Origin: Escherichia phage PSa2
Length of the DNA stretch: 64,000 nucleotides
Sequence record: OL770310
Direction: 5' to 3' (one strand)
Shown: in pieces, positions 1 to 64,000 of the stretch
How positions within the stretch are numbered: position 1 is the stretch's first letter
Layout: every line of letters begins with the position of its first letter
The notes under the pieces: model-generated
Told to the model about the DNA's origin: nothing
Database searches by the model: none
The model's input: only the letters and a program-made list of their open reading frames with translations
Made by a program: the position numbers and the translations under genes

Positions 1-209
1 AGAGCTGTCTCTTTAATAGACTCCCACTGTTTGGGGTCTTTCAGAGGAAGTTCCTCTTCTTCAAACAGGTCTGTTCCATTTTCACTAACATCCCAGTTTT
101 CTTCCATGATTTCTTCTAGAAGCTCATGTTTAGAAAGACGAGTGTAGTCTCTAGCAGACTTGTGAGTGCTAGCACGGTTAAAATCATTCTTTGCAACGAA
201 GTTACGCAT
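1..209 (-). CDS. hypothetical protein, partial (N-terminus in window, continues past left edge)
   Basis: Manual reverse translation from ATG (complement of 207..209) gives MRNFVAKNDFNRASTHKSARDYTRLSKHELLEEIMEENWDV... with no stop to position 1; GGAG Shine-Dalgarno (SD) upstream at 213..216. Confidence 0.4.
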   Translation of the reverse strand, partial: MRNFVAKNDFNRASTHKSARDYTRLSKHELLEEIMEENWDVSENGTDLFEEEELPLKDPKQWESIKETA

Positions 210-250
210 AGTTTCTCCAAATAAGAGGGGCTTTCGCCCCCTGATTTAAA

Positions 251-466
251 TTACTTGCCAAGCAGTTTAAGGATATTTTCCTTAATAGTTTGAGCAGATT
301 TTTCACTCTTATTGGTTTCAGCCAGTTTCAGAGCGAGTTCTTCCTGCTGTTTCTGAATATCAGCAGCAGTTTTCTGATCAGCTTCAATACGAGCTTGAAG
401 TTCGTCAGTAATAGTGGTAAAGGAAGCAACGATTTCAGTAACGGAACGTGGTTTCTTAGAGAACAT
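251..466 (-). CDS. hypothetical small protein (ORF track 251..523; likely start at internal Met MFSKKPRS)
   Basis: ORF track; the first 19 codons overlap the hairpin at 505..518, so the internal ATG is preferred. Confidence 0.45.
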   Translation of the reverse strand: MFSKKPRSVTEIVASFTTITDELQARIEADQKTAADIQKQQEELALKLAETNKSEKSAQTIKENILKLLGK

Positions 467-526
467 AAAATATCCTTGATTAGTCAGAGAAAGAGTTAGT
501 ATATGGGGCTTTCGCCCCATCAATCA

Positions 527-1051
527 TTACTTCGCTTTACGCTTACGAGCAGGTTTAGCGGATTTAGCGGATTTACGATCAGAAGCACCAGTAAACTTAA
601 TACCGATACCATAGCACAGAGCGCGAACGTTGTCACGGCTATACTCTACCCCGAAGATATTCGGTTTAATGGAGCCAAACTGTCCACGGGATTCACGCAT
701 TACGTCGGCCATTGGCTTACGCTTCTGATTGACTGCTTTTTCGTAGTCTTTCAGAGCCATACCGTTGCGGGCGAACATCTCAGCACCGCCGTTAAAGCTC
801 AGAGTTACCGGTACAGACTTATGACCTTCACCCTTGATGAACACAACCTGCTTAGCAGTTGCGCGAGTAGAGTTCTTGGCCTTCGGCTTCTGGCGAACCG
901 GAGCCGCAGACTTCAGGGCAGTCTGAGCCTGAGCATCAGTAGGATGCTTACGCAGATGACGTTCCAGACGAGCCTTACGATTGGCTTCGGTCTGAGCGAA
1001 AGTTTTAACTGCCGGAGCTGCCTGAGTTTTTGCGTTTTTCTGCTTAGCCAT
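527..1051 (-). CDS. hypothetical basic Lys/Ala-rich protein
   Basis: 174 aa ORF with lysine-rich tails (KAKNSTRATAK, SAKSAKPARKRKAK); no recognisable catalytic motif. Confidence 0.55.
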   Translation of the reverse strand: MAKQKNAKTQAAPAVKTFAQTEANRKARLERHLRKHPTDAQAQTALKSAAPVRQKPKAKNSTRATAKQVVFIKGEGHKSVPVTLSFNGGAEMFARNGMALKDYEKAVNQKRKPMADVMRESRGQFGSIKPNIFGVEYSRDNVRALCYGIGIKFTGASDRKSAKSAKPARKRKAK

Positions 1052-1134
1052 TATTTGTTTTCCTTTTTGTTGATCAATTTATGAGATATATTATACGAAA
1101 TTTTGAAGCGTTTAGCAAATGAATTTTTTAAAAA

Positions 1135-1413
1135 TTATCTGCCGATCATCTTAGCTTGTTCCTCACTGAAAACGTACTGATAACCACCCTTGTTATATGC
1201 AGGAGCAGTACACAGTTTCTTGCGCTCAATTTCTTCTTGAGCTTTGCGTTCCCTTTCGGCTAATTCTTCATCTAGGTAAACTAGACGTTGCTCCGGAGGT
1301 GGTGGAAGCCTAGTTTCTGGCTCACCAATATTTGCCTTTCTGATCTGACGCGGAGATTGTGCGCGTTTTCTCAAAGGTTTAAATCCTAATGAATTTGAGT
1401 TGTAAATTCGCAT
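1135..1413 (-). CDS. hypothetical protein
   Basis: 92 aa ORF in a co-oriented gene string. Confidence 0.45.
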   Translation of the reverse strand: MRIYNSNSLGFKPLRKRAQSPRQIRKANIGEPETRLPPPPEQRLVYLDEELAERERKAQEEIERKKLCTAPAYNKGGYQYVFSEEQAKMIGR

Positions 1414-1489
1414 AAAGCCCTCCTCACTTTCAATACGAATATTATACTAAATTCGAGGGCTTTAAGCAAGTGAATTTTTAAATTATTTA

Positions 1490-1978
1490 TTACATCTCAG
1501 CAAGTTCTTGCTCAGTAATTACAGTATTGCATAGAGCATCAACTTCTTCATTACCACGAATACCTGAGTGACCTTTAACCTTAACAAAGGTTGGATTGGT
1601 ATCATGGAAGTTAATATACTGTTGAGTTAGTTTAAATGCTTCTTGCCAGAGTTCTAGATTAAGAGGAGTTTCACCATCTCCCTTCTTCCAGCCTTTCTTC
1701 TGCCAAGACCACATCCAGCTTTCCATACCATTTTTGCAGTAAGCAGAATCAGTATAGATAATTACTGGACGATTATCTTTCTTAGTAGACCAACGAAGAA
1801 CTTCTACAATTGCAGTGAGTTCCATTTCGTTATTAGTAGTTTTAGGACTGAAGCCGGATTTAGATCCGATACGATCATCATTATCATTATAGACAACGAA
1901 TCCCCATGCACCTAACCCAGGATTGCCTTTACATGCACCATCTGTATATATGTGGAAAACTGACATTATTTGCTCCAA
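1490..1978 (-). CDS. rnh: ribonuclease H (RNase HI family)
   Basis: HIYTDGACKGNPG...GAWGFVV, ELTAIVEVL, IYTDSAY, KGHSG...EEVDALC: the RNase HI carboxylate/His signature. Confidence 0.85.
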   Translation of the reverse strand: MEQIMSVFHIYTDGACKGNPGLGAWGFVVYNDNDDRIGSKSGFSPKTTNNEMELTAIVEVLRWSTKKDNRPVIIYTDSAYCKNGMESWMWSWQKKGWKKGDGETPLNLELWQEAFKLTQQYINFHDTNPTFVKVKGHSGIRGNEEVDALCNTVITEQELAEM

Positions 1979-2235
1979 TCAATTTCAAGCCAAAAACCTT
2001 CACGCTGCTCATACTTAGCTTCCACAACATAACCTAGTTTACTAAGTTTTTGCATGACGCTATTTCTAGCGTTTTCTGAGTATTCAGTCAGTCCCTGGAT
2101 GTGGCAATTAAATTCTTTATCTTTGATGGCTTTGTCAATCTCTACGGCAATAAGTGACTCTAAGTCAATTACTTCCTTTTTAATACTAGCAATAGTATTT
2201 TGTTTTGCTTCTAAAGCAGATAAAAGAATAGACAT
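1966..2235 (-). CDS. hypothetical protein
   Basis: 89 aa ORF, start/stop coupled to neighbours. Confidence 0.45.
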   Translation of the reverse strand: MSILLSALEAKQNTIASIKKEVIDLESLIAVEIDKAIKDKEFNCHIQGLTEYSENARNSVMQKLSKLGYVVEAKYEQREGFWLEIDWSK

Positions 2236-2237
2236 AT

Positions 2238-2816
2238 TTATTCTCCAATTACTAAAACATCATGTTGGGAAGATACACCACACATATAATCTGCACAATG
2301 CGTAAAAGCCAGATCAATGATTTCAAATATATCATCTACATCTAAATCTGTGGCTCGACAATCCGCAATAGCTAAACCTGTACGAATACTGGAAAGTACA
2401 TCTTCTCCTCCACAGCCTACACCGGCATATTCAACTTCTAGAATAGAAGCATTAGATTGGAAAATAAAGATTCTTCCTTTGTAGAGCATAATAAATTGTC
2501 CCAGATTAGGTTCAGCATATTTTTCATTTTTCTTTTCGCCAAAGTCTTTCTGGTTAAACATATCACGTAATTTAGGTACTATTTCCGTATATAAATATTT
2601 ATCATCGGAAATATCTGCTAAACGTGGTGGTACAGTAAAGCTATGCTCTAGTAATTGTCCCATGTAGAAGGAACTAGTGTATCCGAAGTACAAATCATCA
2701 GAGATTTTGAATACTTTCGGATTTTTAACCAGCAGTTTCGTATAGCCATTAGAACCCATACGATCACCAGCTAAGTATACTTTATCTTTATATTTAAATG
2801 CTACTATGGCTGTCAT
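2238..2816 (-). CDS. HslV/proteasome-like Ntn-hydrolase fold protein
   Basis: N-terminus MTAIVAFKYKDKVYLAGDRMGSNGYT...KVFKISDDLYFGYTSS resembles HslV (TTIVSVRRNG.VVIAGDGQ...KVRRLYNDKVIAGFAGG) with Thr at position 2 as candidate nucleophile. Pattern match only. Confidence 0.45.
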   Translation of the reverse strand: MTAIVAFKYKDKVYLAGDRMGSNGYTKLLVKNPKVFKISDDLYFGYTSSFYMGQLLEHSFTVPPRLADISDDKYLYTEIVPKLRDMFNQKDFGEKKNEKYAEPNLGQFIMLYKGRIFIFQSNASILEVEYAGVGCGGEDVLSSIRTGLAIADCRATDLDVDDIFEIIDLAFTHCADYMCGVSSQHDVLVIGE

Positions 2817-2914
2817 TATTAAATCCTTCTGTCAAATTAGAAGTATATTATATTTGAATTTCACTCAGTAAGCAAATGAAATTTAAATATAATAGCCCCG
2901 AAGGGCTATTTGAA

Positions 2915-3268
2915 TTAGATTATAATCAAGATTATTAGAGCGTATGTCAGATAATGCAGTAACTGATCAAATCCTAAAGCTATCCAAAACTTAGCATCGC
3001 TTATAGCGTATTTACAGCGTTGTGCTTTCCAATAATCTATAATAAAGTGTAGAATTAATTCCATAATAGCTAAAGCTATAGACATTCCTGGTGATGTGAA
3101 TAGGATTAGAATTGCAAATGTTAATCCAGCATGTACTAGCGAATGGGTTAATAATGGAAGTTTCCACCCTATTTTATGCGTCTTTCTTAGCATATATGGT
3201 GTTTGGAGTGGATAATCGGCCATAAAATGTTTTAGAAAGAATATGACAAATAATAGTATAATTAACAT
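2915..3268 (-). CDS. small integral membrane protein
   Basis: 117 aa, strongly hydrophobic with 3-4 predicted transmembrane (TM) helices. Confidence 0.5.
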   Translation of the reverse strand: MLIILLFVIFFLKHFMADYPLQTPYMLRKTHKIGWKLPLLTHSLVHAGLTFAILILFTSPGMSIALAIMELILHFIIDYWKAQRCKYAISDAKFWIALGFDQLLHYLTYALIILIII

Positions 3269-3271
3269 ATG

Positions 3272-4126
3272 CTACACCGTAAATGGATATGCAATAGCAG
3301 GATGGTGTTCATAGCCACGAACAGTAAAATCATCCTTACTTACCCACGTTAATACATCATCCAAAGTTCTAATATTTGGATTGATTTCTAAAGTAGGAGG
3401 TGCAAAAGGTTCACGATCGAATTGCTTGTGCTCCATCAGAACATTATACTGATCTTCATAGATATGAAGATTGATAATCTTTTGACGAGCAATACCTGGC
3501 TTAAGACCTGTAATCTGTGCCATAATAGCTAGAAGTGCATAGCATTGTACCATATTAAATACTTGGCCCAGCAAGAAATCATTAGACCTCTGGAAAGAGT
3601 TTAGGTATAGTGTATCACCTAAAATAGAGAATTGATGGGTATGCATACACGGACGTAGGCATCCTTTACGAAATTCCCCAGGGTTCCAAAAAGTTAAAAT
3701 TTCTCCACGATCGTCAATCCCTCTTTTCAAATTATGATAGACTTTGGCTAACTGATCAAATACCATACCATCAGAATTAGTCCAATGACGTCCTTGAACA
3801 CCATAGACTCGTCCCATATCATCTTCGCCTTTACGGAATGGATTACCTAGCCAGGCAATATTTTCATTTGCATTAGCATTCCATGTATTAACACCAATAG
3901 CGCGGAATTGTGCTGCTGAGTCGTACCCACGGAGATATCCGATCATTTCCATTATTGCTTGTTTAGCAAATGCTTTACGAGTAGTTACTAGCGGCAGTTC
4001 TCCTGCTCCTACGTTAAAGGTAAAGTCTGCATCAATAATGGTTAGGCAACGAACCCCCGTTCTAGGATTCGTTACCCATACACCCTCTTCTAGAATACGT
4101 TTTCCAGTTTCAATATATTGCTTCAT
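3272..4126 (-). CDS. thyA: thymidylate synthase
   Basis: Conserved ThyA motifs including active-site region [10 protein letters not shown] and [20 protein letters not shown]; ATGA overlap with the downstream gene. Confidence 0.9.
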
Positions 4127-4653
4127 TTAAATATCACCAATTCTTGTAAGAAAGAAAGTGTTTTATCTGCATTCTGTCCTGCTACATAGTCCATTCTAGT
4201 TGCCATTGAATTAGTTAAAGTAATGTGATGATGCAGATGTACATCAGCAGATAATGGTGTAGCTGAAGTAATAGTAGAGATATACGCCATATCTAGATGA
4301 TTTTTGACATACATTTCAAGAAGCAGAGTTGCTCCCCCTAATACTACAGTTACTTCTTCCTTGAGGAAATCAGGTAGACTGTATCCAATGTTACTTATGC
4401 GTGTGGCTGATCCTACAGAGTTAGGTAGTGGTCTATTTGCATAAATAAATAGGTCAGAATCTCCTAGTATTCTTTTTTGCAGAGTCTCAGGGAATGCTAA
4501 CCAAGTTCCTGCTCCTACAATAATATTGTCAGGTGCTAGAGAATCCAAAGTAGCATAGAAGATATCTAGTTCTTCTTTGAAAGAACCCCAAGGGAGCTTA
4601 CCATTGAGGCCGAACTCCCCATTCGGCCCAGTTGCATAGATTGCTGCTATCAT
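4123..4653 (-). CDS. frd: dihydrofolate reductase
   Basis: 176 aa between thyA and nrdB; N-terminal [22 protein letters not shown] resembles the DHFR NADPH/folate-binding start. Confidence 0.7.
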
Positions 4654-5798
4654 TAGAACATATCCTCAAATTCGTTGCCAAGATCTTTCAGAGTATCAGC
4701 AGAGGTTTCAGTTACTTGACCTACACGGTACGCTGCACCAATCTGAATCTCTTGCGGAGCAGGTTGTAAAGATGTAGTATCCAACCAGTTCATAATCCAC
4801 GGAATAGGGTTCTTAGTAATTACAGGTAAGTGGCTTGGCCATTCTACACCAATGTGCATAAATGCGTTACGTCCTACAAAGTAAAGGTATTCTTCAAGCA
4901 GTTCTGCATTCAAACCAATCAGACTGCGGCCTTTAAAAATAAAGTGACCCCATTCAATCTCAGTTTTCAGAGTTTTCAGGAGTTGTGCTGGTGCTTTAGC
5001 TAATGCTTCATCTACCAGATCTTTATCAAACTGCTGGAACATAATCTGGATGATAGCTTTAGACATTTGAGTATGCAGAGCTTCATCTTTAGCGATTAAT
5101 TGCAGGTTCTTAGCAATACCTTGCAGAATATCGTTCTCTGCTAGAGCAAAGGTACATGCAAAAGATGCGTAGAACTGCATTGCTTCCAGACCGTAGATTG
5201 CAAAGTAAGCATCTAACAGCTTAGCCTGAGTTTCACGTTTAACTTCAGGGAACTCAGTTTCTGGATAAGTATTATCACCCTGATGATCACGTACTGCAAG
5301 GAAATACTGACCTAACAGATACAATTCATCAAACAGTTCAACAGAATCTGCGATACGTGCAAATGCTTCTTGGTTTTTAGTTACAGAATCAATAAATTCT
5401 GCTGGGTCAGTCAGAACGTTACGAATAATGTTACTATACGCACGGCTATGTAGATCTTCGAAGTAGCTCCACTGCTTGAGCATACCTTCCAATTCAGGAC
5501 GGCTTACAAGTGGCATAATAGCTGCCTCAGGAGCACGACTAATGAAAGAATCTGTTTGAGTTTGCCACGCTAAGTTCAGGAGAGTAATTTCCTGGATATC
5601 ACGCGGAAGGTTTGGCCATTGTTTCTTATCAGCTTCCAGACTGATTTCAGTTTCAGTCCAAAATTGAGAACGTTGCAGAAGTGCTAGACGCTCAAGTTCA
5701 GGATGTGCTACACGAACGTAATCTGCGATACCAAGAGAATCGCCCAGGAAAAGGTCAGCGTTAGTATGATCCCAATTCAGGTTTAGTAAAGTAGTCAT
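4653..5798 (-). CDS. nrdB: ribonucleotide reductase class Ia small subunit
   Basis: 381 aa ferritin-like protein immediately downstream of nrdA; typical NrdB length and helix-rich sequence. Confidence 0.85.
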   Translation of the reverse strand: MTTLLNLNWDHTNADLFLGDSLGIADYVRVAHPELERLALLQRSQFWTETEISLEADKKQWPNLPRDIQEITLLNLAWQTQTDSFISRAPEAAIMPLVSRPELEGMLKQWSYFEDLHSRAYSNIIRNVLTDPAEFIDSVTKNQEAFARIADSVELFDELYLLGQYFLAVRDHQGDNTYPETEFPEVKRETQAKLLDAYFAIYGLEAMQFYASFACTFALAENDILQGIAKNLQLIAKDEALHTQMSKAIIQIMFQQFDKDLVDEALAKAPAQLLKTLKTEIEWGHFIFKGRSLIGLNAELLEEYLYFVGRNAFMHIGVEWPSHLPVITKNPIPWIMNWLDTTSLQPAPQEIQIGAAYRVGQVTETSADTLKDLGNEFEDMF

Positions 5799-5904
5799 TG
5801 ATTTTCCTCTTTCTCACTATTTCAGGAATATTATAGCAAATCTGGTAGCGATTAGCAAGTAAAATTTCAAAGAAAAAGGAGACCCGAAGATCTCCTTGTT
5901 TTTA

Positions 5905-8235
5905 TTACAGGTTACAACCACCTGATGCACAACCTGCTGCTTCTTCACCAGCTCCACCACCATTTTCAGTGTTGAAGTTAGCGTAGTACCAAGTTTTCCA
6001 ACCGTACTTAACAGCAGTCATGAAATCACGAACTACTACTGGACCAGGAATGATTTCATTCTCAAACTTGGTGTAGTCATAGTACATATTTGTACTGATA
6101 GACTGACTGAAAAATTTCTGCATGGTTGCTACCCATTTGATCCACTCGATACGATCTACATCATAAGCCAGTTTATAGCTCATTAATGTATCCCAATTAG
6201 TTGCACCTGGAGCAATTGCAATTACTTTATTCACTGCACTACCCTTGATAGATACGATCTTACGAGGCGGTTCGATAGAGTTAGTAACACCTAGCAGTAC
6301 AGAGGAACTTTCACCTGGCATCTGAGCAGTCAGAACAGAGTTACGCATACCATATTTCAGAATATCTGCACGCAGAGATTCCCAATCCATTTCTAGACCT
6401 ACAGTTACCAGTTCATCAACAGTTTTCTTATACGTGTCGATTACCAGAGTTCCTTGTGAAGGCTTAGTACGATTAAACCAGTCACATGCACCCTGTTCTT
6501 TGGCCAGACGTACAGAGGCTTTGTGCAGGAAGTAGGACAGCTTTTCAGCTTCACGGTGAATCCAGTTACGTGCTTCAACACCTTCGTAAGCCAAACCTTC
6601 TGCTGCCATTGCACCTGCTGCGTTCATCAGACCAATACCAACGTTACGACGTTTCTTAGCCGTGTATTCCATAGTTGGGAATGGATAATCCTGAATCTCA
6701 ATGATTGTATCAACGAATTTCAGAAGGATGTAGCAAGTTTTCTCCCATTCAGCCAGAGATTCCATGCGGCCTAGTACAACACCACCTAAGTTACACAGAG
6801 ATACTTCACCAATATCTTCTGGACGCATATCGTCTAACTGATCTTGGGTTTTATACAGTTCCGTAACGTGATGGAATGGACGGGTTGGCTGAGTAATTTC
6901 AACACAAAGGTTGGTCATACGAATCGGGTCAAGGAAGTTACCATGACGGTTAGATTCACCAATGTGATGAGCATACATACGCCCTGTTTCCATACGGATA
7001 CGTAACCAAGTATCTAGGATTTCTTTTGCAGAGATTCTAGGAGCTGCTGGAATTGTTTTTCCTTCGTGGTCGATCTTTGTAAGAGATGCCACACGTTTCT
7101 CCGCTGCCACGTAGATTTCTTCAAACTTAGCCTCATCTTCACCATAAAACGCTTCATGAACTTCTGGTGCGTAGAAGTAGGACATTAGCGTAATATCTTC
7201 GTTTTTCAGGTAACGTTTTAACAGAAGGTTGTTAAAGCTCAGAGAATAATCCATCTTATCGATTTTATTCTCGTCTGTAGCACGTTGCTGCTTAACCTGC
7301 ATCAACTGAATGATTTCAGGATCGAAGTATGGATAAGACACAGTAGCAGAACCGCCACGGGTTTGCTGAGTGTTAGCTTTTACTGAACGGTCAATGTGTC
7401 GATAATATGGCAGTTTTCCGGAATGCGGGAATGCCCCATTTCGCACCGGATCAGCAATTGATCGGCTTTCAAGATGATACCCGATTCCCGCTCTGGCTGC
7501 GACCATTTTGAAGACGATATGCTCGGCTGTGTCGATTGAATCGAGGGTATCAGTACTATCAACAAGACAACAAGAAGCAAAACCGCGGTCGCTGCTCCTA
7601 AGACCCACGAGAGGTGGAGTCGGCACGTTGATTTTATGGAGTGACATTGCGTTGTAGAGGTCGATTGCATCGAGAATTGTCCAGTTAGGTTGAGATAACA
7701 TCGCCATTGCCATACCCATATAGGCAAACTGCGGGGTTTCATAAATTTCACCAGTTGCAATATTACGACGAGAATACTTGTCGAAGAACTGTTTCAGTCC
7801 ACCACTGGTGAATAAACGATCACGATCATGATCAATAACTTGGTTCAGAGCGTCAAACTGATCATCGCTAATCCATGCACTCATGTCTTCCCAAGCGCCT
7901 GCACGAACCATATGATCGTGGAAGAAACGCAGAGAAGGAGGTTCAAAGGAATCATATAGGCGTTTACGCATCTGCGCAAGACGTAATTCCTTTGCTACAG
8001 TATCATATGCTGGGTTGTCTTTGATAAGACCTTCAGCGGCTTTAATTAACACATCTTGGAGTGTATCGGAGTCTACAACACCTTTGGGTAGATTTTTCAG
8101 GGCAGCCATAACTACGGCAGACCAACTTACGTCAGTATCTTTACATGCCCATGCAGCCCAATCATTGAGTTTTTCAGGAGCAAAGTCCTGAACAGTACCG
8201 TCACGTTTAATTACTTTTTCGATGCGATGGCTCAT
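5905..8235 (-). CDS. nrdA: ribonucleotide reductase class Ia large subunit (ORF track start 8295; SD-supported start 8235)
   Basis: ATP-cone-like N-terminus (VIKRDGTVQDFAPEKLNDW), barrel motifs, C-terminal Cys pair (CASGGCNL). AAGGAAA SD precedes the Met at 8235. Confidence 0.9.
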   Translation of the reverse strand: MSHRIEKVIKRDGTVQDFAPEKLNDWAAWACKDTDVSWSAVVMAALKNLPKGVVDSDTLQDVLIKAAEGLIKDNPAYDTVAKELRLAQMRKRLYDSFEPPSLRFFHDHMVRAGAWEDMSAWISDDQFDALNQVIDHDRDRLFTSGGLKQFFDKYSRRNIATGEIYETPQFAYMGMAMAMLSQPNWTILDAIDLYNAMSLHKINVPTPPLVGLRSSDRGFASCCLVDSTDTLDSIDTAEHIVFKMVAARAGIGYHLESRSIADPVRNGAFPHSGKLPYYRHIDRSVKANTQQTRGGSATVSYPYFDPEIIQLMQVKQQRATDENKIDKMDYSLSFNNLLLKRYLKNEDITLMSYFYAPEVHEAFYGEDEAKFEEIYVAAEKRVASLTKIDHEGKTIPAAPRISAKEILDTWLRIRMETGRMYAHHIGESNRHGNFLDPIRMTNLCVEITQPTRPFHHVTELYKTQDQLDDMRPEDIGEVSLCNLGGVVLGRMESLAEWEKTCYILLKFVDTIIEIQDYPFPTMEYTAKKRRNVGIGLMNAAGAMAAEGLAYEGVEARNWIHREAEKLSYFLHKASVRLAKEQGACDWFNRTKPSQGTLVIDTYKKTVDELVTVGLEMDWESLRADILKYGMRNSVLTAQMPGESSSVLLGVTNSIEPPRKIVSIKGSAVNKVIAIAPGATNWDTLMSYKLAYDVDRIEWIKWVATMQKFFSQSISTNMYYDYTKFENEIIPGPVVVRDFMTAVKYGWKTWYYANFNTENGGGAGEEAAGCASGGCNL

Positions 8236-8358
8236 TTGGCTTTCCTTTTTGTAGTTATCAGGATTTAGGAAATATTCTACTTTGTTTTGGGTCATTTTGC
8301 AAGTACAATTTTACAGATAAAAAGAGCCCGGATATTTTCATACCCAGGCTCGTCTGTC

Positions 8359-8601
8359 TTACCATTTAAGTTTATCGGCTTGATCAAGTAACTGCTGTCG
8401 TATTTCTCGGTTAAAGAGAATATCTACAGAAGTACTTAGTTCATTATAGTTGAAAGGCCGATTTGGATTAGAGGCTACAATTTTCCACGCTAGGGTAGTC
8501 TTAGGACTTTCTTCCCCTTCCTTACGTGTAATCATATTAGCAGCACTCAATGAAGTACGGTGGATCTTAGTTTTGCGGTGCAGATGTACGACGTTTCCCA
8601 T
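8359..8601 (-). CDS. hypothetical protein
   Basis: 80 aa ORF between phoH and nrdA; no CxxC, so not an obvious glutaredoxin. Confidence 0.4.
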   Translation of the reverse strand: MGNVVHLHRKTKIHRTSLSAANMITRKEGEESPKTTLAWKIVASNPNRPFNYNELSTSVDILFNREIRQQLLDQADKLKW

Positions 8602-8602
8602 A

Positions 8603-9355
8603 TTACACCTTCCCCATATCCTTAAAGATATCGTAGAATGCTTTAGACTCTGGTGAGCGAACGTTGTCGATCAGTTCGATCATAGAGAAAGGAGAGTTTT
8701 CGTACTTCTCATAGACTTCCATAAGAAGTGCTAGACCTGAATCACCCTTGATGTCTTTCTGAGCTATATCCCCACAGATAATTAAACGACAATCTTGTCC
8801 TACACGAGTCAGGAGACAGATCATTGCTTCAACGGAGATATTCTGAGCTTCATCGACAATAACATAGGAGTTGTTGAAAGTTCGGCCACGGGCATGTTCG
8901 ATAGCCAGGAATTTGATTTTCTGACGTTCGACATATCCTTTGTAGGCGTGATCACCGATTGCCCATTTCATGCCATCGGCTATTGGTTCCAACCAAGGCT
9001 CTAGCTTTTCTGCTAGATCACCTGGGAGCATACCAAGAGATTTACCTAGAGGTTCGTTCGGACGCACGAGGATCACTTGCTCAATATCTGAGTGAATGTC
9101 TACGAGTTCCTGAGCTGCAATAACGGATGGAATAAAGGTTTTACCAGTACCTGGTTCACCAATACCCACAGTCACTGTGTTGTTCTTGATCATATTGATA
9201 TATGATTTTTGCTCACGGTTTTTACCAACTAGGGATTTAGCAACTGGATTGGCGTAATCACCAGAGAAATCTGCTTGAATTACGTTACTCTCATACTTGT
9301 TGCCACGCTTTCTTGAACCATTGCGGTTCTCTCTTTTTTGACGTGCTTTTCCCAT
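8603..9355 (-). CDS. phoH: PhoH-like ATPase
   Basis: Walker A GEPGTGKT, Walker B IVDEAQN. The ATG at 9355 is preceded by AGGAG; the track start at 9364 is a GTG. Confidence 0.85.
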   Translation of the reverse strand: MGKARQKRENRNGSRKRGNKYESNVIQADFSGDYANPVAKSLVGKNREQKSYINMIKNNTVTVGIGEPGTGKTFIPSVIAAQELVDIHSDIEQVILVRPNEPLGKSLGMLPGDLAEKLEPWLEPIADGMKWAIGDHAYKGYVERQKIKFLAIEHARGRTFNNSYVIVDEAQNISVEAMICLLTRVGQDCRLIICGDIAQKDIKGDSGLALLMEVYEKYENSPFSMIELIDNVRSPESKAFYDIFKDMGKV

Positions 9356-9428
9356 AAATAACACTCCTATAGTGTACTTCGCTAACAGAGGATCAACAAA
9401 AAGATCTTGTTTATCAACTTACAAATAT

Positions 9429-9457
9429 ATTATACCAATATATGCGGGAGAAAGCAA
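9429..9457 (-). promoter_or_regulatory. sigma70-type promoter for phoH operon (TTGCTT-N17-TATAAT)
   Basis: Reverse complement reads TTGCTT, 17 nt spacer, TATAAT, then ATATATTTGTAAGTTGATAAACAAG resembling the plus-strand leader module. Confidence 0.55.
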
Positions 9458-9649
9458 CTACAATTTTAAATAAGCCTATGATATTGCATTTAAATAAAAA
9501 ATTTGCTTGCTTTTATTGGGAGATGTATGGTACTAGATAATCATTTTATATCGCGTACACGGGCGCGTGATTATACTATTTTTAATAGAGGTTGGCAAAT
9601 AAAATTTTTTGACTCAGATCAATTTACAGAATGTTATAGTAAAATATTG

Positions 9650-9678
9650 TTGACATCCGCCTTCGAATGAGTTATAAT
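9650..9678 (+). promoter_or_regulatory. consensus sigma70 promoter upstream of nrdD (TTGACA-N17-TATAAT)
   Basis: Perfect -35 and -10 hexamers with 17 nt spacer; AGGAGGG SD at 9697..9703, ATG at 9708. Confidence 0.65.
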
Positions 9679-9707
9679 AGTAGTCTTAGTTAGAGAAGGA
9701 GGGTATA

Positions 9708-11582
9708 ATGAATCGCAATGAAGAACTAAAGTATAAAGGAATGCAGTCCTTGATTCGAAACTGCAAAGAAATTATCGAAGGTTCAGCAGATGAAGAACTG
9801 CTGTTTAATAATGCCAATAAGCCCTCAGAACGTTTCCCTACACAAAGGGACATGCTTGCAGGGGAATTGAGTAAATATCTGATTCTGGAAGAAATGCCAA
9901 TCCAGATTCGAAATGCTCACATGATTGGTGATATTCACTTCCATGATGCTGATTACGCTGCGTTAGGTATGACTAACTGTTGCCTGGTTGCTTTGGAAGA
10001 TATGTTGAAAAACGGTATGAAGGTTGGTAATGCTGAAATCAGTACGCCAAACTCCATTACTACTGCGGCTGCTATTACAGCTCAGATTATTACTCAGGTT
10101 AGCTCCCATCAATATGGTGGTACTTCTGTAGACCGATTAGATGAAGTACTGGCTCCTTATGTTCGTAAGTCTTATGATAAGAATCATGCGTTTGCAAAGC
10201 GTTGGACTAAGGATGAAGCCAAAGCATCTGTAATGGCTACGGAAATGACTGAGAAAGAAGTTTACGATGCCTGTCAAGGTCTAGAGTATGAAATCAATAC
10301 GATGTTCAACTCTAATGGTCAGAGTCCATTTATTACCTTTGGTTTTGGTCTAGGAACTTCCTGGGAAGCACGTCTTGTACAGAAAGCAATCTTAGAAGTG
10401 CGTATGGATGGTTTGGGTATCAATAAACGTACAGCTATCTTCCCTAAACTGGTATTTGTTTTGCGTGATGGCGTAAACATGAAACCTGGTGATGTTAACT
10501 ATGATATCAAGAAGTTAGCTATGAAATGTACTGCTGAACGTATGTATCCTGACTACATCAGTTATGATAAGGTTGTAGAAGTTACGGGAGACTACAAAGT
10601 CTCTATGGGCTGTCGTTCATTCCTGGCTGCTGCGGAAGATGGTGAAACTTCTGGTCGTAACAACTTAGGCGTTGTTTCCGTAAACCTTCCTCGAATCGCT
10701 ATCGAAGCGGAAGGAAATATTGATCTATTCTTCGATCTGCTTGAGCTGCGTGTGGATACCGCGTTAAAAGCATTGGAGTGGAGGGTTGATCGCTTAAAAT
10801 ACATTCAAGCTAAAGCTGCGCCCATCCTCTATATGTCAGGAGCCTTTGGATTACGTCTGGGACCCGATGAATATGTATTTGATCATTTCTACAAGCGTGC
10901 TTCTGTATCTCTAGGATATATTGGTTGCCACGAAATGTTGCAGCTCATGTTTGGTAAAGATGTAGATACAATGTCTGAGTCTTGTATCAAGTTCGTTCAA
11001 CGTGTGCTACAATATATGCGTGATCGTGCTGATCAGAAGAAGGAAGAGACTCAATTAGGTTATAGTCTGTATGCTACACCATCTGAATCTCTATGTGATC
11101 GCTTTTGTCGCCTAGACCGTGAGTATTTCCCAGAGCATGAAGATATTCTGGCTAAAGGATATTACACTAACTCCCATCACCTTGATGTAGAACGTAAGGT
11201 TGCTCCAAACGTGAAGTTTGATTATGAGTCTAACTTTACCCCTATTGCTTCTGGTGGGTGCATTTCCTATGTGGAACTACCGGATATGAAACGATTCCCA
11301 GATGCGCTGGAATGGGTTATTAACTATGCCGCAAGTAAAGTTCATTACTTCGGTATTAATACTCCAGTAGACTCTTGTGGGGAATGTGGGTTCTTGGGTG
11401 AAACTATAGCTTCTGAGGATGGTTTCAAATGCCCTATTTGTGGCAACCATGATCCTGAGACTCTTGAGGTAACTCGTCGAGTTTGTGGCTATCTTGGAAA
11501 TCCAGGTGCTCGTCCGTTTAACCCAGGTAAACAACATGAGGTTATGGGTCGAGTGAAACATCAGGACATTCGCGCTAAATAA
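9708..11582 (+). CDS. nrdD: anaerobic ribonucleoside-triphosphate reductase (class III)
   Basis: 624 aa; C-terminal glycyl-radical motif (RVCGYLG) and zinc-ribbon cysteines (CGECG...CPICG). Confidence 0.9.
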   Translation: MNRNEELKYKGMQSLIRNCKEIIEGSADEELLFNNANKPSERFPTQRDMLAGELSKYLILEEMPIQIRNAHMIGDIHFHDADYAALGMTNCCLVALEDMLKNGMKVGNAEISTPNSITTAAAITAQIITQVSSHQYGGTSVDRLDEVLAPYVRKSYDKNHAFAKRWTKDEAKASVMATEMTEKEVYDACQGLEYEINTMFNSNGQSPFITFGFGLGTSWEARLVQKAILEVRMDGLGINKRTAIFPKLVFVLRDGVNMKPGDVNYDIKKLAMKCTAERMYPDYISYDKVVEVTGDYKVSMGCRSFLAAAEDGETSGRNNLGVVSVNLPRIAIEAEGNIDLFFDLLELRVDTALKALEWRVDRLKYIQAKAAPILYMSGAFGLRLGPDEYVFDHFYKRASVSLGYIGCHEMLQLMFGKDVDTMSESCIKFVQRVLQYMRDRADQKKEETQLGYSLYATPSESLCDRFCRLDREYFPEHEDILAKGYYTNSHHLDVERKVAPNVKFDYESNFTPIASGGCISYVELPDMKRFPDALEWVINYAASKVHYFGINTPVDSCGECGFLGETIASEDGFKCPICGNHDPETLEVTRRVCGYLGNPGARPFNPGKQHEVMGRVKHQDIRAK

Positions 11583-11589
11583 TGAATCA

Positions 11590-11625
11590 GCCAGGTTGCT
11601 AGTCGACCTGGCTTTTATTTTATTT
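11590..11625 (+). terminator. rho-independent terminator after nrdD
   Basis: Stem GCCAGGT/ACCTGGC with 9 nt loop, followed by TTTTATTTTATTT. Confidence 0.7.
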
Positions 11626-11652
11626 GCTTTCTAGCTAAAACTTATGTATAAT
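11624..11652 (+). promoter_or_regulatory. early promoter module (TTGCTT-N17-TATAAT)
   Basis: -35 TTGCTT 11624..11629, -10 TATAAT 11647..11652, then TGATTTATAAATTTGAGAGGAG leader and ATG at 11681. Confidence 0.65.
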
Positions 11653-11680
11653 TGATTTATAAATTTGAGAGGAGAAAGCT

Positions 11681-11962
11681 ATGAGTGAATTGCTTCCTAA
11701 AGTAGATGTTTCCCATCTTGGAGAGCCTAGTGAAGAACGTAAGGCTCTAGATTGGTTGGGCGGATTTGATTATCGTCGTGTTGTTGCAACATGGAATGAT
11801 AAGAAAGTTAAGAAGTTTCGGGTACATTATGTAGGTAAAGACAAGTGGCTCTGGATTGATTATGAAGAATCGAAGGGGTCTACTAAGGCTGTGAAAATTT
11901 ATCGTATGTATGGGTATTATTATGCTCACTGTGATAAGAATGAATTTACAGTACAGAACTAA
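11681..11962 (+). CDS. hypothetical protein
   Basis: 93 aa ORF directly behind a promoter/leader module. Confidence 0.5.
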   Translation: MSELLPKVDVSHLGEPSEERKALDWLGGFDYRRVVATWNDKKVKKFRVHYVGKDKWLWIDYEESKGSTKAVKIYRMYGYYYAHCDKNEFTVQN

Positions 11963-11971
11963 GGAACAAGA

Positions 11972-12175
11972 ATGAAAAACGTAAAACATCTCAAATATCG
12001 CTTAATTTACAACGGACGTATGGAAACAGAAGATCTAGCTCAGCTAGCGATCAATTCAGATGAAGTTACAGTTCGTGCTTTGTCCATCGAGAAGCTGCGT
12101 GCTTCTTACGAAAATCGTATTATGGAATTGGAGGAAAAACTTTATGGACTTCTTGAATCAGAATCTAAAAAGTAA
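11972..12175 (+). CDS. hypothetical small protein
   Basis: 67 aa ORF with SD-like AAGGAACAAG upstream. Confidence 0.35.
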   Translation: MKNVKHLKYRLIYNGRMETEDLAQLAINSDEVTVRALSIEKLRASYENRIMELEEKLYGLLESESKK

Positions 12176-12338
12176 TTTAGAAAATATGCTCATGGAGCAG
12201 TGGAATGCTGGGTATAATGCTGGAGTAGCTACCTGTATTGCTGGTTTGGATATGCTTATTAAGCAAGAGAAGGTTCGCCCAGAAGAAGCAATTCTGCTCC
12301 AAAATATCATCGAAGGATTCAAGCAAGGAATCGTATAA
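12144..12338 (+). CDS. hypothetical small protein (ORF track 12060..12338; internal Met with GGAGGAAAA SD preferred)
   Basis: ORF track; SD GGAGGAAAA 7 nt upstream of the ATG at 12144. Confidence 0.35.
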   Translation: MDFLNQNLKSNLENMLMEQWNAGYNAGVATCIAGLDMLIKQEKVRPEEAILLQNIIEGFKQGIV

Positions 12339-13152
12339 TGCGTAGACTAATCGTTGTTAGTGGTGCAGGTTTGAGTGTAGATAGTGGTGTTCGTGCTTTC
12401 CGTACTGATACTGCTAGTGGGAAATCCTTGTGGGATGAGTACGATCTAGAGGAAGTATGTAATATTCATGCCTTTCGTGGTAATTTTACCATAAAACTCA
12501 TATGTTTTACAACAAACGTCGTGAAGAGTTACAAACTGTTGAACCTAACCTAGCTCATTTGCGTATTGGTGAATGGTATAAACGGTATCCAAATCAAGTG
12601 GTAAACCTTACTACCAATGTTGATGATCTAATCGAACGTGCTGGAGTGCCGAGAGAAGATATACTCCATATTCATGGATATCTGAAAGAAATTATTGTAG
12701 AGCATGCGTTCGACCAGACACGTGATGTTATTGATATTGGGTATAGTTCTATTGATCCAGATGACTTTGATTGGGTTAAACCTAACGTTATCTTCTTTGG
12801 TGAGGTTGCTCCTGCCTATAAAACAATGTATGAGGTTTTTGATGGTATCACCAGTCATGATATGATCATCATTGTTGGGTGCTCTAACCAAGTAATTAAC
12901 TTCTACTGGGAGCTATTTCCTGTTCTGAATCTTACTGCTGCAAAACTTATGGTAGTTAACTATTACGATAGTGCAGTAGCTATGGAACCAGGCTATCAGG
13001 GCATGACTCGTAGTGAAATGTATCAGTTAGAAGAACGTGGTATTCCTTACTGGAGTAAAGGTGCTGTGGATGCCTTTAGTGATCCCGATTTTATTGCTCG
13101 TGTGGAAGCTCATCTAGAAGGTAAACCCTATGTTCAACAAAAGCATGTGTGA
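12338..13152 (+). CDS. Sir2-family (sirtuin-like) NAD-dependent protein, reading frame interrupted near 12484..12505
   Basis: Frame-2 ORF 12338..12553 carries VVSGAGLSVDSGVRAFR...SLW (sirtuin NAD-binding signature); frame-1 ORF 12502..13152 carries FYNKRRE..PNLAHL, TTNVDDLIERAG, HIHG, VIFFGE, IIVGCS. Halves overlap in different frames. Confidence 0.6.
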
Positions 13153-13312
13153 TCTTTTAGTGTGGCCGGATGGTAGTTGGTGCTACCGTTTCGAATTTGC
13201 TACCGATGATTTCTCATGGAAGAGTGATGATTTCTGTGTTATCTATGAAGATACAGCAGAATGGAAAGAGTTCCTTATTAAGGAGGGAGAATATGGTGAA
13301 GAAGATTTTTAA
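13130..13312 (+). CDS. hypothetical small acidic protein
   Basis: 60 aa ORF ending EYGEEDF; overlaps the Sir2-like stop. Confidence 0.35.
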   Translation: MFNKSMCDLLVWPDGSWCYRFEFATDDFSWKSDDFCVIYEDTAEWKEFLIKEGEYGEEDF

Positions 13313-13478
13313 GGGTATCTGGAAAGGTCTAGTATGGTTTGTCAACCTAATCGGTATGATTACCATTTATTCTCTGTTCCTATCTGTTATGTGGGGTAAA
13401 GGTGAGCTGAAGGTTCCAGTTCCTTTTACTGATGAAGTTAAAGTCTGGACGTGGGATGCTACTGGTGGAAATAAGTAA
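13293..13478 (+). CDS. small membrane protein (track ORF 13170..13478; SD-supported start 13293)
   Basis: AAGGAGGG SD then ATG; MVKKIFKGIWKGLVWFVNLIGMITIYSLFLSVMW has one clear TM helix. Confidence 0.4.
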   Translation: MVKKIFKGIWKGLVWFVNLIGMITIYSLFLSVMWGKGELKVPVPFTDEVKVWTWDATGGNK

Positions 13479-13971
13479 TACTCCTATAATTTTCCTGGAT
13501 ATTGATGGGGTGCTCAATTCGAGCATCTCTCACCATCATGCTCCAGATAGTGAAAAGCTATTCTTTGGTAGTGATTGGGTTTATAAGCCATTACTCCAGG
13601 CTTTTCAGAACTTCCTTAAACCTTCTCCAATAATGATTGTTGGGGTATCTTCATGGTTTTCTGTACGAAACGAGATGGAGAACGTCCAGATTATGACCGG
13701 ACTCGGTTTGATCGATCGTTTCCTTGGTACAACAGATTTTACTGGAGGTGGTTTATCTCGAGGTAATTCTGTCTTACGTTTCGTAGAAAAACATAAGCTC
13801 AAGCATTGGTGCGTCCTAGATGATGCTGGTGCTATGATGTACCAATTTCCTACTGTTATTGTAAATGGCAGGACTGGAATAAACCTTCAAGATTTAAATA
13901 CTATCAGCTATATGCTGGAATTTAGTCCAGATCTTGAAATGTGTAAGGCTCTTCAGAAACTCAAGGTGTAA
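13432..13971 (+). CDS. HAD-superfamily phosphatase (possible nucleotidase)
   Basis: HAD motif I IIFLDIDGVLN near the N-terminus; alternative start at 13456. Confidence 0.6.
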   Translation: MKLKSGRGMLLVEISNTPIIFLDIDGVLNSSISHHHAPDSEKLFFGSDWVYKPLLQAFQNFLKPSPIMIVGVSSWFSVRNEMENVQIMTGLGLIDRFLGTTDFTGGGLSRGNSVLRFVEKHKLKHWCVLDDAGAMMYQFPTVIVNGRTGINLQDLNTISYMLEFSPDLEMCKALQKLKV

Positions 13972-13973
13972 AT

Positions 13974-14402
13974 ATGTTCGATAATCTTTTCATGAAAGAG
14001 GTAAATCCTATGCTCCTCAACTTCTGGCGTTCTCTCCCTAATGGTATGTATAATGAAACCATCAATCTGCTCAAGATTTGGTGTGAGAATAACGATATCT
14101 TCTTATCCTTTAAAGGCCCACTAGAGGAAGCTCCGTGTATTGGAGTTAGCGTGGATTTAGGGGAGGGAGTAGAAGAGATTGTAGACTGGAAAGAACTCGA
14201 TGAAATGGGTCTGGTTTTTGCCTTGAACCATAAGCTGTTTATGCCTGCAAATCACCGTCTTATTGTAAATTATCGCACTGGTGAAGCTCCTGCTTTCCAG
14301 GTAAATGAACGTGAGGGCTGGTCATATTCGCCCGAGGAAGTAAATGAGGGGATTCAGAAACTTCGTCGTTTCGGGTATATGATCCCAGGTTTAACTGCTT
14401 AA
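13974..14402 (+). CDS. hypothetical acidic protein, paralogue A
   Basis: 142 aa; shares W.ELDEMGLVFALN...TGEAP.FQV...GYMIPGL with the next ORF. Confidence 0.6.
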   Translation: MFDNLFMKEVNPMLLNFWRSLPNGMYNETINLLKIWCENNDIFLSFKGPLEEAPCIGVSVDLGEGVEEIVDWKELDEMGLVFALNHKLFMPANHRLIVNYRTGEAPAFQVNEREGWSYSPEEVNEGIQKLRRFGYMIPGLTA

Positions 14403-14411
14403 GGAGGCAGA

Positions 14412-14807
14412 ATGGAACAAGTATTTTGGCGTCAGATAGATCCTAGTTTGGTAGAGCGTGCTGAGGGGCTCCTTGCACGTTGGTTGGGGGTTGACAAGGT
14501 TAGTGTAACATTTCCGTTTACTTCTGTAACAGACCCTAGTGTAGGTGTCTTTGTGGACGAAGATGAAGATGATGGTTGGGAAGCTGACTGGAATGAATTG
14601 TCCAGCATGGGCTTGATTGTTGCCCTCAACTTCTCTATATTCCACCCACGTGGTTTAGCTATTACACGTGATCCCGAAACCGGTGAATCCCCTTATCTTT
14701 TGCAAGTAGAAGATGATATTTGGGAGTACACCGAAGGTATTCTCGAAGAAGCTAAAGGTCAATTAAATCGTATTGGGATCTATGTCCCGGGCCTAAATGA
14801 TGATTGA
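14412..14807 (+). CDS. hypothetical acidic protein, paralogue B
   Basis: 131 aa, net charge about -19 by hand count; WNELSSMGLIVALN...TGESPYLLQV...GIYVPGL. Confidence 0.6.
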   Translation: MEQVFWRQIDPSLVERAEGLLARWLGVDKVSVTFPFTSVTDPSVGVFVDEDEDDGWEADWNELSSMGLIVALNFSIFHPRGLAITRDPETGESPYLLQVEDDIWEYTEGILEEAKGQLNRIGIYVPGLNDD

Positions 14808-14898
14808 TTTTCATTAGCTCAATCCTGATTACCGAGTCATTTTGGCTCGGTTTTCTCTGTGCTCAAAGACACTGATAGCACCTTCGGAAAAATTTTAC

Positions 14899-14927
14899 TT
14901 GCAGGATGCTCAAAATCTTGATATAAT
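14899..14927 (+). promoter_or_regulatory. early promoter module with no ORF behind it (TTGCAG-N17-TATAAT)
   Basis: -35 TTGCAG 14899..14904, -10 TATAAT 14922..14927, leader ATTTATATTGAATTGAGAGACATT; no start codon in the expected position. Confidence 0.5.
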
Positions 14928-15423
14928 ATTTATATTGAATTGAGAGACATTAGTAAAAATTGATTTTGCTAATTTTTCTTGTTTACAATCCGCAATACGG
15001 AACAGTTAGGCTGCCCCATTAAGGGTTGTTTTAACTATTACTAGTGTTTATACTGCATTAGTTAATTATCAATTAAGTGATCTGCGTACCCTGAATTCGG
15101 AAAGGTAAATCCAAACCGTGCATATTTAGCTCGTTATATAGGCAGAGCTTTATATGGGGGTGCGAACGAAAAGAGCAGCGAATGGTGACACGTCCAGTAG
15201 CCACCTACCAATAGGATAGTGAGGGCAATCAGAATCGGCTTAGCGGCCAATGACCTAGGTTCTGATCTGGATAAGAGTTAAGAGAGCGCAGCACTGAGGT
15301 ATGATAACTTATTCATACTGCTTGATGATGATTAATGTTTGTGTAAATGGTAGTAATAGTTGTTCTATTCTTTTGAATAGTCCTAAAGAAAGATATTCGA
15401 ATAACCAACATAGGAGTATTGTT

Positions 15424-18213
15424 GTGTTCTCAATCCTACAAGGCCACGCAGGATTTTCCAGAGATAAAGCTACTGGCATCTGGAAAGAGATCAAAGTGGA
15501 AGATTATACCTTTGCAAAGCGATTCTCTAAAGAGCATCCAGAAGGTAAACCAGCTTCCATGCCCTTCAAATTTGATGTACTTGAAGAACTTGACCCGCAA
15601 AACCTTGCTGAAATGTTACCTATCATGCGTCGTCTTACCAAAGACCCGCATATTGTAGCTATTCGGGGTAAATGTCTAGCTCCAAAAGATAATGTGCGTC
15701 GTACCAGGGGAAACTTTAACGTATCCAATCCTAGTCATATTATTGCTATGGACGTGGATGGTATTGTAGATACTGGTGGCTATGACAAGTTTAATCTTGT
15801 TGGCATGGCACGTCATATTATTAAGATGTTGAATAGTATTAGTGAGGATATGTTTCCTCTTGATGCAGGGTTTATTGCCCATGCATCGTCTTCGGCTGGG
15901 TTAAAACCAGGTATCCGAATGCACTTAATGCTAGAATCTAATGTCAAGGTAACGCAGGGACAGTTAAAGTTCTTATTTACATCTATCAATGATAGTAGTA
16001 AGCAAAAGTACGGCTTTGATATTGCTGACTTAGCTTATTATTCTTCTGTTCAGCTTCACTATTTCGCAGATCCCTTATTTGATGATGGTATAGTCGATCC
16101 GTTTAAAGCGGAGAATAAACCACGTCTTGTGTATGTTAAGGGTTCGAAGGTAAATCTACCTAATAACCTAGTTGACTTTGAAACAACTAGAGGTGAGTTT
16201 AAAGAAGAGTTCTACTCCTTACTTGACCAAATTAAAGGCAAGAAGGCTGCATCTGATAAAGTGGAAGAAACCATCAGCGAACTAGAAGAAGCTGAGGATG
16301 GAGTGTACCTGCGTATTATTCCAAAACTTTATCACAGAGCGTTAGAAGATGGTGTTGACTTTACGTGGTTAGAACGTGAGATTAAACCAGCTTTATCTGA
16401 GTATATTGCGACTAAAGATAATAGTCGTAATATTCAAGATTACTTTAATAACGGTCGTAAGCAGGCTCTCAAAGCCTTTGTAAATAACTCCAAACGTGAG
16501 ATTCCACCAAACTTAAAAGGTGTACCATTAAAACGTCTAGACACAGATTCTCCACCAGAAGTTCCATACCTGAAAATTAACATTGTACCACCAAAAGGAC
16601 ATTTAACATTTGTTAAGGCAAGTCTTGGTACGGGTAAAACTACAGCAGTAACTAAGTGGCTAGATGCAGGTGTTCTTCCAGGGAACTTTATTGCAATCAC
16701 AAATACTAGAGCACTTGTATCTTCTAACGCGAAGAAATTCGGTGCTGGCCAGTATGATAAGTCAGTTGATATGCTGAACTTCAAACGTGGTGCTATTGAT
16801 CGTATGTCTTCAACTATTCACTCTATCCATAAGTTCAAGAGCTTTGTGGGTCAGATTGATACGATCTTTATTGATGAATGTGACGCAGTAATGAATGATC
16901 TGTTATTCGCTCCGGTTGTTAAAAACCGTCGTGAATGTATTCAGGTTCTTCGTGATATCCTTATTACTGCTAAAACTGTTATCTTATCTGATGGTGATAT
17001 CAGTGCAGAAACGATTGAAGCCTATGGTTCTTTGATTGATTTTGATAAACCAGTTGCATTCTATAATCATCACCGTAAAATGCTGGCGAAAGCTCACGCT
17101 TATGAATTCCCTGACGAATCCAGTATTTGGGTTGCACTTCAAACATCTCTAGAGATGGGTGAGAAGTCAATCCTAGTATCTGACTGTGGACCAGATGAAC
17201 TGAATGAAAAGGGAATGGCGTTACGTCGTAATACTGGTGCGTTAGTTAAAGAAATTCACTCAAACTCTACGTCTGATATAGATATCCGACGTATTCTGGA
17301 TTATACAACTAATGAGCTAATTGATCAACAGATTGATTGTTTGTTATGTAGTCCATCTGTAACGAGTGGTGTTGACTTTAACTATTTTGATAACGTATTC
17401 GTAATCACTAGAACCTCAAACCAAGCGCCAAACATGCGTTTTCAAGCAATCAGGCGCGACCGTGGTGCTCAGAACATTTATTATTTTATTGATAAATCTA
17501 CGAGTGGATTCTCTGCGGGTTCCGAGCAATATAATATTGACGAGGGTTGGATTGAGTTAGCTCAGCAACTGTACGCACGCCGTCGTGAGCTGGAATCTAG
17601 AAACTATACTAGTACTTTGCGCTATTATCTGCTTGATCAGGGTGCAACTATCGATATTTTCAGCGAAAGCTGGGGAACTATCGAAGGTGCAGGAAAAGAG
17701 TATACAGAAGAGCGAATCAAAGCTATTTTGCACTCAACTCCTGAATATTGTGCACCACGTCATGCAGATGCCTATGAAGCCAAGTTACTTCTGGTTCGCT
17801 ATTATCATCTGGATTCTATTAAAGATGTAACAGTGGAACACGTTGAACAGTATATCAAGGATAAACCAAACGATAGAGCTGCATTCTTCCATAAGATGCA
17901 CGAGATGTTCTGGGAAGATATTAAGAAGTGTTCAAATGTAACAATCAAACCGTTTATTGAAGCTCTTAAGAATAAGAAGAAGGATTTCTTCCTTAAGACA
18001 GGTCAGAGCGCTAACCCAAAATATGCTCGTATGTATCTTGGCATGATGGGTATCGGTAAAGATCTGGATACGGAAAAGATTGTGGACTGGTACAGAACTT
18101 ACTGTAAGATCGAATGTATGCCGATTCCAGTTAAGTTTATGACAGATGAAGAACGTCAGATGCATGAGGAAGCTCTTGCTGAATTGGGGGCTAGAAATGA
18201 CAGCGAAGAATAA
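15424..18213 (+). CDS. SF2 helicase, replication-origin-binding-protein type (ORF track start 15301; GTG 15424 with TAGGAG SD preferred)
   Basis: Walker A KASLGTGKTTAV, Walker B IFIDECDAV; ~930-970 aa. First ~40 track codons are low complexity. Confidence 0.7.
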   Translation: MFSILQGHAGFSRDKATGIWKEIKVEDYTFAKRFSKEHPEGKPASMPFKFDVLEELDPQNLAEMLPIMRRLTKDPHIVAIRGKCLAPKDNVRRTRGNFNVSNPSHIIAMDVDGIVDTGGYDKFNLVGMARHIIKMLNSISEDMFPLDAGFIAHASSSAGLKPGIRMHLMLESNVKVTQGQLKFLFTSINDSSKQKYGFDIADLAYYSSVQLHYFADPLFDDGIVDPFKAENKPRLVYVKGSKVNLPNNLVDFETTRGEFKEEFYSLLDQIKGKKAASDKVEETISELEEAEDGVYLRIIPKLYHRALEDGVDFTWLEREIKPALSEYIATKDNSRNIQDYFNNGRKQALKAFVNNSKREIPPNLKGVPLKRLDTDSPPEVPYLKINIVPPKGHLTFVKASLGTGKTTAVTKWLDAGVLPGNFIAITNTRALVSSNAKKFGAGQYDKSVDMLNFKRGAIDRMSSTIHSIHKFKSFVGQIDTIFIDECDAVMNDLLFAPVVKNRRECIQVLRDILITAKTVILSDGDISAETIEAYGSLIDFDKPVAFYNHHRKMLAKAHAYEFPDESSIWVALQTSLEMGEKSILVSDCGPDELNEKGMALRRNTGALVKEIHSNSTSDIDIRRILDYTTNELIDQQIDCLLCSPSVTSGVDFNYFDNVFVITRTSNQAPNMRFQAIRRDRGAQNIYYFIDKSTSGFSAGSEQYNIDEGWIELAQQLYARRRELESRNYTSTLRYYLLDQGATIDIFSESWGTIEGAGKEYTEERIKAILHSTPEYCAPRHADAYEAKLLLVRYYHLDSIKDVTVEHVEQYIKDKPNDRAAFFHKMHEMFWEDIKKCSNVTIKPFIEALKNKKKDFFLKTGQSANPKYARMYLGMMGIGKDLDTEKIVDWYRTYCKIECMPIPVKFMTDEERQMHEEALAELGARNDSEE

Positions 18214-18430
18214 AAAGTGGGAAACAAGGAAGTTTCCCGTAAAAGAACGTAAAACTTCTGTTTACGATACTGCGGAGAAACTATGTAGGGTTGTACCACC
18301 TCGTCTCGCTGGCATCCCTAACGTCTCCATATGGTTACTTAAACAACGGAAGACTCGTGTGTCTCTTCGCATTGGCTTTGAGTTAGATAAAGTCTATGCT
18401 GAACTTGCTTCTTTGCTCAAAGAATCATAA
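18197..18430 (+). CDS. hypothetical small basic protein (track ORF 18146..18430)
   Basis: ORF overlapping the helicase stop; MTAKNKKWETRKFPVKERK... Confidence 0.3.
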   Translation: MTAKNKKWETRKFPVKERKTSVYDTAEKLCRVVPPRLAGIPNVSIWLLKQRKTRVSLRIGFELDKVYAELASLLKES

Positions 18431-18439
18431 AAATTTTAT

Positions 18440-18468
18440 TTGCTTTCAGGAAAAATTTTCTGTATAAT
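18440..18468 (+). promoter_or_regulatory. early promoter module (TTGCTT-N17-TATAAT)
   Basis: -35 18440..18445, -10 18463..18468, leader AGATTCATAAATTTGAGAGAGGAG, ATG 18500. Confidence 0.65.
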
Positions 18469-18499
18469 AGATTCATAAATTTGAGAGAGGAGTTTAAAT

Positions 18500-19204
18500 A
18501 TGGCTGGTTCTCGTAGAAAGAAACTTATCCATGAAATCCCTGATGAAACCTTTAAAAAGGTTATTGAACATTTGGAGAATGGTGGTACTAAGAAAGCAGC
18601 ATGTGAAATGCTCGGTGTTTCTTCTAACCCAACTATGGAACGAATGATTGAAGAATGGAGAGATCGTCAGGTTCAGGTTGCGGAAATGAAAAAGAAGAAG
18701 CGTGGAACACTGATTGAAGGTGTTGAGCTTGCAAACGTAATTGAACAGTATCTTTCTGGTGATTCTTTTGAAGAAATCGCAGATCGTAATTATCGTTCTG
18801 TAGCGATGATTAAATCTGTTCTGGAACGTTATGGTGCTCTGCTTCGTTTAAACGATATTGTTGATCCATTGAATCCACCGCTGATTCCTGATGATGCAAT
18901 GGCAGAAGAATTTGAAGTTGGAGAACTTGTTTGGGTTCCTGGCTATCAGTGTATTGGTGAAATCAAGAAAGCAATGACTAATCCAGTTGGCTGCTATCGT
19001 GTTTGGTTGTTATCAGAAGGTAAACAACAGAACGTTCACTATATGCACTACGAATTAGCTTCTGTTAAACATCTGGAAAAGCTGGGTGTTGATGTTAAGG
19101 CTCTGGGCTTTAAGTGGAGTCGTGAAGAAGTTATCACGTTGGTTAATGAAGCTGTTAAAGCTGCCCTGAAACTAGATAAAGAGAAAGGAAAACGTCGTGA
19201 GTAA
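18500..19204 (+). CDS. putative HTH DNA-binding protein
   Basis: 234 aa; N-terminal helix-turn-helix (HTH)-like segment GGTKKAACEMLGVSSNPTMERMIEEW. Confidence 0.55.
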   Translation: MAGSRRKKLIHEIPDETFKKVIEHLENGGTKKAACEMLGVSSNPTMERMIEEWRDRQVQVAEMKKKKRGTLIEGVELANVIEQYLSGDSFEEIADRNYRSVAMIKSVLERYGALLRLNDIVDPLNPPLIPDDAMAEEFEVGELVWVPGYQCIGEIKKAMTNPVGCYRVWLLSEGKQQNVHYMHYELASVKHLEKLGVDVKALGFKWSREEVITLVNEAVKAALKLDKEKGKRRE

Positions 19205-19451
19205 ACTAACTGATCTGTTAAAAGCTGGAGACGTAAAATATCTCCAGCGAGATAGCTGGGAAAATAATGCCTATTCTACCACTATTATCAAAGTAGATGT
19301 TGATAATAATGACATCATAGAATTTACTTGGTGGTGGTCTAAAGATGGGCGTACTAAACTCACGCTAGACGATGCATCGTGGAAAACCACTGAGCTAACT
19401 CTAGACGAAGCTCTGGCCGACGATTGGGAGATCGTTGAACTAGATGTGTAG
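19197..19451 (+). CDS. hypothetical protein
   Basis: 84 aa ORF, start overlapping upstream stop. Confidence 0.45.
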   Translation: MSKLTDLLKAGDVKYLQRDSWENNAYSTTIIKVDVDNNDIIEFTWWWSKDGRTKLTLDDASWKTTELTLDEALADDWEIVELDV

Positions 19452-19471
19452 CAGTTACTGAAAAATTTCAG

Positions 19472-19500
19472 TTGCTTAATCCTGTAATTCTTGATATAAT
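19472..19500 (+). promoter_or_regulatory. early promoter (TTGCTT-N17-TATAAT)
   Basis: -35 19472..19477, -10 19495..19500; ATG at 19559. Confidence 0.6.
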
Positions 19501-19558
19501 ATTCTCATAGTTTGAAAGAACTATTCTGTTTAATTCTTAATTAAGGAAATCGAAAAAT

Positions 19559-19969
19559 ATGACTACTCCAACTCAGTGGACTGATGAACTGTTCGAAAAA
19601 ATGTCTTCCGACTACGTTGCTCGTATGGAGCAATTCCCAGAAGATGAGCGTCCGGGCGTTAGCATGGAAATTGTTAGCGAAATTGCTCAGGAAAATGGTG
19701 TAACTCCGAACGGTTTCCGTATGAAGCTGACCAAAGCAGGTCTGTATATCAAGAAAGCTGCTGGCTCTACTTCTAAATCAAGCGCATCTACTGGAGAAAA
19801 AGCTTCTGGTGGTTCTCGTACTTCCAAAGCTCAGGCTCACTCCGATCTTCGCTCTGCATTCTCTGATGCTGGCTTAGCCCCGGACTTCCTGGACGACGCA
19901 ATCATCGACAAGCTGACCGGTAAAGCAGCTGCTCATCTGGCAGAAGCTATCCGAGCTATCACTAAGTAA
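19559..19969 (+). CDS. hypothetical protein with one HTH-like repeat, host-like codon usage
   Basis: SEIAQENGVTPNGFRMKLTKAG matches the repeat unit of the 22695..23462 protein; CTG/CGT/GGT-rich codons. Confidence 0.55.
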   Translation: MTTPTQWTDELFEKMSSDYVARMEQFPEDERPGVSMEIVSEIAQENGVTPNGFRMKLTKAGLYIKKAAGSTSKSSASTGEKASGGSRTSKAQAHSDLRSAFSDAGLAPDFLDDAIIDKLTGKAAAHLAEAIRAITK

Positions 19970-20005
19970 TTCTTAGATAAATCCACCAACACAAGGAATA
20001 CAGTT

Positions 20006-20302
20006 ATGAATAAAGCTGAAATTATTGCTCAATGCGAAAAATTTGGTGAGTTTTATCTTCATTACGAAAAACTTCGTCAGAAAGGAACCACGTACCTTCA
20101 GGGTACGATGGAATTTGATCCAGCTCAGGATAAATACCTGGCTGAGCGTATTAAACGTGAGCGCATCCGTAAGCCGAAAGAAGATGAAATCCTCGTTTTC
20201 TCTCGTACTAACGATAGCTTCCGTTTCATTCCTGTTGCGAAAGTTCGCCGTGTGACGAGCCTCCAGTCAGAGTTAGATCGTGCTTCTCCAGTAGGCCGAT
20301 AA
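20006..20302 (+). CDS. hypothetical protein
   Basis: 98 aa ORF followed by a terminator hairpin. Confidence 0.5.
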   Translation: MNKAEIIAQCEKFGEFYLHYEKLRQKGTTYLQGTMEFDPAQDKYLAERIKRERIRKPKEDEILVFSRTNDSFRFIPVAKVRRVTSLQSELDRASPVGR

Positions 20303-20312
20303 GAAACCAATT

Positions 20313-20340
20313 AGCCCCTATATGGGGCTTTTTGTGTATT
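20313..20340 (+). terminator. rho-independent terminator
   Basis: AGCCCC-TATAT-GGGGCT hairpin followed by TTTTGTGTATTT. Confidence 0.6.
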
Positions 20341-20352
20341 TGGGATATGTAA

Positions 20353-20661
20353 ATGAGCGATCAGGTAAATCAAAACTATGAAGGACACATTGACGACCAG
20401 TCCATCATGCTTTGGGAGAAGGACGGGGAACAAGTAAGACTAACCGTATCTGAATTTCGTGGGAATCTATACATGGGAATTCGTTACTGGCTCCAAGATA
20501 TTACTGGAGAGTGGTTTCCAACGAAATCCGGCTTCTCTTTTCCTTATACCCTAGAAACTACATCACATCTATTTTACGCTTTTACGCAAATCCTCAGTGA
20601 ATCCGAGGTCTTGCATGAAGTACAGAAACGAGCTAAAGAACTCAAAGCCAAGAATGCCTAG
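20353..20661 (+). CDS. hypothetical protein
   Basis: 102 aa ORF. Confidence 0.5.
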   Translation: MSDQVNQNYEGHIDDQSIMLWEKDGEQVRLTVSEFRGNLYMGIRYWLQDITGEWFPTKSGFSFPYTLETTSHLFYAFTQILSESEVLHEVQKRAKELKAKNA

Positions 20662-20680
20662 TTCTTGGCTTTTTCTTTAT
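20646..20680 (+). terminator. rho-independent terminator overlapping stop codon
   Basis: AGCCAAGAA...TTCTTGGCT stem followed by TTTTTCTTT. Confidence 0.6.
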
Positions 20681-20688
20681 AAATGTAC

Positions 20689-20717
20689 TTGCTTTAGACT
20701 CAGTTTTGTTATATAAT
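20689..20717 (+). promoter_or_regulatory. early promoter module (TTGCTT-N17-TATAAT)
   Basis: -35 20689..20694, -10 20712..20717, leader ATTTATATAAATTGATGAGAGAT, ATG 20749. Confidence 0.65.
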
Positions 20718-20748
20718 ATTTATATAAATTGATGAGAGATATAAATAA

Positions 20749-21720
20749 ATGACTAATGTAAAAGAATTTATTAAACGCTGTCAAGAAGCATATTATCAAG
20801 GTATGTCTTTAATCTCTGACGAAGAATATGATCGTCTGATTAAAAGATTCCCACTAGAGGAAGAAATCGGACCGAAAGGTGATATTCCTCATTTGTATCG
20901 TATGTATTCTTTGCAGAAAGTCTATTACGGTCGCGGTGATAAAGCTCCATTCAATCCATTAGGTCAGGTTGAAACTGATAAGTTAGATGGTTGTGCGATT
21001 TCTCTATTATATATTAATGGTGAATTTGTTCAAGCGTTAACTCGTGGTAACGGTATTCTAGGGAATGATGTAACGCATAATGTTAAAATGCTGAACATCC
21101 CCAAAACTATTTCCCAAAAAGTACCAACTCAAATCACTGGTGAAGTTCTCATTACTAAAGAAGTAGAGAACAAACGTAACTACGCTTCGGGTGCTATTAA
21201 CCTGAAAGACAGCGATGATTTCATCCAACGTATTGGTGAAGGTGGTTTAATCTTCGTTGCATACGGTATCCAGTGTTCAGCGGAAACAGTCGGTATTACA
21301 GAAGCCTATTTAAAAGATATGCTTTGGCTAGAGAATGAGAACTTCTTGACAGTTGTTAATGTTCGTTCCTTTTTTAAATGGATTCCGACGGACGGTAAAG
21401 TTGTTCGTATTAACGACAACAATAAATTCTTCCGTGAAGGTTGGACTAATAAATTTCCTCGTGGTGCATTTGCTATTAAAGAGGATGAAGAAGGCGAAAT
21501 TACCACACTTGTTAAAGTTGAATGGCAAGTAGGGGCTTCTGGTAAAGTAACTCCAGTTGGTTATTTCGAACCGGTGATTATTGATGATGCCACAATCGTT
21601 AAAGCAACTCTTAATAACGTTGATTATATTAACGCTCTCGATTTAGAGATCGGTTGCCAGATTCGAGTGATTCGTGCTGGTGGTGTAATCCCTTGTATAG
21701 TAGAGCGAGTATACGACTAA
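20749..21720 (+). CDS. NAD-dependent DNA ligase, N-terminal adenylation half
   Basis: Adenylation motif ETDKLDGCAISLLY (KxDG) and NAD-ligase Ia-like N-terminus. Confidence 0.8.
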   Translation: MTNVKEFIKRCQEAYYQGMSLISDEEYDRLIKRFPLEEEIGPKGDIPHLYRMYSLQKVYYGRGDKAPFNPLGQVETDKLDGCAISLLYINGEFVQALTRGNGILGNDVTHNVKMLNIPKTISQKVPTQITGEVLITKEVENKRNYASGAINLKDSDDFIQRIGEGGLIFVAYGIQCSAETVGITEAYLKDMLWLENENFLTVVNVRSFFKWIPTDGKVVRINDNNKFFREGWTNKFPRGAFAIKEDEEGEITTLVKVEWQVGASGKVTPVGYFEPVIIDDATIVKATLNNVDYINALDLEIGCQIRVIRAGGVIPCIVERVYD

Positions 21721-21770
21721 TTCGTAACCCTTTGCTACCCGTTTACCATGTCGGAATTATAAAGTGGTTA

Positions 21771-21799
21771 TTGACATTTTCGCCGCTTAGGTATATACT
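21771..21799 (+). promoter_or_regulatory. promoter between ligase halves (TTGACA-N17-TATACT)
   Basis: -35 TTGACA 21771..21776, -10 TATACT 21794..21799; only an 8-codon ORF downstream. Confidence 0.45.
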
Positions 21800-21863
21800 A
21801 TTATCATTCAGTTGAGGGATAGAAAGTTATGGCGAGGGTAAGCAAAGTTAGTTAAAATTGTAG

Positions 21864-21892
21864 TTGCTAAATGCTTAAATACTTGCTATAAT
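21864..21892 (+). promoter_or_regulatory. early promoter module (TTGCTA-N17-TATAAT)
   Basis: -35 21864..21869, -10 21887..21892, leader ATTTATATAAATTGATAAGGAAG, ATG 21920. Confidence 0.6.
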
Positions 21893-21919
21893 ATTTATAT
21901 AAATTGATAAGGAAGAAAT

Positions 21920-22702
21920 TTGATGAAAATCGAAATTCCAACACAATGTCCCTCTTGTGGTTCTAAGCTAGATCTTGTCAACGGGCAATTATTCTGTAGG
22001 AATAAGTCCAACTGTCCAGCGCAATCAAGTAAGTTAATCGAGAACTTCTGCACAAAAATGAAGTTAAAGGGCTTTGGCCCGAAAACTATTGAGAAGCTGG
22101 AGCTGACTAAGATCTCAGAACTGTTTTACCTGACCGAAGAAGATTTGGTAGGAGCTGTGGGTAGCAAGGTTGCCGCTAAATTGATTAGCGAGTTAAATAC
22201 TAAGGTTCGCGGAGACATTGACTTTGGTTCAGTTCTCGGTTCTTTAGGAATTCCTCTTATTGGAGAGGTTGCAGCAAAGAAACTGTCCCAAAATTGCACT
22301 AGCTTCCACGATGTGAAGGCTGACGGCAAGGCTGGAGAAAATTACAAAACCTGGCTAAATTCCCCACAAGGCAAGGATGTTATTGAATTACCGTGGAAAT
22401 TCTCAACTGGTATCCGAGGTGCTAAAGCTGACATCATCATTACAGATGATTTAGTTGCCCAGCCAAATGGAATCACGGTCTGTATTACCGGATCTTTGCA
22501 AGATTTTGCAAATCGAACGGATGCAACAAACTATTTAGAAAGTCTAGGGTATACGGTTAAGAAGTCCGTTACCAAAGACGTCAAATACCTAATCTGTGAG
22601 GATGAATCAAAACGTTCTTCCTCATCTTATAAGAAAGCCGAAACGAATGGGATAGAAATCCTGTCGATTAAAGAACTATTGGAGAAAAATAATAATGTCT
22701 AA
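21920..22702 (+). CDS. NAD-dependent DNA ligase, C-terminal half (Zn finger / HhH / BRCT-like)
   Basis: Cys4 zinc finger CPSCGSKLD...CRNKSNCPAQ typical of LigA, in a separate ORF from the adenylation domain. Confidence 0.8.
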   Translation: MMKIEIPTQCPSCGSKLDLVNGQLFCRNKSNCPAQSSKLIENFCTKMKLKGFGPKTIEKLELTKISELFYLTEEDLVGAVGSKVAAKLISELNTKVRGDIDFGSVLGSLGIPLIGEVAAKKLSQNCTSFHDVKADGKAGENYKTWLNSPQGKDVIELPWKFSTGIRGAKADIIITDDLVAQPNGITVCITGSLQDFANRTDATNYLESLGYTVKKSVTKDVKYLICEDESKRSSSSYKKAETNGIEILSIKELLEKNNNV

Positions 22703-23462
22703 ACTGAACTGGAACGTAGAAGGTGTAACCGAGTCTCTGAAAGCAAAAGCCACTGCTCTGGGTGTTGCTGTAATCTCTCAAGAACAAGTAGCTGCTATCG
22801 CTGCTGAACTGGCTACCGAGACTGGTAAAGACGTTACCGCTCGCTCTGTTGGCTCTAAGCTGCGTAAAGAAGGTTTCGAAGTACAGAAAGCTAACGAAGT
22901 ACAGAAATCCCCGTGGACTCCTGAGCAGGAAGCTGAACTGGTTGATTTCCTGAACGCTCATGCGGGTCAGTATACTTACGCTGAAATCGCTGCTGCTGTA
23001 GCTGGTGGTCAGTTCGGTGCTAAGCAGGTTCAGGGTAAGATCCTGAGTCTGGAAATGACTGCTTCTGTTAAGCCAACCGAAAAAGCTGCTGCTGTTCGTT
23101 CCTTCACTCCTGACGAAGAAACTGATTTCGTTAATCAGGTTGTTGCTGGTGCTACTATTGAAGCTATCGCTGCTCACTTTGGTCGCAATATTAAGCAGAT
23201 CCGTGGTAAAGCTCTGAGTCTGCTTCGTGAAGGTCGTATCGCTGCTATGCCGGTACAGGAAACTTCAAGTGCTAAAACTCGTGAAGATCTGTTAGAAGGT
23301 CTGGATCTGGCTAACATGACTGTTGCTGAGATCGCTGAGAAAACTGGTAAGTCTGAGCGCGGTGTTAAATCTATGCTGTCTCGTCGTGGTCTGGTTGCTA
23401 AGGACTATGATGGTGCCGCTAAGCGTGCTAAACTGGATGCAAAAGCTGCGGCTGCTGAATAA
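22695..23462 (+). CDS. protein with four tandem HTH-like repeats, host-like codon usage
   Basis: Four ~35 aa repeats (AAIAAELATETGKDVTARSVGSKLRKEG / AEIAAAVAGGQFGAKQVQGKILSL / EAIAAHFGRNIKQIRGKALSLLREG / AEIAEKTGKSERGVKSMLSRRG). Confidence 0.6.
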   Translation: MSKLNWNVEGVTESLKAKATALGVAVISQEQVAAIAAELATETGKDVTARSVGSKLRKEGFEVQKANEVQKSPWTPEQEAELVDFLNAHAGQYTYAEIAAAVAGGQFGAKQVQGKILSLEMTASVKPTEKAAAVRSFTPDEETDFVNQVVAGATIEAIAAHFGRNIKQIRGKALSLLREGRIAAMPVQETSSAKTREDLLEGLDLANMTVAEIAEKTGKSERGVKSMLSRRGLVAKDYDGAAKRAKLDAKAAAAE

Positions 23463-23479
23463 TCTGGTAAATTAAACCT

Positions 23480-23511
23480 AAGGGGAGGGGGCTATGCTCC
23501 TTCCCCTTTTT
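23480..23511 (+). terminator. rho-independent terminator (imperfect stem)
   Basis: AAGGGGA...TCCCCTT stem followed by TTTTT; a second GAAA-loop hairpin GCACGAAAGCGTGC at 23521..23534. Confidence 0.5.
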
Positions 23512-23544
23512 GCATTTAGAAGGCACGAAAGCGTGCAAAGGAGA

Positions 23545-25017
23545 ATGACCTTGTTTAACGTGCAAGCTGTAGTGTTGAAGATGCTTCTCGCTTCTGAACA
23601 GAAGCAAATAGCATTGGAAACATTCTCAAAACTGCATAAAGATCATTTTAATGACGCTTTCTCCTCAATTTACCAAGCCGTCCAGAATTATTATAAGAAA
23701 TATAACGCAATGCCGTCCATTGACGCACTGATGCTTGAGGCCAATAGGAACGCCCGCCTTTCTCAAGCTCTTGTCGTCTTAGCTAACACTCAAATTCCAG
23801 AAGTGAGCATGGAACAGGCGCTTGAAGTCCTAGAAGCCGAATATACACAGGATCTATTCCTGAAACTTCTAGAAACAGACGTGCTTCAAGATTTAACAAT
23901 GCTGGATCAGGGAGAAATTCTCAACCGAGTTGCCTCCCTTCACTTAAAATTAGAAGAGAAAGTAACGAATACTGGAAAGGTATTCAACGCAGACACAATG
24001 CGTATTTTCCAGAGAGAAGAAGATACCAAACTGAACTTGATCGCTCTTGGTATTTGTAATGAGTTCGACGCTCAAATTGGTTTAGCTCGCACAGAAACGT
24101 TACTGCTTGGTGGTTGGCGTGGTACTGGTAAATCCATTATCTGTTCAAACATACAGGTTCAGCAATATTTGAATGGAGACATTGCTCCATATTTCTCAAT
24201 TGAGATGAAGGAGCACGAAGTGTTTAGACGTAATCTGGCTATGTTAGCTGGAGTATCTGCATTAGCAATGCGTAATAACACTCTTGAAGGTGCTGCTCTG
24301 TTGAGATTAGCCAGAACTAGGGCTAGAATGTTTAATGGTGGTGAAGAGCTTTTCGATAACTTCGTTAAGCAATACACTATGGCTAAAATGAGTGACTTCT
24401 ATGATATGGAAAGTAAACTCCTTGAAGGCTATGAGCTTCACACTCCTATGATCATCATTTACGATCCTGAACTGTCTATTACGACGGTTGACGTAGAATT
24501 AAATAAACTAGTTGCTAAATATGGTGATAAGGTTACTGTAGCTCTTCTAGACTATATTAACCAAACAAGACTTCCAGATTCAAAGACCATTGACATGTAT
24601 GACTGGAAAGAACAGATGGTTGTTAGTTCATCTTTCAAATCTATCTGCCAGAAACATAACGTGGCTGGTGTTGCCCCTTACCAGATTGACCAAGATGGTA
24701 GAACGCGTATGTCTAAAGGGATTCTTGATTCCGCAGATATGGCTGCTAATCTTAACGCTGCAAAAGCTGATAATGGTCAAGGTGCTATTATGTTTGATTT
24801 CGTTAAGACTCGTTCCTCTGATAGTGTGAAGTTTATGCCTAAGATGAACTGGGAAACTCTACGAATGGATAACACTACCAACCTAGCAATGGAAGATATT
24901 GCGCAAATGGAAGCTGAGTTCGTTATTCCTATTGAAAAGGATAAACCAGCTCAACCTAAACGTGCTAAGAAAGACAAAGCTGAAAATTCAACAGGTGAAC
25001 AGGCCAGCGATATATGA
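23545..25017 (+). CDS. DnaB-like replicative helicase (track start 23494; AAGGAG-supported start 23545)
   Basis: RecA-fold P-loop GGWRGTGKS; track N-terminus overlaps terminator hairpins. Confidence 0.75.
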   Translation: MTLFNVQAVVLKMLLASEQKQIALETFSKLHKDHFNDAFSSIYQAVQNYYKKYNAMPSIDALMLEANRNARLSQALVVLANTQIPEVSMEQALEVLEAEYTQDLFLKLLETDVLQDLTMLDQGEILNRVASLHLKLEEKVTNTGKVFNADTMRIFQREEDTKLNLIALGICNEFDAQIGLARTETLLLGGWRGTGKSIICSNIQVQQYLNGDIAPYFSIEMKEHEVFRRNLAMLAGVSALAMRNNTLEGAALLRLARTRARMFNGGEELFDNFVKQYTMAKMSDFYDMESKLLEGYELHTPMIIIYDPELSITTVDVELNKLVAKYGDKVTVALLDYINQTRLPDSKTIDMYDWKEQMVVSSSFKSICQKHNVAGVAPYQIDQDGRTRMSKGILDSADMAANLNAAKADNGQGAIMFDFVKTRSSDSVKFMPKMNWETLRMDNTTNLAMEDIAQMEAEFVIPIEKDKPAQPKRAKKDKAENSTGEQASDI

Positions 25018-25904
25018 GTAGAATAACAGAACTACTTGATCTGAAAGGCATTGAATACAAAGACACAGGTGGGGATATCCTCATCTGTTGTCTCAATCCA
25101 GATCATGATGATAAACACCCAAGCTTGCGTATTGACCCTGAATCAGGTATTATGCATTGCTTGAGCTGTGGCTTCGGTAGAGGAATACCGAGCATTTACC
25201 ATTATTTTAATGAGACTCAGTACAGACAGTCACCAAGATTGTCTCAAGTACGTAAAAAGATTTCAGAGATTAGGAATGGATCTACGAATCTTGCAATTCC
25301 TGAATCTGCTTACCTTTTCGAAGGTGATTTCCGAGGTATCAGTTCTAAGACCTTGAAGAAATATTTTGCTTTCCAACATCAAGCAGACTGGGAAGGCAGA
25401 ATTGTATTCCCAATAACAGATGCTGTTGGACGCAATATCCTATTCTTGGGACGTTCTATAAACAGTTCTGCCCCTCCTAAATACTTAGTAAAACCAAAAC
25501 AAGTTTCACCACCGATTTTCCCTGTACGATATAATACACCAGTTCTTATTCTAGTTGAAGGTATCTTTGATATGTTAAATCTAGAAGATAACGGTGTAGA
25601 TTATGCTTCTTGCTGCTTTGGTACACATCAGTTTACATCTGATAACATTGCCGATAAGTTCAGTCCTTACATTATTGCTGGAGTAAGAGTAGTAGTTATC
25701 CTATTAGATAATGATGCCTCTGGTAATAAAGCTGCGCAAGCATTGGCGAAGCTAATTCGTACAAAAACACGTTTAACACCTGTAATTGGTAACTTCCTTC
25801 TTCCAGAAGGCAAAGACCCAGGTGATTTAAATAAAGAAGAGATCGATATGTTGGCTCAACGTATTGAAATTTTAGTTGCCGAATCGCTCAAAGATTTGGT
25901 ATAA
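25014..25904 (+). CDS. DNA primase (zinc-finger/TOPRIM type)
   Basis: Zn-binding CCLNPDHDDKHPS...HCLSCG, TOPRIM-like LILVEGIFDM and VVILLDNDASG; ATGA overlap with the helicase. Confidence 0.8.
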   Translation: MSRITELLDLKGIEYKDTGGDILICCLNPDHDDKHPSLRIDPESGIMHCLSCGFGRGIPSIYHYFNETQYRQSPRLSQVRKKISEIRNGSTNLAIPESAYLFEGDFRGISSKTLKKYFAFQHQADWEGRIVFPITDAVGRNILFLGRSINSSAPPKYLVKPKQVSPPIFPVRYNTPVLILVEGIFDMLNLEDNGVDYASCCFGTHQFTSDNIADKFSPYIIAGVRVVVILLDNDASGNKAAQALAKLIRTKTRLTPVIGNFLLPEGKDPGDLNKEEIDMLAQRIEILVAESLKDLV

Positions 25905-25966
25905 TATATTGGTAAGTTAGAGAAGAAACACTGAAGTTATACTTACTTACCAAAAGGAGACTAAAT

Positions 25967-28534
25967 TTGAAAATTGCAGTAGTTGATAAAGCTCTAAATA
26001 ACACTCGTTATGATAAACACTTCCAGCTTTATGGTGAGGAAGTTGATGTATTCCATATGTGTAACGAGAAGTTATCTGGCCGTTTGCTGAAAAAGCATAT
26101 TACAATCGGAACTCCAGATAACCCGTTCGATCCGAACGATTACGATTTTGTTGTACTAGTTGGTGCTGAACCTTTCCTGTATTTCGCAGGTAAGAAAGGT
26201 ATCGGTGATTATACTGGTAAACGTGTAGAGCATGGCGGCTATGCCAATTGGATTGCAAGTATTAGTCCAGCTCAGTTACACTTTAAACCTGAAATGAAAC
26301 CAGTTTTCGATGCAACTGTAGGAAGTATTCACGATATTATTAATGGTCGTGAGAAGATTGCAAAAGCTGGTGATTATCGTCCTATTACTGATCCAGATGA
26401 AGCTGAAGAATACATCAAGATGGTATATAACATGGTTATCGGTCCTATCGCATTCGACTCCGAAACCTCAGCTTTGTACGCTCGTGATGGTTATCTGCTT
26501 GGTGTTTCTATGTCTCACCAAGAGTACCAGGGTGTTTATATTGACTCTGACAGCATCACCGAAGTAGCTGTACATTATCTCCAGAAAATTCTGGATAGCA
26601 AGAATCATCAGATCGTTTTTCATAACTTGAAGTTTGATATGCACTTTTATTCCTATCATCTAGGACTTTCCTTTGAGAAAGCACATAAAGAGCGTAGACT
26701 TCACGATACCATGTTACAACACTATGTTCTTGATGAACGTCGTGGTACTCACGGCCTGAAATCTCTGGCTATGAAGTATACTGACATGGGTGATTATGAC
26801 TTTGAACTGGATAAGTTCAAGGAGGATTATTGCAAAGCACATAAGATCAAGAAAGAAGATTTCAGCTATGATCTGATTCCATTTGATATTATGTGGCCTT
26901 ATGCTGCAAAAGATACCGATGCTACTCTGCGTCTGCATAACTTCTTCTTACCGAAAATTGAGAAGAATGAAAAGCTTTGCAGTCTATACTATGACGTTCT
27001 GATGCCTGGTTGTGTATTCTTGCAACGTGTTGAAGATCGTGGTGTACCAATTTCTGTTGATCGCTTGAAAGAAGCTCAGTATCAGTTAACTCACAACCTG
27101 AACAAGGCTCGTGAAAAGCTGTATACTTATCCAGAAGTCGTTCAGCTAGAGAAAGACCAGAACGAAGCATTTAACCCTAACTCTGTTAAGCAGCTCCGTG
27201 TTCTTTTATTTGATTATGTTGGTCTGACTCCAACTGGTAAGCTGACAGATACAGGTGCAGATTCTACAAACGCAGAAGCTCTGAACGAACTGGCTACTCA
27301 GCATCCAATTGCTAAGACTCTGCTAGAGATTCGTAAGCTGACTAAGCTGATCTCTACTTATGTTGAGAAGATTCTTCTGAGCATTGATGCAGATGGTTGC
27401 ATTCGTACTGGTTTCCATGAACACATGACTACTTCTGGTCGTCTGAGTTCTTCTGGTAAGCTGAACCTGCAACAGTTACCACGTGATGAATCTATTATCA
27501 AGGGTTGTGTAGTAGCTCCCCCTGGATATCGTGTAATCGCATGGGACTTAACAACTGCGGAAGTTTATTACGCTGCTGTACTGTCTGGTGACAGAAACAT
27601 GCAACAAGTATTTATCAACATGAAGAATGAGCCAGATAAATATCCTGACTTCCACTCAAACATCGCACACATGGTATTTAAACTGACCTGTGAACCGCGT
27701 GATGTTAAGAAGTTGTTCCCAGCTCTGCGTCAGGCTGCTAAGGCAATTACCTTCGGTATTCTGTACGGTTCTGGCCCAGCTAAAGTAGCTCATTCTGTTA
27801 ACGAAGCTCTTCTGGAACAGGCCGCTAAGACAGGCGAACCGTTTGTTGAATGTACCGTTGCAGATGCGAAGGACTATATCGAAACTTACTTCGGTCAATT
27901 CCCTCAGCTTAAGCGTTGGATTGATAAGTGCCACGATCAGATCAAGAACTTTGGATTCATCTACAGTCACTTTGGTCGTAAGCGTCGTCTGCACAATATC
28001 CATTCTGAAGATCGTGGTGTTCAGGGTGAGGAAATCCGTTCTGGATTTAACGCAATCATTCAGTCTGCATCTTCGGATAGCCTGTTATTAGGTGCTATTG
28101 ATGCTGATGAAGAAATCCTGTCCCTGGGTCTAGGAAAAGAGATGAAGATCGTCATGTTGGTTCACGACTCCGTGGTTGCCATTGTACGTGAAGATCTGAT
28201 TGATCAGTATAATGAGATTCTGATTCGTAACATCCAGAAGGATCGTGGTATTAGTATCCCTGGCTGCCCAATCGGTATTGATTCTGATTCTGAGAAAGGG
28301 GGTTCTCGTGACTACTCTTGTGGTAAGATGAAGAAACAGCACCCATCAATCGCTTGTATTGATGATGATGAGTATACTCGTTATGTTAAAGGTGTATTAC
28401 TCGATGCAGATTTCGAGTATAAGAAGTTAGCTGCAATGGATAAAGAGCATCCAGACCACAGCAAATACAAGGATGATAAGTTTATTGCTGTATGTAAAGA
28501 TCTGGATAATGTGAAAAGGATTTTAGGTGCTTGA
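25967..28534 (+). CDS. DNA polymerase, family A, with 3'-5' exonuclease domain
   Basis: Exo I IAFDSETSALY, Pol A motif B RQAAKAITFGILYGSG, motif C LVHDSVV; 855 aa. Confidence 0.9.
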   Translation: MKIAVVDKALNNTRYDKHFQLYGEEVDVFHMCNEKLSGRLLKKHITIGTPDNPFDPNDYDFVVLVGAEPFLYFAGKKGIGDYTGKRVEHGGYANWIASISPAQLHFKPEMKPVFDATVGSIHDIINGREKIAKAGDYRPITDPDEAEEYIKMVYNMVIGPIAFDSETSALYARDGYLLGVSMSHQEYQGVYIDSDSITEVAVHYLQKILDSKNHQIVFHNLKFDMHFYSYHLGLSFEKAHKERRLHDTMLQHYVLDERRGTHGLKSLAMKYTDMGDYDFELDKFKEDYCKAHKIKKEDFSYDLIPFDIMWPYAAKDTDATLRLHNFFLPKIEKNEKLCSLYYDVLMPGCVFLQRVEDRGVPISVDRLKEAQYQLTHNLNKAREKLYTYPEVVQLEKDQNEAFNPNSVKQLRVLLFDYVGLTPTGKLTDTGADSTNAEALNELATQHPIAKTLLEIRKLTKLISTYVEKILLSIDADGCIRTGFHEHMTTSGRLSSSGKLNLQQLPRDESIIKGCVVAPPGYRVIAWDLTTAEVYYAAVLSGDRNMQQVFINMKNEPDKYPDFHSNIAHMVFKLTCEPRDVKKLFPALRQAAKAITFGILYGSGPAKVAHSVNEALLEQAAKTGEPFVECTVADAKDYIETYFGQFPQLKRWIDKCHDQIKNFGFIYSHFGRKRRLHNIHSEDRGVQGEEIRSGFNAIIQSASSDSLLLGAIDADEEILSLGLGKEMKIVMLVHDSVVAIVREDLIDQYNEILIRNIQKDRGISIPGCPIGIDSDSEKGGSRDYSCGKMKKQHPSIACIDDDEYTRYVKGVLLDADFEYKKLAAMDKEHPDHSKYKDDKFIAVCKDLDNVKRILGA

Positions 28535-29024
28535 TTTCAAATTGCCCGTATATGCTTTACGGGCATTTGTATCAATTGAGCAGGAAGGTGATTATTCCGT
28601 AATTACAACAAAATATAATAAATATGTGCTAGATAACAGGAAGTTGCCCGGCACATTCTCCCAACGTAGGTTAGCCCTATTTGAGAAGCGGAAAGAATTA
28701 CCGTATAAGCTCTATCCTATTCGTGGTAGAATATCAATGTTGTCCCAATTAGTAGGGTCAAAGCGTAGCCAGTTTATAGATTCTGATGGAAATCTTATTA
28801 ACTGGAAGAAAACTACGTTCTATGATGTTATCACATCTAAAGTTCTGCATTCTGCAAGAATTTATAATGGAAAGTATCAATGTTATGTGGCTAAAGTCCC
28901 ATATCCATTCGTGCTATCCTATGTTCCAGCTTATATAAGCTATATTCTGGTAAATAATAGCCCTGTTATTTATCAAGTCCATCAAGAGGAGCCTGAAATT
29001 CCTAGACTTAGAATAAAATTATGA
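28527..29024 (+). CDS. hypothetical protein
   Basis: 165 aa ORF coupled to flanking replication genes. Confidence 0.5.
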   Translation: MLDFKLPVYALRAFVSIEQEGDYSVITTKYNKYVLDNRKLPGTFSQRRLALFEKRKELPYKLYPIRGRISMLSQLVGSKRSQFIDSDGNLINWKKTTFYDVITSKVLHSARIYNGKYQCYVAKVPYPFVLSYVPAYISYILVNNSPVIYQVHQEEPEIPRLRIKL

Positions 29025-30373
29025 AGGTTGTTATATCTAATAAAGCCTATTTCAAGCCCGATGATGAACTCTGGGATTACTGTAGTAAGCAAACCACTTA
29101 TCACATCGAGACAATGACTAGTAAATACCCTATTATGTATAAGAATAGTGGTGTTGTTGCTAAAGAGATTAAGTGGATTCCTATTACGCGTCTGGATTTA
29201 CTAGATGCTAAGGGAGTAAAGTACGAATTAGTTGATAAACGTACGTTAGCTCCGGTAGAAATACCAGAACCTCAGTTCAAACTGCGTGAAGAAGATCAGC
29301 TTCCTATATATGAAGAGTGTGATGATACTTGTATTATCAATGGTAAGCCTGGGTTTGGTAAAACTATCCTAGCTCTTGCTCTTGCATATAAGTTTGGCCA
29401 GAAAACTCTGGTAATCTGCACCAACACATCCATTCGTGAAATGTGGGCTGCAGAAGTTCGTAAATGGTTTGGGTTTGAACCTGGTATTATTGGCTCTGGG
29501 AAGTATAATATTGATCCACCAATCGTGGTCAGTAATATACAAACAGTGAATAAACATGCGAATAATCTTTCTAAAGTGTTCGGTACTGTTATAGTTGATG
29601 AAGTACACCACTGTGTGGCTACAACTTTCACTAATTTCCTAGAGATCTCATGTGCTCGCTATAAGATTGGTCTATCTGGTACGTTAAAGCGTAAGGATGG
29701 CCTGCAAGTTATGTTCAAAGACTTCTTCGGATATAAGATCTTTAGTCCACCCGTTAATAATACTGTTCCACCTACAATCCATAGGTACTCCGTGCCTGTT
29801 GAGTTATCAGGTAACCAAAACGTACCCTGGGCATTACGTGCTAACGATGTGTATAATCATCCTGAATATCGAGAAACTATTATAAACCTAGCGCATTTAT
29901 ATGTGTCTATGGGACATAAGGTTCTCTTTGTAAGTGATAGGACGGAACTAATCCAAACAATACTAGAAGCTCTCGCACAACGTGGTGTTACAACCTATGA
30001 GATTATAGGTGCAACTCCTTTGGATGATCGATTGAGAATCCAGAAAGATGTAGCGGAGGGCGGACCTTGTGTACTTGCAGCAGCTCAGAGTATCTTCTCA
30101 GAAGGTATTTCTCTTAACGAGCTGTCTTGTTTAATAATGGGAAGTCTCATTAATAATGAATCTCTCATAGAACAGTTAGCAGGCCGCGTTCAACGTATTG
30201 TTGACGGAAAGCTAGATCCGATTGTTGTAGATTTAATTATGAAAGGAGGTACTGGTTTAAGACAGGCTTCTGGACGTATGGCCGTGTATCGCAATAATGC
30301 ATGGAAAACTATTACTATGACTCCGGAGAAAGCAGTACAATTAGCTAAAATTGCATTTGGCAACTGCTCATAA
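29021..30373 (+). CDS. SF2 DEAD/DEAH-box helicase
   Basis: Walker A NGKPGFGKT, DEAH-like box VIVDEVHH, motif III-like SGT. Confidence 0.8.
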   Translation: MKVVISNKAYFKPDDELWDYCSKQTTYHIETMTSKYPIMYKNSGVVAKEIKWIPITRLDLLDAKGVKYELVDKRTLAPVEIPEPQFKLREEDQLPIYEECDDTCIINGKPGFGKTILALALAYKFGQKTLVICTNTSIREMWAAEVRKWFGFEPGIIGSGKYNIDPPIVVSNIQTVNKHANNLSKVFGTVIVDEVHHCVATTFTNFLEISCARYKIGLSGTLKRKDGLQVMFKDFFGYKIFSPPVNNTVPPTIHRYSVPVELSGNQNVPWALRANDVYNHPEYRETIINLAHLYVSMGHKVLFVSDRTELIQTILEALAQRGVTTYEIIGATPLDDRLRIQKDVAEGGPCVLAAAQSIFSEGISLNELSCLIMGSLINNESLIEQLAGRVQRIVDGKLDPIVVDLIMKGGTGLRQASGRMAVYRNNAWKTITMTPEKAVQLAKIAFGNCS

Positions 30374-30456
30374 TTATTGTATAATATACACATAAATTTG
30401 AGAGAGAAAGTTTCGGATTGATAAGAAAGTCCGAAGCAGAAAAATAAAAATTGTAC

Positions 30457-30486
30457 TTGTCAAATCCTCCCGATTTAATGTATAAT
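30457..30486 (+). promoter_or_regulatory. early promoter module (TTGTCA-N18-TATAAT); a -10/leader copy without -35 sits at 30380..30410
   Basis: -10 TATAAT 30481..30486, leader ATATATACATAAATTGATGAGAGAC, ATG 30516. Confidence 0.55.
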
Positions 30487-30515
30487 ATATATACATAAAT
30501 TGATGAGAGACAAAA

Positions 30516-30878
30516 ATGAAATTCTTTGATTACGAGAGAATTTACCTCTTAGCTAGAGGAAACTCCGACCTGATTGTCAAGCTATTTAATAGAATGCTTG
30601 CAGAGCCTGATGCTCACCAGTTACTGGTCGGTTCTTCATTCATCTTGAATGAATCAACTATTGTTGATAACCCTTACAAATTGTCTAATAGACAACTGGC
30701 AGAATATCTAGGAATTCTAAGTCTACGAAATTATGCCGAATATAAGTTTACAAACGATCCGAGTTTGGACATGCAATATGTTCCCATATGGATACCACGT
30801 TCTGTAATCGACACTAACCCACTAATTGCAATCAATAAATCGAAGATAATCTTTAAAGAGGAAATAAAATATGGCTAA
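30516..30878 (+). CDS. hypothetical protein
   Basis: 120 aa ORF behind a promoter/leader module. Confidence 0.5.
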   Translation: MKFFDYERIYLLARGNSDLIVKLFNRMLAEPDAHQLLVGSSFILNESTIVDNPYKLSNRQLAEYLGILSLRNYAEYKFTNDPSLDMQYVPIWIPRSVIDTNPLIAINKSKIIFKEEIKYG

Positions 30879-31644
30879 GTCTTGGGGCGAAACTACTGGC
30901 GGTTCTAACGATAAAATCGACTTCCTGAAATTCAACAACGGTGTAACTCGTGTTCGTATCGTTTCTGGTGTTCTTCCACGTTATGTCTACTGGCTGACTA
31001 ACAAAGATGGTAATGCAGCTCCGTTTGAGTGCCTGCGTTTCAACCGTACTAAAGAGAGCTTCGTTCGCGGTAAAGCTGACCCGATTCACGAAATGGGCTT
31101 CTTCGAGAAAGAGCTGGACAAAGATGGTAATCGTGTTCCGCTGAAACCGAAGAAAAACTACATCGCTTTCGTTATCGACCGTTCTGATAACAAACTGAAA
31201 GTTATGGAAGTTAAAGCTACTATCCTGAAAGGCATCCAGTCTATCATGAAGCAGCTTGAATTGGCAGATCCATTCGATATCGATATTTCTATCGAGAAGA
31301 AAGGTAAAGGCTTCGATACTGAGTACGATGTACAGCAGATCGCAGCAATGCAGTTCCAGATGAAACTGAAAGATCCTACCAGTGCTGAATCAAAACTGCA
31401 CGCCGCAGATACTGATATTCTCGGTGAAGCACTGAGTGATGAAAATGGCGATTTCCTGAAGTTCGAAAAAGTTCCTTCTCTGGAAGAAACCTATCCGGTT
31501 CCGTCCTACGAAGAGCAGAAAGAAGCTATTCTCGCCTTCATGGAAGGTCGTGAGAAGCAAGACGGCGGTGACGCTAAGTCTGGTGGTGATGCTGGTTCTC
31601 AGAAAGGCATCGACGCTGAAGCTGCTAGCGATCTGGACGACTAA
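30871..31644 (+). CDS. hypothetical protein with acidic C-terminal tail (possible ssDNA-binding protein), host-like codon usage
   Basis: 257 aa; acidic terminus ...IDAEAASDLDD as in many SSBs. Weak inference. Confidence 0.45.
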   Translation: MAKSWGETTGGSNDKIDFLKFNNGVTRVRIVSGVLPRYVYWLTNKDGNAAPFECLRFNRTKESFVRGKADPIHEMGFFEKELDKDGNRVPLKPKKNYIAFVIDRSDNKLKVMEVKATILKGIQSIMKQLELADPFDIDISIEKKGKGFDTEYDVQQIAAMQFQMKLKDPTSAESKLHAADTDILGEALSDENGDFLKFEKVPSLEETYPVPSYEEQKEAILAFMEGREKQDGGDAKSGGDAGSQKGIDAEAASDLDD

Positions 31645-31652
31645 TAAACCAA

Positions 31653-31679
31653 GGGGAGCTACGGCTCCCTTTCTTTTTA
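31653..31679 (+). terminator. rho-independent terminator
   Basis: GGGAGC-TACG-GCTCCC hairpin followed by TTTCTTTTT. Confidence 0.65.
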
Positions 31680-31683
31680 ACTT

Positions 31684-32661
31684 ATGAGAATACTATTTAG
31701 TGCTGATCATCATATCAAACTAGGACAAGATAAAGTTCCAAAGGAATGGCAGAAGCGTCGCTTCCTGATGCTAGGAGAACGGTTAAATGACATATTCCAT
31801 AATCATAACTGTGATCTGCATATTGCTGGTGGTGATATTCTTGATGTTGCCGACCCATCGTCGGAAGAAATAGAACTTCTTGAGCAGTTCATGTCAATAC
31901 TTGATCATCCAGGCAAGATCTTCACTGGGAACCATGAAATGTTAACTAAAACTATTTCATGCCTGTATCATTATGCAGGGGTTATTAACAAAGTAACAAA
32001 CGGAAATTGGGAAGTCATTACTAAACCATATCGTTCTCCTGAATTTGATATTATCCCTTACGATGAAATTCACAAACCAAAGTGGAAACCCTCTGAATCA
32101 AAATTATGTTTCACGCATGTTCGTGGTGAAATCCCTCCACATGTAAAACCAGAGATTGATCTAACGAGGTATAACTGTTACGACACTGTAATTGCTGGCG
32201 ATTTACATTCTTATACTAATAGTCAAACTGTTGGTTCTACTAGACTTCTTTATCCAGGATCTCCATTAACTACATCGTTCCATAGAGAACGCACAAAAGG
32301 TACAAATGGTTGTTTTATCATTGATACCGACACATTAAAAGTAGAATGGATTGAACTTGGTGACTTACCACAACTGATTCGTAAAACAATAGGAGTCGGT
32401 GAGGAAATGGAGCCTAGTGACTATGACCGTGTAATTTATGAAGTCACTGGTGACGTCGTTCAGTTAAAGTCTATTAAAGATTCCGATCTCCTAGATAAAA
32501 AGATTAACCATCGAGTTACTAAAGATGCTAAGTTAAATCTTGTCGATCTTGATATGTTAGGCGAGCTTGAGCTTTACTTCCGTGAAGTTGAAAAGCTGTC
32601 TCAAGGCGACATTGATAGAATCTTAGCTAGAGCTGCTAAATATGTCAAAGATTACAATTAA
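31684..32661 (+). CDS. SbcD/Mre11-like nuclease (calcineurin-like phosphoesterase)
   Basis: N-terminal MRILFSADHH and downstream GNHE phosphoesterase motifs; followed by an SbcC-like ATPase. Confidence 0.8.
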   Translation: MRILFSADHHIKLGQDKVPKEWQKRRFLMLGERLNDIFHNHNCDLHIAGGDILDVADPSSEEIELLEQFMSILDHPGKIFTGNHEMLTKTISCLYHYAGVINKVTNGNWEVITKPYRSPEFDIIPYDEIHKPKWKPSESKLCFTHVRGEIPPHVKPEIDLTRYNCYDTVIAGDLHSYTNSQTVGSTRLLYPGSPLTTSFHRERTKGTNGCFIIDTDTLKVEWIELGDLPQLIRKTIGVGEEMEPSDYDRVIYEVTGDVVQLKSIKDSDLLDKKINHRVTKDAKLNLVDLDMLGELELYFREVEKLSQGDIDRILARAAKYVKDYN

Positions 32662-34480
32662 GACACTAAAATTCAGCAACGTTATGTCTTACGGTAAGGA
32701 TATCGTAATTCATTTCGATAAGAATCCAGTTACTCAGTTAATTGGAGGAAATGGTCTAGGGAAGTCCACTATTGCTACTGTTATTGAGGAATTGTTTTAT
32801 AACAAGAACTCACGTGGTATCAAGAAGGACGCCCTATTCTCTTGGGGTTCTCCGAAGAAAGAGTATGATATGCACGCTTACTTCTCGAAAGATGAAGATG
32901 AGTATGAATTGCATAAAGTAGTTAAATCAACTGCTAAGGTTACGCTGATTAAGAACGGGGAAGATATCAGTGGGCACACAGCAACTCAAACGTACAAGAT
33001 GATTGAAGAGATTATGGGTGGTGACTTCCAAACATTCACTAAACTGATCTATCAATCTGTTGGTTCCAATCTAGACTTCCTCAAAGCAACTGATGCAACA
33101 CGTAAAGCTTTTCTTGTTAATCTGTTCAATCAGGAACAGTATAAAGAGATGTCAGAAACTATTAAGGCTGATCGTAAAGAAGTGGCAAGTACGTTAAGTA
33201 ACTTGCAAGGCCAGATGGCCGTAATTACGAAGATCCTCAATGGAAAAGGTAATCTCGGAAGTTTACAAGAACCAGTTGAAGTTCCAGAGTTTGATGAAGA
33301 ACCGTTAGCACAAGAACTTACTGAATCGAAAATTAAGGCGGCATTAGCCAAGTCACAAGAGGCTAATATTACTAAACTCCGTAATTTGGACAAAGCTGTA
33401 CAAGTTGCCGAACAATCTTTCGAGCCTTTCAAAAATTTCCCTGCGCCCACTGACCAATCTGAAGAGATCTCAAGTGTTACGCGTGACCTAACGATCGTTA
33501 CCTCACGTGCGGGAGAAGTCAAGAAACGTTATCAGAAGTTCAAGCAAGAGGCTTCAAATACTGAATGTCCTACTTGTGGCACTCACCTTGATACAACTGC
33601 TGCTCAAAAAGCCATGGATATGGCTAGAACAGAATATGATCCTCTGTTTAAAGAGAAACAATCTCTTGAAGCTACATTGGAGCAGTTGAAGAAAGAACAA
33701 GTCGAGTACACTGCGTATACTAGAGCTAAGGATGCTTTGGATAAGGCAGTAGCAGCTAGAGACGAATTCAAAAATTCAATGAGTGATGCTTCTTTTGAAG
33801 AACTCAATGTGCAAATCCTACAGGTGCAAATCCGACAATTAGAACAGGAAATCGCAGATGGACGTTCTAAAGTTGCAATTGCCAAAGAACATAATGCAAA
33901 TGTCGAATTAGCCAATGCAAAGTATAAAGCGAAACTAGAACAGATTGAGAAAGCTGAGGCAGAAATGTCTGAGATAACGTCCAAACTGGAAGGAGTATCA
34001 GAAGCTGTTGCTGATCTTGATATTCTGATCGCTGCATTGAAAAATCTGGTAGGATATAAACTAGAGCATAGTGTGAAAGTATTTGAGGAATTAATTAATA
34101 AATATCTTTCTATTATGACTGGTGGTAAGTTCGCACTTGGATTTGAACTTGATGAAACTAAATTACAAGTAGTAATCTTCAATGATGGAAATCGTACTAG
34201 TATGGAGAACTGCTCCACTGGTCAGCAAAGTAGAATTAATTTAGCAACTCTGTTAGCTATTCGAATGCTGTTAACATCTATCAGCAAAGTTAATATTAAT
34301 CTTCTGTTCCTTGACGAAGTTATTAGCTTTATTGATACGAAAGGACTTGATACTCTCGTTGAATTATTAAATGAGGAAGATAGTCTAAACTCTATCATTG
34401 TTTCTCATGGGCATACGCATCCATTAGCCCATAAGATTACTGTCAAAAAAGATGCAGAAGGATTTTCCTACTTAGAATAA
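32642..34480 (+). CDS. SbcC/Rad50-like ATPase
   Basis: Walker A GGNGLGKST, central coiled coil with CPTCG zinc hook, signature STGQQSRINL, Walker B LLFLDEV. Confidence 0.8.
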   Translation: MSKITIKTLKFSNVMSYGKDIVIHFDKNPVTQLIGGNGLGKSTIATVIEELFYNKNSRGIKKDALFSWGSPKKEYDMHAYFSKDEDEYELHKVVKSTAKVTLIKNGEDISGHTATQTYKMIEEIMGGDFQTFTKLIYQSVGSNLDFLKATDATRKAFLVNLFNQEQYKEMSETIKADRKEVASTLSNLQGQMAVITKILNGKGNLGSLQEPVEVPEFDEEPLAQELTESKIKAALAKSQEANITKLRNLDKAVQVAEQSFEPFKNFPAPTDQSEEISSVTRDLTIVTSRAGEVKKRYQKFKQEASNTECPTCGTHLDTTAAQKAMDMARTEYDPLFKEKQSLEATLEQLKKEQVEYTAYTRAKDALDKAVAARDEFKNSMSDASFEELNVQILQVQIRQLEQEIADGRSKVAIAKEHNANVELANAKYKAKLEQIEKAEAEMSEITSKLEGVSEAVADLDILIAALKNLVGYKLEHSVKVFEELINKYLSIMTGGKFALGFELDETKLQVVIFNDGNRTSMENCSTGQQSRINLATLLAIRMLLTSISKVNINLLFLDEVISFIDTKGLDTLVELLNEEDSLNSIIVSHGHTHPLAHKITVKKDAEGFSYLE

Positions 34481-34483
34481 AAC

Positions 34484-34966
34484 ATGGCCGTAGATAGTAG
34501 AGAGAAAGGTAAACGTGGTGAATATCAGGTAAGAGATATACTGCGTGAACGTACAGGTCTTGAGTGGGAACGTGTTCCAGGCTCTGGTGCTTTTGGCCAG
34601 AGCCATGGACTGAAGGGTGACATCTACCTCCCACCACAAAGCGGACACATTAGTAAATACTGCTTCGAAGTTAAGTGGTATAAAGATGATAACATATCAA
34701 GTAATTTATTTAACGTTGGTGAATCCACTCTAGAGAAGTGGTGGCAGCAGTGTTCCCGTGAAGGTGAACAGATGAACTCCAAACCAGCCTTAATATTCAA
34801 GAAAGACAGAGGACAGTGGTTAATTGCTTTGGATAGCTCAGACCCGATGGTTGACAACTTAATGAGTCGTACCCATATGGTGTTAAATAAGAAAGACATG
34901 GAAATCGTAATAGGGTTATTCGAACCGTGGTTACATCACGCATCTGTTGAGGACTTAATTAAATAA
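34484..34966 (+). CDS. putative PD-(D/E)xK nuclease (Holliday-junction-resolvase-like)
   Basis: KGKRGEYQVRDIL...GSGAFG...GDIYL...FEVK resembles the Hjc-type G-E...D...E-x-K motif order. Confidence 0.45.
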   Translation: MAVDSREKGKRGEYQVRDILRERTGLEWERVPGSGAFGQSHGLKGDIYLPPQSGHISKYCFEVKWYKDDNISSNLFNVGESTLEKWWQQCSREGEQMNSKPALIFKKDRGQWLIALDSSDPMVDNLMSRTHMVLNKKDMEIVIGLFEPWLHHASVEDLIK

Positions 34967-35841
34967 TGAGTAAATCCTGGGGAAAATTTATTGAAGAGGA
35001 AGAAGCTGAGCTGGCTTCTCGTCGCAACCTAATGATTGTTGACGGAACTAACTTAGGCTTCCGCTTTAAGCATAATAACAGTAAGAAACCTTTTGCTTCT
35101 AGTTATGTATCAACGATTCAATCTTTAGCGAAATCTTACTCTGCTAGAACTACGATCGTCCTTGGTGATAAAGGGAAGTCTGTGTTCCGTCTTGAACATC
35201 TTCCTGATTATAAAGGCAATCGTGATGAAAAGTATGCACAACGTACAGAAGAAGAGAAAGCTCTAGATGAGCAGTTCTTTGAGTATCTTCGTGACGCTTT
35301 CGAGTTGTGTGAAACTACATTTCCAACCTTCACTATTCGCGGTGTAGAAGCAGATGATATGGCAGCTTATATTGTTAAGCTCATTGGTCACTTATATGAT
35401 CACGTTTGGCTGATCTCTACTGATGGTGACTGGGATACTTTATTAACTGATCGAGTTTCTCGCTTCTCCTTTACCACACGTCGTGAATACCATCTTCGTG
35501 ATATGTATGAATACCATAACGTTGATGATGTTGACCAGTTTATCTCTCTGAAAGCAATCATGGGAGATCTTGGTGATAACATTCGTGGTGTTGAGGGCAT
35601 TGGTGCAAAACGTGGTTATAATATTATACGTGAATTTGGTAATGTTCTGGATATTATTGATCAACTCCCGTTGCCTGGGAAACAGAAATATATACAGAAT
35701 CTGAACGCATCGGAGGAGTTGCTTTTCCGAAACTTGATTCTGGTTGATTTACCGACCTATTGTGTAGATGCTATTGCTGCTGTAGGTCAAGACGTATTAG
35801 ATAAGTTTACGAAAGATATTTTGGAGATCGCAGGACAATGA
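34966..35841 (+). CDS. D15: flap endonuclease / 5'-3' exonuclease
   Basis: N-terminus MSKSWGKFIEEEEAE...NLMIVDGTNLGFRF matches the T5 D15 exonuclease as recalled; carboxylate clusters and H3TH region AIMGDLGDNIRGVEGIG. Confidence 0.9.
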   Translation: MSKSWGKFIEEEEAELASRRNLMIVDGTNLGFRFKHNNSKKPFASSYVSTIQSLAKSYSARTTIVLGDKGKSVFRLEHLPDYKGNRDEKYAQRTEEEKALDEQFFEYLRDAFELCETTFPTFTIRGVEADDMAAYIVKLIGHLYDHVWLISTDGDWDTLLTDRVSRFSFTTRREYHLRDMYEYHNVDDVDQFISLKAIMGDLGDNIRGVEGIGAKRGYNIIREFGNVLDIIDQLPLPGKQKYIQNLNASEELLFRNLILVDLPTYCVDAIAAVGQDVLDKFTKDILEIAGQ

Positions 35842-36284
35842 TTAAAATTAAACTAACTCATCCAGATTGCATGCCGAAGATTGGTTCTGATGATGCCGCA
35901 GGTATGGATCTGCGTGCATTCTTCGGTACTAACCTTGCAGCAGATTTACGTGCTATTGCACCAGGCAAATCCCTTATGATTGACACCGGTGTCGCGGTGG
36001 AAATTCCGCGAGGTTGGTTTGGTTTGGTAGTTCCTCGCAGCTCTTTAGGTAAGCGTAAACTGATGATCGCAAATACCGCAGGAGTAATCGACTCAGACTA
36101 CCGTGGTACTATTAAGATGAACCTGTTTAACTACGGTTCTGAAATGCAAACTCTGGAGAATTTCGAGAGACTTTGTCAGCTAGTGGTACTACCACACTAT
36201 TCAACCCATCATTTTGAAATCGTTGACGAACTAGAGGAGACTGATCGTGGAGAAGGCGGCTTTGGAAGCTCAGGAAGTAAGTAA
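35838..36284 (+). CDS. dut: dUTP diphosphatase
   Basis: dUTPase motifs GMDLRA, IDSDYRG, RGEGGFGSSG. Confidence 0.85.
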   Translation: MIKIKLTHPDCMPKIGSDDAAGMDLRAFFGTNLAADLRAIAPGKSLMIDTGVAVEIPRGWFGLVVPRSSLGKRKLMIANTAGVIDSDYRGTIKMNLFNYGSEMQTLENFERLCQLVVLPHYSTHHFEIVDELEETDRGEGGFGSSGSK

Positions 36285-36513
36285 TTTTGCAGATCCTAAT
36301 ATGATAGGAGTAGATGTAGATCAATCTAATTTTTACAAGATTGATGTTAAATACGTTGAACCTGAGAAAATAGTATTGAGAGTTGATGTATCTGGTGTAG
36401 TAGAACAGTGGGATGAAGAAGGGTTTATCGCACTTTGCACTGAATCTCAAGATCCTATGCTTAAAGCCATGCTAGCAGTATATAATTTAGGTATTATTGC
36501 AGGTAGTAGATAA
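36247..36513 (+). CDS. hypothetical protein
   Basis: 88 aa ORF overlapping the dut 3' end, followed by a strong terminator. Confidence 0.4.
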   Translation: MEKAALEAQEVSNFADPNMIGVDVDQSNFYKIDVKYVEPEKIVLRVDVSGVVEQWDEEGFIALCTESQDPMLKAMLAVYNLGIIAGSR

Positions 36514-36520
36514 CAATAAA

Positions 36521-36555
36521 CCCCAGTGGACAATCCACTGGGGTTTTCTTTTATT
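36521..36555. terminator. bidirectional rho-independent terminator at the early/late convergence point
   Basis: CCCCAGTGG-ACAAT-CCACTGGGG hairpin flanked by an A-run and TTTTCTTTTATTT. Confidence 0.75.
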
Positions 36556-36596
36556 TAGTAAGGAGTTGTTTTACTAATTCCTTTATTTTATTAATC

Positions 36597-36611
36597 TTTT
36601 TTTTTTTTTTT
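36597..36611. repeat. T15 homopolymer followed by TGCATTTTGCATTTTGCGTTTT repeat
   Basis: Direct count of 15 consecutive T at 36597..36611. Confidence 0.8.
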
Positions 36612-36792
36612 GAGAGGGTGCAAAACGAACCTCTTGCATTTTGCATTTTGCGTTTTCATATTGTACATAAGAACAGCCTAAGAATCAGTGAACTGTTAAC
36701 ATAGCAGAACACGCGTTGCGTTGCTAGGATAATCAATGTTCAGGCTTGTTTCGCAGCAATATTTTTCAGTGACAGATTGCACTCCACTTATA

Positions 36793-39744
36793 TTACGGTA
36801 GTTCTGTAATTGTTGGAGCATTTCCGTTAAGCATTGATTTTACAAGGTTTTTCAGTTCATATAACTCATTGCGTAATACGTTAATTTCCTCCTGTTGATT
36901 ATCAATCTTTGCTTTTTGCTCTTTGAATGCGTTAACAAGAAGTGCGACAACACCATTATAGTTAATGCCTTTGATTGCCTCGCCTTTTGGGTCTAGCTGA
37001 CCATCGTTATTCAAAGAATGAACCGCTTCCGGCAAAACCCTTTCAACATCTTGTGCGATCAATCCAGCCTCAATACTATAAACGCTGTTTTCATCTTCAA
37101 TTAGATTGTTGCGCTTGTAGTAAGTATAACCAGTTAGATAATCAATTTTGTCGGATGCCGTTTCGATCTCTTTTAGATGTGCTTTTAATCTAATGTCAGA
37201 CCTGCTAACCCAATTTGATGCGCTACCATTTCCAGCACTATCAAAAACAAATTCAGCGCCATTAACATAAAGATGTGTTTCAGCGCCGCCAGAAGTCCAC
37301 GGAACAACATCCATGCCAGCTATCCAATCTTTCCCCCAATAAACAGATTTAAATATGGCAACCGCAGAATCAAATCCAGTGTGCTCAACAAGCAATCCAG
37401 ACGCACGACTACGCCAGTCGGCAAATAAACCACCCTCAACTTGACCAGCAATAAGAGCGTTTGGATAACCGCGCCTAACTCCATTTACATACATACCCCT
37501 TGCGTTATCATCAACATAAGATGATATGACCCTGTAAGTGTTTATTCCTGATGGAGTCCATGCAAATATTCTCGCTGAATCAGCAAACGCGCTTATGTGA
37601 CCATCACGATCCCATTTAAGACCTGAATCATGATCCCCAATTGCTATAGAGTAATCACCAAGAGCCGATTGAGCATCCGGACTTAATAACATCAATTGCC
37701 TATCAGATCTTGCTATCCTGTACCATCCACCCCAAGAGCCAGCACTACAAATGATACCCCATTTATTACCGTTCATTGCGGTTGCAACAATATTTCCATA
37801 CTCAACATGACCGTTTGCATTTTTACCGTGAACATGCAATTCATACATCCACCAACCAGAGGCTTCAGGTGGTTGATATGTAACAAGTTCTCCGCTTGAG
37901 TAATAACCGCTTTCTGCGTATGTTGACATAAACCCAAGAATGTTTGAATTATTAGGAATAATAATTGCTTGACCACCAACAGGAGTATTTAAGTTCTTTC
38001 TTGCTCCAACTTCAGTATTAGATCCAGTGCCGCCAGCATCAATTGAAAGAGGAATCCATCTTTCAGTTTCATCAGTCCAAACACCCCACGCCGCATCAGG
38101 TCTAATTGTGATTCGATAAGGTGAGTTACTCCCTGGTGCATACATCATAGTTTCTGTTTCTGTTTGCTTTAAACGATCAATGCCAAAGTTTATTTTTGCG
38201 CCCTCAACGTTTTCAGCACCAGTACCGCCAGCACCAATAGAAAGCGCAGATGTGCTGTTATTGTCATTACGCGCAACGCGCCATTCCCCATTGTTAGCGA
38301 TCCGTAATTCATAAGTCCATGCAGGATTACGAAAAGAATTATAAGCGCCAGCATATTGATCTTTTACAGAATTAACAGCCTCAACTTTTAGCGCCTCCCT
38401 TGCAAGGTCTTTGTTTGCAAGATCATTAAGATTCTGATCCTTCTTTAACGACGCTTGCATAACCTGTTCTGCTGATGCAGCCGCTGTCTCCGCTCTATCT
38501 GCTGCACTGGTGGCATTAGTAGCTTTCTCTCCTGCTATTGTAGCGCTACCAGCGGCCTCCAGGGCCTTGTCTGTTGCTGTCGTTGCAGCAGTAGTGGCGG
38601 TATTTTTAAATACCTCTGCTTCGTCTCTGTAGCCTTTGGTTGTGGTCATCGCTTGCGTAGCTGTATTCGCACTACCTGATGCACTTTGCTGAGCTAGCTT
38701 AGCAGCGTCTTCACTAGCTTTTGAGTTAATTTCACTAGTCTTTGTATTAGTTTCTGAGTTTTTTGCTGCTAATGCTGATGTGGAGGCTTGTGCAGCGAAT
38801 GCTTCTGCTTCATCCCTGAATCCTTTGGAGTCAGAAGCAGAGGCAGCGGAATCAGCAGCATTAGTCTCACTAGTTTTTGCTGCTGCTGCATATGCTGCTG
38901 CATTAGTCTCACTAGTTTTTGCATTAGTCTCACTAGTTTTTGCATTAATCTCACTAGTTTTTGCTGCAGCTGATGATTCTATAGCAGTAGTTTCACTAAT
39001 TTTTGCTGCAGCTGATGATTCTGCAGCTTTAGTAGCGGATGCAGCAGATTGAGAAGCAGAAATAGCAGACTGAGAAGCAGAAGCTTCAGAAGCTTCAGCA
39101 GAAATAGCAGATTCATTCTCAGAATTCTTAGCATTAAGTTCTGAAGTCTTAGCAGCTATCTCGGAGTCTTTTGCAGTAGTAGCGTATTCTCCCGCCTCTG
39201 TAGCAGAACCAGCAGCAGCAATAGCCTGATTGGTAGATTCAGTAGCAGATGTAGCAGCATTTTGCTCAGAAGTAGCAGCAGCAGTCTTAGCAGCCTCAGC
39301 GTCCTTCTTAGCTTGTTCAGCTAATAGACGACTCTGTTCAGCATTTTGTGCAGCAAGTTCAGCAGAATCACGGAATCCTTTGGATTCCTCAGCTGACGTA
39401 GCAGAGGCATCAGCACTATCTTTAGATAAACCAGCTTGTCTCTCCGCTTCAGTAGCAGAAGCAGCAGATTGAGTTGCAGAAGTTTCTGAAGAGTTAGCGT
39501 AAATTGCAGCTAGGTTCTCCGAGTCCTTAGCATTTGTTTCAGATTCTTTTGCTGCAATTTCAGAATCTTTTGCTGCTGCGGCAGAAGCAGCAGAGGCCTC
39601 AACAGCCCCTGTTAGTTCACTAGCAGTAATAGAACTAATAGAAGTACCTAAAACTACCGTATACTTAGGATATTTACTAGCAGTAGTTGTAGTGTCATCT
39701 ATGTTCAGAATCTGCTGTACAATAATTTTAGTTTTAAGTGCCAT
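36793..39744 (-). CDS. side (L-shaped-type) tail fibre with C-terminal intramolecular chaperone domain
   Basis: 983 aa; Ala/Ser/Thr-rich repeats (SETNAKTSETNAK), then SRSDIRLKAHL...chaperone-like C-terminus (S74-type SDxRxK motif). Confidence 0.75.
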   Translation of the reverse strand: MALKTKIIVQQILNIDDTTTTASKYPKYTVVLGTSISSITASELTGAVEASAASAAAAKDSEIAAKESETNAKDSENLAAIYANSSETSATQSAASATEAERQAGLSKDSADASATSAEESKGFRDSAELAAQNAEQSRLLAEQAKKDAEAAKTAAATSEQNAATSATESTNQAIAAAGSATEAGEYATTAKDSEIAAKTSELNAKNSENESAISAEASEASASQSAISASQSAASATKAAESSAAAKISETTAIESSAAAKTSEINAKTSETNAKTSETNAAAYAAAAKTSETNAADSAASASDSKGFRDEAEAFAAQASTSALAAKNSETNTKTSEINSKASEDAAKLAQQSASGSANTATQAMTTTKGYRDEAEVFKNTATTAATTATDKALEAAGSATIAGEKATNATSAADRAETAAASAEQVMQASLKKDQNLNDLANKDLAREALKVEAVNSVKDQYAGAYNSFRNPAWTYELRIANNGEWRVARNDNNSTSALSIGAGGTGAENVEGAKINFGIDRLKQTETETMMYAPGSNSPYRITIRPDAAWGVWTDETERWIPLSIDAGGTGSNTEVGARKNLNTPVGGQAIIIPNNSNILGFMSTYAESGYYSSGELVTYQPPEASGWWMYELHVHGKNANGHVEYGNIVATAMNGNKWGIICSAGSWGGWYRIARSDRQLMLLSPDAQSALGDYSIAIGDHDSGLKWDRDGHISAFADSARIFAWTPSGINTYRVISSYVDDNARGMYVNGVRRGYPNALIAGQVEGGLFADWRSRASGLLVEHTGFDSAVAIFKSVYWGKDWIAGMDVVPWTSGGAETHLYVNGAEFVFDSAGNGSASNWVSRSDIRLKAHLKEIETASDKIDYLTGYTYYKRNNLIEDENSVYSIEAGLIAQDVERVLPEAVHSLNNDGQLDPKGEAIKGINYNGVVALLVNAFKEQKAKIDNQQEEINVLRNELYELKNLVKSMLNGNAPTITELP
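38858..39027. repeat. tandem 21-bp coding repeats inside tail-fibre gene
   Basis: GCATTAGTCTCACTAGTTTTT at 38858, 38900, 38921, variant 38942; adjacent duplicated TTTTGCTGCAGCTGATGATTCT. Confidence 0.8.
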
Positions 39745-40166
39745 TATTGAGTTACTCCATCGCTGATGTATACTTTACCTTCCATAATACGGAAAGAATT
39801 GACTTCAGAGCCAATTACATCACGAGTCATTAGGATATCATAATAACCAGCAAAACGTTGTCTTGGGTTATACTTATCACGTTCTTTAGATGCTTTTTCA
39901 CCAATATTAGTAGTGTCTGCAATGGAAAGACTAATTGCAGCAGCACCTTGAGCAGCATCAATAACATGAGTTTTAAAATTAGCTAGAACCTCGGCGTTCT
40001 CATCTAAACTAGATTTAATAGTTCCTCTGAGTGAATACCCTGTCAAGTTAACAGGAAATTCTGTTGGCGGATATACGCTATCATCAACATCCATAAATTG
40101 CATGATAAGACTATAAGGCACTTTCTCATCAACAACAATATCAATAACTCGGTTTTCTGTACTCAT
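39744..40166 (-). CDS. small tail structural protein (collar-type by position)
   Basis: 140 aa ORF between the fibre and baseplate genes. Confidence 0.45.
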
Positions 40167-40171
40167 TATAA

Positions 40172-42229
40172 TTACCTTATATGGATATAGCCACTATTTA
40201 GGTCTATCTTCATCTTGTAGTATGCTTCAGGGTTTCCTGATAACGCAGCATTTCTATCGTAGATTATATTAACACCTATTTGTGATAAGAAGGCATTTCC
40301 TGCCACAATCTTATCAGCAGTTACAGTTCCATTAACAATCATGTTGCCATGAAGAACCATTGCAGGGTTAATCCATCCAGCCCCGTTCCATTGACGGGTA
40401 AATGCTGTTTGTGGAGCATTACTGTTAAATTGTGTTAGAACATCGTATTTAACCGGAGGTTTTCCAAAGTTATTTTGAAAGAATGCGTTAGCTTGTCCAT
40501 CATCCCAACCGCCTAATCCAGGAATACCCATGGAGTACATCCCAGGACCACGCTGTCCATCATGTCCTATAGTACCTTCAGTACCACTCCATTGAACTAC
40601 ATCAGACCAGCTAGTACCTTCAAGAAGTTTGTTAGTAACTGGATCAAGTGTACCTGTAGTCGCATAGATATTTTGTGTCATATCTGTACGATTAGGTGGA
40701 GTTTTTGACCAACCAGGAGGTGGATAATCTTGTTCTAACGGTTTGGCCGGTAAAGATGTTGCTAACTTATAAACAAATACTGTTTGCTTACCTTGTAAAC
40801 CAGTTCCAATATCTACGTCACCATTTGGTGTTCCAATTACTACACCACTAGAAATACGCAGAGTAGTACCATCATAACGTATCCATTGTGTAGCATTACC
40901 AATATCTAACTTAGCTTTGGCAGAGGTATTATCCATACCCATCCAAATACCAGAGTTATTATCTCCCCAAGATTTACCTTGAGTATAAATTGCTGGATTA
41001 TCTTTACCAGATAAGTTAGTCATGATAAAGTTCGCAGCATTAATATCTCTAGTAATTACTTTACCATCGACGTTAACAACACGATTTATAGGGTCGAAAG
41101 AAATAGGTGCTTTTCCTTCTTCATCTAGCAGACCAATGTTAATAGCACCAGTAGCTGCATCAATTAAGAATGTCTGTCTCCAGATTTCTCCATCTTTCAT
41201 ACTACCCTTAATAAAGGCATAGTTAACATCAATACCAGTCTCATTGACAAAACTATTATCTAGAGGAGTATCTTCATTCAATATAAATGTTACAGGAGCT
41301 GATTCTGTTATATCTTGCTTATTTGGTCCCCAGGCAATTGATGAAACCTTAAAGGTATGTTCAACTTTCCATGGGAATGATATAATCGTTGCAGCTCTAG
41401 CAGCACCCACGTTTATCTTTTGAGCTTTAGCCCATCCGGTTTTAGCGTATTCCTCGGAGTTTATATAAGTAACCAAGAACTCACGAACGTTAGCACCAGC
41501 ACCACGTTCCCAGTCCCACTCAATTCTAACATCATATCGTTCTTTACCATCAGCAATTCGTGCAGCTTTAAAAACAATATCGATAGGTGCAGTAGGAGGA
41601 ACAAAATTATAAGCTACAGTTAGAATATTAGGGAACTCATAGTACCCAGAAGAATCAACTGTAACACCATCAGGCATAGTTACTTGACCAGATATTCTGA
41701 TCTTATAGTCTCCGATAGGAACTCCACCAAATTTAATAGTAGAACCTAAAGCCCCAATATAATATTTAGTCCAAGGACTGTCTTCAGTGGCTGTACTTTT
41801 TAACTCAATAGTACAGTAACTTGCTTCACCAGTTGTTTCCACAACAACTATCGGTGCGCCCACCCCAACATCCACAGGTTCTGACTCAGATCTTGCTGCA
41901 ACAATTATTGGCTTCTCTTTTGTTTTAAAGTTAGTTTCATTAGAGAGGTTAATACCAATTTTTGCATTTAAAAGTTCTGAGTCAATAATTGAGTCATAAA
42001 AAGCTCCCTGAACCTGATAGGTAGTTGAGGGAGCTAAATTATTGATCATAACAAAGAAAGTGTCGATTCCAGTGAAATCTCTTCTATCCACTTCTTCGCC
42101 AAGTTTAAGCCAGAATGATCTACCGATAACATCGTAGTCGGTATAGATAGAATGCTGGATATACGCCATCGTATACCCAGTCATAATACTATTTAAGACC
42201 ATCTTGGCTGGTGCATTATTCGAAATCAT
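40172..42229 (-). CDS. baseplate/central fibre protein (pb4-like by size and position)
   Basis: 685 aa, Gly/Thr/Asn-rich, downstream of the hub gene. Confidence 0.55.
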
Positions 42230-45079
42230 TTAAATAGATGCCCAATCCACAGATTGCTCGCCATTATCACCTTCTGCTCTTATACGGAAGCGTAACTTCC
42301 TATTAATACCTAGAGCATCCTCATTATGAAGAGCATAGTCTGCCTTATTGTATATCAGTAGATAATCGTAGACATACTGATCTTCAATTCGTACACTTCT
42401 TAATAAACGATCTAGGTTATCGTAGATTTCGAGAGTGTAGAAGATTCCATCAATGATATCTTCTTCTGGAATTCTATCCCAGGCCAACTTAACGTCTGGT
42501 CCTACAAACTCCGAAGCATCTCCTGAAGCTGTATTAGTAACCCTGAAGTTACTAACGACGCTTAAGTTTTTAGCAGAGTTAAGTTCTACTGATAATGTTA
42601 CAGGGGAACTTCGTCTACCATTAATATCTACAGCTCTAATCTCAAAGACTGCTAAACCAGCAGGTTCTCCAATAATTTCTTGGATCATTCGTAGATTTGG
42701 ATTAGTTTCTAGTTGCTGTACGATATAAGGATCAGCATGTCCAGAATGAACGATGGAGTAATAAACAACGTTATTAGTTAAGCTAGGAAGCCAAGATAGC
42801 TCACCATTCTTACCAATAGACCCTACTTGTCCACCTGGTGTTGGTGTATACATAAAGTCTCTGGGAGGCAGTACGTTATTACTAACATCAGGGATATCGT
42901 TACCACTATTATCAACCTGCTCGGAGTTAATGAACACATCCTCACCATACTCTTGCAGTGTAATATTAATCTTACCTTCTCTAGAGTTTTCAACTTCATC
43001 AACTAGGAAGTATTTCTTGTCCCAACCATAACGACCATATGTAAAAGCAATCGGATCGTTAGGCTCAATGCCTATGAAATGATATGGTAATGAGAATGTG
43101 AGAGTTCGTGAGTAACGAGACTTTTTCAGTTCTCTATCTGCAAAGCTACGCGCAGTATAGTAGTTAGTGATGTTTGCAAAAGAAAGCTGAAGTTTTTTAT
43201 CTAACCCTTTATCTTGCTCCTTAAATATAGAGTTAAAGAATGTAATGGAGTTAGTTTTCCAGCTTAATGCGGGATCTAGTATAGAGGCCTGTACTGAGTT
43301 AAACTTATTTCTACCAGTAGTATCTGATAGCTCCAGATCACCATAGGTATCTAAGAAGTCAATCTCCAGTGGAGTATTCGAGAACTTCTCAACAGTTATT
43401 CTATACTGACCAGATAAGTTGTTGATAGCACCTCCATAAGACTCTATTAATCCCTGCACGTTTTTAAATACTGACTCAGAGGTATCGAGAATAGTGTTCA
43501 TTTGAACTATTTGTCTATTCTCCACTACAGCATCAGTCCATCCAACGTATCTCCAATAGGGTTGCCAAGAAACCTGATAGGATTCATCAATAATATCTAG
43601 AATAGCTGCTTCTTGTATAAGTTGCTGGAGAGGGAACTGGTCAATAGTGATATTAGCACCATAGCGATCAGAGGTTAGGTAGTCCAGAGTTTGCCAGATA
43701 CCATTTAAGCTAGTCTTATCAGCAGTTACCCTACCATCTGAATGATAGATCTTAATCTTCTTGCCTTGAACTTCAGCACTAACTTCTGGAATTTCTGTTC
43801 TGTTTTCATTAATAGTAAAGCGAACGATAGCATAAGCAGTATCTAATAGCTTATAACGAGAGTCCCAGTATTCCGGTCCATTCTCGTTTAGGTTCTGTAG
43901 GTAGAAACCTTTCTCTTTTGCAATGTTAACTAGAACATCCGCAGCAGATTGATCTGCTTTACCATGATAAGTCCAGATACGGATATCGCCATTACCATCA
44001 TTATACTTATATTCCTGTCCATGAACAGAAGGTTCAGAGCTTGGTTGACCAGAAGCAATACGTTGCATGGTATCGCCAGCTACTTTCTTAGTACCAAAGC
44101 AAGTTCGAGACTTACTATCATTAGGATCAATACAGATCATTGGTACATCACCAAAGTAGAAATCTAGGAATCCATCAATCTCACCCTCACAGAAAGCGTA
44201 TACTACATATACTATATTAGGGTTATGTAGTTCAGTATCTGCAAATACTGGGATTCCAGGAATTTTCTGAACTCCGTACACTACTGGAAGGAATTTAGCT
44301 GCTAAGTTAAAATCAAGATCGACTTCCTTAGTTACAGTCTCATAGTATTTCTTTAGGCTATAGCTTCTAGAAAGACCAAATAACTTTTTCTTAGATTGTA
44401 ACTTATAACGTTCTTCCTGAACCTGATACTTAGCAAGGATAGAAATACTCTTGTTAGCGTGGAAGAATCCGTAGTCCTCTTGGTATTCAGGTCGCTTAGC
44501 ACCATTAGATGGAACTAATTGTCCGGCAACAATCTCAAGCCCTCTATGGTCAGCATCATCTGTGAAACGTCCATTTACTCTATCAAAGTCATAGAATTGG
44601 TTTGAACAGTTCCATGTAATAACGGATGTACTAACTCCCGAAGTACCAATGTTATCCTTAATACCACCACCAGTGATTTTACCACGGAAGTAAAGTAAAG
44701 GACCATTAGTGTCTGGATCTACAGGAAGAATGTTACCTTCTTCATCAATAACCGCTTGATGGATTGAGATAGATCTATCCAGGAAGGATACACCATTTTG
44801 GACTAGTTTTAATACTTCATCCTCAGCAGTACCTGTGATAGTAAAAGAAAGGCTACCAATGGAAAGTTTTCTATTTTGTTTATGTGTTGTTATAGACTTA
44901 ACTTTACCGGATGTGTAAAGAATACCATTGTAAATTACATCCCTAAAATAGTCTGTAAGATAAATGTATGCAGAACTTGATCCGGTAGAGCTTGGCAATT
45001 CAAGAGTAATAAGGCGTGCAGTTTTTATTTTATTATTAGTTCTTAAATACTCTCTTGCACTGTCAAGAATTTTCTTCAT
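42230..45079 (-). CDS. baseplate hub / tail tip protein (pb3-like)
   Basis: 949 aa protein immediately after the distal tail protein and tape measure. Confidence 0.6.
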   Translation of the reverse strand: MKKILDSAREYLRTNNKIKTARLITLELPSSTGSSSAYIYLTDYFRDVIYNGILYTSGKVKSITTHKQNRKLSIGSLSFTITGTAEDEVLKLVQNGVSFLDRSISIHQAVIDEEGNILPVDPDTNGPLLYFRGKITGGGIKDNIGTSGVSTSVITWNCSNQFYDFDRVNGRFTDDADHRGLEIVAGQLVPSNGAKRPEYQEDYGFFHANKSISILAKYQVQEERYKLQSKKKLFGLSRSYSLKKYYETVTKEVDLDFNLAAKFLPVVYGVQKIPGIPVFADTELHNPNIVYVVYAFCEGEIDGFLDFYFGDVPMICIDPNDSKSRTCFGTKKVAGDTMQRIASGQPSSEPSVHGQEYKYNDGNGDIRIWTYHGKADQSAADVLVNIAKEKGFYLQNLNENGPEYWDSRYKLLDTAYAIVRFTINENRTEIPEVSAEVQGKKIKIYHSDGRVTADKTSLNGIWQTLDYLTSDRYGANITIDQFPLQQLIQEAAILDIIDESYQVSWQPYWRYVGWTDAVVENRQIVQMNTILDTSESVFKNVQGLIESYGGAINNLSGQYRITVEKFSNTPLEIDFLDTYGDLELSDTTGRNKFNSVQASILDPALSWKTNSITFFNSIFKEQDKGLDKKLQLSFANITNYYTARSFADRELKKSRYSRTLTFSLPYHFIGIEPNDPIAFTYGRYGWDKKYFLVDEVENSREGKINITLQEYGEDVFINSEQVDNSGNDIPDVSNNVLPPRDFMYTPTPGGQVGSIGKNGELSWLPSLTNNVVYYSIVHSGHADPYIVQQLETNPNLRMIQEIIGEPAGLAVFEIRAVDINGRRSSPVTLSVELNSAKNLSVVSNFRVTNTASGDASEFVGPDVKLAWDRIPEEDIIDGIFYTLEIYDNLDRLLRSVRIEDQYVYDYLLIYNKADYALHNEDALGINRKLRFRIRAEGDNGEQSVDWASI

Positions 45080-45690
45080 AGACTTTCCCTCAAGGAAAGT
45101 GAAATACCAGTATATGTACCATTACTATTTAACGTAGAGCCGAAGCTGTCTCCGTTCATTAATTTAGTTCTAAATAGAATACCATTAAATACCGGTTTCT
45201 CACTACCCGTAGTAGTAATGAATAGATCAGGGTAAACACTTATATTCCAAGTATTTCCTACTGTGTTGATAGAAGTGATTTTGTACACTTTTGGGTGGTT
45301 GGACAATTTAAATAAATCGCCTGGTTTAGGCAGTCCACGAAGTGTACCTTTAGTGTCCATAATAACTGTTGAACCTTTTTGTCCAGCAGGAATATTTACA
45401 GCACTAGTATCACCACGAACTCGGAAAGCTTCATATTGCGGTAATAACACATCAATATAGCTACCTGTTCTTTTGTAATCTAGAATGAATGAATCTAATT
45501 TAGCAAATTCATCTGGGAATAATTCTGGATAAGAGATATTAATACCCCAATATTGAGCAGACACCTTAACCTCCCTAACTTTACCATTAGGTAATTCATC
45601 ACGAATCATAGGGTCATTGTCTACTAAGTTAACGCTTTCAAAACCTAACCCTGATAGCTCTGGGTTCGTGTATGGGTCTGGTAGTCTCAT
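45076..45690 (-). CDS. distal tail protein (pb9-like)
   Basis: 204 aa ORF directly downstream of the tape measure gene; ATGA overlap with the hub gene. Confidence 0.55.
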   Translation of the reverse strand: MRLPDPYTNPELSGLGFESVNLVDNDPMIRDELPNGKVREVKVSAQYWGINISYPELFPDEFAKLDSFILDYKRTGSYIDVLLPQYEAFRVRGDTSAVNIPAGQKGSTVIMDTKGTLRGLPKPGDLFKLSNHPKVYKITSINTVGNTWNISVYPDLFITTTGSEKPVFNGILFRTKLMNGDSFGSTLNSNGTYTGISLSLRESL

Positions 45691-45716
45691 AGTTAATTTC
45701 TCCTCTTAATAACAAT

Positions 45717-45745
45717 ATTATAATAGGATTGGAAAATTTTATCAA
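45717..45745 (-). promoter_or_regulatory. sigma70-like promoter inside late region (TTGATA-N17-TATAAT)
   Basis: Reverse complement: TTGATA, 17 nt spacer, TATAAT, then AAGAGGAG SD and ATG at 45690. Confidence 0.45.
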
Positions 45746-45759
45746 GAAATTTTTATTTT

Positions 45760-45792
45760 TCCATAAAGAAAAGGAGGACATAAAGTCCTCCT
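45760..45792 (-). terminator. rho-independent terminator after tape measure gene
   Basis: AGGAGGAC/GTCCTCCT hairpin followed on the minus strand by TTTCTTTATGG. Confidence 0.6.
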
Positions 45793-45798
45793 CCAGTA

Positions 45799-48700
45799 TT
45801 AAGAATTACCAAGTGATTTCAGGGTGGTTCCATTCTCATTAAGAGCCTGTTCCACGGCATCCCTGAAAGCAGCACTATTGCTCGAAGCAAAATCTCGGAA
45901 GCTAGCCGCATCCATCGTACTAATGTTCAGCACAATAGGTCTACCCGATGTACCTTTTGAAGATCCTTTGAGTTCATCAGTAGGAGTAGCCTTCATTGGA
46001 ACCATAGGAGTGATTACTTCGGTACCGTGCTCACCCATCTGGTAACTAACTCCAGGATACATATTACCACCTTCTGCACGAGGTACGAAAGAGTTCGCAT
46101 TACCAATCCCTTGATCTCCTCGAATATAAGAAAGTTCACCTGCGTTAGCCGACATAGAAACGTCTACGTTCTTCTGGCGCTCTCCAAGAGTTAAGTAACC
46201 AGCCGTCTCAGCACCCGAGTCCCCAATAGAAGACATACCAGATGCAGAGGATGCTTGAGCAAGAGCCATAGCACCTGCTAAACCAGCTGCAACCATCAGA
46301 GGAATAGAGAATGGATATGGAACAGCTGTTGCTGCTTGCATCACCGCTACTGCCGTCTGGATAATGATTTGCTTCTTAGCTGCATCTTGCTGGATCTTGA
46401 GCTTTTCAGCCTCTAACTTCTTGATCTTAGCTTTGGATTGCTCAGATTTACCATCACGTTTCTGTTCTGCTGCAATAGCTGCATCAATAGCACTTACCTG
46501 TTGACCAACACTATACTGAATCATTGAAGATACAGTTTGCATACCAGCCGCTACTAGAGAGGTAGTATCCAGAGACCCTTGAGAGAACTGGATCATAGAG
46601 TTAGTTAAATTACCCATGCTTTGAGCTACAGCAGTTGCTTCGGAATTTAACTCAGATAGTTTAGAAATTGCTTGGTCATACGAAGACATCCTATTCTGCA
46701 TATCAGCAAAATCTTTATCTGCTCCAGATAGGCCAGTTGTAGGAGTATAAGTAGCTCCAACAGAAGAACCTACCTGTTGCTGCATCTGAGCATTACGTTG
46801 TGCTGTTAAAGCTGACATCTGAGCCCTTGTCTTAGCTATTTCAGCATTCCAGCGCATTTGCTCGTTAGCATTACCTTTGGTAAGTTCTTTCATCTGAGTA
46901 TAAAAATCTAACTGCATTTCCATTTTCTGCATTTCCCCTGCCAGAGGGAACAGGGAAGTTAGAGTATTTTCAAAGGCTTCTTGCCTTTTACTGGTCATTT
47001 CAGCTTGCTGGTCCTGACGGAATTTCCATATTTCACGTTCAATTTGGGCTTGAGAACGTCTAGACTGTTCAGCCTCTTTCTGTTTATCAGCTTGTTTTGT
47101 ATACCATTCGTACTTCTCTTTTTCAATGGTCAATTCAAGATTTAACTGTGCTAAACGATATTGAGTATCTGTCATAGTACGGTTATTCAGGAGAGCAATT
47201 TCACGATCAACACCAAGAATCTTATCGGTATAGTCCTTAACCTTCTTCTGAGCTTCCATACCCTGGTTAGTGATCTTAATACGTTCTAGCTGAATCTTAG
47301 CTATTTCACCTTCGATTGCTTTGTTACCTTTGTTAGTTTCTAGGACACGCTTAAGAGCTGCTTCCTGTTCTTCTAACTGTTGGATTTCCAGACGTCTACC
47401 AGCTTCCTGTGCTTTCTCTTTATCCTTAGTCTGGTTATACACTTCGGCAATCTTCTGCTGAACTTCTAACTGATTCTTAGTCTCATTACCAGTTAATTTT
47501 ACATAACCAGCAAGAGCTTGAGAAGCAGTCTTCATCTCACTAAGAGTATTATATCCTAAGTTCAGGCTCTTAACATACTCATCAGCATTTTTACCAGTAC
47601 CAGCAGAAAGAGACTCAATAGTCTTAATCGTATCTGATAGGGATGCACTAGTTTTAGCCGCAGTATTAGTATTCTGAGCGATGTTCTGGATATCGTTAGC
47701 TAAATCACTAGCAGTTTTCTTAGCCTGATCATATGCTTTCTGCTGTTCTGTCAGTCCTTTCAGAGTTGCAGAGTTGAAGTCATAAACCGCATCAGGGTCA
47801 TTTGCATCTTTCTGTAGGTTAATTTGCTTCTGGAATTCTGGATTAGCCTTAGCAGCTGCAGCACCAGCAGCTTGGTATGCCGATTTCCATGCATTAAGAT
47901 TGCCAGTTGAATCCTCTACTTCCTTATCAAGACGCTCTACCTGGAGAGCTAATGCAGCAGTATCTGCAATAAATTTCTGGTTTTCTTCAGAAGATCCTAT
48001 GCGAACTCCTCCTACTTCAAAACCTCCTGCAGCTAACCCTACCGGTGCACCTTGAGCAACTAAACGAATAGCCCCTGCTGTAGATGCATCTGCTTGCTGC
48101 ATACGCTTATCTAGATCAGCTTTTAACTTATTACGCTTTTCTAGAGATTCTTTGTACATATCAAGAGCTTTATTATATCCTTCCTCAGAAGCGGAAAGAC
48201 TTAAAGCTACAGCACCAACGTTAGTTGGATCAATCTGGCGGTTAGTTTCTTCCTGTGCTCTAGCAGCAGAAGCCGAGATAGACGCTTGAGAAGTATAGAA
48301 TACTGCGTTGATAGAATCAATTACCGGCCCTAAATACTTAGCAGCAGCCTGTTGAACTTTTCTCAGTGCAGCATCAGCGTTAGCAGCAAACTGTTCCCAC
48401 GGAGTTGCACGAAGTACGTCATCCAGATAGCCGAAACGTTTAGTAGATTCAGCGATTACTGCGTTAGCATATGCTTGTTGCTTTTGGAAAGTAGAAAGAC
48501 TATTGACGTTATACGTAATACCTGTGTTAGCAGCATTTAACTGTTTAACGTAGTCAGCATATGCATCGTTAAGACGAATAGTAACACCAAGTTCATCTAG
48601 AAGTTCGATTTCTTGCTTAGATACACCCTTGATTACACGGTTAAGTGCATCAGTCATATCAACACCAAGAACAGCAGCAGCACGACGAGCTACTAGACCA

Positions 48701-49509
48701 AATTTATTAAGTTGTTCAGCATCGAATCCATATGCAGAAGCAGAGGATGCCTGTCTCATTGCTTCTTCGAAGGAGATTGCATAACCAGCGGCCTCTTGTA
48801 GAGATCTAGCTAGGGTTTGTACAGGAGTACCTGTTTGAGTACCAACAATAGTACCAAACTTCTCAAGACGGTTTAACTGGTCACCCATCTTAAGTTGTTC
48901 GAATGCAGATTGTAGAACGAACACGTTAGATGCGATAGCAGCATACATAAGAGGTAAACTACCCCCCACTTTAGCCATTGCTGCGAAGTCACGAGTAGCA
49001 CCACGTGCTGAACCAGAAGTATTACCAATTGCACGACTAGCACGCCCTGCAGCGGTAGTTGTATCATTAAAGCCTCTAGCAGTATTACCTAGTGCTCGGT
49101 TAGTATCATATAATCTATCTTGAACTTTTTCAGTTGCAGCAGCTACATCATTACCAATCGCCTTAACAGATTTACCAACGTGTGTAAATCCAGATTCTAG
49201 CTTATCGGATACCTCGATCATAGCAATAGCAAGGTCATCTAACTTAGCACCAATACTATCCATAGATTTGGTGATGCCCATCATACCTCTGCTAGCCTGC
49301 ATTTTAGTTAGACTTTTAGCTGCTCTATCCGCCGCCCTCTCAATGGAGTAAAGAGTTTTGGGCATTTTTCCTAACTGTTCATTAGTCAGTTCGGAAGCGG
49401 CAGCAGCATTTTCTAACGCATCGGAAACGTTCTCAATAGATTTTGCAGTACGGGTTGCCCCTTTCTGCTTTACATCTATAAGTAGTTCTCGTATTAGCTT
49501 ATCAGTCAT
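45799..49509 (-). CDS. tail tape measure protein
   Basis: 1236 aa, coiled-coil Ala/Gln/Lys-rich; size and position typical of a tape measure protein. Confidence 0.85.
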   Translation of the reverse strand: MTDKLIRELLIDVKQKGATRTAKSIENVSDALENAAAASELTNEQLGKMPKTLYSIERAADRAAKSLTKMQASRGMMGITKSMDSIGAKLDDLAIAMIEVSDKLESGFTHVGKSVKAIGNDVAAATEKVQDRLYDTNRALGNTARGFNDTTTAAGRASRAIGNTSGSARGATRDFAAMAKVGGSLPLMYAAIASNVFVLQSAFEQLKMGDQLNRLEKFGTIVGTQTGTPVQTLARSLQEAAGYAISFEEAMRQASSASAYGFDAEQLNKFGLVARRAAAVLGVDMTDALNRVIKGVSKQEIELLDELGVTIRLNDAYADYVKQLNAANTGITYNVNSLSTFQKQQAYANAVIAESTKRFGYLDDVLRATPWEQFAANADAALRKVQQAAAKYLGPVIDSINAVFYTSQASISASAARAQEETNRQIDPTNVGAVALSLSASEEGYNKALDMYKESLEKRNKLKADLDKRMQQADASTAGAIRLVAQGAPVGLAAGGFEVGGVRIGSSEENQKFIADTAALALQVERLDKEVEDSTGNLNAWKSAYQAAGAAAAKANPEFQKQINLQKDANDPDAVYDFNSATLKGLTEQQKAYDQAKKTASDLANDIQNIAQNTNTAAKTSASLSDTIKTIESLSAGTGKNADEYVKSLNLGYNTLSEMKTASQALAGYVKLTGNETKNQLEVQQKIAEVYNQTKDKEKAQEAGRRLEIQQLEEQEAALKRVLETNKGNKAIEGEIAKIQLERIKITNQGMEAQKKVKDYTDKILGVDREIALLNNRTMTDTQYRLAQLNLELTIEKEKYEWYTKQADKQKEAEQSRRSQAQIEREIWKFRQDQQAEMTSKRQEAFENTLTSLFPLAGEMQKMEMQLDFYTQMKELTKGNANEQMRWNAEIAKTRAQMSALTAQRNAQMQQQVGSSVGATYTPTTGLSGADKDFADMQNRMSSYDQAISKLSELNSEATAVAQSMGNLTNSMIQFSQGSLDTTSLVAAGMQTVSSMIQYSVGQQVSAIDAAIAAEQKRDGKSEQSKAKIKKLEAEKLKIQQDAAKKQIIIQTAVAVMQAATAVPYPFSIPLMVAAGLAGAMALAQASSASGMSSIGDSGAETAGYLTLGERQKNVDVSMSANAGELSYIRGDQGIGNANSFVPRAEGGNMYPGVSYQMGEHGTEVITPMVPMKATPTDELKGSSKGTSGRPIVLNISTMDAASFRDFASSNSAAFRDAVEQALNENGTTLKSLGNS

Positions 49510-49520
49510 TTATTTTTCCC

Positions 49521-49554
49521 AATAAAAAAGGCTCTGGGCAAATCACCCAGAGCC
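49521..49554 (-). terminator. terminator plus conserved leader upstream of tape measure gene
   Basis: GGCTCTGGG/CCCAGAGCC hairpin then TTTTTTATTGGGAAAAATAA-ATG; the 25-mer is identical to the one at 54527..54551. Confidence 0.6.
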
Positions 49555-49589
49555 AAGCCTCATCGTGGAACGCCCATTGGAGGAAACTT

Positions 49590-49958
49590 TTACTGAGCTC
49601 GAGATCTAGCATGCGGTTTAATGTTCGGAGTACGACCATTAGGTTTACTATGCTTCTCGGCTCTCTTACGAGCTGCATCTACAGCTTTCGAATCAAATAT
49701 ATTGATGATGTGTAGAACAAACTCTTTTTCTATAGGATCAGTAATCCCATAGATATCAAATAAAACACCTAGTGCACTTTTATCTTTTCCTATAAAGATA
49801 GGAAAGTCACCTGGTATGAAACAGTCAATAAGGCTGTTATAAATATTCATACTAGTAGATACAATAGGTGGAAAATCTTCGAGTTCAACAGGCATTGCCT
49901 TAGGATCAGGTTCAATACCTAGTGAATCACAAAGCATTAAATATTGTTGTTTTGTCAT
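49590..49958 (-). CDS. hypothetical protein (possible tail assembly chaperone by position)
   Basis: 122 aa ORF between tail tube and tape measure genes. Confidence 0.4.
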   Translation of the reverse strand: MTKQQYLMLCDSLGIEPDPKAMPVELEDFPPIVSTSMNIYNSLIDCFIPGDFPIFIGKDKSALGVLFDIYGITDPIEKEFVLHIINIFDSKAVDAARKRAEKHSKPNGRTPNIKPHARSRAQ

Positions 49959-50019
49959 TTTAGATGCTGAGGATTTAATACATTTATCTGCAAAATCGGC
50001 AACAGCATCTAGTAACTGC

Positions 50020-50424
50020 TTACGCTTTTGAGCTACGAAAAGTATCTAAGTGGAACACTGTCTGGTTGATCCAAGAATCAAACGCAGCAGAGTTCTGCAT
50101 AAGCATGATAGCGTTATCGCGACTAAATGGAACTTCAGTAGTAGGATCAGCTTCAGTTTCGATAAGCATCAGCTTCTCAACATCTCCAATCGTCAAGCCA
50201 GTCCAGCCAGCAATTGCAGTGTCAACGAAAGCTTCAATAAACTTATCATCGTCCTGAACTTGAATCATAGTACCGTTAACCCACTCATCACGCTTAGCGG
50301 AAGAGATAACACGCTTAGATGCAGCACGAGACATGTAGTTTAGTTGCAGCTTGAAGTTAGGCATACCTGGGTAAGCCAGCTCAATAGTACGAGTTTCAAG
50401 GGTAATATCTTTTAAATTGATCAT
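50020..50424 (-). CDS. hypothetical protein (possible tail assembly chaperone by position)
   Basis: 134 aa ORF. Confidence 0.4.
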   Translation of the reverse strand: MINLKDITLETRTIELAYPGMPNFKLQLNYMSRAASKRVISSAKRDEWVNGTMIQVQDDDKFIEAFVDTAIAGWTGLTIGDVEKLMLIETEADPTTEVPFSRDNAIMLMQNSAAFDSWINQTVFHLDTFRSSKA

Positions 50425-51320
50425 TTCTTTATTTCTCCAAAGAAGTCGATTCTTACCGGATCAGAGTCTGCAGTAGGGATTACATCCCATTCAACTCTGT
50501 ATATATCCGAGAATTGTAGGCGTTTTGTTATACGTGCTGAAGGAAAATCAATAGAAATATGTTCATTTCGGATGGTTAATGGGATGTCAGTTTCGGGTTC
50601 AATATTATAAAACGTATCACCAGCAAATCGCTTGGTATAGTAAAATGCAATTGTTGCCGAAGCATTCATTTCATTAACATAAGCTCTCTTATTATTATAT
50701 ATTTTGTTTATGTCAAATACGCTTTTATCTTCTCTCCAAGAACATTGTTGCTGGAAGGACATAGAAGCAGATAAAAGAGCTGGTAAAACATTACTGTTGG
50801 TAGATACTCTAGGAGGACTATATGATATAACTTCACCCTGAACAATAGAACCAGCAGGAGTAAAAGTAGACACCTCAGAGAATTTACCGGATTCAATCCC
50901 TACGTTTAGGATAGGGACACTTTTATCTAGAGAAAAATCTACATTAGATACGTAGCAATTCTCGAAGTATACACAGTTATTATCTTTATTAACTATGTAT
51001 ATATTAAACATTGTTGGCTCAATATTTGTACTATAAAGTGGTAGTAAGAATGTGTTACCCTCTCTATCAAAGCCCATCCATTCAAAGAAGTTAGCTTCAG
51101 TAAGGGTATTACTAAAATTTATAGCCAGCGATATTGAAGATGGAGTTTGTGCATTAATAATAGAGTCAGCATAGTTGGTTCTACGATGGATAGTCCTACG
51201 AAGAGTTTTAAATTCCTCGTAGGAGGTATTAATATCATAATTTGACAGAGCGTCAAAGTGATACGCTCTGCCATCATACTCAACTATAATTTTTGACTCT
51301 CGCATTAGAGAGTAATACAT
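50421..51320 (-). CDS. tail structural protein, unassigned
   Basis: 299 aa ORF directly downstream of the tail tube gene. Confidence 0.4.
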   Translation of the reverse strand: MYYSLMRESKIIVEYDGRAYHFDALSNYDINTSYEEFKTLRRTIHRRTNYADSIINAQTPSSISLAINFSNTLTEANFFEWMGFDREGNTFLLPLYSTNIEPTMFNIYIVNKDNNCVYFENCYVSNVDFSLDKSVPILNVGIESGKFSEVSTFTPAGSIVQGEVISYSPPRVSTNSNVLPALLSASMSFQQQCSWREDKSVFDINKIYNNKRAYVNEMNASATIAFYYTKRFAGDTFYNIEPETDIPLTIRNEHISIDFPSARITKRLQFSDIYRVEWDVIPTADSDPVRIDFFGEIKK

Positions 51321-51324
51321 TTAA

Positions 51325-52734
51325 TTAGCCACCAGAAGCAGTAACTGTAATGCTCTTAGTACCTTCTACACCAGAACCGTCTTTAGCTACAGCTTTAACA
51401 GTAACTGCACCTACTTTGGTAACATCAGCAGTTAGCAGACCGGAATCAGCATCAATAGTAGCTGCTGTACCAGAAGAGATAGACCAAGTTACAGCCTTAT
51501 TAGTAGCTTCTGCAGGCAGAACATCTACTGTCATCTGGAGAGTTGCACTATTTTCAACTGTAGTTGCATCCCCAGCAGACTTAACAGTAATGCCAGTAAC
51601 TGGGACCGGAGCAGCTTGACCACCATCACCTGTAGCAATCAGGTTAGCAATAGTAGTTTTAGTATACTTATTAGAGAAACCAAGATAACCTTCATCACCA
51701 GTATCCAGATCAGTAGGAATTGCTTTGAACTCTACAGAAGTACCAAGTACATCGTCAGTCTCAATAGTTGGGATGTTTACGTGAGCTTGCTTAGCAACCA
51801 GAACAGCAGCAGGGCGCTCATCATCATATTCACCACCAAGTACTAGAGCGATTTCGAAACGGTTAACTACTTTCAGGGTCTTAATTAGATCTTTGTACAG
51901 ATCCATAGAACCTAGAGCTTTATCGTTAAGATAAGCAGTTAGAGAACCAGTTAATTCGAATGCACCAGTAAATGAACCGATTGGAATGTTTACACGAGAC
52001 ATAATATTCGGAGTCAGATAGGTGATGTTGTTGTTGATTGTGAAGCTACCACCAGTGATCGGAATATCGTATGCCTTACCACTATCCATATCCTTAATCT
52101 TCAGAATAGTCAGTTTGTTCTTGATGTAAGAACTTTGGATAGTCATGTAAGTTTCATCATCGATACCTACAATATCAGGATCAAATGGTTGTGAATCCAA
52201 TGGGATCAGCTGGTTACCATTACCTGACCAAGTTACACGACCGATATCTTCGATATCAACGTTTACTTCAGCTTGGTTGATCTGACAGGAATCAATATAG
52301 CTCCATGCTTTATCCGTAAGGATATAGATGTGCAGCATATCCAGTTCGTGGTATGCATTATCTTTAAAGTTAACCATGAAGTTAGTTTCGTTGGTATGAG
52401 CCCCAGTATCACCATCAAGATTGATACGCTTACCACTAGATAGCGCATGCCATAACATATAGTCTGGAACGATCTGCTTACTAGTAGTCTTATCTAAGTA
52501 AGGCAGGATGTAAGTAGAGAAACTCCACTCAGCTGCGTTCAGGGAGTCGTTGAAACGTTTTGAACCACGAGTTGGACGCGGACCAGCTTCGTTAACAGTA
52601 ATATCGGTTGAGTTACTGTCCTGACCCCAAGAAATATCATCTTGAACTAGAATCTCTTGCGTGTTGGTCTTATCGTGACCAGTCTTAACCGTAGACACGA
52701 AGATTCGAGTATTACGTAATAGTTGTAAAGACAT
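51325..52734 (-). CDS. major tail tube protein with C-terminal Ig-like domain
   Basis: 469 aa; C-terminal Ig-like segment (TGITVKSAGDATTVENSATLQMTVDVLPAEATNKAVTWSISSGTAATIDADSGLLTADV). Confidence 0.7.
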   Translation of the reverse strand: MSLQLLRNTRIFVSTVKTGHDKTNTQEILVQDDISWGQDSNSTDITVNEAGPRPTRGSKRFNDSLNAAEWSFSTYILPYLDKTTSKQIVPDYMLWHALSSGKRINLDGDTGAHTNETNFMVNFKDNAYHELDMLHIYILTDKAWSYIDSCQINQAEVNVDIEDIGRVTWSGNGNQLIPLDSQPFDPDIVGIDDETYMTIQSSYIKNKLTILKIKDMDSGKAYDIPITGGSFTINNNITYLTPNIMSRVNIPIGSFTGAFELTGSLTAYLNDKALGSMDLYKDLIKTLKVVNRFEIALVLGGEYDDERPAAVLVAKQAHVNIPTIETDDVLGTSVEFKAIPTDLDTGDEGYLGFSNKYTKTTIANLIATGDGGQAAPVPVTGITVKSAGDATTVENSATLQMTVDVLPAEATNKAVTWSISSGTAATIDADSGLLTADVTKVGAVTVKAVAKDGSGVEGTKSITVTASGG

Positions 52735-52760
52735 TTATTTATATTCTCCTAATCTGTAAC

Positions 52761-53246
52761 TTATCTGCGAAGTGCCCTACGAGGTGGCTGATACCTCACT
52801 GTTACATTTATTTCCGCTAAACCATATGGGGCCAGTAGACCTTCATCTGTAGCTACTGAGGTAATGCTCATATCAGTTGCCTCACATGGGAAGGTCGATC
52901 CATTAGGTTTACTAACAGTATATTCTAAATTTCCACCTGTGTCAATGACGGTTTTTATGTCAGCTACGAGTTTTTCAAGTTGCTCTTGAATATCTGTTTT
53001 CTCTTTGTCATACACGAAGATTGGAAGTTCTAAAAACATCCACTGTTGGCCTGAAGGAAGATACTGCCCAGTTTCAGTTCCGATATGGACTGCCACATAA
53101 GGAAATTCTCGGATTTCCTCAAATTTATAAGTTTGACGAGAAACGTTTCCATAAAGGTTATTGAAATACTCGTCAGGTTGTGAACCATCCATTTGTGTGG
53201 CGATTCGGTCAACCACTGCTTGTGCAATACTTGTTCTGTGATCCAT
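52761..53246 (-). CDS. tail terminator / neck protein (by position)
   Basis: 161 aa ORF between capsid-proximal genes and the tail tube. Confidence 0.4.
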   Translation of the reverse strand: MDHRTSIAQAVVDRIATQMDGSQPDEYFNNLYGNVSRQTYKFEEIREFPYVAVHIGTETGQYLPSGQQWMFLELPIFVYDKEKTDIQEQLEKLVADIKTVIDTGGNLEYTVSKPNGSTFPCEATDMSITSVATDEGLLAPYGLAEINVTVRYQPPRRALRR

Positions 53247-53249
53247 TTA

Positions 53250-54017
53250 TTAGGTTCCTTGATTAACCTTGATTTTATATCTAGAGTGAATCAGGTCTCT
53301 TGCAGCTTTTGCGATTGCTTCCCCAATAAGTTTTTGAGGGTTTCGAGCGCCAGGGTAAGGTCGTAGAGAAAGTCTTCGATATGTAGAAACTGCGGGGTTG
53401 AACACAGAATAAGGACGAACCATATAATTATACGTCACATTCAGCTCTGGAGCACCTTTACTAGTTTCTGCATCACGTAGCATAACGTCTTTAATCTTTA
53501 AGGAGTTAGCAAAGCGACCAGTTCTGAACTTCAATGGTGCTCCTGCTTTTTTCATATCCTTGATTAAGTATTCCTTAGCTACTATCTCAAGAATAGCACG
53601 CATGTTACTATTTGATACGAAACGACCGGAAGCACCTGTTACTGCACCAGAATAGCCATCTTCAGTATCTCTAGGATCTCCAAAGTTTACCTGAACTCTA
53701 CCGGTAGAACGTTTTTTACCAACAGCAGAACGTTTACCCGCGGTTGCTTGAATTAGATTCTCTAGAGCACCTAAATCACCAGAAAGATCTAAGTTAGAAG
53801 AGACGGCCTTCAATATAGATGCTGTCCTAACATTTAATAAGTCTTGAGATACTGGTTTTGAGAATTTGAAAGATACCTGTGCAACTGTACCATCTCTTGT
53901 AGGGTCTTTCAAACCTGTCTCAACTGTATACACAACAGTATTCTTATTATTCTCAGATCGTCCTGCAGTATCTAGCTGCTCTTTAATAATTTGTCTAGCT
54001 AGATCAGAAAGAGCCAT
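53250..54017 (-). CDS. neck / tail completion protein (by position)
   Basis: 255 aa ORF. Confidence 0.4.
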   Translation of the reverse strand: MALSDLARQIIKEQLDTAGRSENNKNTVVYTVETGLKDPTRDGTVAQVSFKFSKPVSQDLLNVRTASILKAVSSNLDLSGDLGALENLIQATAGKRSAVGKKRSTGRVQVNFGDPRDTEDGYSGAVTGASGRFVSNSNMRAILEIVAKEYLIKDMKKAGAPLKFRTGRFANSLKIKDVMLRDAETSKGAPELNVTYNYMVRPYSVFNPAVSTYRRLSLRPYPGARNPQKLIGEAIAKAARDLIHSRYKIKVNQGT

Positions 54018-54529
54018 TACACTCTCCTATAGACTTCGATGATTGTACGAATATGCTCTGGAATACCAGACTTAGTATTGTTAAACGTAACTGTCTCACC
54101 ACCAATAGTCTTGGCTTGACGATAATCTTGCTTATGCCAGTGATCTACTAACAGACATGCTGCCAGTTTAAGATCTTCAGGCATTGGATTGAAACCACCT
54201 TGAGTATACTCTACATCCATGTACCCTTCAGGAGGATTAAACTTAAGGAGAATAACACCATCAGGGTACAATTTAAACTGTTCCGGGTCTATTTCATTCT
54301 CGTTAATAGTCATCTTTGTAATAGATGTGGCTGAGGGAGAACTCAGAAAATATTTCCTACGGCTAGGTTTTGTAGTGATTAATTGATCTACCGCATCTGC
54401 ATCATCCATACCTAGAAGGCTCGTAATCAGCGTATTGGCAGCTTTAATCATCATCTCAACCTGAGTTTCCATATCAGGTCGCTTTGCGTTAGCATATAGT
54501 CTGTAGTCTTCAACAGTGATGATTTGCAT
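54017..54529 (-). CDS. head completion / head-tail adaptor protein (by position)
   Basis: 170 aa ORF immediately downstream of the major capsid gene. Confidence 0.4.
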   Translation of the reverse strand: MQIITVEDYRLYANAKRPDMETQVEMMIKAANTLITSLLGMDDADAVDQLITTKPSRRKYFLSSPSATSITKMTINENEIDPEQFKLYPDGVILLKFNPPEGYMDVEYTQGGFNPMPEDLKLAACLLVDHWHKQDYRQAKTIGGETVTFNNTKSGIPEHIRTIIEVYRRV

Positions 54530-54540
54530 TTATTTTTCCC

Positions 54541-54567
54541 AATAAAAAAGGAGAGCCGAAGCTCTCC
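54541..54567 (-). terminator. terminator after major capsid gene with UUCG-loop hairpin
   Basis: Minus strand GGAGAGC-TTCG-GCTCTCC then TTTTTTATTGGGAAAAATAA-ATG. Confidence 0.65.
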
Positions 54568-54588
54568 TTATCGGCTGAAAAGCCTGTA

Positions 54589-55965
54589 TTAAGATGCAGC
54601 GTAAGCACCAGATACAACGCCGTTTTCGAAGTAACGTTGCAGGTTAACACGCTGAGTAACGTAGTATGCGTCACGCTGTTTGCCAGCTTGGCGCTCACGT
54701 TCAACAGTAACAGCACGCTGACGCGGCATTACGAAGTTATCTTTGTAAACAATAACTGCGAATTCTGCAGAAGCAGCTTTAGCTGGGAAATACTCAGAAA
54801 CTACAACCGGCAGACCGTAAATACGACCAACCTGACCTTGCAGTTTAACAGCATCGTTACCAACCTGGGCAACATCCTGCCATTCTTCATCTTCCAGCAG
54901 ATCGTAGTAAGCATCCATAGATACGATCAGTACCAGTTTGCTCAGTTTCAGACCATGACGGCCCAGTTTACGACGCAGCTTGGAGATAGTCTTAGCAGTT
55001 ACCAGAACAGAACCGTCAGCTTTAGCTTCGGTAACAACCTTAGCACCATCATCAGCAGCCAGTTTCAGCAGACCCTTAGGCTGACCAGTACCATTACCAG
55101 ACATGAAAGCTTCTTCGATAGAAACAGCGTGTGCTTCGATCAGACGCTTACGCAGCAGAGGCAGCAGGGAGAAGATTGCATCTTCTTCAGTTTCATCAGT
55201 GATGAAGGATTTAGCAGCCAGCTTGTAAGTTTTGAAGCTGATTTCAGTCAGTTGACCTTTAACTTCGTCACCAACAGTTTCGTCAGTACCGAATTTGGAA
55301 GCATCTACCCAAGTAGCGCGACCAGCTTCTGGTTCAACGAGCATAGTAAGGATTTTGCTGGACATTGGCAGTTCATCGAACAGTGCACCAACTACCAGTT
55401 CCTTCTGCAGGTCACGAATAATACGGGTAGAGAAGATAGTTTCGTATGCTTCGCTAGACATGGAAACGGAAGAAGAACCGTTAACAGCTTTAATGTGAGC
55501 CTTACCATGTTCAGTTTCGAATACGTCTTTCTCCATCATATAAGACAGAAGAACCAGTTTCTCAACTTCATCTTCGAAAGCATCCTGAGTGCCATAAAGA
55601 GCTTTAGCTACGCTATCACCAACGAAGGAACGACCTTCACGAGCTGCCAACAGAGACTTGATTTCGTCCTGAAGACCAACGATGGTTTCCTGTTGCTTTT
55701 CTACAGTCTGTGCAAACAGTTCTGCGCTCTTCTTAGACTTCTCATCCAGGTTCTTAACCAGATCCAGAGCTTCTTCCAGACGCTTACGGTCTTCACCAAC
55801 AGCTTTAGATACTAGGTCGTTCATACGAGCCAGTTCTTTTTCTTCCTGCTCTTCACGCAGACGCTTAGCTTCCGCAGCTTTCTGAGCAGCGGTCAGACCT
55901 TCCAGAGATTTAGCCAGATCACCCAGACCAAGTTCTTCCTTCAGCTTATTAATATCAATAGTCAT
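54589..55965 (-). CDS. major capsid protein (HK97-fold type)
   Basis: 458 aa; N-terminal scaffold-like coiled coil; strongly host-like codon usage; followed by a strong terminator. Confidence 0.85.
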   Translation of the reverse strand: MTIDINKLKEELGLGDLAKSLEGLTAAQKAAEAKRLREEQEEKELARMNDLVSKAVGEDRKRLEEALDLVKNLDEKSKKSAELFAQTVEKQQETIVGLQDEIKSLLAAREGRSFVGDSVAKALYGTQDAFEDEVEKLVLLSYMMEKDVFETEHGKAHIKAVNGSSSVSMSSEAYETIFSTRIIRDLQKELVVGALFDELPMSSKILTMLVEPEAGRATWVDASKFGTDETVGDEVKGQLTEISFKTYKLAAKSFITDETEEDAIFSLLPLLRKRLIEAHAVSIEEAFMSGNGTGQPKGLLKLAADDGAKVVTEAKADGSVLVTAKTISKLRRKLGRHGLKLSKLVLIVSMDAYYDLLEDEEWQDVAQVGNDAVKLQGQVGRIYGLPVVVSEYFPAKAASAEFAVIVYKDNFVMPRQRAVTVERERQAGKQRDAYYVTQRVNLQRYFENGVVSGAYAAS

Positions 55966-55982
55966 TTTTAAATAATTCTCCG

Positions 55983-56615
55983 TTATTCTTTAACGTAGCC
56001 TAAAGCTATCGCAAGTTTTTCTAGTTCAGAAAGATTACGTTCTTGAGCTGGGACAGCCTTAGAACTTGTTGCAGTAAAAGATTTGCGCCATTCAGTGTAA
56101 TCGTGGCCATTCATACTCTTAGCGAGGTTGAACGTTGAGTCCTGATTACAAGGTACAGAAACTACCGAAACTTCATATAGTTCTAAATCTTTAATAATAA
56201 ATATGTCAGTAGCTTCATCCCATTCTGCGTCTAGGCAGCGGAATCCGATACTGAAGGTTTTCAGTACACCGTTTTTAATTAGTGAGAAGATAGCCGGATC
56301 AGAACTTTCATAAATCTCGCATTCAATTTCGAGACCCATTTCAGTAGGGTTAAGATCAATACACTTGCCGATTGGACGACGATGGTCGTGGCCGAAAAGA
56401 ATAATCGGGTTTTTCATGTAGTTAGCAAGTGCATTAGACGTTTTCCATGCCGAAGCAGGAATTACGTCACCAGCGCGATCTTTACTAATTGTATTAGCGA
56501 ATCCACGGATTTTTACAACACCCTCTTTGGATTCGCTATCAATAGACTTAATGTAAGCGTCTAAATGAACCGGTGCTGATTTTAACTTGTTATAGTCAAT
56601 AGCAGCATTTGTCAT
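55983..56615 (-). CDS. prohead maturation protease
   Basis: 210 aa ORF between portal/decoration and capsid genes. Confidence 0.6.
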   Translation of the reverse strand: MTNAAIDYNKLKSAPVHLDAYIKSIDSESKEGVVKIRGFANTISKDRAGDVIPASAWKTSNALANYMKNPIILFGHDHRRPIGKCIDLNPTEMGLEIECEIYESSDPAIFSLIKNGVLKTFSIGFRCLDAEWDEATDIFIIKDLELYEVSVVSVPCNQDSTFNLAKSMNGHDYTEWRKSFTATSSKAVPAQERNLSELEKLAIALGYVKE

Positions 56616-56618
56616 TTA

Positions 56619-57101
56619 TTAAGCCTCCGGCGCAGGGTTGATAGTTGTTACGCACTCATTAGAAGTAATGGAAGTAGATTTACTATCCGTTACAACAACT
56701 TTGTAAGTACCAGCATCTTCTGCAGCAGCTGTAGCTTTGTTGAAATTAGAGCCAGTAACACCACTAAGTGGAGAACCGTCTTTAGTCCAAGCATAAGTAT
56801 ATGGTGCAGTACCACCAGTAACTGTTACGCCCAGATTAATTGCTGCACCAGTATCAACAGCTAGAGTTTTAGCCAGATTCTTCGTGAAAGCTATAGCCGG
56901 AACAACCGGAGCAGTAACTTCGTATGCTTCTTTGAACTTATTCCAAACCTTGCGGTTGGTATGTGCAGTGGTCATTCCAAACTCTTTACGTAGAGTAGCA
57001 TAGTTTGGAACGAACTTGTGTGCTGCAACCGTAGCAAAGAAGATATGAGATTCTGGCAGCTTTTCACCAAAAATGGCCTTTAGACCATCATAATCAATCA
57101 T
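56619..57101 (-). CDS. capsid decoration protein with Ig-like domain
   Basis: C-terminal Ig-like segment TVTGGTAPYTYAWTKDGSPLSGV...GTYKVVVTD. Confidence 0.55.
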   Translation of the reverse strand: MIDYDGLKAIFGEKLPESHIFFATVAAHKFVPNYATLRKEFGMTTAHTNRKVWNKFKEAYEVTAPVVPAIAFTKNLAKTLAVDTGAAINLGVTVTGGTAPYTYAWTKDGSPLSGVTGSNFNKATAAAEDAGTYKVVVTDSKSTSITSNECVTTINPAPEA

Positions 57102-58315
57102 TCTTTATCCCCATCGGCAGTGCCTTGCGGTCTACCACCTTCTTGACCAGATACACCTGTTGCAGAACCAGCAACGTTAGCAGGAATACGAATCTTATTC
57201 ATCTGCTCATCATCTAAAGGTTCAAGGTTAAGCTCTTCACGAGCCTCGTTACCAGTCATGATACCGTTATTAACCAAAGAGGTTAAATGTTTAGCCTCAG
57301 CTTCTTTATCTGGCGTCAGTGCAGCTACTTCCTTAGTATTAGGAGTAACCTTGTAGCCAAAGAAGAAAGTAAGAGAACTAGTCAGCTTGTTCAGCATAGG
57401 AATGATAGTCATGTAATAGAACAATTCGATGTTTGGTCGAATGTTAGCATTATTACCACCATCAAGTAACACTTGCGGAACACCAAAGGCAAGACAGATG
57501 GATTTATTAAATCCTTCGATATCTTCCTTGAAGTCTAGATCTTTAAAAGAGGATATTTGGGAGTACGGTTTTGCTTTCATACCACCATCTAGAATCAGGA
57601 CAGTAGACTGACCCGTACTAGGATTATAATCGAGTTGTAATTCTTCTTGTTTACGCTCACGCAATTTCTTGTTCAGGATTTCATCCGTCTCAAGAATAAG
57701 ACCAATCACTGTGCCGTTATCGAGGAACTTCTCTTTAAAGTTAAGCATTTTAGAACGCTTCTCAAGAGAGTCAATAACTGTAGCAACACGAGATTGTCCA
57801 GAAATTTGGGAGTTTGTGCCACACACGTAACTGTTATCCTTTATAAAGATAATCTCATCTACGCGATAGTCTATCTGGTTATTAAATATAAATTTTTTGA
57901 TAAACTTATTGGCATCTGCCTCTACTTGCATTAGTGCAGCAGGGACATGGTAAAGTGCTGTGCCATCCCAATAGATGTATGCACAACCCTCAAAAAGTAG
58001 GTCAGTGACTACAAGTCTACGGAATGTGCTTATATCCATGAATGGATTAGGTCGTACATTTAAGAGAGTGTCTAGAGTCTTTGCCTTGACGCCGTTAGCG
58101 TACGTGACAATATTATATTTATCTCCGACAGTATAAGAACACTCCGCCGCACTATCTATAACCATGTTAGCAGTTCGGTTGAGAATCTCAATCTTACTGT
58201 AGGCTTGTCCAGTGGTAAATGGCTTACGGTTAGTGCGATGACTAACTGGTTCCATGTCTCTTATAATACGTTGACCCGGATTTAGCTTTTCAGTAATCCA
58301 GCTTTTTAAACCCAT
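57098..58315 (-). CDS. portal protein
   Basis: 405 aa ORF between terminase/HNH and protease. Confidence 0.7.
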   Translation of the reverse strand: MGLKSWITEKLNPGQRIIRDMEPVSHRTNRKPFTTGQAYSKIEILNRTANMVIDSAAECSYTVGDKYNIVTYANGVKAKTLDTLLNVRPNPFMDISTFRRLVVTDLLFEGCAYIYWDGTALYHVPAALMQVEADANKFIKKFIFNNQIDYRVDEIIFIKDNSYVCGTNSQISGQSRVATVIDSLEKRSKMLNFKEKFLDNGTVIGLILETDEILNKKLRERKQEELQLDYNPSTGQSTVLILDGGMKAKPYSQISSFKDLDFKEDIEGFNKSICLAFGVPQVLLDGGNNANIRPNIELFYYMTIIPMLNKLTSSLTFFFGYKVTPNTKEVAALTPDKEAEAKHLTSLVNNGIMTGNEAREELNLEPLDDEQMNKIRIPANVAGSATGVSGQEGGRPQGTADGDKE

Positions 58316-58839
58316 TATAAGAACCTTGCGAATCCTGATTTAGTTTCAGTCTTGACTTGTGTCTTTTCTTGAGGATTCTGTAGCTTTTCCTTTTGTTTAA
58401 GAACCCATGCCTTCTGCTTATTAGCAGAGAAAAGGGGAGGTTCTTTAGTGTACACCTTATGTAATAGTTGGTGATGGTGGACACAAAGGGTAACAGTGTC
58501 GTCTACTAGCTCATGCCTATATCTTTCATAGAATGCCGTCCTATTTGAGAGGACTGTTTCTTCGTTAGTGAAATCCAACTGGAGTTCTTTAGCAAATTTT
58601 TTAACTAGTAGAGACACTGTATGGTAATGATGAAGCTCTAATTCTTCACCACAACCACAGATTTCGCAGCGATCGGCTTTTTTATATTGACTTTTTATAC
58701 CGTCTCGCATGAGTGATATAGCATCACGTTTATATTTTACATTTCCTGCCACAGTATTCTCCTCAACTGTATGAATATAGTATACATAATCATGTCGAAT
58801 TTGTAAAGGGGATTTTAAAATGCAGGAATGGGATACCAA
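58315..58839 (-). CDS. HNH endonuclease-like protein
   Basis: CEICGCGEELELHHYH...N...LCVHHHQLLH: Cys/His pattern of the HNH motif. Confidence 0.6.
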   Translation of the reverse strand: MVSHSCILKSPLQIRHDYVYYIHTVEENTVAGNVKYKRDAISLMRDGIKSQYKKADRCEICGCGEELELHHYHTVSLLVKKFAKELQLDFTNEETVLSNRTAFYERYRHELVDDTVTLCVHHHQLLHKVYTKEPPLFSANKQKAWVLKQKEKLQNPQEKTQVKTETKSGFARFL

Positions 58840-58866
58840 CTGAGTAGTATCCCATCCTATACTTAT

Positions 58867-60183
58867 TTATTTCCCACGGGAAATTGAGTAAATTCCATAA
58901 CGCAGTGCGTCACAAAGGTGAGAGTTCGCATCATGACGTGGTTTTTCACGTGATAATTTCTCTTCGCCTTCCTGGAAGTCCCACTTGTAGTTCGCTAGGG
59001 CGTGGATCAATGAGGTACATGAAGCATCTACGATGATCTTGCCTTGCTGGAACAGTGCTTGCAGACATGCCAAACCATCTAGGACAGATTTCTTAGCAGG
59101 TGCAGAAGCGATTTCATGTTCATATGCTAAGTCCTGACGGAACTGAGCAGCAGCGGAGTCTACAAATATACGATCAACATTATAACGATCTATGCAGTGT
59201 TGGATATAAGCAGCGTGTTGAGCTGTAGTCTTTTCAGCTTGCTGATATTCTTCCAGTACGTAATAAACATCTTCATCGTAGTGATACTTAATAGTAAGAA
59301 CTGCTGTAGGATCACGATAACCAACGTCGATACCAAGTAATGTTTCGAATGCCTCATCATCTTTAAAGAAGTGACGCATACCTTTAAGGTCTTTAACATG
59401 CTCGATAGCATTGAAGGTATCAAAGATCTGACCTTCGAATACAGAGAAGTCAGCCTCATATTCTTGACGGAAGTAGTTTTTACTAACAGTACGACGAGCT
59501 TCCTCGATATCGTTTAGGTCAGCACGTGGGTTATCACGATACGTACCATGAATAGATACCCAGTTAGGTAACGTTTCATTAAATCCTTTTTCGTAGAACT
59601 CTTTGAACCAGTTACCACCACGAGGTGTAGAAATAAATAGAGCTTTAGAGTTTGGTTTATCTAGGGTAGGACGTAACTGAATATCGAAAGCTGCACCACC
59701 AACATCGGAAATAGCTGCTTCGTCAAAAATGATGAAGTCATAGGAACGACCAACCGCGGAGTCAGCCTGGGCCGCAGAAGCTAGTTTAAAGAGAGAACCA
59801 TTTGCTAGTTCAATCTCTTTATCTTTTGCGTTCTCACGTTCAGTCTGTAATCCATACTTCTTAATAAGACCACGAATCTGTGACCAACCTATGTTAGCCA
59901 GTGAGTAGTTAGGTGCAACTACTAGCACCTTCACATTGGGTTCCAGAAGTTTTAAGAACCCAAGAGTATATGCGATGAACGACTTACCTACACGACGTGA
60001 TACACATGCGGTCACGAAACGGTGTCTTGGGTCTTCCAATGCATTAATAATTGCAATTTGAGGGGCATTAGGTGTAATTCCCTCTTGTGCTAGGATGCTA
60101 GAGACTGGTAGACGAAAGAATCGTTTGTCAATACCAAAGTCAATAACATCTGTGGTGTTAATATAGTCTCTAGAGACTTTCAT
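58867..60183 (-). CDS. terminase large subunit
   Basis: ATPase Walker A-like ACVSRRVGKS and Walker B DFIIFDEAA; C-terminal nuclease-size region; 438 aa. Confidence 0.85.
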   Translation of the reverse strand: MKVSRDYINTTDVIDFGIDKRFFRLPVSSILAQEGITPNAPQIAIINALEDPRHRFVTACVSRRVGKSFIAYTLGFLKLLEPNVKVLVVAPNYSLANIGWSQIRGLIKKYGLQTERENAKDKEIELANGSLFKLASAAQADSAVGRSYDFIIFDEAAISDVGGAAFDIQLRPTLDKPNSKALFISTPRGGNWFKEFYEKGFNETLPNWVSIHGTYRDNPRADLNDIEEARRTVSKNYFRQEYEADFSVFEGQIFDTFNAIEHVKDLKGMRHFFKDDEAFETLLGIDVGYRDPTAVLTIKYHYDEDVYYVLEEYQQAEKTTAQHAAYIQHCIDRYNVDRIFVDSAAAQFRQDLAYEHEIASAPAKKSVLDGLACLQALFQQGKIIVDASCTSLIHALANYKWDFQEGEEKLSREKPRHDANSHLCDALRYGIYSISRGK

Positions 60184-60665
60184 TATCTCTTACCTCCTCC
60201 TGCTAGAGCAGTAATAAGATTCATATAGTTTTCGTCACCACTTCCAGCAATAATATTATTCTGAATGTTAGTCTGGTTAGCCGGAGTACGGGCTGCTGCC
60301 TTCACTTTCTCCAGTTCTACCATCATTTTCATTTCTTCCATTTTCATCTTGTGCGCCTTCCAGAGAATATCCATGATATCCTGGTCAGAGCCCATGCCAG
60401 TTTCTTCGAGTTCTTCCAACTTGCGCTTGATAACTTCATCAAGAACCCCAAACAAACGGTCGCGATTACGGAAGCCACTTTCCATAAAGATATCGTTAAG
60501 ATAGTTTTTAACTTCCCCACGATTCATTATATCACGAAATGCAATCTCGGACATCCCAAGACTACGAGCAGCGGCAGGAACATCACTACCACACTGTAAA
60601 TAGGCTTCAATAACATCCATGCCTTCGGGAGACATGAGATCAGGAACTAATACATCATTTGCCAT
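60183..60665 (-). CDS. putative terminase small subunit / DNA-binding protein
   Basis: 160 aa with HTH-like [17 protein letters not shown]; ATGA-coupled to the large subunit. Confidence 0.5.
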
Positions 60666-60675
60666 ATATCCTCCT

Positions 60676-62457
60676 TTAGGTTAGGCGTTGAACTGTTACA
60701 CGTAGTCTTGGTAAGAAGATAGCAGCTGCTTCGGCAGCATGGATAATAACGCCTAACTCAACGTTACCATTACCAAGGTTTTTTACTGTATAAATATACC
60801 CATTTCTACGAAAAGCCATCTCATCAGGTCTACTAGCCCACGTTTGGGTATAGCTATATGAAGTTGTACTGTGATATGGTACTAGATAGCCAGGTGGCAG
60901 AGTAAGAATCTGATGAAATACACCATCACCAGCTGTATAACTTTGTTGACGTCTACCTTGTACCTGCCAAGCACTACCCCCATAAGTACGCACAGGCATT
61001 CCAGCAGTATTAAGATTACCCATAATAACTTCAGTAGTTAATATAACAGTAGAGTGAGCATTTGGTAATCCCAACCAAACTGTGGCCAAAGGTGTGTAGA
61101 AGTCACCAGCACCAGGGTAGGATGGAGTTATATCATCCCCAACATAAGTACTCGCAACGTTGCCTGGGAATAATCTAAGTGGTACGGTACTAGGACTCCA
61201 TACAGGGCCATGCTCATTACCTATAGAGTTGGTATTAGTATCTACATACCACTGTTTACCAACACCAAATTTATAAAGGCTAATTTGAGAAGCAGCACCC
61301 CCATAGTTAACAGGAGACCACAAACCCCCATTACTAGAGCCGATAAATTCACATCGTGCAGTATTATCACCAAAAACTCCGGTATACGCGGTATTATTAC
61401 CAACATACTCCATATCAGGGCGATAACCTAAGTTTCCAAAAGCATTCTGGTTAATAAATTTATAGCCTGAGTTGGGTAAGCTAACACCTTTAATAGTAAA
61501 GTTAGATGGAGATATCAGGATATCTGAACCAGTAAATGGATTACCAGAAATCCCCATACTACCATTAGAATAGCGTAGATTTAGCACATACCAAATAACT
61601 TTAGTAGGTGTAACATTATACCAGTCTTGCACATATACCTTTCTAGCTGACTGAGCAGCCATATTAGAAGTAGAACCTCTACAAACATATATTTTTTCTG
61701 GATATGCAGGAGATTGGTAAAGAACGTTTACGTTATCTGGTAGTACACCTTTTTTACCGGCAAAGCCACGAATATTGGAACTACAAACGTAAAACCAATC
61801 ATGACCTCTACCAGCAGACCCGATAGGCGCTTGCCAGTTAGGCTCCCAATAGTCTGCATTACCACCATCTATAGGAACTGTAGATACACCCGTTGGAAAG
61901 CCCATTAATCTCCAGGCTCTGGAAATAGCTTCACCAGCAGAAACACCACCAGGTCTAAAGATCTGGAAACCGGAAGATTGTAGCAAAGTACCGCCAGTTC
62001 CTTGTCTAGCAATAGATTCCTCATGACCTAGGCTACCATTATAAATATAGGTACCATGAGCTAAACTATCCCCGATTGCAAAGGCAGATGTTATTGCCAA
62101 TTCAGCACCCGCACGTGGTTGGTCTTCAAAGAATGTTAAAAACTGGCCAACCTGAGATTGTGTACCATTAAGGAAACCCCTATGAGTACCATTTATCTCA
62201 ATAGCAGTTAATATAACTCTACCAGGATCATTGGATTTAATGTTTATAATATCCCAAGGCATCTGAGTAACAAAGTACCCATTACCTGCATCACCTAGGG
62301 CAGCCTCATAAGTCCCATCAACTAGGACGAAGGGCATATCTGAGTGGAAGATACTATTAGTATTTGGAGAGTAGTGCTGATTTATATCACCACCATTAGC
62401 AGCGTTTAGAGATAATACAGTTTTACCATCACTAAATTTTCCTGCGAAAAAACTCAT
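60676..62457 (-). CDS. receptor-binding protein (pb5-like), receptor unknown
   Basis: 593 aa Gly/Asn/Tyr-rich protein heading the late operon, divergent from a lipoprotein gene as for oad/llp in T5-like phages (recalled). Confidence 0.55.
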
Positions 62458-62482
62458 ACAATCTCCTTCTTTAAAAATGTAT

Positions 62483-62511
62483 TTGCTTAGATCCCTCTAT
62501 TTTGCTATAAT
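62483..62511 (+). promoter_or_regulatory. early promoter module for lipoprotein gene (TTGCTT-N17-TATAAT)
   Basis: -35 62483..62488, -10 62506..62511, leader ATATTTATAAATTAAACAGAGGAAC, ATG 62541. Confidence 0.65.
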
Positions 62512-62540
62512 ATATTTATAAATTAAACAGAGGAACAATT

Positions 62541-62807
62541 ATGAAAAAGTTACTAGCCATCGTAGTTGCAGCAGTAGTGTTGACGGGTTGTGTACCGGCT
62601 CCCGAGCCATTCTGTAAGGCATACGTGAAGTCTTATGGTCATGTTGGTGAAGAACACTATGCTTTAGATATTCGAGAAGCACGTACTGTAGGCTACCGAT
62701 TCCCTAAAACTCAGTTACGCACTAAGTTTGGGTGGTGGGATTTGTCACAGTTTGATCTCAAATATGGCGATTGCAAATTTAAACTAGAACAATCTGGTCA
62801 CTTGTAA
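62541..62807 (+). CDS. llp: lipoprotein, Llp-like (candidate receptor-blocking superinfection-exclusion protein)
   Basis: Signal peptide with lipobox MKKLLAIVVAAVVLTGC; divergent from the RBP gene. Confidence 0.6.
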   Translation: MKKLLAIVVAAVVLTGCVPAPEPFCKAYVKSYGHVGEEHYALDIREARTVGYRFPKTQLRTKFGWWDLSQFDLKYGDCKFKLEQSGHL

Positions 62808-62881
62808 TTAGTATAAAGTAAAAAGATCTCGAAGTAAACAAAAATTTTTATTTCTGGGATGAGGTACAGGTAGCAAACACA

Positions 62882-63196
62882 ATGCAAGATGTAGAAAAGT
62901 CCTTTCAGGAACCTGTTAACTTTGAAATAGATCCCAGAACTAAAGCAATACATAATGCGATTAACGAAATCATTCAAGACGTCATAGAAGATACAATAGA
63001 ATACGTGATGGGAACATCCTTCTTACTAGAAGAGTCCGGCTTCGATGAAGTAATGGATCTTATCGGGACAGTCATAATGGTTCGTGCAATTGCTAGGATA
63101 TTCCAAATACCAGGACTACAGGAGAAGCAAAGAGATGTCAGACGACAACAGAAGAAAGAACAGACGCGGGGAAGTGTACGAAAGTTGGATAAATAG
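62882..63196 (+). CDS. hypothetical protein
   Basis: 104 aa ORF; partly overlapped in another frame by ORF 63084..63269. Confidence 0.35.
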   Translation: MQDVEKSFQEPVNFEIDPRTKAIHNAINEIIQDVIEDTIEYVMGTSFLLEESGFDEVMDLIGTVIMVRAIARIFQIPGLQEKQRDVRRQQKKEQTRGSVRKLDK

Positions 63197-63269
63197 TTTC
63201 GGATTCGGAACTGTATTATTCTTTATCTTTGTACTCTTTTGGTTAGCAGCTATGGCGGGGTGGTTATAA
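63084..63269 (+). CDS. small membrane protein (alternative start 63135)
   Basis: C-terminal TM helix FGTVLFFIFVLFWLAAMAGWL. Confidence 0.3.
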   Translation: MQLLGYSKYQDYRRSKEMSDDNRRKNRRGEVYESWINSFGFGTVLFFIFVLFWLAAMAGWL

Positions 63270-63372
63270 TGGAAGTAGTAATTATTGCTTTACTAGTTGT
63301 GGTAATTATCGGGCAGTGCATTTTAGATAACCACCTAGCTCGTATCGAACGTAAGCTGCTGGGAGATAAATA

Positions 63373-63567
63373 ATGGATTGGTTAGGACTTATTACACTTG
63401 TAGTATGGATTGTCTGGATTGTTGGATACATGACGTCACATCGTAATCGTATACAGAAGCTAGAGGATAAAGTCACCCAACTAAACATTAATATGGATAA
63501 GTTACTGGACTCCCAACGTAATGATCGGGCACGTATTCACCAACTTGAGAGGGAATTAGATGTTTAG
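63373..63567 (+). CDS. small single-pass membrane protein
   Basis: N-terminal TM LGLITLVVWIVWIVGYM then coiled-coil-like charged tail. Confidence 0.45.
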   Translation: MDWLGLITLVVWIVWIVGYMTSHRNRIQKLEDKVTQLNINMDKLLDSQRNDRARIHQLERELDV

Positions 63568-63805
63568 CTTTGTAGCTATCTTCATTATCGGAGTGCTTGC
63601 TGGGATCTTCGGAACACTCGGGGCGATTAATAAGCATCGTGAATATATTGCGGGAGTATCGCGGGAGCTTTCGGAAAGGGAGCGGAAGTTTGCGGAGAAA
63701 CGTGCGGAGTTTGAGCGAGAGTGGTCGGAGGGATCTCGGGCGTCGCGGCGGAGATTTCGTATGTCAGAATCGGGAGATAAGCCAGTAGATAGGAGAAGTT
63801 CATGA
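63560..63805 (+). CDS. small single-pass membrane protein with Arg/Glu-rich tail
   Basis: TM FSFVAIFIIGVLAGIFGTLGAI then ERERKFAEKRAEFEREW..RRRF, encoded by a purine/GC-rich GCGGAG-like repeat. Confidence 0.45.
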   Translation: MFSFVAIFIIGVLAGIFGTLGAINKHREYIAGVSRELSERERKFAEKRAEFEREWSEGSRASRRRFRMSESGDKPVDRRSS

Positions 63806-64000
63806 TATTTAAGAAAATCCCTGATGAAATAGCTGGTAGTTTTTCATATGATCCAGATACGGGGCGATTCCTGCCTATTATAGGGTATACTAAGGAAAGT
63901 GAAGGTTATCTCATATATCGTCACCCACAGTTCGGAGAGTTTAGAGTGCATCGCCTAGCTTGGTGGTGCATCTACGGAGAAGATCCCGGAGAATCTCTCC
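63802..64000 (+). CDS. HNH-family homing-endonuclease-like protein, partial (runs off right edge)
   Basis: Manual translation MIFKKIPDEIAGSFSYDPDTGRFLPIIGYTKESEGYLIYRH...FRVHRLAWWCIYGEDPG resembles the HNH_3 N-terminal pattern (GYL..., VHRL...). Confidence 0.45.
   Translation, partial: MIFKKIPDEIAGSFSYDPDTGRFLPIIGYTKESEGYLIYRHPQFGEFRVHRLAWWCIYGEDPGESL

What the first reader, a model, noticed from the sequence alone, without database searches (positions are those of the whole stretch)
11681..14807. Early accessory island between nrdD and the replication module
About 3.1 kb holds 8-10 short ORFs with no recognisable core-replication role: the interrupted Sir2-like gene, a HAD phosphatase (IIFLDIDGVLN), small acidic and single-TM proteins, and two acidic paralogues. 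It is driven by the strong early promoter at 11624..11652. Such small-gene clusters in early regions are where host-takeover and anti-defence functions usually sit.
Basis: inference. Interest (0 to 1): 0.6.

Follow-up and report, generated by a model that had tools for sequence, protein, structure and literature searches.

The report
T5-family early sirtuin–phosphatase operon
The interval is one early operon that T5-like phages of E. coli and Salmonella almost all share; its conserved genes (an unusual sirtuin, broken here by a one-base deletion, a small phosphatase, and two copies of an unknown protein) have already been predicted, but never shown, to repair RNA cut by host defences, and only the tiny genes between them come and go.

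Summary
Window 11681-14807 is one + strand unit of 9 genes (10 ORFs, because the Sir2 gene is split). It has a terminator and a P_N25-like promoter upstream and a terminator downstream. It is the EPS7 counterpart of T5 genes T5.100-T5.107.

"Accessory island" is only half right.
- **Fixed core:** a Zn-less sirtuin, a capless HAD_SAK_2 phosphatase and two tandem DUF7415x2 paralogues. HAD and DUF7415b are each in about 434 of about 440 Tequinta/Epseptimavirus-type records, and the core recurs in Myunavirus, Sugarlandvirus and Pantoea phage AAS21.
- **Variable part:** three small ORFs (o1, o3 and the TM protein o7) are each present in only about half of those records.
- **Absent elsewhere:** the unit is missing from the Proteus, Vibrio and Aeromonas relatives examined.

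The sirtuin-plus-SAK-HAD neighbourhood of T5-like phages is already described in the literature (Iyer et al. 2022) and predicted to heal RNA ends using NAD+. No experiment exists. The sirtuin is 58-64% identical to V5-like phage sirtuins that sit beside RNA ligase and polynucleotide kinase genes.

In this window and in EPS7 the sirtuin is inactivated by a TTTTT>TTTT deletion. Seven close relatives keep the five-T run, and six of them have an intact gene.

DUF7415 has no known fold or function. Overall: ordinary, largely known, functionally untested.

The parts
11589..11613 (+). Intrinsic terminator ending the nrdD transcript
   Evidence: 10-bp stem with 6 GC pairs followed by a T run. It is 94% identical to the stretch annotated as a terminator in T5.
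11624..11652 (+). Sigma-70 promoter of T5 early type (TTGCTT-17-TATAAT), followed by a GAGAGGAG Shine-Dalgarno sequence
   Evidence: Sequence read directly. Aligns with T5 P_N25 and with the annotated T5.100 promoter.
11681..11962 (+). o1: 93 aa, basic (pI 8.9), phrog_7953, function unknown. Variable head gene; the first gene of the unit in T5, My1 (and a gene next to Sir2 in AAS21) is instead of the T5.100 type
   Evidence: Present in 249 phage records.
11972..12175 (+). o2: 67 aa helical protein, phrog_5236. Orthologue of T5.101 (90% identical) and My1_097 (39%)
12144..12338 (+). o3: 64 aa, acidic (pI 4.6), phrog_5827. Variable; absent from T5
   Evidence: A GGAGG Shine-Dalgarno sequence lies before the ATG at 12144. 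Relatives annotate this start. Present in 229 records.
12338..13152 (+). Sirtuin (Sir2) gene of the phage-specific Zn-less clade, here a frameshifted pseudogene. The one-base deletion is in the T run at 12484-12487. The two ORF pieces are 12338-12553 and 12502-13152
   Evidence: Pfam SIR2 matches both pieces. TTTT in the window and EPS7 against TTTTT in seven relatives. The intact 816-bp gene is annotated in six of those relatives. The repaired protein best matches CobB 1s5p at 8.4e-19.
13130..13312 (+). o6: 60 aa, very acidic (pI 4.05), Trp/Cys-rich, phrog_5116. Orthologue of T5.104; also present but unannotated in IME260
13293..13478 (+). o7: 61 aa single-pass membrane protein, phrog_11166. 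Variable
   Evidence: Hydrophobic segment at residues 14-32; AAGGAGG Shine-Dalgarno sequence. Present in 221 records.
13456..13971 (+). Capless HAD phosphatase of family HAD_SAK_2 (171 aa; an alternative ATG lies at 13432). Orthologue of T5.105
   Evidence: PF18143 E 4.6e-19. Invariant FLDIDGVLN, SSWF, TGGG..R and LDD motifs. AF2 model pLDDT 93.9. Nearest folds are MDP-1, SCP1 and UBLCP1.
13974..14402 (+). DUF7415 x2 protein a (142 aa, pI 4.67). Orthologue of T5.106
   Evidence: PF24187 E 9.1e-37, two repeats.
14412..14807 (+). DUF7415 x2 protein b (131 aa, pI 4.05). Orthologue of T5.107 and paralogue of protein a
   Evidence: PF24187 E 3.2e-28. 31% identical to protein a. AF2 model pLDDT 86, no solved structural relative.
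14831..14851 (+). Intrinsic terminator closing the unit
   Evidence: 9-bp stem with 5 GC pairs and a T run. T5 annotates a terminator at the same place.

Best explanation
The interval is the EPS7-lineage copy of the T5 early operon T5.100-T5.107. Host RNA polymerase transcribes it from a P_N25-like promoter, and terminators bound it on both sides.

**Conserved core**
- A phage-specific sirtuin that lacks the Zn-binding cysteines.
- A capless (C0) HAD phosphatase of the HAD_SAK_2 family.
- Two tandem paralogues built from DUF7415 repeats.

Small exchangeable ORFs sit between and ahead of these genes.

**Most likely function (inferred, not shown)**
The most likely function is NAD+-dependent healing of broken RNA ends, mainly tRNA cut by host anticodon nucleases or other metal-independent RNases.
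- The sirtuin would use NAD+ the way KptA/Tpt1 does, removing a 2'-phosphate as ADP-ribose cyclic phosphate.
- The HAD enzyme would remove a terminal phosphate from the RNA, or from the ADP-ribose-phosphate by-product.
- Sealing would be left to a host ligase.
- DUF7415 proteins would be accessory or regulatory partners of unknown mechanism.

**In this phage**
The sirtuin step is probably dead because of a one-base deletion, so only the HAD, DUF7415 and small proteins would be made.

**Shown versus inferred**
- Shown: the anatomy, conservation, family memberships and the frameshift.
- Inferred: substrates, the RNA-repair role and the role of DUF7415.
For: **Operon anatomy**
-.

**Core conservation**
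- HAD is in 434 records and DUF7415b in 434 records, against 440 records carrying the flanking origin-binding protein at >=80% identity.
- The same block is in T5, My1 and IME260.
- In Pantoea phage AAS21 the gene order is rearranged but HAD and Sir2 stay two genes apart.

**Published prediction**
- Iyer et al. 2022 (PMC9503650, section 3.7.3) describe exactly this sirtuin plus 'Swiss-army-knife' HAD neighbourhood in phages typified by SP15. They predict KptA-like RNA repair.

**Tested here**
- The T5-type sirtuin is 58-64% identical to the sirtuins of Vequintavirus CarlMeissner and Mydovirus KpS8. Those lie in cassettes with RNA ligase, polynucleotide kinase or ATPase, and phosphoesterase genes.
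- Its NAD-site motifs GAGxS, FR, TTNVDDL and HG are invariant.
- The HAD catalytic motifs are invariant across 19 homologues down to 26% identity.
- HAD_SAK_2 homologues lie near RNA ligases in Aeh1 (three genes from rnlA) and on a 175-kb metagenomic contig (four genes from an RNA_ligase gene).
- A DUF7415 gene lies immediately downstream of rnlA in Aeh1.
- Vibrio members of the same family carry a canonical phosphatase, RNA ligase, ATPase and phosphoesterase cassette. RNA repair is therefore a recurring theme in Demerecviridae.
Against: - No experiment exists for any gene of the unit. Searches for T5.100-T5.107 in the paper library found nothing, and no experimental paper on the phage sirtuin appeared.
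- No RNA ligase, polynucleotide kinase, phosphoesterase or MazG homologue is in the 64-kb window or in T5 55-75 kb. The Rnl1-type ligase is essentially absent from Salmonella and E. coli T5-like records. The pathway would therefore lack its own sealing enzyme. Rnl2 and RtcB families were not tested.
- Sugarlandvirus keeps the sirtuin and DUF7415 without HAD.
- DUF7415 partners point as much to nucleotide metabolism as to RNA repair: fusions to a dATP/dGTP pyrophosphohydrolase and to a thymidylate-kinase-like domain, and a position between nrdD and nrdG in Jiaodavirus.
- The nearest solved relative of the sirtuin is the protein deacylase CobB.
- The sirtuin is broken in this phage and in EPS7, so it is dispensable at least during propagation.
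Confidence: 0.45

Rival explanations
1. Nucleotide or NAD-metabolite housekeeping. The unit would be the tail end of the phage nucleotide-metabolism module (nrdA, nrdB, phoH, nrdD). The HAD would be a nucleotidase or ADP-ribose-phosphate phosphatase acting on small molecules. The sirtuin would consume or regulate through NAD+. DUF7415 proteins would be adaptor subunits of nucleotide enzymes.
For: - The unit directly follows nrdD.
- DUF7415 is fused to a dATP/dGTP pyrophosphohydrolase (P0117, P0122) and to a thymidylate-kinase-like domain (P0075).
- DUF7415 lies between nrdD and nrdG in Jiaodavirus and near a Nudix hydrolase and the dNMP kinase gene in KP15.
- In Aeh1 the HAD gene sits between td and nrdA.1.
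- In AAS21 the unit abuts phoH, nrdA, nrdB, DHFR and thymidylate synthase.
Against: - The HAD model has no cap domain. Small-molecule HADs usually have one, and the best structural neighbours are capless enzymes acting on macromolecular substrates.
- The family is curated as an RNA-repair HAD.
- The same sirtuin clade sits with RNA ligase and polynucleotide kinase genes, not with nrd genes, in V5-like phages.
Confidence: 0.2
2. Host takeover by protein modification. The sirtuin would deacylate or ADP-ribosylate host or phage proteins, as CobB does. The capless HAD would be a protein phosphatase. The acidic DUF7415 and o6 proteins would bind and inhibit host factors.
For: - The best solved and NCBIfam matches of the sirtuin are CobB-type deacylases.
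- The nearest HAD folds, MDP-1, SCP1, UBLCP1 and Fcp1, are protein phosphatases.
- The unit is expressed early from a P_N25-like promoter.
- The DUF7415 proteins are acidic, pI 4.05-4.67.
Against: - The sirtuin scores far below every CobB family cut-off (97.8 bits against 243) and lacks the Zn module of canonical deacylases.
- Conserved neighbours across phage families are RNA-end enzymes.
Confidence: 0.2
3. One reading: a variable accessory island of independent small anti-defence or host-takeover genes that are gained and lost between relatives.
For: - o1, o3 and o7 are each present in only about half of the related records.
- The first gene is exchanged for a T5.100-type gene in T5 and My1.
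- Recombination breakpoints lie inside the unit.
- The slot holds other genes in the Proteus and Vibrio relatives, and nothing annotated in the Aeromonas relative.
Against: - The four largest genes are syntenic. HAD and DUF7415b are each in about 434 of 440 records, and the block is shared across Demerecviridae lineages.
- No PADLOC match for any gene.
- The small variable ORFs have no recognisable domains at all.
Confidence: 0.1
4. The Sir2 split is functional. A programmed -1 slip on the U UUU run would restore the full-length sirtuin at a controlled level.
For: A -1 P-site slip of tRNA-Phe from UUU (12485-12487) to UUU (12484-12486) would recreate exactly the ancestral protein sequence GNFYHKTH... 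This is read directly.
Against: - Seven close relatives carry five Ts at this site, and six of them encode the uninterrupted gene.
- The four-T allele is confined to one 0.9-kb segment identical between the window and EPS7, which points to a single inherited mutation.
- There is no canonical X XXY YYZ heptamer and no downstream structure (MFE -8.7 kcal/mol, z -0.75).
- The C-terminal piece has no Shine-Dalgarno sequence.
Confidence: 0.03

Closest known systems
Type 3 phage sirtuin neighbourhood of Iyer, Burroughs, Anantharaman and Aravind 2022 (Viruses 14:1977, PMC9503650, section 3.7.3): sirtuin plus 'Swiss-army-knife-like' HAD phosphatase in phages typified by Escherichia phage SP15
   Same: The same two gene families (distinct-clade sirtuin and HAD_SAK) occur in a conserved neighbourhood of T5-like phages, with no adjacent Macro domain. 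The functional prediction adopted here is theirs.
   Different: - Their description, as read in section 3.7.3, names only the sirtuin and the HAD.
- Added here: the pair of DUF7415x2 proteins, the conserved o2 and o6 small proteins, the operon boundaries, and the swappable small ORFs.
- In this phage the sirtuin is frameshifted.
- The published prediction is computational only.
Bacteriophage T5 genes T5.100-T5.107 (NC_005859), between nrdD (T5.099) and the origin-binding protein (T5.108)
   Same: Same position, same terminator-promoter-terminator boundaries, and orthologous T5.101, T5.102 (Sir2), T5.104, T5.105 (HAD), T5.106 and T5.107.
   Different: - T5 has T5.100 (126 aa) where the window has o1.
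- T5 lacks o3 and the TM protein o7.
- T5 has an extra o6-like paralogue (T5.103).
- T5 has an intact sirtuin.
Type 2 neighbourhood in V5-like phages (Vequintavirus, Mydovirus): RNA ligase, cREC, nucleotide kinase, phosphoesterase, MazG and sirtuin
   Same: The sirtuin is from the same clade (58-64% identity, same motifs, no Zn cysteines).
   Different: - The window has none of the ligase, kinase, phosphoesterase or MazG genes.
- The window has HAD_SAK_2 and DUF7415 instead.
- DUF7415 is absent from the two V5-like loci examined.
KptA/Tpt1 RNA 2'-phosphotransferase step of tRNA ligation
   Same: The proposed chemistry: NAD+-dependent removal of a 2'-phosphate from RNA.
   Different: KptA has an ADP-ribosyltransferase fold, not a sirtuin fold. 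The analogy is a hypothesis, and no activity has been measured.
T4 Pnk plus Rnl1 heal-and-seal tRNA repair against PrrC
   Same: The proposed biological purpose. A capless HAD phosphatase carries out end-healing in T4 Pnk (established knowledge, not tested here).
CobB / class III sirtuin protein deacylases
   Same: Best sequence match among solved structures (1s5p, 8.4e-19). The Rossmann NAD-binding motifs and the catalytic His are shared.
   Different: It scores far below the NCBIfam CobB cut-offs. The Zn-binding cysteines are missing; the protein has only two Cys residues, neither in that region.

Membership tests
Sir2 superfamily (PF02146) | Significant match to the family profile over the whole domain | tested here: met
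   The C-terminal piece scores 54.5 bits (cut-off 24) on profile positions 48-178. The N-terminal piece covers positions 1-37 at 18.5 bits. Together they span the domain.
Sir2 superfamily (PF02146) | NAD-site motifs GAGxS, FR and (T/Q)N(I/V)D, and the catalytic His of the HG motif | tested here: met
   All are present and invariant in six phage homologues, and they align with the same motifs in CobB.
Sir2 superfamily (PF02146) | An uninterrupted reading frame, so that a functional enzyme is made in this genome | tested here: not met
   A one-base deletion in the T run at 12484-12487 splits the gene. No frameshift signal is present.
CobB-type NAD-dependent protein deacylase | Score above the curated NCBIfam cut-off | tested here: not met
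   The best score is 97.8 bits against a cut-off of 243 (NF001753), and 85.5 against 320 (NF040867).
CobB-type NAD-dependent protein deacylase | Zn-binding cysteine module | tested here: not met
   There are no cysteines in the region aligned to the Cys-containing segment of CobB. None of the six phage homologues has them.
Defence-type SIR2 NADases (Thoeris ThsA, DSR, SIR2-HerA and others) | Match to a PADLOC SIR2 defence model | tested here: not met
   No PADLOC family matches at E <= 0.01.
HAD superfamily phosphatase | Motif I DxDx(T/V), motif II S/T, motif III K/R and motif IV DD | tested here: met
HAD_SAK_2 (PF18143, HAD of 'Swiss Army Knife' RNA-repair proteins) | Score above the Pfam gathering threshold over the full profile | tested here: met
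   69.6 bits against 27.5, on profile positions 1-138 of 139.
HAD_SAK_2 (PF18143) | Activity on terminal phosphates of RNA | not testable with these tools
   Only indirect support: a capless C0 architecture, and RNA ligase genes near homologues.
DUF7415 (PF24187) | Score above the gathering threshold | tested here: met
   125.5 and 98.1 bits against a cut-off of 27, with two repeats per protein.
Type 3 sirtuin-HAD RNA-repair neighbourhood (Iyer et al. 2022) | A distinct-clade sirtuin and a SAK-type HAD in one conserved neighbourhood of a T5-like phage, with no adjacent Macro domain | tested here: met
   No Macro domain was found in any ORF of the unit.
Type 3 sirtuin-HAD RNA-repair neighbourhood (Iyer et al. 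2022) | It actually repairs RNA | not testable with these tools
   No experimental paper was found.
Complete heal-and-seal RNA repair cassette (T4 or V5 type) | Phage-encoded RNA ligase and 5'-kinase | tested here: not met
   tblastn with ligase, polynucleotide kinase, phosphoesterase, ATPase and MazG proteins from CarlMeissner, KpS8, Aeh1 and KP15 found nothing in the 64-kb window. The Rnl1-type ligase is rare in Salmonella phage records (14 records). The rest of the genome and other ligase families were not examined.
Variable accessory or anti-defence island | Gene content varies between close relatives | tested here: inconclusive
   Met for o1, o3 and o7 (249, 229 and 221 records) and for the first gene. 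Not met for HAD and DUF7415b (each about 434 of 440 records), nor for the syntenic Sir2 and DUF7415a in the loci examined.

The most novel reading that the evidence does not exclude
The Zn-less sirtuin, the capless HAD and the tandem DUF7415 proteins together form a self-contained, ligase-independent, NAD+-using counter-defence module of enterobacterial T5-like phages. DUF7415 has a new fold. It is also found beside rnlA, Nudix and nrdD/nrdG genes and fused to MazG-like and kinase-like enzymes in other phages. In this reading it would be a previously unrecognised adaptor or inhibitor domain that couples nucleotide or RNA-end enzymes to their targets, or that blocks a host RNase or NADase.
Probability: 0.15. 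Interest if true: 0.7.

Novelty: already known. Interest (0 to 1): 0.3.

Why it matters
- **An open question.** Phage-encoded sirtuins are widespread, and none of this clade has a demonstrated activity. If the KptA-like RNA-repair prediction is right, T5-like phages carry a second, NAD+-dependent answer to tRNA-cleaving immunity, alongside their own tRNA genes.
- **A practical opening.** EPS7-type phages with the TTTT allele are natural sirtuin-null relatives of phages such as bombadil and GRNsp8, about 97% identical across the unit, that keep the gene intact. That gives a ready-made comparison for phenotype tests.
- **A new candidate component.** The recurrent DUF7415 association flags an uncharacterised domain.
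- **Otherwise.** The locus is an ordinary, already annotated part of T5-family genomes.

Tried and rejected
- **T-run alleles in IMG/VR.** Exact-pattern scans for both alleles gave 0 hits each, so nothing could be said about their frequency in metagenomes.
- **Non-coding RNAs.** An Rfam scan of 9000-16000 gave nothing relevant.
- **Literature.** Full-text search for T5.100, T5.102, T5.103 and T5.105-T5.107 found 0 papers. Searches for phage sirtuin experiments found only the computational surveys.
- **DUF7415 fold.**
  - BFVD returned only other DUF7415 proteins.
  - The afdb50 library was unavailable.
- **HAD.** A sequence search of the PDB found no relative. The fold search was informative instead.
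- **Defence and naming libraries.** PADLOC and NCBIfam scans of the small ORFs found nothing.
- **Programmed frameshift.** Rejected.
- **Sequencing error.** The idea that the Sir2 split is a sequencing error of this record alone is weakened, because EPS7 shares it on an identical 0.9-kb segment. It cannot be excluded without the reads.
- **My own error.** In the first tblastn matrix the HAD query was taken out of frame. HAD presence therefore rests, not on that column.

Full report
**What the window is**

Megablast of 11500-15000 finds 528 phage records. The best is Escherichia phage EPS7 at 97.3% over the full length. The window is therefore an Epseptimavirus, a T5-like phage of the family Demerecviridae. 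The interval lies between nrdD (9708-11582) and the gene for the origin-binding protein.

**Checking the observation**

- The + strand carries nine genes whose ends overlap or nearly touch: o1 (11681-11962), o2 (11972-12175), o3 (12144-12338), Sir2 (12338-13152), o6 (13130-13312), o7 (13293-13478), HAD (13456-13971), and two paralogues (13974-14402 and 14412-14807).
- Pfam assigns the two Sir2 pieces to SIR2 profile positions 1-37 and 48-178. It assigns the IIFLDIDGVLN protein to HAD_SAK_2 (E 4.6e-19). Each paralogue gets two DUF7415 repeats (E 9.1e-37 and 3.2e-28).
- The paralogues are 31% identical (E 5e-20) and acidic. o6 has pI 4.05, and o7 has one clear hydrophobic helix.
- A GC-rich hairpin with a T tail follows nrdD at 11589-11613, and another closes the unit at 14831-14851.
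- The promoter TTGCTT-17-TATAAT at 11624-11652 is real. It aligns almost base for base, including the downstream leader and Shine-Dalgarno region, with T5 promoter P_N25 and with the promoter annotated before T5.100. From established knowledge, P_N25 is one of the strongest E. coli RNA polymerase promoters. 'Strong early promoter' is therefore a reasonable inference, though it was not measured here.

**The interrupted sirtuin**

- The window and EPS7 read GGTAATTTTACC. Bombadil, SB6, 8sent65, KFSSM, PMBT31, GRNsp8 and MET_P1-197_41 read GGTAATTTTTACC. All of these except MET_P1-197_41, whose record is indel-ridden, annotate one 816-bp gene. The split is therefore a one-base deletion in a T5 run.
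- The window is not EPS7; the two differ at 90 positions in 3.3 kb. It is, however, identical to EPS7 from about 12457 to 13380, while its head (11781-12180) is bombadil/KFSSM-like. The deletion thus sits on a shared mosaic segment and looks like one inherited event.
- A -1 slip on U UUU would restore the ancestral protein. There is no heptamer signal and no downstream structure (z -0.75), and the C-terminal piece has no ribosome-binding site.
- I treat the gene as a pseudogene in this lineage. Sequencing error is a minor alternative.

**How variable the interval is**

The flanking origin-binding protein is found in 906 records, 440 of them at >=80% identity; that group is the Tequintavirus/Epseptimavirus set. 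These counts include duplicate GenBank/RefSeq entries and some partial records.

| Gene | Records with a match |
|---|---|
| HAD (>=80% identity) | 434 |
| DUF7415b (>=60% identity) | 434 |
| o1 | 249 |
| o3 | 229 |
| o7 | 221 |

- T5 itself has the same unit, annotated with the same terminator, promoter and terminator (T5.100-T5.107).
- Orthology with T5: o2 = T5.101, Sir2 = T5.102, o6 = T5.104, HAD = T5.105, and the paralogues = T5.106 and T5.107. T5.100 replaces o1, and o3 and o7 are missing from T5.

| Relative | Content of the slot |
|---|---|
| My1 (Mccorquodalevirinae) | T5.100-like, o2-like, Sir2, a TM protein, HAD, a second small TM protein (My1_101), one DUF7415x2 protein |
| Klebsiella phage IME260 (Sugarlandvirus) | Sir2, an unannotated o6-like ORF and two full DUF7415x2 proteins; no HAD |
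| Pantoea phage AAS21 | HAD, T5.100-like, Sir2 in a different order; no DUF7415 |
| Proteus, Vibrio and Aeromonas relatives | Other genes in the slot, or nothing annotated |

In short, there is a fixed enzymatic core with exchangeable small ORFs, and the whole unit is restricted to some lineages of the family.

**What the core genes are**

*Sirtuin*
- The repaired protein best matches E. coli CobB (1s5p, 8.4e-19). It keeps the GAGxS, FR, TTNVDDL and HG motifs.
- It has no Zn-binding cysteines. It scores far below the CobB family cut-offs and matches no PADLOC defence model.
- It is 58-64% identical to the sirtuins of Vequintavirus CarlMeissner and Mydovirus KpS8. Those lie in cassettes with RNA ligase, polynucleotide kinase or ATPase, phosphoesterase and MazG genes.

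*HAD*
- All four catalytic motifs are invariant across 19 homologues.
- Homologues lie three genes from rnlA in Aeromonas phage Aeh1 and four genes from an RNA ligase on a metagenomic contig.

*DUF7415*
- A profile search of 1.84 billion representative proteins finds only 160 relatives.
- Single-repeat versions occur in T4-like phages: immediately after rnlA (Aeh1), two genes after a Nudix hydrolase (KP15), and between nrdD and nrdG (Jiaodavirus).
- A few are fused to a dATP/dGTP pyrophosphohydrolase or to a thymidylate-kinase-like domain.

**Comparison with what is known**

Iyer, Burroughs, Anantharaman and Aravind (2022, PMC9503650, section 3.7.3) already describe a distinct clade of phage sirtuins in three neighbourhood types. 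The third type is 'typified by Escherichia phage SP15'. [quoted passage not shown] They propose that the sirtuin acts like KptA to remove 2'-phosphates from cleaved RNA, and that the HAD processes the RNA end or the ADP-ribose-phosphate product.

The window is a member of that described neighbourhood. My tests agree with the clade assignment and with the neighbourhood's conservation. They add the DUF7415 pair, the conserved o2 and o6 genes, and the operon boundaries.

No experimental work on these genes was found.

**Most likely mechanism and its weak points**

I adopt NAD+-dependent RNA-end healing as the best-supported function, at about 0.45 confidence.

Points against it:
- No ligase, kinase or phosphoesterase is in the 64-kb window.
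- The Rnl1-type ligase is essentially confined to other phage groups. These include Vibrio members of the same family, which carry a classical phosphatase-ligase-ATPase-phosphoesterase cassette instead.
- Sealing would therefore have to rely on a host enzyme such as RtcB. This is an inference.
- DUF7415's partners point equally to nucleotide metabolism.
- The sirtuin is dispensable for propagation in the EPS7 lineage.

Rivals:
- A nucleotide or NAD-metabolite role (0.2).
- Protein-directed host takeover (0.2).
- The literal 'bag of accessory genes' reading (0.1), which fits only the small ORFs.

**Verdict**

- The locus is already annotated in T5-family genomes. Its core neighbourhood is already described and functionally predicted in the literature, so novelty is low.
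- What remains open is the experimental function of the sirtuin-HAD pair and the nature of DUF7415. The natural sirtuin-null allele offers a convenient handle for testing.

Noticed in passing
window 14852-15423 (between the unit's terminator and the likely start of the origin-binding-protein gene): This non-coding stretch of about 570 nt, taken with its flanks, is 91.5% identical to T5 over 14808-15560. The coding DNA of the unit is only 78-82% identical to T5. It holds a promoter-like site at 14960-14989. A 25-nt block at 14995-15019 is 96% identical in the distant phage My1. It could be a regulatory leader, a small RNA or an origin element. No Rfam family matches.
   Followed up: partly
L005 (Salmonella phage KFSSM) 4949-5401, equivalent to a point after window 14851: KFSSM carries an extra 150-aa HNH_3 homing-endonuclease gene inserted in that same intergenic region.
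   Followed up: partly
window 13456-13971 and 14412-14807; L001, L006: Annotation errors are propagating in public records. The HAD_SAK_2 gene is labelled 'Sir2 (NAD-dependent deacetylase)' in the RefSeq records of EPS7, T5 and others. This comes through phrog_18062, which is really the C-terminal half of the HAD protein. DUF7415b is called 'tail tube protein' in JLBYU43 and 'phage exonuclease' in T5_ev219.
   Followed up: yes
L026 (Vibrio phage Bennett) 4184-7209 and 8322-10900: Vibrio members of the same family lack the sirtuin-HAD unit. Elsewhere in the genome they carry a NinI-like phosphatase, RNA ligase, ATPase and phosphoesterase cassette, next to PRPP synthetase and nicotinamide phosphoribosyltransferase genes. 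The two kinds of putative RNA-repair kit look mutually exclusive within Demerecviridae.
   Followed up: partly
window 11781-12180 versus 12457-13380: There is a recombination mosaic inside the operon. The head is nearly identical to bombadil and KFSSM (0-2 mismatches per 200 nt) and unlike EPS7 (11-21 mismatches). The sirtuin C-terminal part through o7 is identical to EPS7 and differs from the others by 6-11 mismatches per 200 nt.
   Followed up: yes
window 9570-9678: Back-to-back promoter consensus sites lie in the divergent region upstream of nrdD. One is a perfect 12/12 TTGACA-17-TATAAT on the + strand at 9650-9678. The other is an 11/12 site on the - strand at 9598-9570.
   Followed up: no
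L010 (Proteus phage VTCCBPA139) 5431-6069: In this Novosibvirus the whole slot between nrdD and the origin-binding gene is filled by a single 212-aa ORF. It has no Pfam match and no similarity to any gene of the window's unit.
   Followed up: no
window 15301-15423: The long ORF for the origin-binding protein opens at 15301 with an odd Cys/Asn-rich extension. T5 and EPS7 annotate a start equivalent to about 15424, so the first 40 or so codons are probably not translated.
   Followed up: no
L015 (Salmonella phage MET_P1-197_41): This 41.7-kb record, deposited as a complete genome, shows 15 gap openings against the window in 3.3 kb and several split genes, including Sir2 and HAD. This suggests a low-quality assembly rather than biology.
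   Followed up: partly

What the first reader, a model, noticed from the sequence alone, without database searches (positions are those of the whole stretch)
12338..13152. Sir2-like NAD-dependent enzyme gene split by a frameshift
The sirtuin signature (GAGLSVDSG..AFR..LW) is in frame 2 (12338..12553) and the remaining motifs (TTNVDDLIERAG, HIHG, VIFFGE, IIVGCS) are in frame 1 (12502..13152). Homology switches frame within about 12484..12505 (AATTTTACCATAAAACTCATATG), next to T4/A4 runs. No zinc-ribbon Cys pairs are visible in the C-terminal half, so this is a divergent Sir2. Possibilities: homopolymer sequencing error, a recent inactivating mutation, or a programmed -1/+2 frameshift. A phage-borne NAD-consuming or deacylating enzyme in an early accessory island could act in host takeover or counter-defence.
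Basis: partly seen in the sequence, partly recalled or inferred. Interest (0 to 1): 0.7.

Follow-up and report, generated by a model that had tools for sequence, protein, structure and literature searches.

The report
Frameshift-split sirtuin gene in T5-like phage
A T5-like phage's sirtuin (NAD-using enzyme) gene is cut in two because one T is missing from a run of five; the reference phage EPS7 already carries the same broken allele, so this is most likely an ordinary inactivating mutation in a dispensable accessory gene.

Summary
ORFs 12338..12553 and 12502..13152 are the two halves of one SIR2-family gene. The only lesion is a T-run of 4 (12484-12487) where relatives have 5. Adding one T gives a 271-aa protein with a full-length Pfam SIR2 match (82.9 bits), a confident CobB/SIRT5-like fold and no zinc-binding cysteines, as in its whole phage clade.

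The window is an Epseptimavirus about 98% identical to phage EPS7. EPS7's record already annotates the same split (AGC_0116/AGC_0117). No other T4 carrier was found: every other relative whose junction could be read (at least 40 phage records, 16 IMG/VR loci, 5 metagenome loci) has T5 and one continuous ORF.

The window's gene is a recombinant. It is identical to bobsandoy-type phages up to 12461 and to EPS7 over 12455-13405, which includes the T4 run. The window assembly is otherwise free of coding homopolymer indels and does not share EPS7's many other indels.

Best reading: a real, recent one-base deletion inherited on an EPS7-like segment, which makes the gene a pseudogene. A programmed frameshift is not supported: no canonical slippery heptamer, no downstream structure, no conservation. 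The gene family and its link to a HAD phosphatase are already described (Iyer et al. 2022). Interest is low.

The parts
12338..13152 (+). Whole sirtuin (SIR2-family) gene, interrupted; the repaired reading is 271 aa
   Evidence: Repaired translation: Pfam SIR2 82.9 bits, profile 1-178/180; PHROG 2162, E 1.8e-115; best solved relative is E. coli CobB, E 8e-19
12338..12553 (+). ORF1: N-terminal fragment, 50 native residues (beta1, GAGLS, FR loop) plus 21 out-of-frame residues, stop TAG at 12551-12553. The start overlaps the upstream ORF's stop (TAATG) and has AAGGA 8 nt upstream
12484..12487 (+). Frameshift site: T4 run where intact relatives have T5 (codons AAT TTT TAC = N49 F50 Y51)
   Evidence: Alignments; T5 in all 16 IMG/VR and 5 metagenome loci
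12502..13152 (+). ORF2: C-terminal fragment from native M56 (FYNKRR, TTNVD, HIHG, FFGE, VGCS motifs). No Shine-Dalgarno-like sequence in the 20 nt before its ATG
   Evidence: the exact 216-aa product is on record only in EPS7
12455..12461 (.). Recombination crossover interval inside the gene, 23-29 nt upstream of the T-run
   Evidence: Window is identical to bobsandoy over 12192-12461 and to EPS7 over 12455-13405
12455..13405 (.). 951-bp block 100% identical to EPS7, carrying the T4 allele
   Evidence: one of at least nine identical runs of 951 bp or more between the two genomes
13432..13971 (+). Conserved neighbour gene: HAD_SAK_2 phosphatase, the proposed functional partner of the sirtuin
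   Evidence: Pfam PF18143, 69.6 bits; same neighbour in EPS7 and in the orthologous position in bombadil, bobsandoy and AKFV33; PMC9503650 section 3.7.3
11589..11613 (+). Terminator-like hairpin after nrdD; likely upstream boundary of the transcription unit holding the sirtuin (consensus match only)
   Evidence: AKFV33 annotates a terminator and a T5-type promoter at the equivalent place
14831..14851 (+). Terminator-like hairpin; likely downstream boundary of the same unit (consensus match only)

Best explanation
This is a sirtuin pseudogene made by a real one-base deletion (T5 to T4 at 12484-12487), most likely replication slippage in the homopolymer. The deletion arose in an EPS7-like Epseptimavirus lineage. 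It reached this phage on an EPS7-like DNA segment that recombined, at 12455-12461, with a bobsandoy-like 5' end. Translation from ATG 12338 ends at TAG 12551 and gives a 71-aa product with only strand beta1 and the NAD-binding loop. The catalytic part (FYNKRR, TTNVD, H113) is in the -1 frame, with no ribosome-binding site of its own. Little or no active enzyme is therefore made (inferred). The intact enzyme in relatives is a zinc-less, CobB/SIRT5-like sirtuin conserved next to a Swiss-army-knife HAD phosphatase. Its proposed but untested role is NAD-dependent clean-up of damaged RNA ends. Losing it appears tolerable, at least on laboratory hosts. Shown: the lesion, its position, family membership, the shared haplotype and the rarity of the allele. 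Inferred: that the deletion is biological and not a sequencing error, that no active protein is made, and the enzyme's function.
For: One-base difference in the T-run against four intact relatives. The repaired ORF is a full-length SIR2 with a confident sirtuin fold (pLDDT 89.5; CobB TM 0.71/0.81). EPS7 has the same T4 and is annotated as two CDS. The window is identical to EPS7 over 12455-13405 but identical to bobsandoy-type phages over 12192-12461, where EPS7 differs at 17 positions. So the allele occurs on two different upstream backgrounds in two independently sequenced genomes. The window assembly is clean: against SB6, the Sir2 T-run is the only isolated homopolymer indel inside a conserved coding region. 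The window does not share EPS7's many other one-base indels, so it is not a copy of that record. Long identical blocks with EPS7 are common (at least nine of 951 bp or more), which fits normal mosaic inheritance. In relatives the gene is under purifying selection (24 synonymous against 5 non-synonymous codon differences to bombadil). It is intact in 21 of 21 extra loci and in all non-EPS7 rows among the 30 closest records. There is no SD before ATG 12502. INF11 shows an independent split of the gene at another position.
Against: No raw reads are available, so an undercalled homopolymer cannot be excluded. The EPS7 record is visibly error-prone, so its T4 is weak evidence on its own. No third carrier was found in IMG/VR, metagenomes or the exact-protein index. 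There are zero substitutions between the window and EPS7 downstream of the shift, so pseudogene decay cannot be shown. Low-level -1 slippage of tRNA-Phe on U_UUU is mechanistically possible and was not measured.
Confidence: 0.7

Rival explanations
1. Sequencing or assembly artefact: the phage really has T5 and an intact gene, and the homopolymer was undercalled (in both this genome and EPS7), or the segment was taken from the EPS7 reference during assembly.
For: The lesion is a one-base change in a homopolymer. EPS7's record contains many isolated one-base indels that split nrdA, a phoH-like gene, ligase B and the tape measure gene. The 951-bp block is identical to EPS7. No third carrier was found.
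Against: Against SB6, the window has no other isolated homopolymer indel in a conserved coding region. It shares none of EPS7's other indels, even inside near-identical blocks such as 22201 and 30440. Identical blocks of this size are the norm for this genome pair. A run of five T is short for systematic undercalling (inference from general knowledge of sequencing platforms). The same rare error would have to occur in two separate projects.
Confidence: 0.2
2. Programmed recoding: a -1 ribosomal frameshift on U_UUU_A (or RNA polymerase slippage on the T-run) produces full-length sirtuin at a regulated level.
For: After decoding UUU (12485-87), tRNA-Phe can re-pair perfectly with UUU at 12484-86, and the -1 frame is open from 12484. 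The gene shows no decay downstream.
Against: There is no X XXY YYZ heptamer, because the A-site codon ACC cannot re-pair in the -1 frame. The downstream 83 nt fold no better than shuffles (-11.7 kcal/mol, z -0.06). Every other relative inspected has T5 and a plain continuous ORF with the same flanking sequence, so nothing here evolved for recoding. From established knowledge of transcriptional slippage, T4 is too short for efficient slippage. The lack of decay is explained by recency, since there are zero differences of any kind from EPS7.
Confidence: 0.04
3. A two-piece enzyme: the 71-aa N-fragment and a 216-aa C-fragment (made by re-initiation at ATG 12502) associate to form an active sirtuin.
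For: Together the fragments lack only native residues 51-55. ATG 12502 lies 50 nt upstream of the ORF1 stop, so termination-reinitiation is conceivable. The break falls at the family's natural insertion point between F50 and Y51, where long alleles carry 30-37 extra residues. That suggests a surface-exposed, tolerant site.
Against: There is no SD before 12502. The N-fragment carries 21 foreign residues. Among the nearly 1,000 phage records that hold a homologue, no family member shows a conserved split arrangement; the only other split seen (INF11) is at a different site. There is no precedent known to me for split sirtuins.
Confidence: 0.03

Closest known systems
Escherichia phage EPS7 AGC_0116 + AGC_0117 (NC_010583 / CP000917)
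   Same: Same T4 allele at the same site. Nucleotide sequence is identical from codon 40 to the stop and beyond (12455-13405). Already annotated as two 'Sir2' CDS.
   Different: The window's codons 28-39 carry 8 substitutions (S30, E34) that match bobsandoy-type alleles, so the window's gene is a recombinant. The rest of the genome is about 2% divergent and lacks EPS7's other indels.
Intact T5-like phage Sir2-like proteins (T5.102 orthologues; bombadil gp065, AKFV33 orf105; PHROG 2162)
   Same: 87-98% amino-acid identity, the same genomic position after nrdD, and the same HAD neighbour.
   Different: They have T5 and one continuous ORF of 271-278 aa.
E. coli CobB / human SIRT5 (class III sirtuins; PDB 1S5P, 6RXM, 3RIY)
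   Same: Same fold (TM 0.7-0.8). Shares GAGxS, the FR loop, the catalytic HG and the class III FYNxRR Tyr/Arg pair, aligned to CobB's FYNARR.
   Different: About 24% identity. No zinc-binding cysteines. Scores far below the NCBIfam CobB cut-offs (98 vs 243 and 86 vs 320 bits). TQNID is changed to TTNVD. Activity is untested.
Phage sirtuin RNA-repair neighbourhoods of Iyer, Burroughs, Anantharaman and Aravind 2022 (PMC9503650, section 3.7.3; type 3 = sirtuin + Swiss-army-knife HAD, typified by Escherichia phage SP15)
   Same: Sirtuin followed by a HAD_SAK_2 gene. A 61%-identical homologue in a Mydovirus sits with T4 RNA ligase 1, cREC, a kinase and a Metallophos gene, which matches their type 2.
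   Different: The KptA/Tpt1-like function is a computational prediction. In this phage the sirtuin member is broken.
Programmed -1 frameshift sites of phages and bacteria (dnaX A AAA AAG; tail chaperone G/GT)
   Same: A -1 shift next to a homopolymer would restore the frame.
   Different: No tandem slippery heptamer, no stimulatory structure, and no conservation among relatives.

Membership tests
SIR2 / sirtuin family (Pfam PF02146) | Profile match above the gathering cut-off over the whole domain | tested here: met
   Repaired protein: 82.9 bits against a cut-off of 24, profile 1-178/180. As encoded, only ORF2 passes (54.5 bits); ORF1 scores 18.5 bits
SIR2 / sirtuin family (Pfam PF02146) | NAD-binding Rossmann motifs (GAGxS, FR cofactor loop, N/D of TQNxD) and catalytic His in HG | tested here: met
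   GAGLS, AFR, TTNVD and HIHG are present, aligned to CobB, and invariant in 38 clade members
SIR2 / sirtuin family (Pfam PF02146) | Sirtuin fold (Rossmann domain plus small domain) | tested here: met
   AlphaFold model of the intact homologue P0001: pLDDT 89.5, pTM 0.87. Best PDB matches are CobB, Af-Sir2 and SIRT5, E down to 6e-17
SIR2 / sirtuin family (Pfam PF02146) | Zinc ribbon with four Cys in the small domain | tested here: not met
   Only C41 and C182 in 271 aa. No Cys between HG (113-114) and KPNV (148-151) in the window's protein or in any aligned clade member; no conserved Cys pairs in the clade. The segment is still predicted as beta strands
SIR2 / sirtuin family (Pfam PF02146) | Uninterrupted coding sequence able to give the enzyme | tested here: not met
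   One-base deletion splits the gene into 71-aa and 216-aa ORFs
SIR2 / sirtuin family (Pfam PF02146) | NAD-dependent deacylase or ADP-ribosyltransferase activity | not testable with these tools
   Needs biochemistry
CobB-type class III protein deacylase (NCBIfam NF040867, NF001753) | Score above the curated equivalog/subfamily cut-off | tested here: not met
   86 vs 320 bits and 98 vs 243 bits
CobB-type class III protein deacylase (NCBIfam NF040867, NF001753) | Tyr/Arg pair (FYxxRR) that binds negatively charged acyl groups | tested here: met
   FYNKRR aligns with CobB FYNARR. F57, Y58, R61 and R62 are invariant in the clade
Anti-phage defence Sir2 NADases (ThsA, DSR1/2, SIR2-HerA and others) | Match to a PADLOC defence-system model | tested here: not met
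   0 families at E <= 0.01
Programmed -1 ribosomal frameshift site | Slippery heptamer X XXY YYZ in the zero frame | tested here: not met
   Zero-frame sequence is T TTT ACC. Only P-site re-pairing is possible
Programmed -1 ribosomal frameshift site | Downstream stimulatory RNA structure | tested here: not met
   12488-12570 folds at -11.7 kcal/mol against a shuffle mean of -11.5, z -0.06
Programmed -1 ribosomal frameshift site | Two-frame arrangement conserved among homologues | tested here: not met
   T5 and a continuous ORF in all 21 extra loci, and in every non-EPS7 row among the 40 junction hits and the 30 closest protein hits listed
Phage sirtuin + Swiss-army-knife HAD RNA-repair neighbourhood (PMC9503650) | Sirtuin of the phage clade in a conserved neighbourhood with a HAD_SAK phosphatase | tested here: met
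   HAD_SAK_2 at 13432-13971, 69.6 bits. Same arrangement in EPS7 and in bombadil, bobsandoy and AKFV33
Phage sirtuin + Swiss-army-knife HAD RNA-repair neighbourhood (PMC9503650) | Tpt1/KptA-like removal of RNA 2'-phosphate using NAD | not testable with these tools
   A prediction in the paper; no experiment is known to me

The most novel reading that the evidence does not exclude
The T4 allele is not neutral damage but is kept or spread because it is useful. One version: losing the sirtuin is adaptive on some hosts, for example by sparing NAD+ or avoiding a host system that senses its product, and the allele moves between Epseptimavirus lineages by recombination, as its presence on two different upstream backgrounds hints. 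Another version: low-level -1 slippage on U_UUU sets a deliberately low dose of the enzyme.
Probability: 0.05. Interest if true: 0.45.

Novelty: already known. Interest (0 to 1): 0.12.

Why it matters
Mostly as a matter of annotation. The two ORFs should be annotated as one frameshifted sirtuin pseudogene, not as two genes, and the same applies to EPS7 AGC_0116/0117. There are two small points of value. First, finding the same allele in a second, cleanly assembled genome suggests that EPS7's split is real and not one of that record's many errors. Second, it indicates that the conserved phage sirtuin is dispensable for propagation, and it gives natural isogenic-like material (T4 against T5 alleles) for testing the proposed sirtuin-HAD RNA-repair function.

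Tried and rejected
- **Other T4 carriers.** The exact junction pattern gave 0 hits in IMG/VR. A pattern that accepts T4 or any fifth base gave 16 IMG/VR and 5 metagenome loci, all T5. The exact 216-aa product is on record only in EPS7 and the 71-aa product is not on record at all. No third carrier was found.
- **Relaxed selection after the frameshift.** The test is uninformative, because the window and EPS7 have zero differences downstream of the site.
- **An indel-prone window assembly.** Rejected. Against SB6, the only isolated homopolymer indel in a conserved coding region is this one.
- **The window copied from, or polished on, the EPS7 record.** Rejected. EPS7's other one-base indels are absent from the window, even inside near-identical blocks, and long identical runs are common between the two genomes.
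- **A frameshift-stimulating RNA structure.** None found.
- **A defence-type Sir2.** No PADLOC hit.
- **Literature.** The EPS7 genome paper is not held. The AKFV33 paper does not mention Sir2 or frameshifts. No experimental paper on a T5-like phage sirtuin was found.
- **Neighbourhood of a phi92/ECO340P2-type homologue.** Uninformative.
- **Sigma-70 promoter scan.** No enrichment, so the promoter of the unit was not located.

Full report
**What is there**

The window carries two overlapping + strand ORFs, 12338..12553 (71 aa) and 12502..13152 (216 aa). Both match Pfam SIR2 on adjoining parts of the profile. ORF1 matches positions 1-37 (18.5 bits) and ORF2 matches positions 48-178 (54.5 bits).

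Alignment with four relatives shows a single cause. The window has TTTT at 12484-12487 where KFSSM, bombadil, AKFV33 and SB6 have TTTTT, in codons AAT TTT TAC (N49 F50 Y51). Adding one T gives a 271-aa ORF with a full-length SIR2 match of 82.9 bits, E 3.5e-23, profile 1-178/180. It also matches PHROG 2162 at E 1.8e-115.

ORF1 therefore holds 50 native residues plus 21 foreign ones, and ORF2 begins at native M56. A -1 shift would be needed to restore the frame.

**What kind of sirtuin it is**

- The closest solved relative by sequence is E. coli CobB (1S5P, E 8e-19), followed by Af-Sir2 and SIRT5.
- An AlphaFold model of the intact 98%-identical homologue P0001 is confident (pLDDT 89.5, pTM 0.87). 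It matches CobB best (TM 0.71/0.81, E 6e-17), then Af-Sir2 and SIRT5.
- The motifs GAGLS, FR, FYNKRR (the class III Tyr/Arg pair, aligned to CobB FYNARR), TTNVD, HIHG, FFGE and VGCS are present. Their key residues are invariant or nearly invariant across 38 clade members.
- The zinc ribbon is missing as a metal site. The protein has only C41 and C182, and the clade has no conserved Cys pair. The corresponding segment is still predicted as beta strands.
- It scores far below the NCBIfam CobB cut-offs and matches no PADLOC defence Sir2 model.

It is therefore a member of a distinct phage sirtuin clade, not a CobB equivalog and not a defence NADase.

**Where the window comes from, and who shares the lesion**

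The window is an Epseptimavirus (T5-like, Demerecviridae). Its best matches are about 97-98% identical: EPS7, ZBSTP12, SB6 and PMBT27. No record is identical to it.

EPS7 (NC_010583 / CP000917) has the same T4 run, and its record already annotates two Sir2 CDS, AGC_0116 and AGC_0117. The evidence for how rare the allele is:

| Source | Result |
|---|---|
| 199 phage records matching the junction (40 listed) | Only the two EPS7 records align without a gap |
| 30 closest protein-level hits | Only EPS7 is in two pieces |
| IMG/VR loci | 16 of 16 have T5 |
| Metagenome loci | 5 of 5 have T5 |
| Those 21 loci together | All encode a continuous 271-278-aa ORF (one is cut by the contig end) |
| Exact 216-aa product | On record only in EPS7 |
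| Exact 71-aa product | Not on record |

**A mosaic gene**

Against EPS7, the window's gene differs only in codons 28-39 (8 substitutions). It is identical from codon 40 to the stop. The identity runs over 12455-13405, 951 bp.

The 5' part, 12200-12461, is 100% identical to more than 100 other Epseptimavirus records such as bobsandoy, bux and S114. These carry a very different, longer Sir2 allele of 283 aa, about 53% identical, with a 30-37-aa insertion exactly between F50 and Y51. The window is identical to bobsandoy over 12192-12461 and diverges sharply after that.

The window's gene is therefore a recombinant, with the crossover at 12455-12461, 23-29 nt upstream of the T-run. The T4 run lies on the EPS7-like side.

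**Real mutation or artefact?**

The EPS7 record is clearly error-prone. It has many isolated one-base indels against both the window and SB6, and these split nrdA, a phoH-like gene, ligase B and the tape measure gene. The window shares none of them, even inside blocks otherwise identical to EPS7 (for example 22201 and 30440).

Against SB6, the only isolated homopolymer indel in a conserved coding region of the window is the Sir2 one. The other isolated indels are intergenic, or sit at a site (11875) where SB6 is the odd one out. Identical runs of 951 bp or more are common between the window and EPS7: at least nine, the longest 1977 bp. The shared block is therefore ordinary mosaic inheritance and not a sign of reference-guided filling.

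Two independent genomes carry the same rare allele on different upstream backgrounds. That favours a real deletion inherited by descent and recombination (confidence 0.7). Without reads, a repeated homopolymer undercall remains possible (0.2).

**Programmed frameshift?**

This is not supported.

- The zero-frame context T TTT ACC allows only P-site re-pairing of tRNA-Phe. It is not a tandem X XXY YYZ slip site.
- The 83 nt downstream fold no better than shuffled sequence (z -0.06).
- The same flanks occur in every relative examined, with T5 and a plain ORF.
- ATG 12502 has no Shine-Dalgarno-like sequence, whereas ATG 12338 has AAGGA 8 nt upstream and overlaps the previous stop as TAATG.
- The absence of decay downstream is explained by recency, since there are no differences of any kind from EPS7.

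**Likely function of the intact enzyme**

In relatives the gene is under purifying selection, with 24 synonymous against 5 non-synonymous codon differences to bombadil.

Its conserved neighbour, 13432..13971, is a HAD_SAK_2 phosphatase (69.6 bits). EPS7, bombadil, bobsandoy and AKFV33 have the same arrangement. Iyer et al. 2022 (PMC9503650, section 3.7.3) describe exactly this sirtuin plus Swiss-army-knife HAD neighbourhood in T5-like phages. They predict a KptA/Tpt1-like, NAD-dependent removal of RNA 2'-phosphates.

I reproduced their second neighbourhood type for a 61%-identical Mydovirus homologue: Metallophos, T4 RNA ligase 1, cREC, AAA_33 kinase and SIR2, with NAPRTase, PRPP synthetase and NADAR nearby. 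The invariant Tyr/Arg pair, which binds carboxylates in SIRT5 and CobB, could equally bind a phosphate. That is my own inference. No experiment on this clade was found.

**Verdict**

This is a frameshifted copy of a known, conserved phage sirtuin gene. The same lesion is already present, and annotated as two CDS, in the reference phage EPS7. It is most likely an ordinary recent inactivating deletion in a dispensable accessory gene. Interest is low (0.12). The novelty class is 'already known'.

Noticed in passing
window 13432-13971: This ORF is a HAD_SAK_2 phosphatase (Pfam 69.6 bits). RefSeq labels its orthologues (EPS7 AGC_0120, bombadil gp062, AKFV33 orf108) 'Sir2 (NAD-dependent deacetylase)', apparently through the label of phrog_18062. 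That annotation looks wrong.
   Followed up: partly
L005 (EPS7 NC_010583 47000-96999) against window 1-49500: The EPS7 record has dozens of isolated one-base indels relative to both the window and SB6. They truncate or split nrdA, a phoH-like gene, DHFR, ligase B and the tape measure gene. The reference genome of the genus looks error-prone.
   Followed up: partly
window 5866-5901: The window lacks the HNH homing-endonuclease segment that lies between nrdB and nrdA in EPS7 (about 530 bp) and SB6 (about 830 bp, two endonuclease ORFs).
   Followed up: no
window 12338-13152; L023 2139-2990: Epseptimaviruses carry two very different Sir2 alleles at the same locus: short (271 aa) and long (283 aa, about 53% identical, more than 100 records). 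They share an identical first 124 nt or so. The difference starts with a 30-37-aa insertion exactly at F50|Y51, the site of the frameshift.
   Followed up: partly
L024 1001-1830 (Salmonella phage INF11, PV692321): An independent frameshift splits a long-type Sir2 gene at a different place (after ERAGI) into two CDS annotated 'NAD+ binding protein'. I did not check whether it is real or an artefact.
   Followed up: no
window 13974-14402 and about 14412-14807: Two adjacent paralogous DUF7415 genes follow the HAD gene. The first was confirmed in the window (125.5 bits). The second is inferred from the EPS7 gene table, where both genes hit PF24187. Function is unknown.
   Followed up: no
window 36597-36640: An intergenic poly-T tract is 4 bases longer than in EPS7 and 6 longer than in SB6. 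The adjacent TTGCATT repeat also varies in copy number between the three genomes.
   Followed up: no
window 11875: SB6 has two extra G in a G-run inside the orthologue of ORF 11681-11962, which shortens its annotated CDS (216 against 282 nt). This is another likely homopolymer problem, but in SB6 and not in the window.
   Followed up: no
L031/L032 (Mydovirus KpS8-type contigs): Here the sirtuin sits in a cluster with Metallophos, T4 RNA ligase 1, cREC, AAA_33 kinase and a DNA ligase. NAPRTase, PRPP synthetase and NADAR genes lie within 6 kb. The locus is rich in NAD-salvage and RNA-repair genes.
   Followed up: partly

What the first reader, a model, noticed from the sequence alone, without database searches (positions are those of the whole stretch)
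14808..15423. About 600 bp ORF-free region behind a strong promoter, next to the origin-binding-type helicase
A complete promoter/leader module (TTGCAG-N17-TATAAT at 14899..14927) is followed by no start codon in the expected position, and no ORF of 60 aa or more occurs on either strand until the helicase gene. The first 40 codons of the track ORF starting at 15301 look non-coding; the SD-supported start is GTG 15424. The region is not simply AT-rich. Candidates: a long structured 5' UTR, a non-coding RNA, or a replication origin for the adjacent helicase.
Basis: partly seen in the sequence, partly recalled or inferred. Interest (0 to 1): 0.6.

Follow-up and report, generated by a model that had tools for sequence, protein, structure and literature searches.

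The report
Large structured RNA before T5 helicase
The 600-base "empty" stretch in this T5-like phage encodes a large, evolutionarily conserved folded RNA, not in any RNA family library, made from an early promoter just ahead of the phage's essential replication helicase-primase gene; its function is unknown.

Summary
Window 14808-15423 lies between a DUF7415 gene and the T5 D2 helicase gene of an Epseptimavirus. It contains a terminator (14831-14851), a T5-type promoter (TTGCAG-17-TATAAT, 14899-14927), about 490 nt without a conserved ORF, then AGGAG and GTG 15424, the conserved start. ATG 15301 is not conserved.

The stretch is a structured RNA. The same layout recurs in every enterobacterial Demerecviridae lineage examined, down to 55% helicase N-terminal identity. 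Sequence diverges strongly while the helices persist. On 13 leaders, 64 consensus pairs are 94.6% paired (34-47% in slid controls). Twenty-nine pairs carry compensatory changes, and the covariation score is 0.43 against 0.09-0.10. G.U pairs (160, against 13 A.C) and energies point to the + strand. An invariant CUUAGCGG hairpin has a different stem sequence in each of ten lineage variants.

Rfam and tRNA searches are negative, and six searches of the held paper library (incomplete) found no description. There are no iterons and no skew switch, and the SD is not consistently occluded. D2's N-terminus models as an AEP-like primase-polymerase.

Function is unresolved. The readings are an RNA partner or regulator of D2 (preferred), a primer or origin RNA, or an unrelated ncRNA.

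The parts
14831..14856 (+). Intrinsic terminator of the upstream operon (two DUF7415 genes): a 9-bp hairpin followed by a T run.
   Evidence: terminator scan; coordinates. Conserved in all Tequintavirus and Epseptimavirus relatives aligned.
14888..14928 (+). T5-type sigma-70 early promoter: A/T tract, -35 TTGCAG (14899-14904), 17-nt spacer, -10 TATAATA (14922-14928). The predicted transcription start is near A14934.
   Evidence: A promoter sits at the same position in all lineages. In phages where an HNH endonuclease cassette has replaced this promoter with another one, homology resumes at GAGAGA. The start site is inferred from spacing, not measured.
14934..15380 (+). Core of the conserved structured RNA, about 447 nt. 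It has at least nine supported helices closed by a long-range helix.
   Evidence: MFE -144.6 kcal/mol, z -4.15 on the + strand, against z -2.68 on the - strand. RNAalifold gives 64 pairs, 29 with compensatory changes.
14942..14982 (+). 5' hairpin P1 (CAUUAGUAAAA 14948-14958 with UUUUGCUAAU 14964-14973), flanked by GAGAGA (14942-14947) and the U-rich tract UUUUUCUUGU (14973-14982). It looks like a weak terminator or attenuator, and the Stitch record annotates it as a 'terminator'.
   Evidence: The stem differs in sequence in DU_PP_V (UUAGACAA/UUGUCUAA), Spivey and KEY. L031 shows a U.G to U-A change.
14997..15017 (+). Conserved motif ACGGAACAGUUAGGCUGCCCC, with a small CAG/CUG hairpin inside it.
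   Evidence: Invariant columns. The hairpin CAG/CUG becomes CGG/CCG in Erwinia phage KEY. The closing helix GAGCAU/AUGCUU becomes GAGUAU/AUACUU in a Sugarlandvirus variant. The motif is specific to T5-like contigs in IMG/VR and metagenomes; the other pattern matches lacked the downstream CUUAGCGG, and 11 of the 13 IMG/VR ones checked lay in open frames of over 150 codons.
15033..15063 (+). 5' strands of the long-range closing helices: P3 (AACUAUUACUA, 15033-15043) and P4 (15056-15063).
   Evidence: Inverted repeat I1, 15033-15053 with 15341-15361. Partner sequences differ completely between lineages: type B AACUGUUAC/GUAACAGUU, My1 GGUUAUUAUAUAAC/GUUAUAUAAUAACC, DU_PP_V AUUAUUAUACAG/CUGUAUAAUAAU, PR1 CUAACCACAUA/UAUGUGGUUAG. 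Helices 5 and 6.
15079..15087 (+). 5' strand of helix P5 (GAUCUGCGU), which pairs with 15286-15294.
   Evidence: helix 7: 5 of 9 pairs carry compensatory changes. CUGCG/CGCAG becomes CUGUG/CACAG (T5_ev219, KEY), CUACAC/GUGUAG (DT57C, DU_PP_V, My1) and CUAGAA/UUCUAG (Spivey).
15228..15266 (+). Hairpin P6: outer stem AUCAGAAUC/GGUUCUGAU, inner GGCU-UAGC-GGCC carrying the invariant CUUAGCGG (15239-15246), and an asymmetric 3' internal loop.
   Evidence: CUUAGCGG is invariant in all nine of the enterobacterial lineages examined that carry the full-length RNA, and absent from the short L189 leader. The outer stem has a different sequence in each of ten lineage variants, and the same shape is predicted in 7 of 8 folded. 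In one search, helix 10 has compensatory changes in 7 of 8 pairs.
15286..15294 (+). 3' strand of helix P5 (GCGCAGCAC).
15298..15319 (+). Hairpin P7 (GGUAUGA/UCAUACU). ATG 15301 lies inside this stem. In the other lineages the loop is (A)AGUUGCCAYC.
   Evidence: In one search, helix 12 has compensatory changes in 3 of 3 pairs.
15330..15361 (+). 3' strands of the closing helices: P4 (15330-15337) and P3 (UAGUAAUAGUU, 15351-15361).
15365..15380 (+). 3' hairpin P8 (CUAUUC-UUUU-GAAUAG). No U run follows, so it is not a terminator.
   Evidence: (helix 13). Spivey has CUAUC/GAUAG and DU_PP_V has CUUUCC/GGAAAG.
15381..15423 (+). Linker to the helicase gene, with the Shine-Dalgarno AGGAG at 15412-15416. 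The SD is predicted to be mostly unpaired in this phage.
   Evidence: P(unpaired) for the SD is 0.82, and its predicted partners differ between lineages.
15424..18213 (+). Gene for the T5 D2 protein ('replication origin binding protein', T5.108), 929 aa, GTG start. It has an AEP-like primase-polymerase N-terminus, a helical bundle and an SF2 helicase resembling herpesvirus UL9.

Best explanation
The gap encodes a previously uncatalogued large structured RNA.

Shown:
- In this phage the RNA runs from about 14934 to about 15380. Host RNA polymerase would transcribe it from a T5-type early promoter, and it forms the 5' part of the transcript that continues into the D2 primase-helicase gene. No terminator or other good promoter lies in between.
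- It folds into a closed multi-helix domain: a 5' hairpin, a conserved loop region, long-range closing helices P3 and P4, P5, and internal hairpins including P6 and P7. The helices are maintained by compensatory substitutions while the primary sequence turns over.
- A few single-stranded or loop motifs stay invariant: ACnGAACAGUnnGGCUGC, CUUAGCGG and GUUGCCA.

Inferred:
- The folded RNA, not the DNA and not a peptide, is the functional unit.
- The invariant loops are recognition sites for a phage protein or for tertiary contacts.
- Because the element stays next to D2 across the family, its job is most likely tied to D2. It could act as a binding platform that tunes D2 synthesis or mRNA fate in cis, or that recruits the newly made primase-helicase.
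- It does not work by simply hiding the ribosome-binding site.
For: - Conserved architecture. Terminator, promoter, a 480-770 nt ORF-free leader and the D2 start recur in Tequintavirus, Epseptimavirus, Sugarlandvirus, DU_PP_V, My1, KEY, and Stubb-like and Providencia phages.
- Covariation. There are 64 consensus pairs, 29 with compensatory changes. 94.6% of cells are paired, against 34-47% when partners are slid. The covariation score is 0.429, against 0.09-0.10 slid and 0.212 shuffled (0 of 500 shuffles reach it).
- Close pairs of genomes show 6, 5 and 1 double compensatory substitutions.
- Coding controls from the same genomes give covariance terms of 0.2-1.5 against 8.3, and 24-29 compensatory cells against 89.
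- Strand. 160 G.U cells against 13 A.C. The consensus fold is -29.4 kcal/mol with 64 pairs on the + strand, against -19.8 kcal/mol with 33 pairs on the - strand. MFE z-scores are -4.15 and -2.68.
- The P6 hairpin has an invariant loop and a different stem sequence in each of ten lineage variants.
- A promoter swap by the HNH cassette preserves the RNA from GAGAGA onward.
- A 97-nt optional stem-loop insertion behaves like an expansion segment.
- No conserved ORF exists.
- The RNA variant (type A or B) is inherited together with the D2 variant in all 28 type A and B genomes checked.
Against: - No transcript data were available, so the transcription start, the 3' end, processing and abundance are all inferred.
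- The link to D2 rests on synteny alone, and overall gene order is conserved in this phage family anyway.
- In some lineages the RNA and D2 are separable units. Stubb-like phages have a perfect TTGACA-17-TATAAT promoter between them. L192 has a terminator, a promoter and a 56-aa ORF between them. L193 has a 111-aa ORF between them.
- The SD is predicted to be accessible, and its predicted partners are inconsistent across lineages.
- The only SD to anti-SD helix in the consensus has almost no covariation (helix 1).
- Three D2-encoding lineages lack the full RNA: L189, L190 and L191.
- Same-sense single-stranded DNA would show the same covariation as RNA.
Confidence: 0.5

Rival explanations
1. 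Transcription-dependent replication origin or primer RNA, in the style of ColE1 RNA II, the T7 primary origin or T4 oriF. The early promoter makes a folded transcript that forms an R-loop or primer. Either the RNA or the displaced same-sense DNA strand presents the CUUAGCGG hairpin as a loading or priming site for the adjacent AEP primase-helicase D2.
For: - D2 is essential for T5 DNA synthesis and has been proposed as the initiator (PMC3632103).
- Its N-terminus models as an AEP primase-polymerase with a pRN1-like helix bundle.
- The element is always next to the initiator gene and lies near the middle of the genome (record coordinates).
- It is about 500 nt, promoter-driven and structured, like RNA II (own knowledge).
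- The central domain is purine- and G-rich, as are the corresponding gaps in Vibrio phages.
- AEP primases such as RepB' recognise DNA hairpins (own knowledge; RepB' is among the Foldseek hits).
Against: - There are no iterons or other multi-copy repeats, and no GC-skew switch. The two AT-rich segments pair with each other in the RNA fold.
- No antisense promoter was detected inside the RNA.
- Recombitron editing of T5 showed one strand preference across the genome. [quoted passage not shown]
- Three D2-encoding lineages lack the full RNA: L189 (short leader without CUUAGCGG) and L190/L191 (no such RNA).
Confidence: 0.2
2. A stand-alone, trans-acting stable ncRNA whose function is unrelated to D2, for example host takeover, a protein sponge, an anti-defence decoy or an RNP scaffold. 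It would be cut from, or terminated before, the D2 mRNA, and would sit next to D2 only because gene order is conserved in this family.
For: - Its size and complexity (at least nine supported helices, 450-770 nt) far exceed known translational operators.
- Separate transcription signals lie between the RNA and D2 in Stubb-like phages and L192 (a terminator-like hairpin also in Vibrio 70E34-1a), and an ORF intervenes in L192 and L193.
- The SD is not occluded.
- Other large phage-borne RNAs of unknown role exist, such as ROOL and GOLLD (own knowledge).
Against: - In the window and in most lineages there is no terminator between the RNA and D2, and D2 has no other good promoter.
- Adjacency to D2 persists even where the upstream neighbours change, as in Vibrio phages.
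- The RNA variant is strictly co-inherited with the D2 variant.
Confidence: 0.2
3. Non-functional spacer or scar of mobile-element traffic (the HNH endonuclease and the 97-nt insertion), with fortuitous secondary structure.
For: The site is a hot spot for insertions. The central 300 nt diverges faster than the neighbouring coding sequence, with a column majority of 0.73 against 0.85-0.88.
Against: Helices are kept by compensatory change across lineages whose sequences no longer align. Loop motifs are invariant. The length and the promoter are retained across genera. The insertions avoid the helices.
Confidence: 0.04
4. Unannotated small protein genes, or an N-terminally extended helicase starting at ATG 15301.
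For: Several GenBank records annotate 33-50 aa ORFs here, or start the helicase at the equivalent of 15301.
Against: No ORF is conserved. Types A and B differ by non-triplet indels. The extension carries stops or lacks a start codon in the other lineages. ATG 15301 sits inside stem P7 and has no SD.
Confidence: 0.02

Closest known systems
ColE1/pMB1 RNA II (replication primer transcript)
   Same: A sigma-70 promoter drives a structured non-coding transcript of about 500-550 nt within a replication module. The fold of the RNA, not a protein product, would be the functional entity.
   Different: No antisense RNA I-type promoter was found, and there is no Rfam match. The transcript runs into a translated gene that has its own SD. 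No origin features lie downstream. R-loop formation and RNase H processing are untested.
Large 'ornate' RNAs of unknown function, often phage- or prophage-borne (ROOL, GOLLD; also OLE, raiA)
   Same: Size class (0.45-0.8 kb), many helices, strong covariation with low sequence identity, a phage context and an unknown function.
   Different: No covariance-model match, even at E<=10. The motifs are different. The element is in a fixed position directly upstream of a primase-helicase gene rather than near tRNAs. So far it is restricted to Demerecviridae of Enterobacterales.
Structured 5' leaders that autoregulate replication or RNA-metabolism genes (T4 gene 32 and gene 43 operators; E. coli rne 5' UTR)
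   Same: It lies in the 5' untranslated part of the mRNA of a replication protein, and that protein could bind its own leader.
   Different: It is several times larger and more complex. The SD is not consistently paired. In some lineages a promoter, terminator or ORF separates the RNA from the gene.
Transcript-primed phage origins (T7 primary origin, T4 oriF/oriG) and primase recognition hairpins (RSF1010 ssiA/ssiB for the AEP primase RepB')
   Same: A promoter next to replication genes, and a conserved hairpin with an invariant loop beside an AEP-type primase gene.
   Different: Those elements do not require a conserved 450-nt RNA fold closed by long-range helices. No experiment ties this site to initiation, and the strand-bias data for T5 argue against a dominant central origin.
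phi29 pRNA
   Same: A phage-encoded, early-transcribed structured RNA that works as part of a protein machine.
   Different: pRNA is 174 nt, acts in the packaging motor and is not linked to a helicase gene. No sequence or structural similarity was tested beyond the negative Rfam search.

Membership tests
Any Rfam 15 family (4227 covariance models, including riboswitches, T-box, RNase P, tmRNA, group I/II introns, ROOL, GOLLD, OLE, HEARO, RNAI) | Covariance-model score at or above the family's gathering threshold. | tested here: not met
   0 hits in the whole window. With E<=10 on 14700-15500 there were only three chance-level hits of 11-16 bits against thresholds of 43-60. 0 hits in seven related loci.
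tRNA / tmRNA | Cloverleaf or tmRNA structure detected by ARAGORN. | tested here: not met
   0 genes in the window.
ColE1-type primer RNA II system | A promoter about 500-600 nt upstream of the initiation point that produces a structured untranslated RNA. | tested here: inconclusive
   The promoter and the structured RNA are present, but no initiation point is known.
ColE1-type primer RNA II system | An antisense regulator (RNA I) transcribed from the opposite strand within the 5' part of the primer. | tested here: not met
   There is no minus-strand promoter-like site between 14934 and 15423; the nearest lies at 15531-15503. No RNAI Rfam hit.
ColE1-type primer RNA II system | A persistent RNA-DNA hybrid that RNase H cuts to give the primer. 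| not testable with these tools
   This needs DRIP-seq, in vitro transcription and RNase H assays.
Iteron or DnaA-box type double-stranded DNA origin | Three or more direct repeats (iterons or initiator boxes). | tested here: not met
   Only five two-copy families of 9-15 nt were found, which is the chance level.
Iteron or DnaA-box type double-stranded DNA origin | An AT-rich unwinding element beside the repeats, and a strand-composition switch. | tested here: not met
   Cumulative GC skew rises monotonically through the locus. The AT-rich segments 15033-15063 and 15330-15361 are the two strands of covarying RNA helices.
SD-sequestering translational leader or riboswitch expression platform | The SD or start codon is paired in a conserved helix. 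| tested here: not met
   The SD is 82% unpaired in the window RNA, and its predicted partners differ in each lineage. The consensus helix 14976-82/15410-16 has one covarying pair out of seven.
Conserved structured RNA (generic criterion) | Helices maintained by compensatory substitutions on one strand, above the controls. | tested here: met
Primase recognition hairpin (ssi-type site for AEP primases) | Specific binding and primer initiation by the cognate primase on the hairpin. | not tested
   Only circumstantial: an invariant-loop hairpin P6 next to an AEP-like primase-helicase.

The most novel reading that the evidence does not exclude
The RNA, or the same-sense DNA strand displaced by its transcription, is the long-sought replication start of T5-like phages. 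Early transcription would open the duplex, and the conserved fold would present the invariant CUUAGCGG hairpin as the loading or priming site for the neighbouring AEP primase-helicase D2. That would make this an RNA-structured, transcription-activated origin of a kind not described for tailed phages.
Probability: 0.2. Interest if true: 0.9.

Novelty: new variant of a known kind. Interest (0 to 1): 0.7.

Why it matters
T5 is a classical model phage, yet its replication initiation is still poorly understood and no functional non-tRNA RNA of this size has been assigned to it. A multi-helix RNA of 450-770 nt, under clear structural selection and fixed beside the essential D2 primase-helicase in all nine enterobacterial lineages examined that carry it, is a concrete and testable object.

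- If it regulates or recruits D2, it would be an unusually elaborate RNA partner of a replication initiator.
- If it is a primer or origin RNA, it would locate the T5 origin.
- If it is an independent ncRNA, it adds a new family to the few large structured RNAs known from phages.

It also corrects annotation. Many GenBank records place spurious small ORFs here, or an extended helicase start.

Tried and rejected
- **RNase P-like reading.** Window 15229-15256 resembles the 3' end of E. coli M1 RNA (recalled from memory). I rejected this because the CAGAA part lies in a covarying stem, is not conserved in other lineages, and no RNase P model scores.
- **Motif 1 as a widespread module.** I asked whether ACnGAACAGUnnGGCUGC occurs elsewhere. 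The non-T5 matches in IMG/VR and metagenomes lacked the downstream CUUAGCGG, and 11 of the 13 IMG/VR ones checked lay in open frames of over 150 codons, so they are chance matches. Rfam found only tRNAs in those contigs.
- **Sequence-only profile search.** An nhmmer profile of the 13 leaders against the Providencia, Proteus and Vibrio loci found nothing. Homology of the Providencia and Proteus RNAs therefore rests on architecture and the CUUAGCGG hairpin. Homology of the Vibrio-phage gaps is not shown.
- **Vibrio-type gaps.** MAFFT plus RNAalifold on eight gaps gave no consensus because they are too divergent. They remain ORF-free, G-rich and preceded by a promoter, with only local shared motifs.
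- **Covariance model of the P6-P7 block.** I abandoned this because MAFFT could not put the variable-length stems in register. No model was built.
- **Kissing interaction.** The idea was that CUUAGCGG pairs with the 5' UUGCUAA. The partner is absent in Spivey, KEY and PR1 (by inspection).
- **SD to anti-SD switch.** Not supported by ensemble probabilities.
- **The 97-nt insertion as a multi-copy MITE.** It is single-copy in all 51 records that carry it.
- **Literature.** Six searches of the held library found no description of this RNA and no T5 transcriptome. Bourguignon 1976 is not held.
- **First duplex-shuffle scripts.** Two runs timed out. The rerun used fixed sequence windows that suit only some lineages.
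Full report
**1. What the window is**

The region matches T5-like phages (Demerecviridae). It is 99% identical to Salmonella phage Stitch-type Epseptimaviruses and to Escherichia phage SpoonbillGilly.

The gene downstream of the gap is annotated 'replication origin binding protein' (T5.108). Pfam PF02399 matches residues 391-533. That is the position reported for the T5 D2 bipolar helicase. D2 amber mutants make no DNA, and the protein has been proposed as the replication initiator (PMC3632103). The two genes upstream are DUF7415 proteins.

**2. The observation**

All features are at the stated coordinates:

- the upstream gene ends at 14807;
- a terminator hairpin lies at 14831-14851, followed by a T run;
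- TTGCAG (14899-14904), a 17-nt spacer and TATAAT (14922-14927) sit behind an A/T tract;
- a GAGAGA leader element typical of T5 promoters follows;
- then come about 490 nt without a meaningful ORF;
- AGGAG (15412-15416) and GTG 15424 close the gap.

This is the longest stretch in the 64-kb window without an ORF of 70 aa or more. A 61-aa minus-strand TTG ORF (15309-15494) overlaps the 3' edge, which is a trivial exception.

The generic promoter scan is uninformative, finding 8 sites against 8.3 in shuffles. The promoter is credible because a T5-type promoter occupies the same position in every lineage. A further reason comes from genomes in which an HNH homing-endonuclease cassette has replaced it with a different promoter. 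There, similarity resumes exactly at GAGAGA.

The ORF extension from ATG 15301 is not conserved. It carries stops, lacks a start codon, or is broken by a 1-nt indel in relatives. GTG 15424 aligns with the start codon of all homologues.

**3. Conservation pattern**

Among Tequintavirus and Epseptimavirus genomes, the first ~110 nt and the last ~90 nt of the leader are almost invariant. The central ~300 nt exists in two versions, A and B, that barely align. An island, GGCUUAGCGGCC, is shared by both.

The same architecture of terminator, promoter, 480-770 nt ORF-free leader and D2 start is present in these lineages:

| Lineage | D2 identity to the window |
|---|---|
| Klebsiella Sugarlandvirus | 73% (N-terminal 300 aa) |
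| Pectobacterium DU_PP_V | 69% (N-terminal 300 aa) |
| Pectobacterium My1 | 65% (N-terminal 300 aa) |
| Erwinia KEY | 73% (full length) |
| Proteus Stubb-like phages | 62% (N-terminal 300 aa) |
| Providencia PR1-like phages | 55-56% (N-terminal 300 aa) |

Sources.

Short motifs persist: ACnGAACAGUnnGGCUGC, GAGAAGUG, CUUAGCGG and GUUGCCA. A sequence profile of the closer leaders finds nothing in the Proteus or Providencia versions, so sequence has largely turned over.

Vibrio Demerecviridae (27-34% N-terminal identity) also have a gap of 500-1100 nt at this position. It is preceded by a promoter, G-rich and free of called genes, and it has locally conserved motifs. I could not demonstrate that these gaps are homologous to the enterobacterial RNA.

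Three lineages carry a short leader or only an AT-rich intergenic region (L189, L190, L191). More distant metagenomic helicase relatives have no gap at all.

**4. It is a structured RNA**

The + strand folds better than shuffles (-144.6 kcal/mol, z -4.15), while the - strand is weaker (z -2.68).

On a plain MAFFT alignment of 13 leaders from five lineages, RNAalifold predicts 64 pairs. Twenty-nine of them have compensatory changes. Counting pairs gives the following:

| Measure | Observed | Partners slid by 1-3 columns | Shuffled |
|---|---|---|---|
| Cells paired | 94.6% | 34-47% | not applicable |
| Covariation score | 0.429 | 0.09-0.10 | 0.212 (0 of 500 shuffles reach the observed value) |

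The helices with the most support:

- **P3 and P4**, the long-range closing helices (15033-15043/15351-15361 and 15056-63/15330-37).
- **P5** (15079-87/15286-94). CUGCG/CGCAG becomes CUGUG/CACAG, CUACAC/GUGUAG or CUAGAA/UUCUAG in other lineages.
- **P6** (15228-36/15258-66).
- **P7** (15298-304/15313-19).

P3 has entirely different sequences in types A and B, My1, DU_PP_V and PR1. Each pairs over 9-14 bp across about 300 nt.

P6 carries the invariant CUUAGCGG in its inner loop and stem. Its outer stem has a different sequence in each of ten lineage variants, and the same predicted shape in 7 of 8 folded.

Close genome pairs add 6, 5 and 1 double compensatory substitutions. RNAalifold on two sequences is biased against broken pairs, so that figure carries a caveat.

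Coding sequence from the same genomes, run through the same pipeline, gives covariance terms of 0.2-1.5 against 8.3, and 24-29 compensatory cells against 89.

Strand evidence also points one way. There are 160 G.U cells against 13 A.C cells. The consensus fold of the + strand is -29.4 kcal/mol with 64 pairs, against -19.8 kcal/mol with 33 pairs for the - strand.

A 97-nt optional insertion sits right after P1 and is flanked by a TTTTTCTT duplication. It folds as an independent stem-loop, is single-copy, and occurs in both A and B backgrounds. It behaves like an expansion segment.

**5. What it is not**

- No Rfam family matches, at gathering thresholds or at E<=10, in the window or in relatives.
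- There is no tRNA or tmRNA.
- There is no conserved ORF.
- The features of a double-stranded DNA origin are missing. There are no iterons, and cumulative GC skew shows no switch. The AT-rich segments are the two strands of covarying helices.
- It is not a simple SD-occluding leader. The SD is 82% unpaired in the window RNA, and its predicted partners differ between lineages. The one SD to U-tract helix in the consensus hardly covaries.
- Six searches of the held papers found no description of the element and no T5 transcriptome. The library is incomplete, so this is absence of evidence only.

**6. Context that bears on mechanism**

I built an AlphaFold2 model of D2 residues 1-380 from a 28-sequence alignment. 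Its pLDDT is 88.

Foldseek's top 50 hits are almost all AEP-type primases or polymerases, though the E-values are weak (best 9e-4). The alignment has invariant D110 and D112 and an S-x-S-x-G...H167 motif. So D2 is probably an AEP primase-polymerase fused to an SF2 helicase.

The RNA variant (A or B) is co-inherited with the D2 variant in all 28 type A and B genomes checked.

In the window and in most lineages, D2 can only be transcribed through the RNA. There are exceptions:

- Stubb-like phages have a consensus promoter between the RNA and D2.
- L192 has a terminator, a promoter and a small ORF between them.
- L193 has a 111-aa ORF between them.
- Vibrio phage 70E34-1a has a terminator-like hairpin between them.

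The RNA can therefore be a separate unit.

Published recombitron strand-bias data for T5 were read by their authors as dominant unidirectional replication from one genome end (PMC10055335). That argues against a dominant central bidirectional origin.

**7. Interpretation**

- *Shown:* this is a new family of large structured RNA, on the + strand, behind a conserved early promoter, and physically the 5' part of the D2 transcript in this phage.
- *Inferred, preferred at about 0.5:* the folded RNA works together with D2. It would be a protein-binding platform that affects D2 synthesis, mRNA fate or recruitment of the enzyme.
- *Rivals:* a primer or origin RNA, or an R-loop with a primase-recognition hairpin (about 0.2); an unrelated trans-acting stable ncRNA (about 0.2); a functionless spacer (about 0.04); hidden coding sequence (about 0.02).

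Covariation cannot separate RNA from same-sense single-stranded DNA. No expression data were available. These are the main gaps.

**8. Novelty and verdict**

Structured leaders and large phage ncRNAs are known kinds. This family, its size, and its fixed association with an AEP primase-helicase are not catalogued. It is a real feature of more than routine interest, in a classical model phage, and each hypothesis has a direct experimental test.

Noticed in passing
L004 840-1292 (S132). The same cassette is in L007, L008, L009 and L002. The insertion point corresponds to window ~14852-14940.: A 453-nt HNH homing-endonuclease gene with its own T5-type promoter (TTGCAAGGGAGTATTATTTTATAGTATAAT) is inserted between the terminator and the RNA in several phages of both RNA types. 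It replaces the native promoter, and homology resumes at GAGAGA.
   Followed up: partly
Between window 14973 and 14974 (absent from the window). Present in L005, L006, L024, L026 and L041.: A 97-nt optional insertion directly after hairpin P1, flanked by a TTTTTCTT duplication. It folds as its own stem-loop. It is single-copy in 51 phage records at 94-100% identity, and occurs in both type A and type B RNAs.
   Followed up: partly
window 15424-16563 (D2 residues 1-380): The N-terminal third of the 'origin-binding helicase' has no Pfam or PDB sequence match. It models confidently (pLDDT 88) as an AEP primase-polymerase-like domain plus a helical bundle, with invariant D110, D112 and H167. D2 therefore looks like a primase-helicase fusion.
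   Followed up: partly
window 14948-14982: Hairpin P1 plus the U-rich tract resembles a weak, A/U-rich intrinsic terminator only 15-50 nt after the predicted start. The Stitch GenBank record annotates it as 'terminator'. It could be an attenuator.
   Followed up: no
window ~18420-18495 (L001 ~6720-6795): The next promoter downstream, ahead of the following helicase-annotated gene, reads AAAAATTTATTTGCTTTTAGGAAAATTTTTCTGTATAATAGATTCATAAATTTGAGAGAGGAG. From memory this is nearly identical to the classic strong T5 promoter used in expression vectors.
   Followed up: no
window 9365-9707, 36514-36792, 63197-63559: Three other stretches of 280-360 nt have no ORF of 70 aa or more on either strand. 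I did not examine them.
   Followed up: no
window 13974-14402 and 14412-14807: The two genes upstream of the RNA are tandem DUF7415 paralogues. The homologue of the second is annotated 'RNA-binding protein' in the Klebsiella phage Spivey record. Whether it relates to the RNA is unknown.
   Followed up: no
L192 1335-1600: In a Providencia-type metagenomic phage the RNA ends with a terminator (GUCUC-UUAGUU-GAGAC followed by a U run). A promoter and a 56-aa ORF then lie before D2. The inserted segment is bracketed by direct repeats CCAACTTTTTGCACCCAAAAT.
   Followed up: no
L190 1233-1600 and L191 1175-1600: Two D2-encoding lineages (52% and 46% identity) have an AT-rich divergent intergenic region (25-31% GC) instead of the RNA. 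They share the motif CGCGCCTKAGACCA, and L190 has a tandem GAATTTTTGAAAG repeat. This could be a different kind of control or origin region.
   Followed up: no
L044 1006-1716, L045 631-1731, L046 1073-1800, L194-L197 upstream of 1601: Vibrio Demerecviridae have gene-free, G-rich gaps (G 22-28%, C 15-20%) of 500-1100 nt upstream of their D2 homologues. These are preceded by a promoter and carry locally conserved motifs (e.g. GUGACUAACC, UAAGAGUG, ACGUAGAGA). This may be a related or analogous RNA.
   Followed up: partly
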